In this document: positions 1 through 64,000 of the stretch, piece by piece
How the letters are laid out: the number at the start of each line of letters is the position of its first letter
How positions within the stretch are numbered: the stretch's first letter is position 1
Source of the DNA: Auanema rhodensis
Taxonomy: Eukaryota; Animalia; Nematoda
Length of the DNA stretch: 64,000 nt
NCBI GenBank assembly: GCA_964057225.1
Contig: OZ059898.1
Location: forward strand, 13,330,001 to 13,394,000
Direction of reading: 5' to 3'
The notes under the pieces: model-generated
Databases searched by the model: none
Told to the model about the DNA's origin: nothing
The model's input: the letters and a program-made list of their open reading frames with translations, nothing else
Translations under genes and position numbers: made by a program

Positions 1-3000
1 TGTCATGAGAAATATGGAAAAAAAACAAACAAAGTAAAGCAGAAAAGCTGACCCATGAAGTTGCTAACAGTAGTTCTTAGATTATGCAATGATCTATTTT
101 GAAGTTTTGGGAGACAGCTCAATGATTTTCAAAGGAAAAACATGACTTTGATGCATGAACGAATACAATATTCTTCTCTTGTAGATGTCAATTGAGAGAA
201 TGAGAAAGCAATAGAGGGAATGTGATACGTAGGGAGAGAAAGAAAGAGAGAGAAAGAAAGAGAGAGAAAGAGAGAGAAAGAGAGAGATGTGCATAATCTA
301 AGAGATAAATATGATATAAATATTTATTTAAAAAAAAAAAGTTTTTATAATGAGATTAAAGTACTAATTATAGGTAGTAGAGTAGCTCATAATCAGATTA
401 TCCTCATGTTTGATTAATTAAAAAATATTATTTTTTGTTTATATATAAGAAGAAAAAATAGATTTTGAAAATTGACGTCAATACAATTCATTGTGATTAT
501 TTTCTTTCGAAAATTTGATTCTGACTTGAAGTGTACGTAGAATGCTTCAGACGACATAAGGGGGATAAAGAAATGTTATAACAGAAAAACAAGTTCAAAT
601 TCTATTTGATTCCATAGGATTTGATAAAAGATTTTGAATTCAAAGGCTTCCTCATGATAACTTTCAATCATATAAGGATTAGATGAAAATATCTCGTTAT
701 CTAAAGAAATATAAATTGTATAGTTAACGAGAGAGAAAGAATAAAAACTTTTTTTTTTCTGTTAGTTGGGATCAAAATGAAATGTAACGCATGAGTGTAT
801 GTGTGAGCATGCTTGGTAAACGTGGAATTATAGAGTTATGTCCTCTCATTCATATTATATTTTTAAAATATTTTTGAGAGCATATATAGAAATCTCATTT
901 CTGTAATTGACGCCTCTCATGCTCTCATACTCCAGTGCCAAACGACCTATGTCTGGCTCTTTCTCTTACTCTCTTTCTCTCAATCTTTATCTGTCTTTCA
1001 CTCTTCTTTCTCTTTGTATTGCTTTCTACCTCTGTCTATTTACCTCATTATCTCTCGTTTCTTCTATAGTCATCTATGGATATATCAATCTCCTCATATA
1101 CTTTCTATTTCTGCAGTTTGTCTTTCGACATGTTATAGTAAAGGAACGCAGAGCTGTTTCTGGAATAAGAGAAGGCCAAAACAATTATGAGAACGTCCAA
1201 GAAGTAATTGGATCGTGATGCAGAAATCGCAGAGCTATTGCTATAAATGTTTTGTATGATTATAAGAATAATTAGATTAAATTAATATTATTGTTTGTTT
1301 CTAATGAATAAGAATCAGTGAAAACTTGGCAATCAGTTAACTACTTTGTATAAATATTTAGTATATAGAGAGCTTGAGAATAAATGAAATAAGGGACCAG
1401 ATAGACAATAAAATCTTGAACAAATTTCGATTCCTATGTGAAAAGGAGATGCTAGGTTCAAGAGAATAAAGCAACATCGTGGGGGAGGGTGTGGTTTGGA
1501 ATTAAGACGTTTATGTATAAGCTATACATCTATAGGTATGTGCTCATTCAAAAGAGGACGTTTTATGTAGATTGCAACATGTTAAATGAAACAACTGGAC
1601 TGATGAGTATAAAGAGCAATGAAATGGAATAGCCCTTAGGAGATCAACGTGAAAAAAGTGGATGAGAGACGAGTAAAGAGGTATAGAAAGAGGAAGAAGC
1701 GTGAGAATGAGCATCTAAAACACAGACAGATATATATGTATATAGAAGAGAGATAGAAGGATATAGAGAGAAAGAGAAAGAGAAGGAAAGAGAGTAAGCA
1801 AATGAGTGAGAGAATGAGTGAGGATTGAACAGGAAGAGCAGTGCAACTAGTGCGGCGCATTATCATCTGATGAAAGGACATTGATGTGAGCTCAGTTTAA
1901 GCCTGGTGAGGTTAAATGGTGAATATCATTACAAAATAAAACTCAAGTGACAAGTAGCAGCATTTTTGAACTTTAACCCAAGGCAAGAACAAGCTGAATA
2001 AGAAATTAGAAATAGCAAATGATGAAAATTTGAAGGAAGAACTTATTGAAACATGTATTAATGGAAAAGATCAACCAAATTATAAAATGACAATGAGAAC
2101 AATGGACTTGCTCCATCTGCTGGACAACACAGAGTTCGGACTAATAGTAATGGTGATTGGTGATGGTATAACGAGAGAAAAAAAATGGATAGGACAGACA
2201 CAACAAGTAGAGTATAGATGGGATTTCCAATAGAAAAAGAGAATAGATAGAATATGGATTATTCAGTAAGTAACATACAAGAAGAGTGGAAAGTGGAAGA
2301 TGAAGAAAGCATCGTAGAGCTCACAGGTGAAAGAGAGAAAGGTAAAAGGACATGAAAGAACAACCGCTCTAAACGTTTTTTGTTGTAAAAATAAAATTGA
2401 ATATGCATATTATATGTGTGCGTGGATATAACGTGAACATTGAAGTAACGAGCTTACCTGTTTTATCTCCTCCCCCTCTCTCTGTCTTTCTCCATCTCTA
2501 CTTCTACCTTTCACTATCTCTCTCTCAATCTCTCTCTCTCTCTATTTTTACCTCTCTCCCTTTCTCTCTTTATTCAAAGTAAAAAAAAGAAAAAAGTAAG
2601 AAAAATGGTCGATAAAAGGACTATTGATGTATTGAAAAACCTTTTTTTCTCTTATAAATTATATTTGTAAGACAGTGCTTGAAAAGAAAGTACAGATTCA
2701 TAGCTAAACATCATACTACATGCTCAATTGACAGTTTTGTTTCAAAAACTTATATACAAAGTAAAAATAATTTTTTTTTCTTCCAAATAATAATTGAATT
2801 ATAGTACAATGTTTGAAGCTGAAAATATAAAAACATTGAGTTCAAATTTGAAAAAGGAACCTTTAAAGTACTAAGAATGACATAGAAGTTATGCATAAAG
2901 TATAATATATTTAATATTATATACATATAAATATATAAATATATAGATATATATATATAATAATTTAAAATAAATTAATTAAAATAGTAATGGTACATAT

Positions 3001-4508
3001 AGATCAAACACTTGTTATTTTTACTTTGAGCTTTCTTTAGATTAAAATTGAGTTTTCATTTCTGTTGATAGTTTGTCTCCAATATAATATTTGATATTTT
3101 TTATAAAAATATCGTTAAAATTCAACTATATACTATATAGTATAGTATAGTATAGTATAGTATAATATATACTCATATACATATGTATAGTTTAATTTTT
3201 CTTTTTTTTTCTTTAGCCATAGTGCTGAGCATTGAATTGTGTGTGGACGTCTTTTGTCAACATCTATTCAGATACTTCTAGTGATGCTATGTAGCATTTG
3301 TTACTAGCTATTGCTACTGAAGCTTCAGAATAGACCTTTGACATCTTTCTTTACTCATCTTCATCAGCGGATTATATCATTTGGCAAGAAACAGAAGAAG
3401 TAGTAGTAGTAGTTGTTGTAGTAGTAGTAGGAGGAGGAGGAGGAGGAGGAGGGCTACCATGACCACTACTCGTTGTTGAACTTCCTTCTCCTTTCTACAG
3501 CTATAGACTTTCATCTCGGACGTCTTTTTGTCTTTTTTATCTAAACTAATCATTTAGTTTTTTTCCTCTTTTTTGTCTTTTTTGTGTGCTTCATTCGTTG
3601 TGTGGTCCTTTTTTTCTGAACAGGCATAGCCCAGAGATGAATTGCCAAAAACAGCATAATTCAGTGAGTGTTGAAAAGGAATGACAAGAGTCTAAAACTA
3701 AGCTAAAGAAGACTTTTTGAGGCTTTAGATATATATTTTTAGAATACTCAATATACTAGCATCACAATAAAAGTTTAAAAAAAATGTGTACGAAAGATAG
3801 GATATCGAGAGAAAATAGAAAGTAAACGTGATGAAAATTGAAAATTATAAATAAAATAGACGGAACGAAGACATGAAATAGACACACATGCCACAGAAAA
3901 CGACAGAGAGTTGCTAGCAAAGTTAGAATAGAAGATCGGAGCAAAGGATGGAGAGAAAATAATAAATAAACAAACAAACAAACAAACAAACAAATAAATG
4001 AAAATGACAAATACATGCATATGTGAAGAAAACAATGTAAAAAGTGGACATAATTATTCATAGTATCGTTTAATCTTCTGAATAGTTTAATGGAATAATA
4101 TGGTTAAATAAAGAGTAAATGAATAATTCTGCATACTATTTCATAGCATTTTCGTATGTTTTCTAGCTTCTGTGCTATACCTCAGAAGTAGTTAGTAGAT
4201 ATAGATGTAATACGTGAAGTTGAATAGCTCAAAATCTAAGCTGAATCAATGTTATTTTGGAAATAAGGTCGAAGAACTTAAAGTTCTTTTGGAAAATAAT
4301 AGTTAGTTTATATCTGTGCTGATTAAATAATCATGAGATAGAGGAGGAGAAGATGGATGAGAGAAATGCCTGTAGCCGAAGCCTATTCGCTTTCTAAAAA
4401 ATGTTTTCACAGAGCGGATTGAATAGAAGATAATATCCTATATAACATACTTAACGAATGCGAACATTTCCCTTCGTGCAATGCATTTTCAAAGTTGAAA
4501 CTTTGTAG

Positions 4509-4512
<4 letters not shown>

Positions 4513-4584
<72 letters not shown>
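4513..4584. repeat. (CT)n microsatellite
   Basis: Near-perfect CT dinucleotide run. Confidence 0.95.
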
Positions 4585-4589
<5 letters not shown>

Positions 4590-5169
4590 CTTAGTTCGTT
4601 CAATGTCTTATCCTTATCCAATGACTTTATTCTTTTTCATTATAATTATTGTATATTTAGATAAATTGAATTTCATATTTTATAAATATTTTTAAAATAT
4701 ACTCCTTCTACTAATCTCGCTTCATCGTATGAACTCCCCAAGCAGCAAGCATTTCAAGCAGACTCAATTGGATAACAATAACAAGGAAAATACGAAATAT
4801 GGCTAGGTAAGAGAAAGAAAAGCAGATAAAGCAAAGCAGAAAACGAGAAAGTATGTCAGGGTTAGTCAAAAAAAAAATTCCAAAGGTGACAAGTTAAATA
4901 AGTGTAAATGTGACATTGAAAAAAGCATGAGGAATAACGTACAACAGCATGAAAACGAGCTAAGAAATGGCTCGCATGTAGGGACAGCACATACACAGCA
5001 GTAGTCGTAGCAGTAGCATTAGCAATAGCAGCAGTAGCATGATAATTTCGAGAAGCAGTTTTCCTCAAAAAGAATAGAGAAAAAGATCCTGATATATCAG
5101 AATTGGATTTTTGATCTTCTTAAATTATAGAGATTTATAGCAGGAGAATAACTAGCATATACTAAATGT

Positions 5170-5173
<4 letters not shown>

Positions 5174-5229
<56 letters not shown>
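5174..5229. repeat. (GA)n microsatellite
   Basis: Perfect GA run. Confidence 0.95.
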
Positions 5230-5232
<3 letters not shown>

Positions 5233-6721
5233 AGTTATAAAATGAGTTGGATAGCATGATTAAGTACCTCTGAACAGCTGAAATGCCATGACGGAGAGAA
5301 TGGAATAAGGAAGGGGGGGGAGTACAAATTTAAAAAAGTTATATAAGCTTTTACACATTTTGAAGCGACGTTATGGCGTTGAAAAAAGGAAATTCGTTAT
5401 TTCGTGTCAAAAGGGCAGTCAAAGTTACATATTATGTTTATATATTATATACTATATATATATAATATCTATAGATATGATGATGATGATGAAGAATAAT
5501 AAAATAATTATTTAAATAACTTTAAAATTGAAAAATTAAAAGCAATTTTAGCTTGTTATTCAACTTTCCAGCTAATTATATATAGTATATACTATATATA
5601 TAAACAGCATAATATATATATTTAAATAAACAAAACAATATTCATGAGTAATAGCTTACAGAGCTTTCTTTTTTCCTTCTGTGTTACTGACAAAAGGCTT
5701 TCCTTAGATTTCTTTTTTTCAAAAATTGCTATGTTAAATGGTTAAAAGTAGAAATTTTGATAAAGAATTTTAGTTTTTTTTGTATTTATATTTTCAAAAT
5801 ATGAATAGTAAATGACAATGTGCGAAAAAGATATGTCAATATAGCCACCCATTAGTATGGAAATTGTAACAAAATACGAATAAATCGCTTAATATGGCAG
5901 GCAGGTTCTTTTTTTGACAAAAAGAAAACAACAATATAAACAAAACATAAGCAGAGATTTTTTTTTTGTTAATAAGAAGAAATATACGAGGTAGTTTATA
6001 TGCATAAACGACTATTATTTTTATTTTTTTGAATAAAAAATAAAAAATAAAATAAAAGTTTGTTGGAAAGTATATTCGTATATCAGATTTTCTATACAAT
6101 CTTCCAGATTTGTATTACTATAGGCTAAGCTTGACCAAATTCAATATGAGAAAAGCTTGTTGGAACAAAGAGAGGAACATATGAGATTGGACAGAAGTCT
6201 CTTTGATACGATTTGGAACACTATTTTTTATTTTCGAAAAGAAAATGAAGGAGAACAAGTATAATATGACAGATTTAACGATTTTTGAAAGAAAATTTGT
6301 AGTAAAACTTCTTATAAACTGCAAATCGTTTTAGTTAAGATATGCAAAACAAAAGGAGGAGCTGTATGTTTACTAATTCGTCTAATTCATCAAAGTTGGA
6401 ACAAATAAAAAACCTAAATTGAAAGAATAAATAAATAAGCAACGAAGAAAAAAAAGGAAATATGAAGCTCAGCATGGTATATAGTAGGTTGTGTAGTCTT
6501 TGGATATATCTTTTCTTTTTTCGGGAATAAACGCTCCTGCTATTAGGAAAACTCAAAAGATTGATTCATGTTGTCCTGCTTCATAGAAGTCAGAACTGAC
6601 ATCACGAGCTGTGTGCTTGAGCTTCTGGTGGTAGTGGTAGTGGTGGTGGTGTTGGTGGTGATGATGATAATGGCGGTGGTGTAGCCATTCGGAGAAACAA
6701 CAGAAATGGTAGGAGAGTGAG

Positions 6722-6727
<6 letters not shown>

Positions 6728-6792
<65 letters not shown>
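6728..6792. repeat. (GA)n microsatellite
   Basis: Perfect GA run. It causes the poly-SL stretch in the ORF track. Confidence 0.95.
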
Positions 6793-6796
<4 letters not shown>

Positions 6797-9014
6797 GAAA
6801 GATATTGAACTCTAGAAGATTGACGACAGCAATAATGTAAACAAGAACTATAAAGAGAAATATGGTGGGCATTTATCAGTTTTTTTTCTGATCTGTGTTT
6901 CTTCTTCTTTTGTACTTAATGAAGAGAAAAAGCTTTTTATAACTAAATAATTTGTAAAGATAGCAGCAGAGTGCTGGTTGGATACATATATCAAAGCCGT
7001 TTGTATTATTTATAAGAGAACTTGTTGATAAAATATATATTTTGAAATGACAAAGAATATATTTATCATGGAAAAATTATAAAATGATTCAGATTACAAT
7101 AGAGAAAAGACATTTTTGCTTTTAGTATGAAATCGAAAATGGATTAAGCCTTGATGACTACTGGAAGTTGCTTCCGGTTGCAATAGAACATGAATTTCGT
7201 GCAAAGTCAGAATTGAAAGACAAAGAGCAAGACGAAAGTTTGAATTGATTACATCTTGTAGAAGAACATGAACATTACAGCTTTTTTTAAACCAAAAGAA
7301 GAAGAAAATGATATTACTATTTCATTTTCTGTATGCTTTCCTTCCATTCAGAAAGCATCTATGGCAAAGTGACTGAGAATTCATTTGGATGTCGTTGTCG
7401 TCGTCGTCGTTGTCGTCTCTGTCGTGAAGCTTGACAACAGAGAAACTTCGTCGGACAAGTGAAGCAAGTATGTTCATTCAGCGCTCAACAAGACAACTCT
7501 TATATCTGAGACTTTTTTAAATAATTAAATGTAATTAACTAAGTGCTTTTTCTATAATTTGATCTAACAAAATCAGAATATAAAATATTCTCGTAAAATA
7601 AAGGTTTTTCTTTCCTTTTTTCAAATACAATTTCTCTTATTTCATATATTCAAATTTTGACTTAAATCAGTATAGAGAGACACAAGGAGACAGGGGGTGA
7701 TGAGTGAAGGGAATGAAGAGGGGAAGAGAGTTTATAGATAAAAAACTTTTATTTCATTTCATATATATCTTTTCAGATTAAAACAAAAAATATTTAATTG
7801 AGGTGAGAGGTCAAACGAATACAAACCAGAATTAGTTGAACGGATATATGATGGAAAGCTGCACTTTCAACTCCATGTGCAGAACTTTCAGAGAGAGAAA
7901 TATCAGTCACATAGTTCGTACCATAATGATCAGAAAGTTATTCTCTAGCTTTTAATTTTATTACAAGTAATATGGTGAAATTGAGTTAAAGAGAGCAATA
8001 GAGAAGTAGACAGAGGGAGAGAGCAATAGAGAAAGAGAGAGAGAGAGAGGTTTAGAGGGAAATCCACACCATCGTTCACATAAGTAAAGAGGACGAACGT
8101 TAGCAAGAAATGAGACCAACCTTAAAGAAAAAATGAAATAAAGCTCGTAAATAATGGTAAACAGATTATGAAGAATATTATAGAGCAAATAGAAAAAAGT
8201 AAGACAGACGAGAGAGACATAAGAAGGACGAAGAGCTTGGCTAACATTCGAACGCCTAGAAAAGAACAACAGGATAACAGTAAGAAAACAACAAGAGCCA
8301 ACAAGTGCCTTGGAAAATTCCAAAACCATAAGCATGTTAATATGGCAAAAAAGTTTTGTTCTTGAGACTCTTATAGGAAACTGCAAAAGAATGAGATCGA
8401 AGTCAGTTAGATTTCACTTAGATACGTTCGTGTACTTTCTTTAAGCCTAGTGTTTCGATGACGTGGTTATGCAATTAGCCCTGAGGACTTGTGGTGTTAA
8501 GATCCTATGACTGGATGTAAAAAATTGTTGAAAAGCTAAATATGAACTTCGAAAAAGTTGTAATAGCATAGGAAAAGTAAGAAAAAAAACAAAAAAAGAA
8601 TAGAGAAAAGTAAAAGAACATGATCTAGTGGAACATTAGATAGACAAATAACTGAAGTAGAGGTAAAGTTTGAGCTATTGAGCTGATCAAAAAAAGAAAA
8701 AGAAAAGAAACAAAAGGGATTTCTATAATGATATGAGGACAATGACGACAACGAGGACGACGACTATGAAGAAAAGAAAAGAATCTAGAATAGTATATAA
8801 CTTGAACAACATAAACTATATAGTATAACATATAAATATTATAAATATGTATATGAAAATCATAATTTAAAAACTACATTTTGACTTTATTTATATTTTA
8901 ATTATAATATTATAATTTGAAATTGGTTTTTGTATTGTTTTCATTTGATTCTTTGAGGATTAAGAGAGTGGGGGATGAATTTCGCATAAGCAATTGTTCT
9001 ATTCTTATACTTCC

Positions 9015-9056
<42 letters not shown>

Positions 9057-10365
9057 ACATATATATATATATATAGTATATATGTATCTCCTTCTCTTTT
9101 CCCCTGTTTCTTAATGTGCGTCTTCTCTTTCATGATGGTCTTCCTTCTTCAGCTCTCTCGGCTAATTCATAGATGATCTACAGCTGATTTGATATGATGT
9201 TCTATCTCTTGACAAATACAAATTTCATACAATAATTTGAATTATAACTAAAATACATTCAATTTCATTATTAATATTCTAAAAATATAAAAGATTATAT
9301 CTATTATGAGATATAATTAGAAATATTTAGAAATAATTAAATTTATTATAATTAATTGAATTATTAATTTATGCTATCTGAAAATTTTCCCAATATTCAG
9401 TTGTATAATAATTTGAGATTAAGTAAATAGGTTTGATTTTCTCAAAAATAAAGAAAAACAATTCATCTTCTCACTTGATGATGTAAGAATCTGAAATCTC
9501 TGATGACATCCATCTGTTGTTGTTCATGGTATAACAACATCATCATCAGCACATCCTCACAATTATCATTCAATTTCATGACTTCTATAACAGGTAATAC
9601 AGAAATTAAAAGAATTAAAACAGATAGAAAGTGATGAAAAAATCAAGAAAGAAAGTCAGAGAGATATATATAGAGAGAGATAGATATAGAGAGAGAGAAA
9701 GAGAGAGATATATAGAAAGAGAGAAAGAGAGAGAGATATAGAGAGAGAGAGAGAAAAAGAGATACAAGAGGAAAAGGGTGGATAACTCAACAAAGCAACA
9801 CAAACGACAGGACTTTTATATTTGAGAGAATGTTTTCATTAATATCCCAAAAAAACAATAAAATAAATATGAAAATAAAGCTGCAAATAGTCAACTTAAA
9901 TATTAAATGATCCTTTTTTGTAATCTTGATTTTCAGGAAATCCGGTTGAGCAGCCATCATCGGTAGCAATGTACGTGAAAAGCAGGAAAACGGAAACTGA
10001 CAGACATTCCGAAAATCATTTGTTTTCTATCTGTTTCCTAAGCATTCAATGCTTCTTCAAAGCTTCTGTTCTAAGCGTTAAAGGCAGAAAGAAAAGAAAG
10101 AAAAGAAAAAAAAGCTATTTTGTTAGTTTCAAAAAAAGGTAAGAAATACTCAAAAAAAACAGGAAAACAAATAAAAAAAATAAATATATGTGTTATATGA
10201 TATAAGATATGAATATGTTTTCTTTCTTCTCTTTTTGTTTAAGAACAAAGCTGACAAAGCTGAGAAGACTAGAAGAATCTGAAAGTATTTTAGAATAAGA
10301 ACTATGTGCAACCGTGGTCGTTTGAATGATTGAGACAAGAATGAAATTTTCATAGATTAGCAGTT

Positions 10366-10417
10366 TACGTGAAAATTGAACGTGAAACAAGACAAGTACG
10401 TGTACGTGAATTACGTG
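10366..10417. promoter_or_regulatory. Cluster of five ACGTG cores (HRE/bHLH-PAS-like enhancer candidate)
   Basis: ACGTG at 10367, 10380, 10398, 10404 and 10413, four of them as TACGTG, all on one strand in AT-rich, CpG-poor DNA. Confidence 0.4.
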
Positions 10418-12328
10418 AAATATGTAATTTTGAAACATAATGACAAAATGTTATTAGCTAACTATAAATAAATAAATATAAATAGTTAGCTAATAATAAC
10501 ATAATATTATAACTTTTTCATTTATTTTTCATTTAAATATGTACATATATATGTATAAAACAATAACAACTAAATAAACTATTAAAAAAAAAGAAAAAAT
10601 AATATTGTTTGAGAATTTTTTTTATAAAATCCTAACGGGAAATGAGTGGAATGCTTATAATGGATATAACCGTTTGAAACTTCATCAAGGAATAATTACA
10701 GATGGAAATGACTTCTACTGGACACATCAAAGGGCATTTGGCCATCGTGAGAAAGAGATTGAAGAAGATGATTCGTCAAATTACAAAGCTGTTTCTTTCC
10801 GGGTTTTTTGTTCTGTATTGGAAATTGGAAACTCACAAAGCTTTTTACTCGTACCAGTTTATTCATTGTTTCTATATGCCTCATATGGATCAAATTTCGT
10901 ATTTCTTATTTTTTTGCTTCAAAAATCATTCCCGTTTTTTATAAAGAAAATATATATATAGATATATATAGATAGATATATAATATTATATATATACTGT
11001 TTGATGATTCTTGGAATCAACACTTATAAAATAATTTTTTTGGACAAAAATATAAGATATATAGCTATAGTTATAGGCAATCATGAAAAAAAAGAGAAAA
11101 AATTAAAGCTCTTCAGAGAAAAAAATATTGAAGTTTGGAGGGAAAAATTGAAAGAAATGTTTAGAGAGAGATATAGATGGTAAGAGATGAATGTGCGGAA
11201 AGAGAAAGAGAGATAACCATTCCTGACCGAAATCATAAACGCCATAATTTCCGGAAAAAATGGAGAGAAGAATCAATCTCTTGGAAAATGTTTGCAAATA
11301 AAAAAAAAGATTTTCAATTTTTCAGTACAATTTCGCGTAAAGTTTGTTGTGTGTTTCTAACTTTTTCATAAACTGATGTTCAACTTGAATTAGTTTAGTC
11401 CCTACTGAACAGTAGTCAAAGTTGAAATATATTTTTGTCCCCCGAACATGTCTAAAAGCATTTTTGAACGAATTCGTTGTAATTAGTCAATACTGCTTAC
11501 TCCAAAACTTATAGAAATTGTAAGAATGTGCTGCATCTCGTTCATAAGCACAAAAAAAACTCGTAAAGGCGTTGGGAAAAGGAAAAAGATACTCAGAATG
11601 ATGGCATTTGTATTGATGCACTTATATCTCCTGAATTGCTGAAGCCTCTACGAACTTTGTCGCCGAGTATCTTTTCTTTTTTTTTGTTTGAGTTGGTGTG
11701 GTCTTTTAAGTTTCAAACACCGGAAGTAGTTAATGATTTGCTTTTGTGTTTTTGAGTTAAGCCTGCAAGATAACTAGTTCAGCCGACTTTTCTTTCTCAT
11801 ATTTTCATAATCAAAAGTAGTAGGCTTCCAATAGAACTTCTAGAGTTTTCTTGCTTCTATGTCAAGTTCTTCTTCATCAAATTCCTTTGTTGAGATTCAA
11901 TTTGAATGACAAGGATTGTGATTGTATTTTCTAATACCAAAGTAAAGATTAGAGTAAAGATTCTGTACTGATGCTGTTGATAGTGGCGCTGAAGCCGGGA
12001 GCAGCAAGCCCCAAAAAGTAGTTGTAAACTTGATTCTAATTTTCATAAAACAATATTGCTCGTCAACTGTAAGTAAGAAAGAAGGATTTCTTTTCAATTT
12101 TTTTTATTTTCTTTTTGTTCGATTTAACTATTTAAACATATATGATATTTGTTTTTTTCAGTCAATTTTTGCAACAAAAAAAAGCGGATATTCATAATGA
12201 CGGACGGAAACTTTTTTGTCTTTCAAGCTTATTTTGGAAATAACATCATAATTCCAGGCTATTACTGTTAAATAAATAAATATATATATATATAGAGAGA
12301 TATTTATGCCAGTATTTACATATATCTC

Positions 12329-12389
12329 TGAGGTAGTGACATGATGGGCTTTCAGCCAACGTTGTCGTTGCCGTCGTCGTTGCCTTCGT
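12329..12389 (+). ncRNA. Possible let-7-family pre-miRNA hairpin
   Basis: Starts UGAGGUAG. GAGGUAGUGAC pairs over 11 bp with GUCGUUGCCUU (12376-12386), and GAUGG pairs with CCGUC. About 60 nt long. The basal stem is weak and the 3' arm is low-complexity. Confidence 0.2.
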
Positions 12390-13954
12390 TATCTTCGTCG
12401 CCATTTTTCAAGTTCAAAGTCAGTTCGTACTTCATTTAGCCAATAACCGTCATCAAAAATACTTTTTTTATTCTTCTATCTTTTGTCTAAGATGTGAAGC
12501 TTACTTTGAAAGTTTAAAATGCATTCATTCGTTGGACGATTACGACAACGACTTAGTCTGATCTTATCAGAGCACATGCTTATTCCTTCTGTACTCACGT
12601 CAAATGACAGCCTTCCAACTACTTTTTTTGTCAGCAATAGAAAAGGAAGCTCTACATTAAGCCGAAGGCGGATCTATTTTTTCAATTTCAATTTATTTTT
12701 GCCGGAAACAAAGAATATTACATGAAAACTTGCCATCATACTACTCATAATTTCAATTTTTTAATCTTGAAACTAGCATTCTCGAATGACTGGATGTTCT
12801 TACGACGTATATCTTCTTTACCAGTAGTCCCTTCTCATCTGTTCATACCACCAGTAACGCTACTCGAAAGGTCGTTTCAGATCATTTTCGAAAATTATTT
12901 TGAATATCCTAGTATGCATTAGTCGTACATCTAACGAATTTTGATCTTCAACAATAGAAATGATCAGCATATTTTACTAATTTTATAATCAACTTGTCAA
13001 ATAGTGAGCTGTTACTATGTGGAGCAGTACAACATTTCAATTATCTCAGCTGAATACAAAGTATTTCGGCAGTTTTTGCCTTGTGATCTCGCTATTTAAC
13101 TTCATTGCGACCCTTCTTTCCTGTCTTTCATTCCCTCCCTTCCTTCCCTCCTCCCTTTCTCACTCACTTCACATTCCATTTCATCTTCTCCCCTATCTAT
13201 GAGCCAGGTTAATCATTTCCTATTCTTTAAAAATGCTTTGATGAATGTATGTATGTAGATGTTGATGTACGCGTGTTGACCACACGCCGTCCATTCGAAT
13301 GTCTGTCCATCTTTCTGCCAAATGCCACTGACTGCACTACCTCAAATTCTAATGAAGAGACATATGTGACGAATGAAATTCTCAAACTCAGACGACGTCC
13401 CAATCATCTGTTATGAGCTGTAGTACATTGCTATTTCATCGTTTCAACATCTTCACACATAGTATTCTTGAAACAAGTAGAGTAAGCCTTAAGACTATAA
13501 TAGGCAGAAGTTTCATCATCTTCCATCAACAATATACTTTTGAGCTTCGGCTTCTTCCAGTACCGCCGCCAACTACAAGTTTAGAACAAATTTTTAAGTA
13601 TTATATAAGTATTATCCATGCACATATAATGTTTTTCATCTTGCATTGTAAATTCAAAAACTACTCAGAATTCATGTATCTTCTTCAATTACAAGAGAAA
13701 GAAGTATAGAGAAGGAGAGTAACGACGAACAAACGACATTATTATTTTTTTTTCGCTCTTCTAGACGAAAGCTTTTAGATTTTTCAATTTTTCAGATCAA
13801 ATTAACAACTTCAAATCATTTTTTATCTTTTACTTGTATATAAATATAGTTTTCTTTCTTTAACTTCTTAATTATTTTTTCGATTATCGTAACATTTCAA
13901 CTTCTTTCATTCAATTTGTACTTCTTACACCCTTTTTCTCAATTCCTTCACTTC

Positions 13955-13957
<3 letters not shown>

Positions 13958-14030
<73 letters not shown>
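13958..14030. repeat. (CT)n microsatellite just upstream of the neuropeptide ATG
   Basis: Perfect CT run ending about 46 bp before ATG 14077. Confidence 0.95.
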
Positions 14031-14033
<3 letters not shown>

Positions 14034-14076
14034 TCCTTCCTTGTTGGACTCAATTTTCTCTTGATTAAGGTATACA

Positions 14077-14618
14077 ATGCATTTTTCTGCTTTTACAACA
14101 CTTATCTTCCTTCTTTCAACAGTTCTGATATCATTTGCCATACCATTTGATAACCAGATGAGTTTGGATAAAACAGAAATAGGTAAGCAACTTGTTATAA
14201 CTTTTCAACTTTTTTTATGAAATTTGTCTATTTTAGGAATGCAATTGCCTGATCTTTTGTCACCTCTTCCACAAAAAAGACGAATTGGTATGACAATTTA
14301 AACTTCTTTTCTCTAACTTTTTCTTAACTTCACTTTTGATTTGCAAAAAAAAAGAAGATAATTAAAATTGAAACGAAGTACGCTTAAATGAAATGAGCTC
14401 ATTCTTTGGTTAAACCTGATGGTAAACACTTTTTCTGAAAACTATTTAACCATCTTTTCACTTTTCAAAGAACAAAAATATAATTTAAATTAGATTGAAG
14501 CTTAAACTTAAGTTTAACGGATACTAAGCTTATGCTTGTTGTAGGCATGCGATTACCTAACATCATCTACCTTCGTGGCGATCATTCCGCAGAAAAAAAG
14601 TTCAGTCGTTGGGAATAG
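14077..14618 (+). CDS. nlp-19: Neuropeptide-like precursor, NLP-19 type (3 exons: 14077-14182, 14237-14287, 14545-14618)
   Basis: Spliced protein MHFSAFTTLIFLLSTVLISFA-IPFDNQMSLDKTEIGMQLPDLLSPLPQKR-RIGMRLPNIIYLRGDHSAEKK-FSRWE*. It has a signal peptide, dibasic KR/KK sites and a GMRLPNII motif resembling C. elegans NLP-19 (G[LM]RLPN) peptides. Both introns are GT-AG and in phase. Absent from the ORF track. Confidence 0.85.
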
Positions 14619-14888
14619 ATACGTTATGGAATGGCAAATCTTCATTCTATGTTTCATCTTATTCTTACCAAATAAATATTTTAATTTTATTAAAAGGAAA
14701 AAACTTGATATAAAGAGAGAAAGATAGAGAGAAAGGGGGGAGGGAGAGAGAGATATATATAGGAAGAAAAGGAGAGAAAGGAGAAAAAAAGAGATTATAA
14801 CATTGAATAAACAAAAAACAAATTTGAAAGAAATTATTTTATTTCATAAATATTAATAACAGTCAGTACTTCTACTTCCTATTCGCCT

Positions 14889-14889
14889 A

Positions 14890-14941
<52 letters not shown>
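14889..14941. repeat. (CT)n microsatellite
   Basis: CT run with one interruption. Confidence 0.9.
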
Positions 14942-14942
<1 letters not shown>

Positions 14943-15571
14943 AACTACTGCAACTACTAGTACTACAACCAATCCACTAACAACTAATCATTCTATACAA
15001 ATTTTGTTATTTATTGCTTCCAAAATAAAAAAAAAAAGAAGAAAAAAAGAGTTTTTCTTCATTATTGTTGGTTTTTATTTGGATTTATGTGGTGATATCT
15101 ATATATATTATATTAATATTAATCATAAATAAAAAATACAGATATTCATTCGATCATCACATATGCATGATATTGTATTTTTTGGGAACTGATAGCTTTT
15201 TTTTTTTTGGAGCAATTGTTATGATTCTATGTGGACGATGGACGATGATGATGATGATCTGATGGAAATATGGAAATTTCATGTACAATCATTATACTTA
15301 TGATATTGATATTCATGATTACAATCATCATGATATACGTCATTTATAAACCAAACAATGATCTGGAATGTTTCTAACTTCAAGGAAATAATGTATGTAT
15401 TGGGTACAATCACTAACAACAACAACAACAACAACTAGTACCGTTGTACAAAGTTTTTCCTTAATCTCCCTTCATGGTATTACCCAATCTGAAAGTAATA
15501 TTTTTTTTCTTTTGTGGTATTTCAATTGATTAGGAAAATGCTTTTGATTATGCTTTAACCTTATGCTCCCT

Positions 15572-15575
<4 letters not shown>

Positions 15576-15617
<42 letters not shown>
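15576..15617. repeat. (GA)n microsatellite
   Basis: Perfect GA run followed by (ACAAGA)n. Confidence 0.9.
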
Positions 15618-15619
<2 letters not shown>

Positions 15620-16897
15620 AAGAACAAGAACAATAAAGATAATGATGAAGTAGTCGAGAAGTTTAAAAGATAAAAAGTGGTCAAATAAACAATATTTATA
15701 TATATACAAGTGATTATAAAATAATAAATATATTTATAACTATATAACTCATATTGTTGTTATTATTGTTTATTATTTTAAATATTATAAAGTCAAATAA
15801 TAAATAAAAACTCATCACTTACATACATGTATACATGTATACATGTATGTATAATCAAAGGTTTTATTTTAATTTTATTGAAAACATTAATATAATTTTT
15901 TTTTTGATTTAAATATATAATTTGAATATTTTGAATATATTACTCATCTTCATTATCATCTTCTTCTAACTTTTCTAGAAGCTATTTTGGCTTTATTAAG
16001 AAATGATTGAGAATAACATGTTTAAAAGTATGTTTGTCATGTTATTATATAATAAAATATATATTTTAGTATATTTATATATAGTTAGATAGATTATGCT
16101 GTGATTAAAGCTTTAAGCTTTATGTTCGATGAAGAGAAAAAACCGAATATCAAATAACCTGGAGTTGTGAGAGAAGCAGAGATAAAGCAAAATGAAAAAA
16201 TACTGCCTCGTCTACTCATCTCGTCACTAGCAAAAGCACTTTTATGAATTCTGATAACATTTACTAGCAGCTCGTTTCAGAGAGATAGTGAGAGAGTAGA
16301 GAATAGAGAGAGAGAAACAAAGAAAAAGAGAAAAGGGGGTACAGATGAAAGAAGTGAAGTAGCTGTGTTAAACGCTCATAACATGCTATTTGTTTTGAAT
16401 TGATAACGAAATTCCCTTAGCTTTTTCTTTTTTTAGAGCATAGAACTCTTGCAATGTCTCTCTCTTCCTTACTGCTTGTCTCTCTTTCTTTTTATAATTT
16501 TCCATTTGCTCTACATTAGATTGACTGCTACTAGTAGTAAAAAAAATCTTTTTATTTTTATTTTTTTTAAATTCAATTCTCAAAACCATTCGTCGTTCTT
16601 CAGCCCCCTTCCTACAAAAAATATTTCCGATAATCGTTATCCATATCTATCCATATATATATATATATCTAACATTTCATTTCAATATTATCACTTCAAA
16701 ATCATAATATTCACAAATTCACACAATTAATATTTCTCTATATAGTATATAGATTTAGATGCTATTTATGTATCTAATATACAAAACCATTTTAGCTTTT
16801 TTTTTATTCAAAAAACCATTTTCTATTTTTTTTTTTTTACATTTTTTTAATAAAAATTATTATTATTTTAATAATTTTAGATTAATATCTTAATCTT

Positions 16898-17941
16898 ATG
16901 GATAGAAGTGTTGCTAATAGCACAACAAACCTAACTATGCGTATAGGAAAGGGTAACATCGAGACAAAATTTAATCTCAAAAAGTTAAAGGTACCAAATA
17001 TGTTTTTAAGTTTTTCAATCAACACACAGCTATTGTATCTTCAGAAATTCATGCTCATTCTGATTTTCATTGAAACAGCTCTTATGATTATTGTAGGAAA
17101 TAAGTTGTCATACGGTAAGCCTATAGCTTGCAGCATAGCAGCATTTTCAAAACTTTTTATTTAGAAATGTCTGCGGCTTCCTTTTCTGTTCTTCTTTCTA
17201 TATATATGTTTTCTATATTATTAACTATATATGGCTTGCTGACCAATAAAACATATGCATTTGTTCCGTTAAAAACTATTTGGGTATGCTTTTATGCAAC
17301 AAAAACTTTAGTTTTCAACTTTAATAACAACTTTTTTATACTCGTTATTACAGTTCATAACAGCTGCCATATCTATATTCATATTTGGCTTTACTCTATT
17401 TCTTCAACTTCAGTGCTCTATAACAGGTTTTGATTAGAATTTTTTTTTCTTTTTCTTTTTTTTTGTTTGTGATCAAAATTAAATAAAATGAAAATTCATA
17501 TTTCAGATGGATATATTGCTCAAAGACGATGTCAACTAATGAACAGAGGACAATATTGGGTTGTTTCGTCAAATTTCATTATTCAAAACAACTTTTTCTT
17601 TAATTTTTTAGGATTTTGTAATCTCATTGCTAATAAGTGGACTGAAATGTTCTCAAATTTATATTCTAAATTATATTATAATATTGATTAATGAGCTTAA
17701 GGAGTAAGTTTTTATTTTTTTATCCAAAAAAATGAAAAAAAAATCTGCAGATCAAGATTAGATGAAAGTCATCCGAATCCCGATACAGATGATGAAGATG
17801 TGAGAATTTCTTCCATTATTAAGGAAGTTTATAACTTTTTAATACATTTTTTTCTCATTCCAGATGATTGTTTTCGAAAGAAAAGTCAGTCCAAATAGTT
17901 CAAAAAGTAAAATTCAGGACGCAAACAGCCCAATCGCATAA
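16898..17941 (+). CDS. Four-transmembrane protein of unknown function (about 208 aa, 8 exons), LAPTM/DUF4728-like topology
   Basis: Seven GT-AG introns splice in phase: MDRSVAN...KKLK|KFMLILIFIETALMIIVGNKLSYE|MSAASFSVLLSIYMFSILLTIYGLLTNKTYAFVPLKTIW|FITAAISIFIFGFTLFLQLQCSITD|GYIAQRRCQLMNRGQYW|DFVISLLISGLKCSQIYILNYIIILINELKE|SRLDESHPNPDTDDED|MIVFERK...NSPIA*. A TTTTAG acceptor lies 17 nt before the ATG. Confidence 0.8.
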
Positions 17942-18517
17942 ATTTGACCAAAAAATGTCAATGTTTTTAATGTTTTTTTTTCTTTGTTCATTGTATATAG
18001 AGACAACACAAAAAAAATGACGAAAAATCAATAAATCTTTAATAATACATCTTTATATTTTTTTATTTTTTTGATTAAATATTTAATTATTTTAATTTAA
18101 TTTAAGATGTATGATGTTCTAATTTTTTTTTTTGCTAAAGAATATTTGATCTGAAAATACAGAAAGTGAAAAAAATGCAAAAGTGAAAGATAAATGCAAC
18201 CGCACCAACACACTAATGAGTTCAAAATGTGAATGTACACGTATGATGTACAAGTGAACTGACGTCATTTTGACGTATTCTAATGAATATATTCAAAATC
18301 AATATACATACATACAGTTGTCCTTATATTTAATTTCAAATAAATATTAATAAAATGAGTTTTTTTTTTGTGGATTAGATCAGATATACAGGTATACTCA
18401 TGATATCGATTGAAGATGTGATTATAGAGAAAGAGAGAGGGATTTATTAATAAAAAAAATGGTTATGATCGGTAGATTAGTTGACAATCAAGTGAACTCA
18501 AAAATTCACTACATACA

Positions 18518-18552
<35 letters not shown>

Positions 18553-18709
18553 GTCCATCTCTGTATTCGTTCCTTGTAATATAGTTCATATTTAATTATT
18601 TTGTATAATTATTGTAATTATTGCTAATAATATTTTTTTCAAAATTTTTAAAAGAAAAAACGAAAAAGAGTAAAAATTTGATTTTCAAAATCCTTTGAAT
18701 CGAAAAAGA

Positions 18710-18842
18710 AGGTCAGCAGCCATAGCGGAGTCTTCGCCGGCTGACCTGGATCGGATGTTAGGAGAGATTGGCTGTCATTCTCTCCACAAAAGCGATTCGT
18801 TTTCAACACACTTGACTGTACGTGTAACTCTTTCCTGACATC
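18710..18842 (+). ncRNA. Candidate structured RNA of unknown family
   Basis: GC-rich island. Stems: AGGUCAGC/GCUGACCU (8 bp), GAUGUUAGGAGAGA/UCUUUCCUGACAUC (14 bp), plus several internal hairpins. The G-U wobbles favour the + strand. Confidence 0.4.
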
Positions 18843-19391
18843 AGTTTTACATATAATTAGTATAATTACATGTTTTGAATTTTGTTAATTTTAATAATTT
18901 ATGTTTATTTATTTTTTCTTTTATAAACAAAGTTTTATTTTGTTTTTTGTCTTGAAATTCGTCCAGATAACAAACTCAAAACGTGTTTCTTTCAATAGGT
19001 CTTGTTCAATTCAAGAATTTCCTTATTGCGGTTCAGGTTGTTGAATTTTATTTTTTTTTTCTCCATTTTCTTGGAAAATCAATTATCGCAAAGGTACATA
19101 ATCCTTTTATTGTGTTAAAAATTAGGAAACTTGTATTGATCTCATGTATTTCAATGATTTCTCCCTCGATTTCATTCATATTTAAGGTTACCCAAGGTTT
19201 TCTGTAGTTCTCTAAGAATGTTATGTTTGATTTGTGTTTGAAGATATTACTGTACTTTGTCGAATTTTTCTCGAATATATGCATGAAATTTTGATTTGAT
19301 ATAGTATTAAATGGGATTATATAGTTGGATATATTATAGTTAATCTTTGAAATTCCTGTTTCAAAATAGTTTTTAAACTAAACTATCATTC

Positions 19392-21310
19392 ATGGAGAAT
19401 AATAATGAAAATGGTACAACATGTAAGTATCTTTGTAACTTTTTTTTTTCAAAAATTTCTTATTGTTTTGCCTTTTTCAGTAGTTCTAGTTACTGGAGCT
19501 AGTGGATATATTGGATCACAATGTGTTAAACAGCTACTTGATCGTGGTTACAAAGTTCGCGGAACAGTCAGAGATCTGAAATGCTCGAAAAAGGTAGTTG
19601 ATGGTGTGATTTATCATATTCAGACATATAACGTCTGGCTTGATAGGTTGATCCAGTCAAATGTTTGGATAAGAAAGGACTTCTTGAACTGGTTGAAGCC
19701 GATCTGTTGAATGATGATTGTTGGGACAAGTAAGTTGATCACGATGACTGAATCTTTGATCCGAACACACGTGGGAATGCTCGCAATTCTCTTCATTTCT
19801 ACGTTTTCCTTTTGTTTAACTTTTCTCTTTTTTCTCAGTTTTACATAATGATTGCAGTGTTGTGAAAGATTGTGACTACATTCTACATGTGGCATCTCCT
19901 TTCCCAATTGTTGCTGATGAGAAATGCATTGATACAGCCATCAGAGGTAAATCACCTTGTCCTTCCTCTTTCCAGTCATTTCTCTGTGTTTTTTTCTTCC
20001 AAAAAATCGTTTTTGTTTTCATATTTTTTTGTTCTTATCACCTGTTTATCTTTATCATTCAACGTAAAATGTTGCAGGAACATTGAACGTCCTTAGTGCT
20101 GCTGGTCGTTGTAATTCCATCAAAAAAGTTGTATTAACGAGTAGCTGTGCTGCTGTAAACGGTATGATGATACTTGTCTTTCTTTATCTTCATCGTCATT
20201 GTCATCGTCATCTTCATCTTCTTCATCATCATCGTCTTCTTCTTCTTCTGTTTTATTGCTGATGAAACTGAATTATTTTTAAAACTACGATGATGTAACG
20301 AAAAAATATTTGATAGAGTATGATGAAAAGCATACATTTGGCTTTTTTTTGTTTTCAGAAGGTCATGCTAATCCTGGAATGTTATTCGATGAGACAACCT
20401 GGACAAATATCGATAGTCCATCTGTTGATTATTATGCGAAAAGTAAAACTTTAGCTGAAAAAGCTGCATGGGATTTCATAAAAGATGATAAACATGAGAA
20501 CAAGTTTGTTAACACTGCTCTCATGCTCTTGAGCTCATTTTCGGATAGTTTAGATTCAAACTTACAGCAATTAATCCAACTTTGGTATTTGGACCTATGT
20601 TGATCGATGAACAAGGAGCAAGTGTTACGGTAATTTTGTTGATTTTCCTAGAAAATAGAATGAAACATCACATAAACTCATTACCAATATATAGATTATG
20701 AGACGTTTCTTAAACAAGGAAATGCCCGCTGTTCCTGCTCTCAACATGGGTTGTGTTGATGTCCGAGATGTTGCCTTAGCTCACATTGAAGCTATGAGAC
20801 GTCCAGAAAGTGATGGGGAACGTATTTTGGTATTAATTTTGAAGATAAATCAAGTAATACGTACTGGATAACTTTTAGGTTACAAGTCAGCCATCTCTCT
20901 GGTTCCGTGACATTTCTCGAATTCTCAGTTCGGAATTCAAGAAGCAAGGTATATCACTTGAAATCTTTTTATCAATCGAGATGTTGATCTCATTTCAGGA
21001 TATTCATTTCCAAATATCCAAGTACCATATGCTATCTTATGGCTTTATTCGTTCATTGATTCTCAAGCTTCTGCTATTTTGAATCGTGTTGGACATATCA
21101 TTCGATTCGATAACTCTAAGGTAAATAGAATTTACAATTCAACAACAAAATGCGGAAAATTCTTTATTTCAGGCCGAACGTCTTCTTGGCATAACCTTCA
21201 AAAATCCTTCCGATTCCATCATCTCTATGGCATATTCATTGATTGAACGTGGTCATATCAAGAAAACAAAAGGATATACCAATGTTCCAGATAAATACAA
21301 AGATTTTTAA
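19392..21310 (+). CDS. NAD-dependent epimerase/dehydratase, extended SDR (dihydroflavonol-reductase/aldehyde-reductase-like), multi-exon
   Basis: VLVTGASGYIG Rossmann motif, GYKVRGTVR, HVASP, VVLTSS, catalytic YAKSK (YxxxK), INPTLVFGP and VDVRDVA. Starts MENNNENG, ends KYKDF*. Confidence 0.92.
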
Positions 21311-21518
21311 GAAAATATTATTTCTTTTTTACGTGTTTGGAAGCATTATCATTTATTTTTTTATGAAGAAATAATAAAATTTTCTCTAATATTTCGTACT
21401 ATTCATTGATTTTAAATAGAAAAATGTTCATCATCATCCATTTTTAGTAACAAAAAAACGTTGCAAAATGTATTTTTCTTGATAAAATTTCTGAAAAGCA
21501 ATTCTCTCTCTCGGAAAC

Positions 21519-21564
21519 TCTGTGTGTGTGTGTGTCTCTCTCCCTCCCTCTCTCGCTCTCTCCC

Positions 21565-21621
<57 letters not shown>

Positions 21622-21632
21622 CTCTCTCTCTC
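21519..21632. repeat. Compound (TG)n/(CT)n microsatellite
   Basis: TG run followed by degenerate CT runs. Confidence 0.9.
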
Positions 21633-22474
21633 TTTTAGTGATTCACGTAACAATTCACGTGAAAATTATAAGTTATAGAAATTTCATTTTGAAATATCAT
21701 CATAGTGATTAGCGGTCGGATATGATGCAAAATGAAATGAAGCATACATTCCATACATCAAGCATCTATCTATACAGGTTTTGACTATTTTTTCTAATTT
21801 GCAACGTAAACGTATTTTCCAAAATATTCTTTAAAAATGATTATTTGATATTTCCTGTCATATATCATATCATATATACTATTACTATTGTTAGTATATA
21901 ATCTTTCATTTCTCATAGATAAAAAGAAGTTTTCAATCTTTCGAAACATTTTCCTTTCAAAGCAGTTTGGTGTTTGATTTTAAAAGCTTTTTTTATTTGT
22001 TTTTTTTTTGCTTTGAAAGAACAAAATGTTGATTGATTGTGGTTTTAACTTTTCCCAAAGATTATATGATTTCTTGACCCTTAACCTTACTTTATACCTT
22101 ATCTAGATAGACACATCTAGTTATTTGATCAAATGAATGTTTGATCCACCATAATACATGAGATTCTCCTCCTACAATTGCTCCATATCTTCTCAACTTT
22201 TCATAGCTTAGTTCAACTCTCATTCTGCCAATAACTACTATGCCATGAGCAGATAATTGAATTATGATATCCTATATTACAATCTTAACTATACTTCTGC
22301 CTGTATATATAAACCTATATAGTAATTCAGTTATGTTCATATCCTCTTTAATTCTCAAATCTATAACTTATGACTATCTAACTATTTATTCTTTTATTAA
22401 TTCCTATATAGATTTCATATTATCAATCTTAAACATCAATATATGTTGTGTTTTCCTGTACTTTGTAATACTAG

Positions 22475-27265
<4,791 letters not shown>

Positions 27266-27795
27266 AAAAGAAATTTTTAATAGCATTGTATATATTTGTA
27301 TTTATTATTACAATATATTTTTAATTTATTATAGTCTTATATCAATTTAATATGAAAATTGTTGTTTAACATACATACAGTAGTACCAGACATACACTAT
27401 AGTACCGAAATAATTGCCATTTTTGACGATTTCTGTTGAAATTAAGAAAAACAGAAATGATGAAAGGAAAGATTTCTATAACTACATCATACCTCCTATA
27501 TCTAAAAATTGAAACTAAGAAGAAAAAAAGGTTATTGAGATTAGAACATTGACGTTTATACAACTCCGACGCAGTTTATGAATATTAAAAAAAATAAAAT
27601 ATATATATATTCTCAAAGTCTGATTAGAAAAAAAATATTTATATGCATTTTTTGGGGATCCCGGATTTCAAATATTCATATCTCCAAAATCTTTTTAAAA
27701 GATTTTCTCAAAAATTCGGTAGAGCATTAAAGTAGGAATTTCCAATTTCTTGAACTCTGACTCTCTTGAACTTCTTTCTCACTCTTGAACTTGAA

Positions 27796-30700
27796 ATTTG
27801 GCTGTGACTCTTCAAATTTCCGGAAAAAAGGTTTATATAGGCCTCATCCACAAGATTTGTTCACAAAAAAGTTCAGGCTGTAGGCACGTTGTGTCCGGTG
27901 ATTGTTCGATTTTGTCAAAGATCATAAACTATAATCAAATGAAAATACTCTGAGGTTGGGTATTCAGATGTGTACATTCTGAAATTCTTAGTGAGATTTG
28001 GCTGTGACTTTTCAAATTTCCGGAAAAAAGGTTTATATAGGCCTCATCCACAAGATTTGTTCACAAAAAAGTTCAGGCTGTAGGCACGTTGTGTCCGGTG
28101 ATTGTTCGATTTTGTCAAAGATCATAAACTATAATCAAATGAAAATACTCTGAGGTTGGGTATTCAGATGTGTAGATTCTGAAATTCTTAGTGAGATTTG
28201 GCTGTGACTTTTCAAATTTCCGGAAAAAAGGTTTATATAGGCCTCATCCACAAGATTTGTTCACAAAAAAGTTCAGGCTGTAGGCACGTTGTGTCCGGTG
28301 ATTGTTCGATTTTGTCAAAGATCATAAACTATAATCAAATGAAAATACTCTGAGGTTGGGTATTCAGATGTGTAGATTCTGAAATTCTTAGTGAGATTTG
28401 GCTGTGACTTTTCAAATTTCCGGAAAAAAGGTTTATATAGGCCTCATCCACAAGATTTGTTCACAAAAAAGTTCAGACTGTAGGCACGTTGTGTCCGGTG
28501 ATTGTTCGATTTTGTCAAAGATCATAAACTATAATCAAATGAAAATACTCTGAGGTTGGGTATTCAGATGTGTAGATTCTGAAATTCTTAGTGAGATTTG
28601 GCTGTGACTTTTCAAATTTCTAGAAAAAAGGTTTATATAGGCCCCATCCACAAGATTTGTTCACAAAAAAGTTCAGGCTGTAGGCACGTTGTGTCCGGTG
28701 ATTGTTCGATTTTGTCAAAGATCATAAACTATAATCAAATGAAAATACTCTGAGGTTGGGTATTCAGATGTGTAGATTCTGAAATTCTTAGTGAGATTTG
28801 GCTGTGACTTTTCAAATTTCTAGAAAAAAGGTTTATATAGGCCCCATCCACAAGATTTGTTCACAAAAAAGTTCAGGCTGTAGGCACGTTGTGTCCGGTG
28901 ATTGTTCGATTTTGTCAAAGATCATAAACTATAATCAAATGAAAATACTCTGAGGTTGGGTATTCAGATGTGTAGATTCTGAAATTCTTAGTGAGATTTG
29001 GCTGTGACTTTTCAAATTTCCGGAAAAAAGGTTTATATAGGCCTCATCCACAAGATTTGTTCACAAAAAAGTTCAGGCTGTAGGCACGTTGTGTCCGGTG
29101 ATTGTTCGATTTTGTCAAAGATCATAAACTATAATCAAATGAAAATACTCTGAGGTTGGGTATTCAGATGTGTAGATTCTGAAATTCTTAGTGAGATTTG
29201 GCTGTGACTTTTCAAATTTCCGGAAAAAAGGTTTATATAGGCCTCATCCACAAGATTTGTTCACAAAAAAGTTCAGGCTGTAGGCACGTTGTGTCCGGTG
29301 ATTGTTCGATTTTGTCAAAGATCATAAACTATAATCAAATGAAAATACTCTGAGGTTGGGTATTCAGATGTGTAGATTCTGAAATTCTTGGTGAGATTTG
29401 GCTGTGACTTTTCAAATTTCCGGAAAAAAGGTTTATATAGGCCCCATCCACAAGATTTGTTCACAAAAAAGTTCAGGCTGTAGGCACGTTGTGTCCGGTG
29501 ATTGTTCGATTTTGTCAAAGATCATAAACTATAATCAAATGAAAATACTCTGAGGTTGGGTATTCAGATGTGTAGATTCTGAAATTCTTAGTGAGATTTG
29601 GCTGTGACTTTTCAAATTTCCGGAAAAAAGGTTTATATAGGCCTCATCCACAAGATTTGTTCACAAAAAAGTTCAGGCTGTAGGCACGTTGTGTCCGGTG
29701 ATTGTTCGATTTTGTCAAAGATCATAAACTATAATCAAATGAAAATACTCTGAGGTTGGGTATTCAGATGTGTAGATTCTGAAATTCTTAGTGAGATTTG
29801 GCTGTGACTTTTCAAATTTCCGGAAAAAAGGTTTAAATAGGCCTCATCCACAAGATTTGTTCACAAAAAAGTTCAGGCTGTAGGCACGTTGTGTCCGGTG
29901 ATTGTTCGATTTTGTCAAAGATCATAAACTATAATCAAATGAAAATACTCTGAGGTTGGGTATTCAGATGTGTAGATTCTGAAATTCTTAGTGAGATTTG
30001 GCTGTGACTTTTCAAATTTCCGGAAAAAAGGTTTATATAGGCCCCATCCACAAGATTTGTTCACAAAAAAGTTCAGGCTGTAGGCACGTTGTGTCCGGTG
30101 ATTGTTCGATTTTGTCAAAGATCATAAACTATAATCAAATGAAAATACTCTGAAGTTGGGTATTCAGATGTGTAGAATCTGAATTTCTTAGTGAGATTTG
30201 GCTGTGACTTTTCAAATTTCCGGAAAAAAGGTTTATATAGGCCTCATCCACAAGATTTGTTCACAAAAAAGTTCAGGCTGTAGGCACGTTGTGTCCGGTG
30301 ATTGTTCGATTTTGTCAAAGATCATAAACTATAATCAAATGAAAATACTCTGAGGTTGGGTATTCAGATGTGTAGATTCTGAATTTCTTAGTGAGATTTG
30401 GCTGTGACTTTTCAAATTTCCGGAAAAAAGGTTTATATAGGCCTCATCCACAAGATTTGTTCACAAAAAAGTTCAGGCTGTAGGCACGTTGTGTCCGGTG
30501 ATTGTTCGATTTTGTCAAAGATCATAAACTATAATCAAATGAAAATACTCTGAAGTTGGGTATTCAGATGTGTAGAATCTGAATTTCTTAGTGAGATTTG
30601 GCTCTGACTTTTCAAATTTCCGGAAAAAAGGTTTATATAGGCCCCATCCACAAGATTTGTTCACAAAAAAGTTCAGGCTGTAGGCACGTTGTGTCCGGTG

Positions 30701-33700
30701 ATTGTTCGATTTTGTCAAAGATCATAAACTATAATCAAATGAAAATACTCTGAAGTTGGGTATTCAGATGTGTAGAATCTGAATTTCTTAGTGAGATTTG
30801 GCTGTGACTTTTCAAATTTCCGGAAAAAAGGTTTATATAGGCCTCATCCACAAGATTTGTTCACAAAAAAGTTCAGACTGTAGGCACGTTGTGTCCGGTG
30901 ATTGTTCGATTTTGTCAAAGATCATAAACTATAATCAAATGAAAATACTCTGAGGTTGGGTATTCAGATGTGTAGATTCTGAAATTCTTAGTGAGATTTG
31001 GCTCTGACTTTTCAAATTTCCGGAAAAAAGGTTTATATAGGCCTCATCCACAAGATTTGTTCACAAAAAAGTTCAGACTGTAGGCACGTTGTGTCCGGTG
31101 ATTGTTCGATTTTGTCAAAGATCATAAACTATAATCAAATGAAAATACTCTGAAGTTGGGTATTCAGATGTGTAGAATCTGAATTTCTTAGTGAGATTTG
31201 GCTGTGACTTTTCAAATTTCCGGAAAAAAGGTTTATATAGGCCTCATCCACAAGATTTGTTCACAAAAAAGTTCAGGCTGTAGGCACGTTGTGTCCGGTG
31301 ATTGTTCGATTTTGTCAAAGATCATAAACTATAATCAAATGAAAATACTCTGAAGTTGGGTATTCAGATGTGTAGAATCTGAATTTCTTAGTGAGATTTG
31401 GCTGTGACTTTTCAAATTTCCGGAAAAAAGGTTTATATAGGCCTCATCCACAAGATTTGTTCACAAAAAAGTTCAGGCTGTAGGCACGTTGTGTCCGGTG
31501 ATTGTTCGATTTTGTCAAAGATCATAAACTATAATCAAATGAAAATACTCTGAAGTTGGGTATTCAGATGTGTAGAATCTGAATTTCTTATTGAGATTTG
31601 GCTGTGACTTTTCAAATTTCCGGAAAAAAGGTTTATATAGGCCTCATCCACAAGATTTGTTCACAAAAAAGTTCAGGCTGTAGGCACGTTGTGTCCGGTG
31701 ATTGTTCGATTTTGTCAAAGATCATAAACTATAATCAAATAAAAATACTCTGAGGTTGGGTATTCAGATGTGTAGATTCTGAATTGCTTAGTGAGATTTG
31801 GCTGTGACTTTTCAAATTTCCGGAAAAAAGGTTTATATAGGCCTCATCCACAAGATTTGTTCACAAAAAAGTTCAGGCTGTAGGCACGTTGTGTCCGGTG
31901 ATTGTTCGATTTTGTCAAAGATCATAAACTATAATCAAATAAAAATACTCTGAGGTTGGGTATTCAGATGTGTAGATTCTGAATTGCTTAGTGAGATTTG
32001 GCTGTGACTTTTCAAATTTCCAGAAAAAAGGTTTATATAGGCCCCATCCACAAGATTTGTTCACAAAAAAGTTCAGGCTGTAGGCACGTTGTGTCCGGTG
32101 ATTGTTCGATTTTGTCAAAGATCATAAACTATAATCAAATAAAAATACTCTGAGGTTGGGTATTCAGATGTGTAGATTCTGAATTGCTTAGTGAGATTTG
32201 GCTGTGACTTTTCAAATTTCCGGAAAAAAGGTTTATATAGGCCTCATCCACAAGATTTGTTCACAAAAAAGTTCAGGCTGTAGGCACGTTGTGTCCGGTG
32301 ATTGTTCGATTTTGTCAAAGATCATAAACTATAATCAAATGAAAATACTCTGAGGTTGGGTATTCAGATGTGTAGATTCTGAATTGCTTAGTGAGATTTG
32401 GCTGTGACTTTTCAAATTTCCAGAAAAAAGGTTTATATAGGCCCCATCCACAAGATTTGTTCACAAAAAAGTTCAGGCTGTAGGCACGTTGTGTCCGGTG
32501 ATTGTTCGATTTTGTCAAAGATCATAAACTATAATCAAATAAAAATACTCTGAGGTTGGGTATTCAGATGTGTAGATTCTGAAATTCTTAGTGAGATTTG
32601 GCTGTGACTTTTCAAATTTCCAGAAAAAAGGTTTATATAGGCCTCATCCACAAGATTTGTTCACAAAAAAGTTCAGGCTGTAGGCACGTTGTGTCCGGTG
32701 ATTGTTCGATTTTGTCAAAGATCATAAACTATAATCAAATGAAAATACTCTGAGGTTGGGTATTCAGATGTGTAGATTCTGAAATTCTTAGTGAGATTTG
32801 GCTCTGACTTTTCAAATTTCCGGAAAAAAGGTTTATATAGGCCTCATCCACAAGATTTGTTCACAAAAAAGTTCAGGCTGTAGGCACGTTGTGTCCGGTG
32901 ATTGTTCGATTTTGTCAAAGATCATAAACTATAATCAAATGAAAATACTCTGAAGTTGGGTATTCAGATGTGTAGATTCTGAAATTCTTAGTGAGATTTG
33001 GCTGTGACTTTTCAAATTTCCAGAAAAAAGGTTTATATAGGCCCCATCCACAAGATTTGTTCACAAAAAAGTTCAGGCTGTAGGCACGTTGTGTCCGGTG
33101 ATTGTTCGATTTTGTCAAAGATCATAAACTATAATCAAATGAAAATACTCTGAAGTTGGGTATTCAGATGTGTAGATTCTGAAATTCTTAGTGAGATTTG
33201 GCTGTGACTTTTCAAATTTCCAGAAAAAAGGTTTATATAGGCCCCATCCACAAGATTTGTTCACAAAAAAGTTCAGGCTGTAGGCACGTTGTGTCCGGTG
33301 ATTGTTCGATTTTGTCAAAGATCATAAACTATAATCAAATGAAAATACTCTGAAGTTGGGTATTCAGATGTGTAGATTCTGAAATTCTTAGTGAGATTTG
33401 GCTCTGACTTTTCAAATTTCCGGAAAAAAGGTTTATATAGGCCTCATCCACAAGATTTGTTCACAAAAAAGTTCAGGCTGTAGGCACGTTGTGTCCGGTG
33501 ATTGTTCGATTTTGTCAAAGATCATAAACTATAATCAAATAAAAATACTCTGAGGTTGGGTATTCAGATGTGTAGATTCTGAAATTCTTAGTGAGATTTG
33601 GCTGTGACTTTTCAAATTTCCAGAAAAAAGGTTTATATAGGCCCCATCCACAAGATTTGTTCACAAAAAAGTTCAGGCTGTAGGCACGTTGTGTCCGGTG

Positions 33701-36700
33701 ATTGTTCGATTTTGTCAAAGATCATAAACTATAATCAAATAAAAATACTCTGAGGTTGGGTATTCAGATGTGTAGATTCTGAAATTCTTAGTGAGATTTG
33801 GCTCTGACTTTTCAAATTTCCGGAAAAAAGGTTTATATAGGCCCCATCCACAAGATTTGTTCACAAAAAAGTTCAGGCTGTAGGCACGTTGTGTCCGGTG
33901 ATTGTTCGATTTTGTCAAAGATCATAAACTATAATCAAATAAAAATACTCTGAGGTTGGGTATTCAGATGTGTAGATTCTGAAATTCTTAGTGAGATTTG
34001 GCTCTGACTTTTCAAATTTCCGGAAAAAAGGTTTATATAGGCCTCATCCACAAGATTTGTTCACAAAAAAGTTCAGGCTGTAGGCACGTTGTGTCCGGTG
34101 ATTGTTCGATTTTGTCAAAGATCATAAACTATAATCAAATAAAAATACTCTGAGGTTGGGTATTCAGATGTGTAGATTCTGAAATTCTTAGTGAGATTTG
34201 GCTCTGACTTTTCAAATTTCCGGAAAAAAGGTTTATATAGGCCCCATCCACAAGATTTGTTCACAAAAAAGTTCAGGCTGTAGGCACGTTGTGTCCGGTG
34301 ATTGTTCGATTTTGTCAAAGATCATAAACTATAATCAAATGAAAATATTCTGAGGTTGGGTATTCAGATGTGTAGAATCTGAATTTCTTAGTGAGATTTG
34401 GCTGTGACTTTTCAAATTTCCGGAAAAAAGGTTTATATAGGCCTCATCCACAAGATTTGTTCACAAAAAAGTTCAGGCTGTAGGCACGTTGTGTCCGGTG
34501 ATTGTTCGATTTTGTCAAAGATCATAAACTATAATCAAATGAAAATACTCTGAAGTTGGGTATTCAGATGTGTAGATTCTGAAATTCTTAGTGAGATTTG
34601 GCTGTGACTTTTCAAATTTCCAGAAAAAAGGTTTATATAGGCCCCATCCACAAGATTTGTTCACAAAAAAGTTCAGGCTGTAGGCACGTTGTGTCCGGTG
34701 ATTGTTCGATTTTGTCAAAGATCATAAACTATAATCAAATGAAAATACTCTGAAGTTGGGTATTCAGATGTGTAGATTCTGAAATTCTTAGTGAGATTTG
34801 GCTCTGACTTTTCAAATTTCCGGAAAAAAGGTTTAAATAGGCCTCATCCACAAGATTTGTTCACAAAAAAGTTCAGGCTGTAGGCACGTTGTGTCCGGTG
34901 ATTGTTCGATTTTGTCAAAGATCATAAACTATAATCAAATGAAAATACTCTGAAGTTGGGTATTCAGATGTGTAGATTCTGAAATTCTTAGTGAGATTTG
35001 GCTGTGACTTTTCAAATTTCCAGAAAAAAGGTTTATATAGGCCTCATCCACAAGATTTGTTCACAAAAAAGTTCAGGCTGTAGTCACGTTGTGTCCGGTG
35101 ATTGTTCGATTTTGTCAAAGATCATAAACTATAATCAAAAAAAAATACTCTGAGGTTGGGTATTCAGATGTGTAGATTCTGAAATTCTTAGTGAGATTTG
35201 GCTGTGACTTTTCAAATTTCCAGAAAAAAGGTTTATATAGGCCTCATCCACAAGATTTGTTCACAAAAAAGTTCAGGCTGTAGGCACGTTGTGTCCGGTG
35301 ATTGTTCGATTTTGTCAAAGATCATAAACTATAATCAAAAAAAAATACTCTGAGGTTGGGTATTCAGATGTGTAGATTCTGAAATTCTTAGTGAGATTTG
35401 GCTGTGACTTTTCAAATTTCCAGAAAAAAGGTTTATATAGGCCCCATCCACAAGATTTGTTCACAAAAAAGTTCAGGCTGTAGGCACGTTGTGTCCGGTG
35501 ATTGTTCGATTTTGTCAAAGATCATAAACTATAATCAAAAAAAAATACTCTGAGGTTGGGTATTCAGATGTGTAGATTCTGAAATTCTTAGTGAGATTTG
35601 GCTGTGACTTTTCAAATTTCTAGAAAAAAGGTTTATATAGGCCCCATCCACAAGATTTGTTCACAAAAAAGTTCAGGCTGTAGGCACGTTGTGTCCGGTG
35701 ATTGTTCGATTTTGTCAAAGATCATAAACTATAATCAAATGAAAATACTCTGAGGTTGGGTATTCAGATGTGTAGATTCTGAAATTCTTAGTGAGATTTG
35801 GCTGTGACTTTTCAAATTTCCAGAAAAAAGGTTTATATAGGCCTCATCCACAAGATTTGTTCACAAAAAAGTTCAGGCTGTAGGCACGTTGTGTCCGGTG
35901 ATTGTTCGATTTTGTCAAAGATCATAAACTATAATCAAAAAAAAATACTCTGAGGTTGGGTATTCAGATGTGTAGATTCTGAAATTCTTAGTGAGATTTG
36001 GCTGTGACTTTTCAAATTTCTAGAAAAAAGGTTTATATAGGCCCCATCCACAAGATTTGTTCACAAAAAAGTTCAGGCTGTAGGCACGTTGTGTCCGGTG
36101 ATTGTTCGATTTTGTCAAAGATCATAAACTATAATCAAATGAAAATACTCTGAGGTTGGGTATTCAGATGTGTAGATTCTGAAATTCTTAGTGAGATTTG
36201 GCTGTGACTTTTCAAATTTCCAGAAAAAAGGTTTATATAGGCCTCATCCACAAGATTTGTTCACAAAAAAGTTCAGGCTGTAGGCACGTTGTGTCCGGTG
36301 ATTGTTCGATTTTGTCAAAGATCATAAACTATAATCAAATAAAAATACTCTGAGGTTGGGTATTCAGATGTGTAGATTCTGAAATTCTTAGTGAGATTTG
36401 GCTGTGACTTTTCAAATTTCTAGAAAAAAGGTTTATATAGGCCCCATCCACAAGATTTGTTCACAAAAAAGTTCAGGCTGTAGGCACGTTGTGTCCGGTG
36501 ATTGTTCGATTTTGTCAAAGATCATAAACTATAATCAAATGAAAATACTCTGAGGTTGGGTATTCAGATGTGTAGATTCTGAAATTCTTAGTGAGATTTG
36601 GCTGTGACTTTTCAAATTTCCAGAAAAAAGGTTTATATAGGCCTCATCCACAAGATTTGTTCACAAAAAAGTTCAGGCTGTAGGCACGTTGTGTCCGGTG

Positions 36701-39700
36701 ATTGTTCGATTTTGTCAAAGATCATAAACTATAATCAAATGAAAATACTCTGAAGTTGGGTATTCAGATGTGTAGATTCTGAAATTCTTAGTGAGATTTG
36801 GCTGTGACTTTTCAAATTTCTAGAAAAAAGGTTTATATAGGCCCCATCCACAAGATTTGTTCACAAAAAAGTTCAGGCTGTAGGCACGTTGTGTCCGGTG
36901 ATTGTTCGATTTTGTCAAAGATCATAAACTATAATCAAATAAAAATACTCTGAGGTTGGGTATTCAGATGTGTAGAATCTGAAATTCTTAGTGAGATTTG
37001 GCTGTGACTTTTCAAATTTCTAGAAAAAAGGTTTATATAGGCCCCATCCACAAGATTTGTTCACAAAAAAGTTCAGGCTGTAGGCACGTTGTGTCCGGTG
37101 ATTGTTCGATTTTGTCAAAGATCATAAACTATAATCAAATGAAAATACTCTGAAGTTGGGTATTCAGATGTGTAGATTCTGAAATTCTTAGTGAGATTTG
37201 GCTGTGACTTTTCAAATTTCCAGAAAAAAGGTTTATATAGGCCCCATCCACAAGATTTGTTCACAAAAAAGTTCAGGCTGTAGGCACGTTGTGTCCGGTG
37301 ATTGTTCGATTTTGTCAAAGATCATAAACTATAATCAAATGAAAATACTCTGAAGTTGGGTATTCAGATGTGTAGATTCTGAAATTCTTAGTGAGATTTG
37401 GCTCTGACTTTTCAAATTTCCGGAAAAAAGGTTTAAATAGGCCTCATCCACAAGATTTGTTCACAAAAAAGTTCAGGCTGTAGGCACGTTGTGTCCGGTG
37501 ATTGTTCGATTTTGTCAAAGATCATAAACTATAATCAAATGAAAATACTCTGAAGTTGGGTATTCAGATGTGTAGATTCTGAAATTCTTAGTGAGATTTG
37601 GCTGTGACTTTTCAAATTTCCAGAAAAAAGGTTTATATAGGCCTCATCCACAAGATTTGTTCACAAAAAAGTTCAGGCTGTAGTCACGTTGTGTCCGGTG
37701 ATTGTTCGATTTTGTCAAAGATCATAAACTATAATCAAAAAAAAATACTCTGAGGTTGGGTATTCAGATGTGTAGATTCTGAAATTCTTAGTGAGATTTG
37801 GCTGTGACTTTTCAAATTTCCAGAAAAAAGGTTTATATAGGCCTCATCCACAAGATTTGTTCACAAAAAAGTTCAGGCTGTAGGCACGTTGTGTCCGGTG
37901 ATTGTTCGATTTTGTCAAAGATCATAAACTATAATCAAAAAAAAATACTCTGAGGTTGGGTATTCAGATGTGTAGATTCTGAAATTCTTAGTGAGATTTG
38001 GCTGTGACTTTTCAAATTTCCAGAAAAAAGGTTTATATAGGCCCCATCCACAAGATTTGTTCACAAAAAAGTTCAGGCTGTAGGCACGTTGTGTCCGGTG
38101 ATTGTTCGATTTTGTCAAAGATCATAAACTATAATCAAAAAAAAATACTCTGAGGTTGGGTATTCAGATGTGTAGATTCTGAAATTCTTAGTGAGATTTG
38201 GCTGTGACTTTTCAAATTTCTAGAAAAAAGGTTTATATAGGCCCCATCCACAAGATTTGTTCACAAAAAAGTTCAGGCTGTAGGCACGTTGTGTCCGGTG
38301 ATTGTTCGATTTTGTCAAAGATCATAAACTATAATCAAATGAAAATACTCTGAGGTTGGGTATTCAGATGTGTAGATTCTGAAATTCTTAGTGAGATTTG
38401 GCTGTGACTTTTCAAATTTCCAGAAAAAAGGTTTATATAGGCCTCATCCACAAGATTTGTTCACAAAAAAGTTCAGGCTGTAGGCACGTTGTGTCCGGTG
38501 ATTGTTCGATTTTGTCAAAGATCATAAACTATAATCAAAAAAAAATACTCTGAGGTTGGGTATTCAGATGTGTAGATTCTGAAATTCTTAGTGAGATTTG
38601 GCTGTGACTTTTCAAATTTCTAGAAAAAAGGTTTATATAGGCCCCATCCACAAGATTTGTTCACAAAAAAGTTCAGGCTGTAGGCACGTTGTGTCCGGTG
38701 ATTGTTCGATTTTGTCAAAGATCATAAACTATAATCAAATGAAAATACTCTGAGGTTGGGTATTCAGATGTGTAGATTCTGAAATTCTTAGTGAGATTTG
38801 GCTGTGACTTTTCAAATTTCCAGAAAAAAGGTTTATATAGGCCTCATCCACAAGATTTGTTCACAAAAAAGTTCAGGCTGTAGGCACGTTGTGTCCGGTG
38901 ATTGTTCGATTTTGTCAAAGATCATAAACTATAATCAAATAAAAATACTCTGAGGTTGGGTATTCAGATGTGTAGATTCTGAAATTCTTAGTGAGATTTG
39001 GCTGTGACTTTTCAAATTTCTAGAAAAAAGGTTTATATAGGCCCCATCCACAAGATTTGTTCACAAAAAAGTTCAGGCTGTAGGCACGTTGTGTCCGGTG
39101 ATTGTTCGATTTTGTCAAAGATCATAAACTATAATCAAATGAAAATACTCTGAGGTTGGGTATTCAGATGTGTAGATTCTGAAATTCTTAGTGAGATTTG
39201 GCTGTGACTTTTCAAATTTCCAGAAAAAAGGTTTATATAGGCCTCATCCACAAGATTTGTTCACAAAAAAGTTCAGGCTGTAGGCACGTTGTGTCCGGTG
39301 ATTGTTCGATTTTGTCAAAGATCATAAACTATAATCAAATGAAAATACTCTGAAGTTGGGTATTCAGATGTGTAGATTCTGAAATTCTTAGTGAGATTTG
39401 GCTGTGACTTTTCAAATTTCTAGAAAAAAGGTTTATATAGGCCCCATCCACAAGATTTGTTCACAAAAAAGTTCAGGCTGTAGGCACGTTGTGTCCGGTG
39501 ATTGTTCGATTTTGTCAAAGATCATAAACTATAATCAAATAAAAATACTCTGAGGTTGGGTATTCAGATGTGTAGAATCTGAAATTCTTAGTGAGATTTG
39601 GCTGTGACTTTTCAAATTTCTAGAAAAAAGGTTTATATAGGCCCCATCCACAAGATTTGTTCACAAAAAAGTTCAGGCTGTAGGCACGTTGTGTCCGGTG

Positions 39701-40227
39701 ATTGTTCGATTTTGTCAAAGATCATAAACTATAATCAAATAAAAATACTCTGAGGTTGGGTATTCAGATGTGTAGAATCTGAAATTCTTAGTGAGATTTG
39801 GCTGTGACTTTTCAAATTTCTAGAAAAAAGGTTTATATAGGCCCCATCCACAAGATTTGTTCACAAAAAAGTTCAGGCTGTAGGCACGTTGTGTCCGGTG
39901 ATTGTTCGATTTTGTCAAAGATCATAAACTATAATCAAATGAAAATACTCTGAGGTTGGGTATTCAGATGTGTAGATTCTGAAATTCTTAGTGAGATTTG
40001 GCTGTGACTTTTCAAATTTCCAGAAAAAAGGTTTATATAGGCCTCATCCACAAGATTTGTTCACAAAAAAGTTCAGGCTGTAGGCACGTTGTGTCCGGTG
40101 ATTGTTCGATTTTGTCAAAGATCATAAACTATAATCAAATAAAAATACTCTGAGGTTGGGTATTCAGATGTGTAGATTCTGAATTTCTTAGTGAGATTTG
40201 GCTGTGACTTTTCAATTTTCCGGAAAA
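27796..40227. repeat. Tandem satellite array, 200-bp unit, about 62 copies
   Basis: The unit ATTTGGCTGTGACTTTTCAAATTTCCGGAAAAAAGG...GAAATTCTTAGTGAG recurs with an exact 200-nt period. I saw no indels; variation is limited to about a dozen substitution sites. Confidence 0.99.
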
Positions 40228-40637
40228 CCCGTTTTTTACACGTGGTTACAAACTTCACTGTTTTGACGAAGAACATAAGCTTCAAATAAGTGAGAAGTTT
40301 GAAAGATATAAATAAAATTTATTTTGCAAACACATTAAACCAGTAGCAATTATGTATTAATATGGTGGAGGTGAACAATTTTTACAAATAAGGGATTCCA
40401 GAGAGAATAAGCCTAAGAAGCACCAATATACGAAGGCAATATAGTTTTAAAATGTGAATATGAAATGTCAATGTCAATAAAACGTTAAGAAAATTAAAAA
40501 TGTAATAAAATTAAAATCTGTCGTTTACATCATGAGAAGGATGCCCGTTGTTAAATTGAAGTAAATATGATAGAACTCTGTTTTCTGTTTATTTATAAAG
40601 AGTAACTCTACTACTATCTTATTATGCGAGAAATCCA

Positions 40638-42331
40638 TTACTTACGTAACAACGATCCAAAATCTTTAATCTTATCTGAGAGAGACCTTGTATGTTTTGC
40701 GAATCTGCTCTTCCCTCCATTCAAACGAATAGGGAGAATTACACCATCGCGTATTCCTATGGCTGTTATCACAAGCTGCGAAACGTCAGAAACGGGGTAG
40801 TCCTGAAATATAAAAGCAATTATATTAATATAGAATAGAATGTCAAACCTGAAGCATCTTCAGTGCCTCAGCGAAATCTGTTTTGAGCAAATCAGCGCGT
40901 TTGTGCTCGAGCATTGCTAAGCAAACGTAATGAAGTAAGGAGAATCTGAAAAGAAAGCACCGAAATAGCAGTTATATTTCAGAGACCTTACCTTTTAGGG
41001 TCAGAGAGCAGGCTATCCCAAATTGTAATAACATCGGGTAAACTAAATTCTTGACTTAGCAATAATGAAATCCAGCGAAAGGCATAAAACTGAAATACGA
41101 TAGCATGATATTAAGAAAAAGAATTATCGAAGGCAATACCTGTGGTTTGATCGCTAGATCTTGGACTAAGTGTTTATAAAGAGGTGGATCAAAAGACATA
41201 ACTAAATCGTGGAATTCAAGCATAGATGACTCTATAATTTTAAAAATTATTCGAATCAAGGGAGTAGAAATCTAACCTATTCCACAGCTGCTATCGTCAA
41301 GAGTTTTTATGAAAACATCTTTAATTTCGCTCATTATTTGCTGAAAACAGAAAAAAGAATCTGCTTCTGCATGTTCAGCCCATTCCTCATCAGCATCAGA
41401 TGCCAAACAGAAGTATATGGGTCCAAGAACTTCATTCATTCCCTAAATTCCATGTATTAAGAAAGGCCAATTTGAGAAAACTGATTCATACTTGAACATA
41501 TTTGACTCCTGGGTTTAGTTTTGCATATATAAATAAAATTCTTTCAAGAACCTGCCAGTGAGTTTCAGAAGGATCACCAGAATCACCTTGGCTCAGCTTT
41601 TTAGCCTTAAAGAAGAAGTAAAAAATAAATAGAACTAAAAAAATCTCACTGCTGGTTTATTCTTAGATGGATCACATTCTTGAGACTCAAGGTCAACTCT
41701 TGCAACTCTTGCCGATAAACTGTATTCAGCAGAAGACTTATGCGGATATTTAGTTTTTAATTGGAAGAACTGAATTTCTGGGCATAATCTACGTACGTCC
41801 TTATCAATTTGTGATAAAATCATGTTATCCTCAAAAAAATCAACCCAAGCACTTCCTGTATTTTCTGATAAAGGCTAAAAGAGGAAGTTGATACAAAAAA
41901 CATTCCACAAAAGCATTACGTGATCATCTGTTGGAGCTACAGTACCGGGCTGTACAATCATCTGATCAACTAGGGAATCATAATTATCTCGTTGTAGCTG
42001 AAAATGAGGAATTGTGTATAATGAGCTCAAATGAAGGTAGTACTGTTAGAAACTCTTTCCAAACGCTTCGTTCAGATGGAAGATAATTCAACAATAATCT
42101 CCAAGCTAAAGGTCGCAAAGGTTCAGGAATACCTATATTAGAATTATTGAATCTTCAATCCATCAAATATTACTGCTAAATTACCGTATAAGCATCCTTG
42201 CCTCAGCAGGTTCATATCGATAACTTTATTATCTATTAATAAGACTTTTTCGATAGTGGCCAAGCTGAAGTTTCAACTTAAACAAAAACAAGCTGGATTT
42301 CTACTCACCGTTCTAAGTATCGAGCACTCAT
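40638..42331 (-). CDS. tbc-13: TBC-domain Rab GAP, TBC1D13 type, multi-exon
   Basis: MSARYLER start, LRPLAWRLLLNYLP, DHPLS, R-finger QIDKDVRR, Q-finger YAKLNPGVKYVQGMNE, EADSFFCF and FYAFRWISLLLSQEF. Ends DFGSLLRK*. Confidence 0.9.
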
Positions 42332-42969
42332 ATTTACTGTCTAAATCTAATGTCTCTTTCACAAGTTAGTTCATCTAAAAGAAACTTAAGTTGAAAAGCG
42401 GCAACTACGAAGCATTATAGGTTAAAGTATTAAGTGATAAAAACTTAAAACATGAAAGAAAGGTGAAAAGAAGCTGTTTAATTTTAAAACTTCATTAAAT
42501 AAAACGTTTATAGGATAAATATTAAAAAAAAAAAACAAAGCAACAGAACATCAAAAGAATAATTATTAGAAAAAGAAAAAGTTGCAAAGCACGCGGATTA
42601 CATAAACAATTTTTGTACAAACCAAACTCATAAAGAGAGAGAGATTGTGTGGATTTGTGTGTACAAACGAGAAACTGAAAACGATATACAAACCGATACA
42701 CAAATGAAAAATGAGATAATTGACTATATTGAGGTGGATGACGTCGAAATGGATTTGGGATTGACTAAACTGATTTTTCTTAAGTTTTTCTTAAGTCAAT
42801 ATCACATGAGATTAGAGCTGTAAAAATCCGTAAAACAATGCATAACAAGCAGTATAACCCTTAAAAAGTAAAAAAGCAAGACCATAATACCAATAAATAT
42901 CGTAAAACAATAAGAACATACATATAAATATAATTATAAATATAAAACGACTCTTAAATAAAGTAAAGC

Positions 42970-45642
42970 TTAAGTGAAGAAAAGTGGTACAAGTTCTTTA
43001 GACAAGTGAAACAAACCAGTGCCCACTACATCTAAATCAATTCTCATCATTGAAACCTGAAATTAGTATTAGAATATTGATAAAAACTGGTCAAATAATG
43101 AAACCTGTGATGTGAGAGTTCCATTTAATGATAAAGCTGGAAGAATTAAAGCTATTCGAGGACGTGTAGTTTCATTTCGAGTAACCGCGGGAAGTAGAAA
43201 GTAATCCTAAAACAAGTTCCGTTAAAACTACAAACAAAGAACATCAAACATACTTTCATAGTAACAACATAGAGAGTATCGGGACGATGCTGAATAGAAG
43301 TTGCCAATTTCTCATATTGTTCTTTGGTAGGAGCCTGCTCCTGTATTTGCCGATCTAACTTCATCAATTTTCTCGCTCTGTCCCGCTTATCTCTACAAAA
43401 AAATAACTATTGGAGTTCGGAAAAACGATACTACCTCAATGTGTCACTAGATTGACTAATCATATCCAGATGTTTCCAAGCGCGATCTCTAATAGCAGTT
43501 TGCTTAGCATGTTCACGTTTTTCAGCTCCAGTCCTACAATGAATATCATTAACAATCGCAAATATTACTCTGGTACTACCGTTTAGGTAGGGATAAATCA
43601 GTCATGTCCACTCGCTCAACCATAGCTGCTGCAGGCCAAGATTTTGGACCATTCCGAAGAAGAACCCTAATAAAAAAATTAGTTGACGATGGCTAAGACA
43701 CCAAAACCTCTTCCCCCGTTTCAGACTTAAATCCATCTGTTCATGCCTATCAACCCAATTATATAAATCAGTATTTAATCTTAAAATCTCGAATATGAGC
43801 TTTCAAAAACAACAACACTAATTCTACCTTATTGTCTCTGTCTTATTAAGCCAAGATTTCTTAAATCCACAAGATATACTCTCATTTTGAGGAACAGTAT
43901 CAACAACAGGATCCTATAGTAACAAAAAGATAAAAAACAATTTCTTAAAAATTCTATTTCACATTATATTTTAAAACTTTTCCATGGCTAATTCTATCAG
44001 CTGTGTGAGATTCGCGGTAAGTTCGACTAGTTGTCCGTCTAAATTCAAAATAAGCAAACAATCCATATAGTAAGAAATAACATACGATTCAAGATTAATT
44101 GGAGATATTGAAACCATCATAAAAAAAGCCATAACACAAGCTCCAGCTATGGCTGTTCTCTTTCTGCTAGGAGCTGATGCCCAATTTTCAATCTAAATAA
44201 CATTTGTAAAGCAAAAGGTTGAAAACTTGACGGAAAACTTGAAGAAATCAAATAAGATGAATGAATACCTTCTTAGGTTCGTAAAGTTCAAGACGTTTTC
44301 TCAAATTAGCGTTCTCCATTTTTAGACGTTGATTCTCTTCTTCCAATTTTGCAAGTTTAGATTTCATTTCATCAGCCTCCTTTACAAAAACATATTAAAA
44401 AAATGCAAAGATTAAGGAGATAACTTACGTTTCTCTTCTTCAATCGAGAAGCTTGAGCTGCAGCTCGATTTTTCATTTTTCTATCTTCTTGTCTTCTTCG
44501 ATAATCCTAAAAATTAAATTACAAGGCGAAATTCAAAGTAGAGCATACATCGACTTCCACATTTTGGCTTAAGTTGACTATAGCAGGTGAAGGGGTTGCA
44601 ATTTGGAAACATTGAGTTGTAGGTTGTGGTATAGCTTGGTAGTTTCTTATTTGCTAAAATACTTAACATGAGCACAATTAAATGAATAAAAATACCAATC
44701 CATTATTGTTACTGATGAAAACTTGAGGCTTTTGAGTAATTTGCTCCTTTTTTGTGTGGGGCGCTTGCTTCACAAGAACTTGAGTTTTTACATTAAGTTG
44801 AACTGGCGTCTGGGAAAGAGACTGAAAACAGATTACTATGTTTTTTTCAAGAACATAAAAAATTACTCTTGGATCTTGTTTAGGCACGTAGTATACATAT
44901 TCAGGTCGAGAATTCTGCAACAAATGAGAGTTTATAGAGAAAAACTAGAGAGTAACTTACGGCATCTTGAGAGATCGTAGAGTTTTGAATAGGAGATGAC
45001 TGATTCAAATTGGTTTGAAAATCAGTATTTAAATTCTATAAGTATTAAAGCGGTAAGATATATATAGGATAAAAATACATCGGAATAGGAGGATCCCTCG
45101 TACTCTTGTTGTTCAATGACAGTGCTTGTAGTAGGCTCACTACCAAATCCCCAAGGAGAATGATCAGATAACGACTGAAGAATTCAATCAATAATGTGAA
45201 TATTGAAGTTGAAAAAATAAAAAAAAATGGTTTTTGAAGGTCAACAAGAGCTAACCTCACTACCGCTGGGACTGTGTTTTCCAGAATCACACGAATTAGA
45301 TGAGGAATAATCATTGAATTCAAGGTTGAATAAATCTATTGCAGCGCTTGTTCCTCGCAGAAAATCACTTTCAAAATCCAAATCAGAAGTAAATGGTGAA
45401 ATCTGATAGAAAAAGGATGAATAATAAAAAATATGATAGAAACATACTGTATCACTTAAAGAAGGACTAACACTGTCTTCAACTGTATCAATTTCATCTG
45501 CAGTTTGAAGCAAAAGTTGCGAATCCATGGCAAACAAATCATCTACTGAAGGAGAGGGAAATCCTTCCGCAGGATACAGCCTTGATTCATCCATGGGTTC
45601 ATTAATAAATAAAGAGTTAGGGACCCTCGCACATTCTCGCAT
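42970..45642 (-). CDS. atf-6: ATF6-type membrane-tethered bZIP transcription factor, multi-exon (start may be 45642 or 45594)
   Basis: bZIP RKMKNRAAAQASRLKKR followed by a leucine zipper. TM segment RKRTAIAGACVMAFFMMVSISP. Luminal ATF6 motifs NKTETIRLNTDLYNWVDRHE, RPDTLYVV, YFLLPA..RPRIALILP and MMRIDLDV. Confidence 0.9.
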
Positions 45643-45761
45643 CCTAAAAATTAAATAATTCAATTATTCTGCAGAGAAAAAAACACAAAAAAAAATCGAT
45701 TAAAGCTTCGGCAAGAGACAGTATGAGTGGGCAAGAGAAGTAAGAAAACTATTCTAACCAC

Positions 45762-45885
45762 CTATAGGTCAGAGGGCAGGAATAACCAAACAAAACCGGC
45801 GCGACTAGCACGACCCGGCATGAAGAAGTAAATAGCTACAACAAAGTCAAAGCGAGAAAAAGTTAAGCTTTCTCTTGAGTATCAC
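45762..45885 (-). promoter_or_regulatory. Predicted atf-6 5' UTR exon carrying a 19-aa uORF
   Basis: TTTCAG acceptor before 45885 and GTGGTT donor after 45762. The uORF MPGRASRAGFVWLFLPSDL* spans 45821-45762. Confidence 0.5.
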
Positions 45886-46661
45886 CTGAAAGAGAGAAAC
45901 ATAGCTGCGGAAATTAATTACGTTAAGTTGAGATGCCACCCTATGTACAGCGGTGTAGTGTGCGAGGTCAAATGCGTGTTTCGCTCTTGTTGTAAATGAA
46001 AGAATGAAAGAGATATGCACTATAGCCTCAAATCAGATAGCTTATAAGACTAGATAAAAGCATATAATGTTATATCGAGGATAAGCATATATATGAAAGA
46101 TATGCTACAAAAAAATAAGGAAAGGTCAGATAGCTTGCTGTAGTCTCAACCTAAAAACATGTAGGACACCATAGTAATTATACGATTAGAAAAGAATTGA
46201 TCAATAATTGAGTGGAGAAGATTCATAAACAAGAACATAGAAGAAAGAGTAAGTAAAAGAAAGATATATAACTGCATGAATACAGTCTTGAAACTTATAC
46301 GATAATAAACATTTTGCAAATATTTTGTTTTAATACACTAGAGCAGATCTATAATAGAGAAATTGACAAACACTTGAAATGAACTAAATTATGGCAATAA
46401 AAAATAACCCATATTGGTAAACCAAATACACTGAATCTCATTTACGATTACATACAAAGTTATTATGATTTTGGAAGAGATGATTATGGCACAAGCGGAT
46501 TAATATGCTTCGATGAGAATCAAGATGATGTAAAAATAAACAAGGTGCCAGAAAAACAAGTGAAAACAATAAAAACATGTCTAATATTTCTATAATATAT
46601 AGAAGAGACATGGAATGTGATAGATTTGACTAGAATACTATATAAGCTACTAAAAAAGTTT

Positions 46662-49600
46662 TTAAGCATTCACTCCTCCAATAGAATCTAAAATGTGAAT
46701 GGCAGTTTTAGGAACGCCTGACTTCTTTTCCTCTTCTTGTGACTTGCGCAACTAAAAAAATGCATAACCTTGCGTTTTTCGTCGAGAAACTCACTGATTC
46801 CTCAAAAAATATTTGAAGCCTCTCGTGCATTGCATCGAAAGATGAGACTAACACGTCATGATATGTTTGCTGATCTGCCCCAATAACGTTTTGGTTAGCA
46901 TTAAGAGCCGATTCACAAGCAGACATTAATGTTCTGAAGTAATAGTTATAATTACATTGAAACAAAATCTTCAAACCTGAACGCTTCTTTCAAATCATTT
47001 ATCGCTGCTTGCCCGTATCTCTGCTTCTCCTCCGGCTGAGTAAAAGCTTCTGCATATGCAAGTGGACCAGCGTTAACCTATAATATCAGTAAATAACAAA
47101 AGATTCATGAGTTTTACGAACTGTTGGCATCACTGCTCCTTGTAGTAACAGCTGAAGCCCTTTTACGTCTAATGGACGCCCTTCTGCTGGTCCCTCAAGT
47201 GTTGATCTTATTTGCTCTGCCTTGAACAACAGTTTTTGACAAGCAAATTTGAGAGGAGCAAAGGTTTCCACACTTTTTGATATAACTCTTAATCTTCTTC
47301 GACTTGCAGGAAACGAGCCCGAAACTAAAAACTACGCTAGAACTATGCTTCCTAAACTTGAAAACCTTCAAGGGATACTCTTTTAAGTGCTTGCTTGGTG
47401 ATATGTGGTTGTTTTTCTTTTTTGTCGCCCTCAACCACAGGACATTCATAAACAAACTTACTAAAATTAAAAAAGTTACGAAGTATTCAAAAAAAGATGA
47501 ACTGACTTGATATTAGTGTGAGACCAAAAGTCTTTACTTTTCAAGCCATCTACGATTAAAGGCTCAACATGAGTTACCTGGACGTAACCAGTATCTACAT
47601 CCAACTTCGACATATCCAGCTGAACATAATCGACTCATACGAAAAATAAAAGCAGCAACTACCTCGTTCTCGGGTTCAACTTGCACTTTTTCTAATGCTA
47701 ATACAGAACGGCAATATTCGTTTAGCCTGAGAGAGACTTCCGCTAATGATGTTAACCCCGCTTCTCTATATATCCATTCAGTGTCGTGGTCAGTTCTGAG
47801 CAAAAACATAGTTAATATTAATGAAAATGAAGGCTTACTCGAATTGCCGTTGACCATAGAAACGAACGCGGAAATAAGAACCTAAATGTCGTTTACCACT
47901 AGTCTTGACTTCAGCAGCTCTACTATATATTTGTTGCAACTCTGCATAAACGCTGACTAACGCCTAAATTATTAAAACTTACACTAAAAGGCTAACTAAA
48001 ACATACATTGAAGTTGTTTCTTTTTTCGAAAATGGGAACTAAAACACGATAGAGTGGTCCTATAGCTTCATATCGTTCTGCTAAAGTTAAAGCTTGAGCT
48101 GTTTTCTCAATTTTGGATGCAAGGTTCTCCTATACGAAAAAACCTGATTATTAAACAATCAAATAATCAAAGATACCATAGTAAAACCAGCAGCTTGAAC
48201 ATTACGTTCTTTCTCGCGGGATTTCTCTGTCTCCGAAACTTCAACACTGATCCAATTAAAGAGAGACCAATCAAAATCAATTTCACCTAAACAAAAACTA
48301 TGAATTTTCCAAGAAATCATATTAAGCACCAGCATCCATTAATTCTTTGGCCATAATAGCAACAGAATGAGCATGGCAGACGGCAGCTTCGGAGAACCAA
48401 CGATCTGTAAAAATAAAGAATATAAATAAACTAAAACTATAAAACAGATGAAAACCATTCGTATGAGTTTCTGCTAAGGTGTCAAACCATGCGCTGCGTA
48501 AAGCTGCTGAACCTCTATAGCTATCTGCTAACTGAATATGCAGATCAGCCAAACGAATCTAAATAACACCAATTCCTGATTGTGAACATTATCATCATTC
48601 ATACCTGATCATTTGAGGCATCCTTTAACGCCACTGTAGCAGTCATAACTCCTCTAAGTTGTTTTATTAGATCCTATATAAGAATTTTAAAAATTAGACC
48701 AAAACAGCGAACTTACAAATACTGCTCTTTCAAAAACAGTGATTTTCCGAGAATCAACGTTTACTAAACTTTCAAGAGCTGTCAAGCCTTTCTCGAACCT
48801 TCCACTTGAAGATAAGCTTGATTTAGCCCCCAATAGTCTAGCTAATGCAACACCGGTCTGTGCACCTGGTCGTCCAAGTCTTTCAGCAGCAGTTAGTGGA
48901 CGAACTTCAGATGCTTGAGCTTGTGGCAAAACGCTTACTGCCATTGCTTGGTTAACTAAAACAACAATACGGGATAATTTTGAGAAGTACTGAACTACCA
49001 ATTTGAAGTTGTGCAGTTTCATATCCATTGCGAAGAATGAGCTGCAACAATGCAGCAGCTGAGCTTTGAATGGTAGACAAGCGACTAGCCATTTGGAGCA
49101 ATACCCTTTCAATCAACGTAGATAACGCATCCAAAGAATTCCCTTCGAATAAACGTGGACGAAACTAAATATTAACCATATACAGGAGCTCACGCTATAG
49201 TCTTACTTGGTTTACAAACAGAGCTATAGCAGCTATGGCATGTAAACGAACAGACTCAGGCCAATGTTCTTCCAATAGCAGTAAATGCATAGATAACAGG
49301 TTGCAGAATAAATCTTCTTCTTGGGCAAAGCATTTGCTTCTACGTCCCTGAAACAAAATTAATCTCAAGAATTTTATAGGGTTAGTGATACCGCTAGTTG
49401 TTGTGACAAACTCTGAACAGCATCCAGCACAATTAGCGCTGATTCTTGACAAAGATTCAAAAGCTGCAACACTCCAAACGGAAGAGGAGCAGAATTTTCC
49501 TCCTCTATACGAACTATAACAAAAACGTGAGCTGCTTTATATATACAAAGTTCTTCACCATGATCTGATACTGAGCTGCCGTTTAAGTCTACACTAGGCA

Positions 49601-52600
49601 TTCTTGAAGACGATGGAGGTAGAAGATGGATGGTTTTGGAAGTGCATCGAATACTAAAGGAATAAATTATTAATCAGTAGTGGTTGGATTAAGACAAACT
49701 CTAAACACGTTGTTTCCAATGCCTCCTCCTTTCCCCTGTACTGAAAGACAGTTAAAGCAATTCGTAATAAAGCTATGAATTTTTGGGCACGAACGCCTTC
49801 GCCATCAGACCACACAGCCCCGAGTATTCTTTTTGGTAGTCTATAGATGACCCAGAGAACACAAATAAGAATGTCCTGCACTTCTTCCTGAAAACACGAA
49901 TGTGGACTTAGAAATAACTACCGCGAATTACTTGATCTAATTTTTCAGCGAGAGGAGTAGGCGTAGACGCATTATTAATAACGTTAACAGATGATCGGAA
50001 AGTCTCGGTAATTTGTACTGGCCTTCTGTCCAACGATCGCCACTTGTTAGTGGTTCTCAATCCTAATTGCATTGTTTGAAACTATCCATGTATTATTTTG
50101 ACTTACCAGTAGGAGGAGCTTCAGGTGTTTCGGCAATAGCTGCTTGTAACTCGTGAATATTATCTAACGCAAATCGTAGCAACGGAACATAAAGAGTCGC
50201 TATGCGACGTTGTATATTCTTTAAGGAAAAAGTATAAATTTTTGGTACAATTTTACTCACCATATCAGAATAACGTTTGTCATAGGAATGTTTTGCCAAC
50301 AGATTTCGAAGAATAGCAATAGGTTTTCTTCTGTATTCACGAGGTTCTCTCAAACACGCATTCAGTTCCTTAAAACGTGACATCAACAGATTTATATTAA
50401 TAAAGCTCAACTTACTTGAAATAGCAACCCAACTGGAAAATGCCTAGCACAATAGTTTATACTCAACCACCATTCATCCGAGCAGCAAGAGTCTGAATGT
50501 AATTTCAACATATTAAATATCTAATTTTCTTCTTACATCTATCACTCTCGTTTGCTTCAGCAAGAGACGGAGATTGAAAGACTTGATGGAAAAAACGGGA
50601 CAGAAATCCTGTGCCATTTGCTAAATGGATTACTTAATGAATTCGGAACGTGCCTAGATTTACCTGTACTAGTTACTGAGGTGTTTTCTGTTTGAATTCC
50701 CTGATAATGTATTCGTTGAATCTGATTTTTCCCATCTAAAAGAACTGGTAAACACAACGGTAACCAGTGTTCATGTTGTGTGAGGATACTGAGAAAGTCG
50801 TTCTTATACTCTCTGAGAACCTGAATAAACTTATTTTTATTCTGTGAAATATGTCCTTACTTTTGAATCATTATAATCAAGTCGTTGAATTGCAAAATGA
50901 AACCATTTCAAAACAATGCCTCTATCTAAGAAACTCAAGCTACACTGAAATATAAAGCTTTTATTAATCGGAGTGAATCATTATTAAACAAACCCTCATG
51001 AAATAAGCAACTGCTGTATTAGCAGAGCGACATTCTTCTGGTATTTCCTTATGCTTAACAATAATTTGAGGTATGACTGTTTCAAACAATGAAGTCATCT
51101 GATCCGTGAGTTCAGAGGAAAATCGTTCCCGGCGAGAAGTCTAATAAAAATACATATTTAAACTAAAGAGAAAAATTACCTTATAAAGTGATTTATGAAC
51201 GACGACTTGAGCGATACTTTTTATACACACATCAAAGAAAAACCACAATTGCCTGAATATAGCGGCTAGTTCGTCTATCGAGCCTTGAACTTGCCGAAGC
51301 TAAAAATCATCTAATATACAACTTCAAAATCGAAACAATCTTTACCAATTCCGGTAAATATTTACATATGGCAATATGTGTTGGTTCATTATTATCTGGA
51401 TCATCGGTTGTAAGAAAGTGAAGACGAACGAAATTCTTTAATAGTCCAATTCGGTCAGAGGAAGTGCGATCACAAATTGATATTAAAGCACTAAAGAACA
51501 TAATTTTGAAAAACATTTAAACGATAATGGTAAACCTCAAGGTACTAAGAGCCAATTGATCTGTTGGCGCCTTGGAGAGAAGAGAGAGTAACCGAGCTAG
51601 CACTATATGAAGAAAAGGTAGAAGCTTTTCAACAGGTACGTCACAGAGACCCTAGTAAGAAAGTTATTAAAGCATTCAAACTATAAGGAGTACATGCAGA
51701 GTTAAAAAGGGAATGCAAGCTATGTTAGTTCACCGAACATAGGACACCTACCTGGGTTTTTTTAACTAAATCAAGTACATAAGGATCATTATCATCCGCA
51801 GAGGAAGATCGCGCGAGAGGAGAGCATGAACGAGCTGGATCAGATCCACCCGAAGGAGAAGATGATTTAGATATACGAGACTGAACAAATGCGGTAGGCA
51901 AACAAAAGAAATGGAAAGCAAAAATTGAAAAAATAAATCTAACCTGCGACAGATCAGCAGCATCTCCAGATATACGTTTATTATCTAATCTTTGGCAAGC
52001 CTAAGTCAGTTAATTATAATATCAAAATCTTTTAGAAAATTTACTTGGAAGAACGAATGAAGCTTTACTTCCGTTGTGAATGCAGACGAAACCATTCTTA
52101 ACCTGAAACGGAAAAGAGGCTTTTGATCCACCCAACGAACATCCGCAATCTCGTCCTATAGATTAACTTTTGAACATAAAACAAGCAAGGTAATGTTTCA
52201 AACCCCTTTTCCTAAACCTAGTGGCTTACATCTCAGATAATTTGGCGGCAAATCTATTGCGACTGGGAGAGCGAATTCTTGTTCATCATTTTCCAGGACC
52301 AACTTATCCTTTCTCCATACTAAAGGAAGCCAAGCATATCCCACAGGAATCTCTGCATTTTCAGGAGATTTGGCAGACACTTGCCCAGCAACAGATACAT
52401 GTGTGAAGGAAAATAATAAATGATCGTTAGCGGTGAAGGATAATGGCAATTGTAGTTTCACTTCATCACCTACACATTAATGGAATGTAAACTGAACTAA
52501 TTTATTTTATTACCAAACGATGGATTTTGCTGATGATGTTGAACACCACATGTTACAGCCGTAGTATAAGGACCACGAGGAGACAAACGATCCATAAGCG

Positions 52601-55600
52601 CCTATAATACTCATTTATATATAAGATACTATTTTTTCATCTAACCTGGTTTTCTTTAGCATTGTCACCACTAAGGAAACGAACAGTGCAAGCAATATTC
52701 CTAGCTTTTGAAAATATTTTTTGAGCATCGTACCTATAGAAGAAACATAAGAACATAAAATGATATGACTGAGATACTCACTTTAGACTTAAAGGGTAAA
52801 TATACAATAGGTTGACAAGCTCAGAATGAGGGTCGGCAGCGATATCGCCAAAAGATTGAAGTTCAAACATGGGGGGAGTTGGACTATCCTTGGGAGAAGT
52901 CCAAGGTTTTAAGGGATACCATGACGGGTTAAGACGGACTGAACATTACAAAAAATGAAGAACGAAAGAGCAGAGCTTACATGGAATTTCTGAAAGATTA
53001 ACAGATAAATCTACTTTGAGGGTCAATGAAGCATTCGGTAAAGCGAATTTTCCCGATTTTTCCAATCTGAAAAGGATCAAACCAATCAAATAAGAATGCT
53101 TAACACTTACTTTGCAAAATCATTAAGATGCTTATAAATATCTGTTTCAATAAACTTATTGTTTTCACATCTATAAAGTTGAATACTAGTAAACTCTTTA
53201 CAGGAGTTGTCTCCACGCAATTCCGGAAAAACGGGACTTAAAAGAAATATAAAAAATAAAGTATTTATCTAATACAAACCGTGCTCCCCAAGCAAAACGT
53301 TGTTTATAGCCTGCTAATCGTATGGTCGAAGAATGAATCAACTTTTGAAGTTTATTAACTGCTTTAGGGTCCACCGAAGATCTAAGAGATTTGATTTAGT
53401 CAAAGTTAAAGTTTAAGGCTTACTTCATATAAATATCACCTACGGTATCAGCTGACAATAAACGATCTACACGACAAACCACCCATATATCTTTATGTGG
53501 CTTAGCCACGGTACATAGTAGCTTAATTAACAAAGATAACAAGATTATCAATTGTTGGAGCAAAATACCTGATTAGCTAATTTACTGCTTAAGAGAGCTT
53601 TAGTCACTCCGTTAATATCGATATTTCCTCCAGGACTTGCTAAATTATCATCTCCACTACAGTCTATATTGAATTCCTCCGAAATTCTGCGCGATGAATT
53701 GGCATCAAATAGGAATATAGAAACGAAAAAAGGCTCAATCTCAAAAAAAACAGTAACAGTGAAAAAATAATGTTTGATTGTACCTGTTGCAAAACATTGT
53801 TTCCAGTCGGTAACTTAATCTCTAACTTTTTGAACTCTATTGAGAAACGAACAGCATGACCGATTCTAGTTAATGTTGATCTTCTTCGTCTAGCAGGCTT
53901 TGTAATAGGTGAGGTAGCTGTTGTTCCTCTTGATCTATTTAACAGACATGATTGCTCTCCTTTTGGTTCGGACACTGGCTGAAAATAATAAAGAGGTCAC
54001 GCATAAATTTCAATCAAATCTTACTCCCAATCTATAGTAAACAGAAAATAAGTTCCGCCTATCAACTATTGGGGGCTGTAATGCTCTCGCGGCTGAATTC
54101 CTACCTCTCCATATATTTACATCCCTTGCTGAAAAATAACAATAAATGCGAATGATTAATGCCGCCCACCTCCTGCACTATCTTCGCTTCCAATGCTTTC
54201 CGTATCTAGATTAGATTCATTCAAACTCTTGCCTGACTTATCTAACTGTTCAGAGCAGGCAGAAACTGAGTCTCCTAAATTTTTCTTTAAATATAATAAC
54301 AATGTAATTAGTACCTTTATTAGCCAAAGCAATAGCGCGATTAATGTGTAGCAACCAAGAAGAAAGTTCATCAGCATCATCACTAGCAATAACTAGCGGC
54401 TTTTGCTCACTTTTTTCATTACCGTCGGGACATGGTTCAATCTAAAAATTGAAAAATATTAATAATACATTATATATATAAACCTGTAAAACTGATTTCC
54501 CCTTCTTCATTGATTTCAATTGAGCTGAGTTCACTTTCATCGCAACTTGCTTCAGAGTATCATTAGCAGTTTTCCTCGTTTCAATGACAATATCTCCACC
54601 AGCCTCACGCCGTAATATACAATAACGCTTCTTAACCGCCTTAAAAACTCGATAAAAAATGAATTGTAATGCTTATAATACTTTTAAATTATCCAATAAA
54701 CTAGGATCATTTTTAACTATCATTACATAGCCTTCCTTTACCACATCAGTGAGGAAAAACCCTTCCATTGCCTAAAATTGAAAAATATATGGGAATTTTC
54801 TGAAAAACTTACAGCTCTTTCTTCTTCTAAAGCCATATCAGACTCAAAAACCAGACTTGACAAAGAAACTTCATTTTCAATAGATGAACTGAAACAGCTA
54901 TTTTCAATTTATAACAAATTCAAGTTTACCCAATATTCAGCCTGTTATAATCACCCATAAACTTATTGTAATTAAAAGTAATACTTCTATATGATGATGT
55001 ATACAAACGAACAGCCTCTTTTGTAAGCAGCCATTGCGCGGATGCAGCATCTTCAGGAGTTACAGGATGTACTACAGTTGATTGATCTGGTTCAATTAAT
55101 GTTTCCTAAATAAAAAAAAGAATTTTAATAATAGTACTATTACATACTTGAACATCATCTCGAGGAAATAAAAGAATTTCTCGTTGTGGATCATTTTCAA
55201 GTTGAATTGTACGTTCAGTAACAAATTTCTCATAGTCTAATGGTTCAGAAATAGGAGCAACTCTCTGGATAAAGAGAGGAGTTAAAATTATAAACTATAT
55301 AAAAACCGTGGGATTTTGAGTAGATATTGCATTTCGAACCGCTTCTCTCGCTTCACGAGCAACTCCTGGTTTACCTACCGCAGCCGTGAACCTGTAATAA
55401 GAAATGATTAATAAGTTTTTTTGCATACAAACCTATTGCTACCACGTTTAAAAGATAACACAGGCATATATAGTTGGATGCATTATAGTTTCAATTCAAA
55501 AGGTTTTCATTGTAACATATACAATGTATATAAAGGCGGCAACAAAAGAGATGTAGTACGAGGGAAAAATCAGAAACACATGCTAGCGAAACAAATGTTT

Positions 55601-55790
55601 TATCAAAAACTGTATAGAACAGAAACAATAACTATAGAATGATAACTCACTTCCGAAGCTGTGAAGAGTTTGTTCGAATGGATGTGATACTCTCAGGTAC
55701 GAGTGTAGAAGCATTACTTGAATTCCCAGAAACAATTGAACGGCGATCATCGGCCGTAGTGCTTCCCCTAGACGAGACGAAAGCTCGCAT
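46662..55790 (-). CDS. DOCK-D/Zizimin-type (DOCK9/10/11) GEF with PH, C2/DHR1 and DHR2 domains, multi-exon
   Basis: N-terminal [27 protein letters not shown] domain KEGYVM...KRRYCIL...ELSSWL. DHR1 motifs [19 protein letters not shown] and [13 protein letters not shown]2 motifs [26 protein letters not shown] and [24 protein letters not shown]. Ends SIGGVNA*. Confidence 0.93.
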
Positions 55791-56403
55791 GTGGTCTAGA
55801 TTAATGATATAACAAATGCATTAATCCTAAATAAAACTGTTTAATGTAGGGAAGTTGAAAGATGAAGAAAAATGTTTCATGAAAGGCCTTGAGTAATAAG
55901 ACGGACATAATCTAATTATTTAATCATCAGTTTTCTAATAAATCAATACGAGAGATAGTGATTTCACTTATAAGAGCATTGCGATGGAAAATTGAAAAAA
56001 AAAATTAGATGCGTAGCTTCCTTCCAAGCGGACATTGAAATTCAATAATAGAGCTAAGTCCATTTTATAAACATATTTCCGCATATTGCCGTCTGAATGA
56101 AAATAGTCAGTTCAAAACCAAGAGGTCATTCTCGGTCCTTCATGTCTTAATCAAAGCGGAAACTATAAACAATTCTCATCCAAACTAAATGCCATGATAT
56201 TTATAATTCAAAATAAATATGAAATGTTCTCACATCTATCTCCTTTATGATTAATTTCTTGTTCTGGCTAAGTTTTGAGTTTTTTTTTCATATTGTTTGC
56301 CAATGTGTTTCCCAGTCTGAAGCTTGAAATTGAGGAATTATTCTTGACCTACATTCCCGACCGTTTCTTTGCGTTTCTTAATTTAAAATGAAAGTAAACA
56401 TTA

Positions 56404-56418
56404 CACGTCATTGACGTG
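56404..56418. promoter_or_regulatory. Inverted pair of TGACGTG (CRE/UPRE-like) sites in the divergent promoter
   Basis: Perfect inverted repeat CACGTCA-T-TGACGTG, 130 bp upstream of ATG 56549. Confidence 0.35.
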
Positions 56419-56548
56419 AATGATGTACTACTAGTGTTCCCTATTCCTACGCTAATGAAGCTGACCGTATTGTATTGATTTTTCTGACTGATTGTTGCCA
56501 GATAGTAAGAAAAGTATGTAAATTCAATATTAATATCAGAATCGCCGA

Positions 56549-57108
56549 ATGTCATATTATTATCCAAATCGTGTAGTGTGCAAATTTTTCAATGGAACAC
56601 CAGGTTCATGTAGGTATGGAGATAATTGTAATTTCTCACATGATTCTAATAAAACGGCATTCGATCGTTCGTAGGTTTCACTTTGATATAGAAAAGATAG
56701 CTTGTTATTTCAGACGTTTTAAATATATTTCTCCGAATATTATATCAAAAGTAAAAGAAGAAAGTGCTACTGCAGTAGCAAAAGGTGTTACCGACCGAGA
56801 AGCAGCTAAGTCAGAACAATCAGCTCCACAGTACGTCATAAAAGAACTAATTTTATTGTCTTATTTTTTTTTTCAGAAACTTAGGAATTAAGACAAATGG
56901 GTATATATATGCAAATTAGTTTATTTCTTAATTTTGGGAATTATCTAGAAACTCCTTGAAGCAGCAAATTGCACCTTGCGAAAAGCAGAAGGAGAATGTT
57001 TACAGCCAGCTATCAGAGCTAGACCAGAGCGATAGGCTGAATTTTGAAGCAAAAAGTTTTACCCTAGGAAATATACCATATGTGCCGCCTTCAATAGAAT
57101 TAGCTTAA
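56549..57108 (+). CDS. NUP42: Miniature NUP42/NUPL2(hCG1)-like protein, 140 aa (exons 56549-56670, 56714-56830, 56877-56900, 56949-57108)
   Basis: N-terminal CCCH finger CKFFNGTPGSCRYGDNCNFSH. C-terminus VYSQLSELDQSDRLNFEAKSFTLGNIPYVPPSIELA* matches the Nup42 Gle1-binding tail pattern (F..xxFTLGxIPxxPP.xEL). Three short in-phase GT-AG introns. The ORF track shows only part of exon 2. Confidence 0.8.
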
Positions 57109-57197
57109 GTGGTTTCAATATTTATATTTAATATATATATGCTTATGTGACAGCTTCCAATGTGCAATTTTTATGAAAATTATATAAAATTCGGAAT

Positions 57198-58608
<1,411 letters not shown>

Positions 58609-59583
58609 AATCTGACATCCAAATGATAAAAATTATAAAGAATGTGCGCTTCAAGCTATTAAGTTGACCAAACAAGTGGTTTTACGACAAGGAACTTAAT
58701 ATTTTGAGGAAGGACCAATTATTAAAAAATAAATAAAAAATAGATTTTAAAAATATACGATATGAGGTAAATGTTTTTGGCAGAAACCGAATGTTATAAT
58801 GAGCTAAAGTTTAAGCGATTTTACCAAAAACTTATCAAAGCCTGGTGAAGCATGTGTTCGCGACAGGTGCTAACTGATAAGAATGGCTGCTCTAATGCCA
58901 AAAAATGACAATGGAGCAGTTATTATAAGCTGAAAACAAAGGCAAATTTATAGTATAATATGCTCAAACTATGAGATTGTATTAAAACTACAACAATATA
59001 AGTATTACAAAAAAATATTTAAGATGACTGCCGTTACTTTATCAAGAATAACAATAGTAAATGATATTGATAAGCATCTTTGGAATATTACGGGCCTGAA
59101 CATCTCGAATGAACATAACGAATATAGATATTAGTGGAATGAGTTAATAATGACGACGTAATTTAGGTCAGAATAGCTTAAAATATTTTTGAGGTCAGAA
59201 TTCATATAGTAGTACAACTACACATCCGAGCACGTATACGTAGTAGTGTAAATAGAAAGTATTGATGTAGTAGTGAAGAAAAAAATAATAAAAAAAAGAA
59301 GTCAATAGTTAATTGATTATTTGAAATCAAAGTGAAAAAATAATTTTTTATGTAAGTTTAAAGTCACAATAGACATGTAGACATACTTATATAGTTGTTT
59401 AGTTTGATAGAAATGCACGTAACTGTATTCTTTAAATTTCTCAAAATCACACGTAGACAACGGATGGGACGGACAATATCATAAGGCACTGTAGAGAAGC
59501 GAAAGAAAGTTTATTAACTCAATGAGTCATTGAGGATAAAGCCATTCTATCAACTAGATATTCATTACCGAAACAAAAATATC

Positions 59584-62036
59584 TTATTTACAAGGAAAAG
59601 GAGTAATTTCCATAGTGAAGGGCTTTGGTGCACGTATTGTGCGGAGAATTGGGTCGTGCATTGGAGGTATAACACCGGTATGTTTAAACTTGAATTGTTG
59701 AAGACATGTGACGAAGAATAGAAACACCTTAAGAAATCAATAACAATGAATGGCAGCAAGTACTTGTTTAATAAATGTTTTGCTTCTTTTTTTCTAATTA
59801 AATGTGTTTACATAGCATTACCTCCATCCTAGCTAATGATTCGCCGGGACAAGATCGTTTGCCTACAGAAAAAGGGTTGACTCTATCATCACGAACAAAT
59901 TTCTCATCCTTCAAATAATAAATTGTATGAAGAAGTATGAGAAAAGTCTTCAAAACAATGAATATTATCAAACATTTACTTTAAGATGCCTTTCGGGACT
60001 AAAATATTCGGGGCGTTCGTATTCTGCCTCGTCGATATGGGCTGTTACAACTTGGGGCAAGACTTGTGTTCCCATGGGTAAGCGATAACCTGCAAATTAA
60101 AAAAAACGAACTTTTATCTTTGTTCTCACTTTAGAAAAACAACAAAAACCTTCGCAATTCACTTCCTTCATTGTAATACGTAAGAAATTGAAACTAATCA
60201 CATAACCCAGTCGGTACGTTTCTTGTATAAATGCTGCTACATAAGGCATTTTCTTTAAATCCTCCATGCGAATACTCTATTTATAGGTATTGAATATTGA
60301 TATTAAATTCATTTCTAAAATCTTTTTTACCTGTGAACGTCCTATTGTGTTATCAATTTCTTCGTGAATTTTCTGTTGTGTTTCGGGATAATTAATGAGA
60401 AAATGGAAAGCAAATAACAATGTTGAAACTATTGTTTCATATCCACCGATGTAAAAACCCATAATTGCCATAAGTAGTTGATTTTCAACGAATTCTTCTA
60501 TAATGAAAACCTTATCGTCTTTATGTATATTTTAAAGTGTCTTGATGATAAGAAAAAAAAAGTCTCACGTAACGTGAAAACGTCACTTGAATTTATTTTT
60601 AGTTAGACAACACAAAAAAGCGGCTGCATTCTTACAATAACAAATATATTTTTATTTAATAAGTTTAAATGATATTCTTTAATTTTTATATTTGTTTAAG
60701 ATTTAATTTAGTCAATTATAAAATTAATAACATGCCTTCATCCTTACTATCCCTTTGATTCATTTCTATTAAGAAGGCATCGAGGAAACAACTTGGTGCG
60801 CTATGATAGTCAATTGCATTTTTATGCTCATAAGTTATCTAAAGCATAAAATTCATCTAATCAGATTATCATTTTCAATTTCATTCTTTCAATTTGCCTG
60901 CCACCTCCCATTCAGATATGTATACCTGAGTTGAATTTAATCAAAATTCTCTTTTTTTCAGCCGCAAATATTAAAATTCATAGGAGATTTGAATATGAAA
61001 TCAAATGATATTTCTTACTTTACTAATATAGTCTGCAAGTTTATCTCTTGATATTTTACATTTATTGATTCCAAGATCAAGAACTCCATCTAAATACTTC
61101 AAAGCTGGTATTACATCCAATAGGTTCATGATGGGATTATTGTAATATTTCAGAAACTGAAAAGTAGCATATTTTAAACTAAAAAATAATAATAACAACA
61201 AGAAAAGTACATCAATTGCATTATTTTGAAAATAAAGTAAATTAGGATCATTCTGATCTTTCTGACACCCAAAGCTTAGTTTATCCATTATATTACTTAC
61301 GGCTATCTAAATAAAAACAAATAAAATTCAACTATTCTATAAATAAATTGTTGTTTTTACTGTTAAAATATGCTTCATATCAACTGATTTCATATCTTTC
61401 CTCATCATCTCACAAGTTAGTTGAGCTTGTTCGAGAATAATCGCCTGAATAATATTGTTGCATCCAGAAAAATCTTTATGAACACCTCAGATTTTTGCTT
61501 GCCCATTCCCAGGTCACGTAATAATGATAAAGTAAACTTTCTTTGAGATTTTACCCAATCATTTCTTTCATATAACAGCCCATACGGTCCCTTAAAAATA
61601 TATAAAATCTCTAATATATAATAGATTTACAATTACATTGAGAACATACTCATGAAATTTACTCAAAGGTCGTCCGCTATAAGATTCTCCATCTTGAATT
61701 ATTGTGCGTTTTAAGGCCAAAAATCATTTGATAAGTTGAAAATCTGACGGAAAACAAACTGCGTAATCAGCAACAACTACAGTTGGATGAGGAAGCCAGA
61801 TCGTGAAAACAGATCCGTATTGCTTTTTATATTGTAATAAAGTTTTTTCAATATTTGAGTAATTAATAGATAATGAATTTCCTAAATTATCATTTGAAGT
61901 AAAGTCCTTTTGAAAAAAATTATATACCAATTATTGGCCATGGTGTTGGTCCAGGTGGTAATCCTTTAATTCGATTGATATTGCTCCAGATGAAGAAGAA
62001 TACTAAGATAGCTAATATTAGAGCAATCAGAGCCAT
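59584..62036 (-). CDS. Cytochrome P450, CYP2 clan, resembling nematode CYP14A, multi-exon
   Basis: N-terminal TM anchor, PPGPTPWPIIGN, WVKSQR, I-helix GGYET, ETYR (ExxR), PERH and heme loop FSVGKRSCPG. All exons are open, but intron 2 lacks an AG acceptor. Confidence 0.9.
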
Positions 62037-62852
62037 GAAGGGAGTTGGTAATAAATGAATTTAATAGATATTACCTGATGTGATTGAAATATTTTTCCAT
62101 AAAAATAATAGTACATATCACATATTTTCAATAATTACAAAAAAAATGTTTTTTTTTCTCCATTTATTACACTTACACATATTACATTAATTTTCAAAAT
62201 GTTTTAATACATTTTCAAAATTTCCTTTGAAAAAATGTTATTTGATCATTAAATCTTAACACCAATTTCAAGTTTTTATGATAACTTCACATCTGAATAA
62301 GCTCATCATAACGTTCATCGTGAATCTGAATCTAAAAAAATATATCCAAAATATGCAATAGTCTACGTGATATTAGTTAATTATCAAAAAAGAATTATCA
62401 ATATAATTCTATCAGATATATCTTCATTTATCTATTACTCTCTCATTTTTCTATACTATTTTCAATTGTTATGATCTATTTAATGAGCGTATCATCATCT
62501 TCTCTAATATCTTATATGTTCTGTCATTATTGTGATATTTCAAATTGAGATGAAAAGTACATGAAATAATCTTTCTGACTATTGCTTAGCTGTTTGCTGT
62601 TTGTTGTTGCTGATGCTCAATAGTACTGCTATTGCTGACTGCTTCAACGTGTTGAAATAATGTAAAAAAACAGATTAAAATTATGAAAATGTTGAGAATG
62701 AATAGAGAGAACAATCCACATTATGCCAACGTCGAGTTTTCATAGTATTATCGAATAGAATTTTAACATTTTCCCCATCAGCCTATTCTCGGTCATTTGC
62801 ATGTCCGTCCTGGAACAGTTAGGCTGTTCGACTATCATCATCATCATCAAAA

Positions 62853-64000
62853 ATGTCTAATAAGGATTCAGCACACGTTGTTAGTTTTCCAGTTGAGGTA
62901 TGTATGTCTACATATGCATCACATTCTGAACTCATTTCTCGTTTGAAAATGCTTGTTTAGATTGAAATAGCTGGAGGAAACTTGGAAGGTATCAATGAGA
63001 TTAAAGATGAGAAAGAGGAAGCTATCGTTATGGCTGGTGGAATTGTGAGATCACCCATGAATCAGGTAATATCTGATTGAAATTCACAGTTCAATTAAGA
63101 GAAACAATGTTTTACAGGATGAATTTGATAAGAAATTTTGTTTCAAAAACTCTCCAGAACATGAAAGTGAAAGATTTAGAAAATTCTTTAGAAAGTTAGA
63201 AAAACTCATGTTGAAACTGAACATATATTTAAAATTTACAGATATTATGAGCCATGTACATCTTGGACATCTTTTAAATATTCTCTATTTTCTTTTATTC
63301 CTATTCTTGATTGGCTTCCTGCCTATAATTGGTCTGAAAACATATTATCCGACATAGTAGGAGGAATAACTGTTGGAGTTATGCATGTTCCTCAAGGTTT
63401 CCTTTTTCATGTCGTTACCTCAGGCTATTTTTTTTGATAATTAAGGAATCGCATATAGTTTATTAGCTAAACAAGAAGCAGTTTCTGGCTTATATACTTC
63501 TTTCTTTGCTCCTCTTATTTATATGATTTTTGGAACGTCTAAACATGTATCTCTAGGTTTGCTTAGTTATAAGAAGTTTGCTCTCATAAGTGCACAATCT
63601 AGGATCTTTCGCCGTAGCCTCGCTTATGACTGGTCTTTCTGTTGAGCGGATGATAGGGCCAATTGCGGTAAAGTTTTTGAATAATCATACACAAATTTTT
63701 CTTTTCGCCAACATACTTTTGAAAGTTATACAAAGGTTTCTACTGCAGAATGCGCAAAATCAACAGTCCGAACTTATACAGGATGAAACACCGACTCCGC
63801 AACAAGTAGCCACTGCATTGACATGTCTCATCGGTCTTATACAGGTTTTGCAACTTTTCAAACTATTTTAATTTCTGATCACGCACATCTGTATATCAGA
63901 CAATATCATATAATATTATCAGCTCATTTACATTGAATCAGTTACCCGTTCAGTTGGTCGAAAATCTGAATAACATGGTTCATTTTCTCACTCCCTCTAT
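62853..64000 (+). CDS. SLC26/SulP sulfate-anion transporter, 5' part, truncated by the window end
   Basis: [41 protein letters not shown] and [32 protein letters not shown]. In-phase short introns; last visible exon ends about 63844. Confidence 0.92.

Follow-up and report, generated by a model that had tools for sequence, protein, structure and literature searches.

A probable NUP42-family gene without FG repeats in Auanema rhodensis, encoding a CCCH zinc finger and a Gle1-binding-motif-like tail

Gene model and transcript structure

The window (the whole 64-kb stretch of A. rhodensis DNA analyzed, with a GC content of 33%) holds a four-exon gene on its + strand between 56549 and 57108. The joined coding sequence is 423 nt long, giving 140 codons and a stop, and combines an N-terminal CCCH zinc finger, a polar linker and a C-terminal tail resembling a Gle1-binding motif (Table 1). 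GT..AG ends bound all three introns, of 43, 46 and 48 nt, and the acceptors are nematode-style (TTTCAG or ATCTAG). The predicted product terminates in ...FTLGNIPYVPPSIELA ahead of the stop codon and contains no FG and no GF dipeptide: of its seven phenylalanines, none precedes a glycine, the next residues being F, N, S, D, K, E and T.

Transcript evidence came from contigs of the only four public runs to contain this stretch (X1 to X4), all small and from one study. These contigs are spliced and therefore represent RNA. The junctions 56670/56714, 56830/56877 and 56899/56948 (cut +1) were present in all four runs, with GT..AG boundaries and zero mismatches. In X2, a separate 500-nt contig spans 56538-57166 and carries loose letters, CAAGTTTG, ahead of 56538; together with the AG at 56538-56539 these read ...CAAGTTTGAG, the sequence in which the SL1 spliced leader of nematodes terminates. 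The leader end is joined at 56540, 9 nt upstream of the ATG, where the genomic sequence is tatcAG followed by aatcgccgaATG. Low-depth unspliced contigs at 56332-56513 (X1) and 56367-56535 (X2) end shortly upstream of this acceptor. At the other end, the X2 contig places the 3' end of the transcript near 57166, ~58 nt past the stop and inside the convergent gene.

Because SL1 is joined 9 nt ahead of the start codon, upstream coding exons are excluded. This 5' end, the convergent gene at the 3' end and the small size of the introns (43-48 nt) together indicate that the mRNA is complete and leave no space for FG exons; no FG-rich open segment was found anywhere in the 64-kb window. On RNA evidence from one study, the FG-less 140-residue product is the whole protein. 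An initial annotation, made from the letters alone, had proposed four exons encoding 140 residues without an FG dipeptide. The peptides that it quoted are present where it placed them, its three junctions are borne out in every run by a spliced, SL1-capped transcript, and its reading of an FG-less protein agrees with an mRNA that has no further exon between SL1 and the 3' UTR.

Table 1 Features of the NUP42-like gene
Feature	Position	Strand	Description or evidence
Probable outron (5' part of primary transcript lost on trans-splicing)	56332..56535	+ (strand inferred)	Low-depth unspliced contigs
SL1 trans-splice acceptor (AG 56538-56539) and 9-nt 5' UTR	56538..56548	+	X2 contig, genomic sequence
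Exon 1	56549..56670	+	CDS residues 1-41 with split codon; CCCH finger; junction 56670/56714 in 4 runs
CCCH finger, residues 11-31	56579-56641	+	Exon 1
Intron 1	56671-56713	+	GTAGGT..TTTCAG
Exon 2	56714..56830	+	S/K/A/E/Q-rich polar linker, no FG, no Pfam match; junctions in 4 runs
Intron 2	56831-56876	+	GTACGT..TTTCAG
Exon 3	56877..56900	+	24-nt micro-exon, linker, no family match; contig pieces 56877-56899 in X3, X4
Intron 3	56901-56948	+	GTATAT..ATCTAG
Exon 4	56949..57108	+	Residues 88-140 and stop
Gle1-binding-motif-like tail, residues 107-139 (approx.)	57004..57102	+	PDB phmmer, core residues, shuffle test
Core residues F120, F125, P131, P135	57043-45, 57058-60, 57076-78, 57088-90	+	HMMER alignments
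3' UTR	57109..57166	+	X2 contig end; overlaps 3' end of convergent minus-strand gene (from 57140)

Neighboring genes

Downstream lies a convergent minus-strand gene with a PALP domain (PALP/cysteine-synthase-like), whose 3' end, from 57140, is marked by the start of an X2 contig. The 3' ends of the NUP42-like and PALP-like mRNAs overlap by at least ~27 nt (57140-57166), and this overlap explains why X1, X3 and X4 each show both transcripts joined in a single contig. Beyond the PALP gene are cytochrome P450 exons (59798-60471, - strand; Pfam p450 1.5e-12).

The upstream divergent gene (- strand, 55000-55828) likewise receives SL1 by trans-splicing: at 55828, where a 6879-nt contig ends, the letters continue into CAAACTTGG, which is CCAAGTTTG in reverse complement. 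The introns of this gene, on the minus strand, lie at 55105-55146, 55265-55306 and 55390-55648, and a DOCK-C2 exon at 52201-52461 (1.4e-13) suggests that it is probably a DOCK-family gene. In the 711-bp gap between the divergent SL1 acceptors, a low-depth X1 contig (56111-56312) contains a minus-strand intron at 56185-56233 (CT..AC); this contig could represent the outron of the DOCK-like gene or an exon upstream in it; alternatively, it could come from a short antisense transcript of its own. Elsewhere, the window contains GARS_N and GARS_C (GART) exons at ~22850-24600 and long simple repeats of the CT/AG dinucleotide type, read as SLSLSL... in open frames, at 6543-6872, 7961-8386 and 22264-23086.

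CCCH zinc finger

Exon 1 encodes a CCCH finger with the spacing C11-x9-C21-x5-C27-x3-H31, giving the protein the N-terminal C3H1 zinc finger that characterizes animal NUP42. Pfam matched it to zf-CCCH_4 (1.9e-9, residues 10-32) and zf-CCCH (1.6e-6). Its best matches among solved structures were 9y10_A (2.5e-7), 6nzl_A, 1rgo_A, 1m9o_A and 6fuw_C, and the nearest solved fingers are the RNA-binding CCCH domains of TIS11d/BRF2, TTP, CPSF4 and Unkempt. By itself, a CCCH finger is generic and not diagnostic of NUP42.

Gle1-binding-motif-like tail

We compared the last exon with all 177,635 distinct PDB sequences using phmmer (up to E 10) and obtained five matches, the top four of which were all NUP42 Gle1-binding-motif chains. 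The human NUP42 chains 7tbl_f (E 0.0041), 6b4j_C and 6b4f_C matched with E-values of 0.004-0.005, and yeast Nup42 (6b4e_C) with an E-value of 0.62. The E-values of 0.004 are modest because the motif is only ~30 residues long. In the solved complexes, the hydrophobic core of the motif is formed by F409, F414, P420 and P424 in yeast and by F401, F406, P412 and P416 in human; it buries Trp, Tyr and Leu/Met residues of Gle1, and the F414D substitution abolishes binding (Lin et al. 2018, PMC5998080, main text and Supplementary Note 2). The worm residues F120, F125, P131 and P135 align on these four positions in both species, the 5/6/4 spacing between them is kept and so are the intervening L-G and [IV]-P positions. 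At the sequence level, the protein thus ends in the F-x4-F-x5-P-x3-P motif of NUP42.

Ungapped BLOSUM62 scores were 66 against the human motif (13/30 identical) and 54 against the yeast motif (11/30), and none of 20000 whole-protein shuffles reached the human or the yeast motif score. On this test and the kept core residues we rejected a chance resemblance of the tail. The 64-kb window contains no second such motif. A single-sequence AlphaFold2 model of the tail was poor (pLDDT 67) and had no Foldseek match in the PDB, a result that carries no information for a motif folding on its partner.

Search for relatives

In the large collections, relatives were sought with single exons as queries. With exon 4, phmmer found nothing at E ≤ 0.001 among 1.84 billion representatives, and hence no near-identical or close relative; about distant kin this blank is uninformative, because a motif worth 20 bits falls short of such a cut-off. 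No relative was found by a word search with exon 4, and exon 2 in its 99-aa open frame (region 41-81) yielded no candidate with three shared 5-mers. A search of the ESM Atlas by features gave only rows at chance level (0.84 or lower), and in metagenome contigs none of 357 pattern matches to exon 4 was confirmed. The open reading frame of the neighboring PALP exon retrieved many fragments, with identities of up to 82% across the conserved part in common and a single shorter match that reached 89%, but no near-identical copy among short fragments. For synteny, a local tblastn with the 140-aa model found no NUP42-like tail in four eukaryote-like contigs (L001-L004). The protein of this species and of its close kin is absent from the collections in any form detectable exon by exon; on more distant nematode orthologues these single-exon blanks carry no information.

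Nup42 goes without mention in part of the C. elegans nuclear-pore literature. It was not among the proteins screened by Neumann et al. 2010, who did not detect Gle1 in C. elegans (PMC2951903, Table 2). That blank, for a protein now placed at the pore as GLEL-1, indicates that nematode pore proteins of the cytoplasmic face are easily missed by homology screens and that nematode export-platform proteins are strongly diverged. A Meloidogyne javanica secretome paper (PMC10236835) contains one mention of Nup42, and some nematode NUP42 annotation may already exist.

Identity, proposed mechanism and alternatives

We consider it likely that the locus is a real, expressed nematode NUP42-family gene reduced to a finger and a Gle1-binding tail, which would act by capping Gle1. 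The initial annotation had also described a NUP42-like protein with these two modules, and this description holds: the zf-CCCH_4 match identifies the finger, and the tail agrees with the Nup42 Gle1-binding motifs of both human and yeast, down to the four core contact residues. Its further term, Gle1/DDX19 co-activator, goes further than the literature supports, in which the effect of NUP42 is ascribed to stabilization of Gle1 and not to direct activation of DDX19 (Lin et al. 2018, PMC5998080).

What we infer is orthology to NUP42, location at the pore, binding to Gle1 and contact of the finger with RNA. Going by the structures from yeast, Chaetomium and human, the tail would form a small hydrophobic core (F/F/P/P) and with it cover a hydrophobic patch exposed on the worm Gle1 C-terminal domain, thereby stabilizing Gle1. 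The finger, of a type that binds single-stranded RNA, would be placed beside the Gle1-DDX19 site of mRNP remodeling; that it binds RNA is suggested by the finger type. Docking of transport receptors on FG repeats, a role of NUP42 in yeast and humans, is absent in the worm protein, in which finger and tail are separated by a polar, FG-free linker of ~75 residues. The yeast Nup42 fragment 397-430 alone gives nuclear-rim staining, so anchoring at the pore via Gle1 is possible without FG repeats; the purified yeast motif stabilizes Gle1, and with the human motif the Tm of the human Gle1 CTD increases from 37 to 50 °C. In C. elegans, GLEL-1 (Gle1) and DDX-19 are found at the nuclear pore, and a partner therefore exists in nematodes. 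Because FG repeats are present in both fungal and human NUP42, parsimony suggests that the FG domain was lost in this lineage.

Such a loss would not have occurred if the gene were a truncated paralogue and a conventional, FG-bearing NUP42 lay elsewhere in the genome, in which case the short protein, in soluble form, might act on Gle1 as a competitor or regulator. We regard this as unlikely, given that the window holds neither a second motif nor an FG-rich open segment and that NUP42 is a single-copy gene in yeast and human. A related possibility, that the transcript is a short isoform of a longer gene that includes its FG exons in different tissues or stages, draws on the origin of the RNA in four small runs from one study, but we rejected it, and find it scarcely credible, on the SL1 junction 9 nt ahead of the ATG, a 3' UTR that runs into the convergent gene, introns too small to hide exons and a window free of FG-rich open segments.

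The protein could instead be an unrelated small CCCH RNA-binding protein with no role at the pore, its tail resembling NUP42 by chance or convergence. CCCH fingers are common, the tail match is short (E ~0.004) and the single-exon searches supplied no orthologues that could show conservation of the motif. The four best PDB matches were nonetheless all NUP42 motifs, from two kingdom-level lineages, and the retained core, its spacing and the shuffle result described above point the same way, as does the placement of the finger at the extreme N-terminus and the motif at the extreme C-terminus, like human NUP42. With assumed residue frequencies, we roughly estimate that the string F-x4-F-x-L-G-x-[IV]-P-x2-P-P arises with a probability of ~1.5e-10 per position, or ~0.002 per 10-million-residue proteome. 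An unrelated protein is accordingly very unlikely in our assessment.

If the gene is a reduced NUP42, as we favor, a minimal family member without FG is a new variant, and its mechanism is no surprise given the yeast work. A complete, expressed FG-less form with finger and tail would amount to a natural deletion experiment. It suggests that what NUP42 cannot do without is the finger and the Gle1 clamp, in keeping with the view that the motif mainly stabilizes Gle1 (Lin et al. 2018). For studies of the nematode pore and of germ granules, the protein would also be a candidate for the NUP42 that is missing beside GLEL-1 and DDX-19, and its length of only 140 residues would suit it to structural and genetic work. 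More tentatively, nematodes as a group, perhaps including C. elegans, might carry NUP42 solely as a finger-plus-tail protein of ~140 residues that nucleoporin lists and gene finders have overlooked. Were this so, the conserved job of NUP42 would lie in chaperoning Gle1 and positioning an RNA-binding CCCH finger beside the DDX19 remodeling site, not in FG docking. The gene would gain in interest if nematodes turned out to have no NUP42 other than the short form and if its finger proved functional.

Comparison with known NUP42 proteins

The TIS11/TTP-type and CPSF4-type proteins give the best matches to the exon 1 finger among solved structures, but they have tandem fingers and no Gle1-binding tail, whereas the worm protein has a single finger. 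Human NUP42 (NUPL2/hCG1; UniProt O15504) has 423 residues and is ~3 times longer than the worm protein. It carries a CCCH finger at its N-terminus, the same place as in the worm, although the first spacing of the worm finger, C-x9-C, is unlike that of human NUP42. To our knowledge, the role of the zinc finger of NUP42 is uncharacterized. The C-terminal Gle1-binding motif of the human protein includes the FTLGxIP..PP string common to the worm tail. Besides the motif, human NUP42 consists mostly of FG repeats (PMC5998080), of which the worm protein has none.

Yeast Nup42/Rip1 (S. cerevisiae, 430 aa) has its Gle1-binding motif within residues 397-430; the motif lies at the extreme C-terminus in the worm, human and yeast proteins, with the yeast core aligned with the worm tail. 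Unlike the worm protein, yeast Nup42 belongs to the FG nucleoporins; it matches the worm tail less well than human NUP42 does (E 0.62, 11/30 identical), and we know of no CCCH finger in it. NUP42 is generally treated as an FG nucleoporin; work in yeast has found that Nup42 serves Gle1 through its C-terminal motif and that loss of the FG repeats alone is tolerated. With 0 FG in 140 aa, the worm protein is no FG nucleoporin and, judged by its two ordered modules, is best described as a putative NUP42-family homologue.
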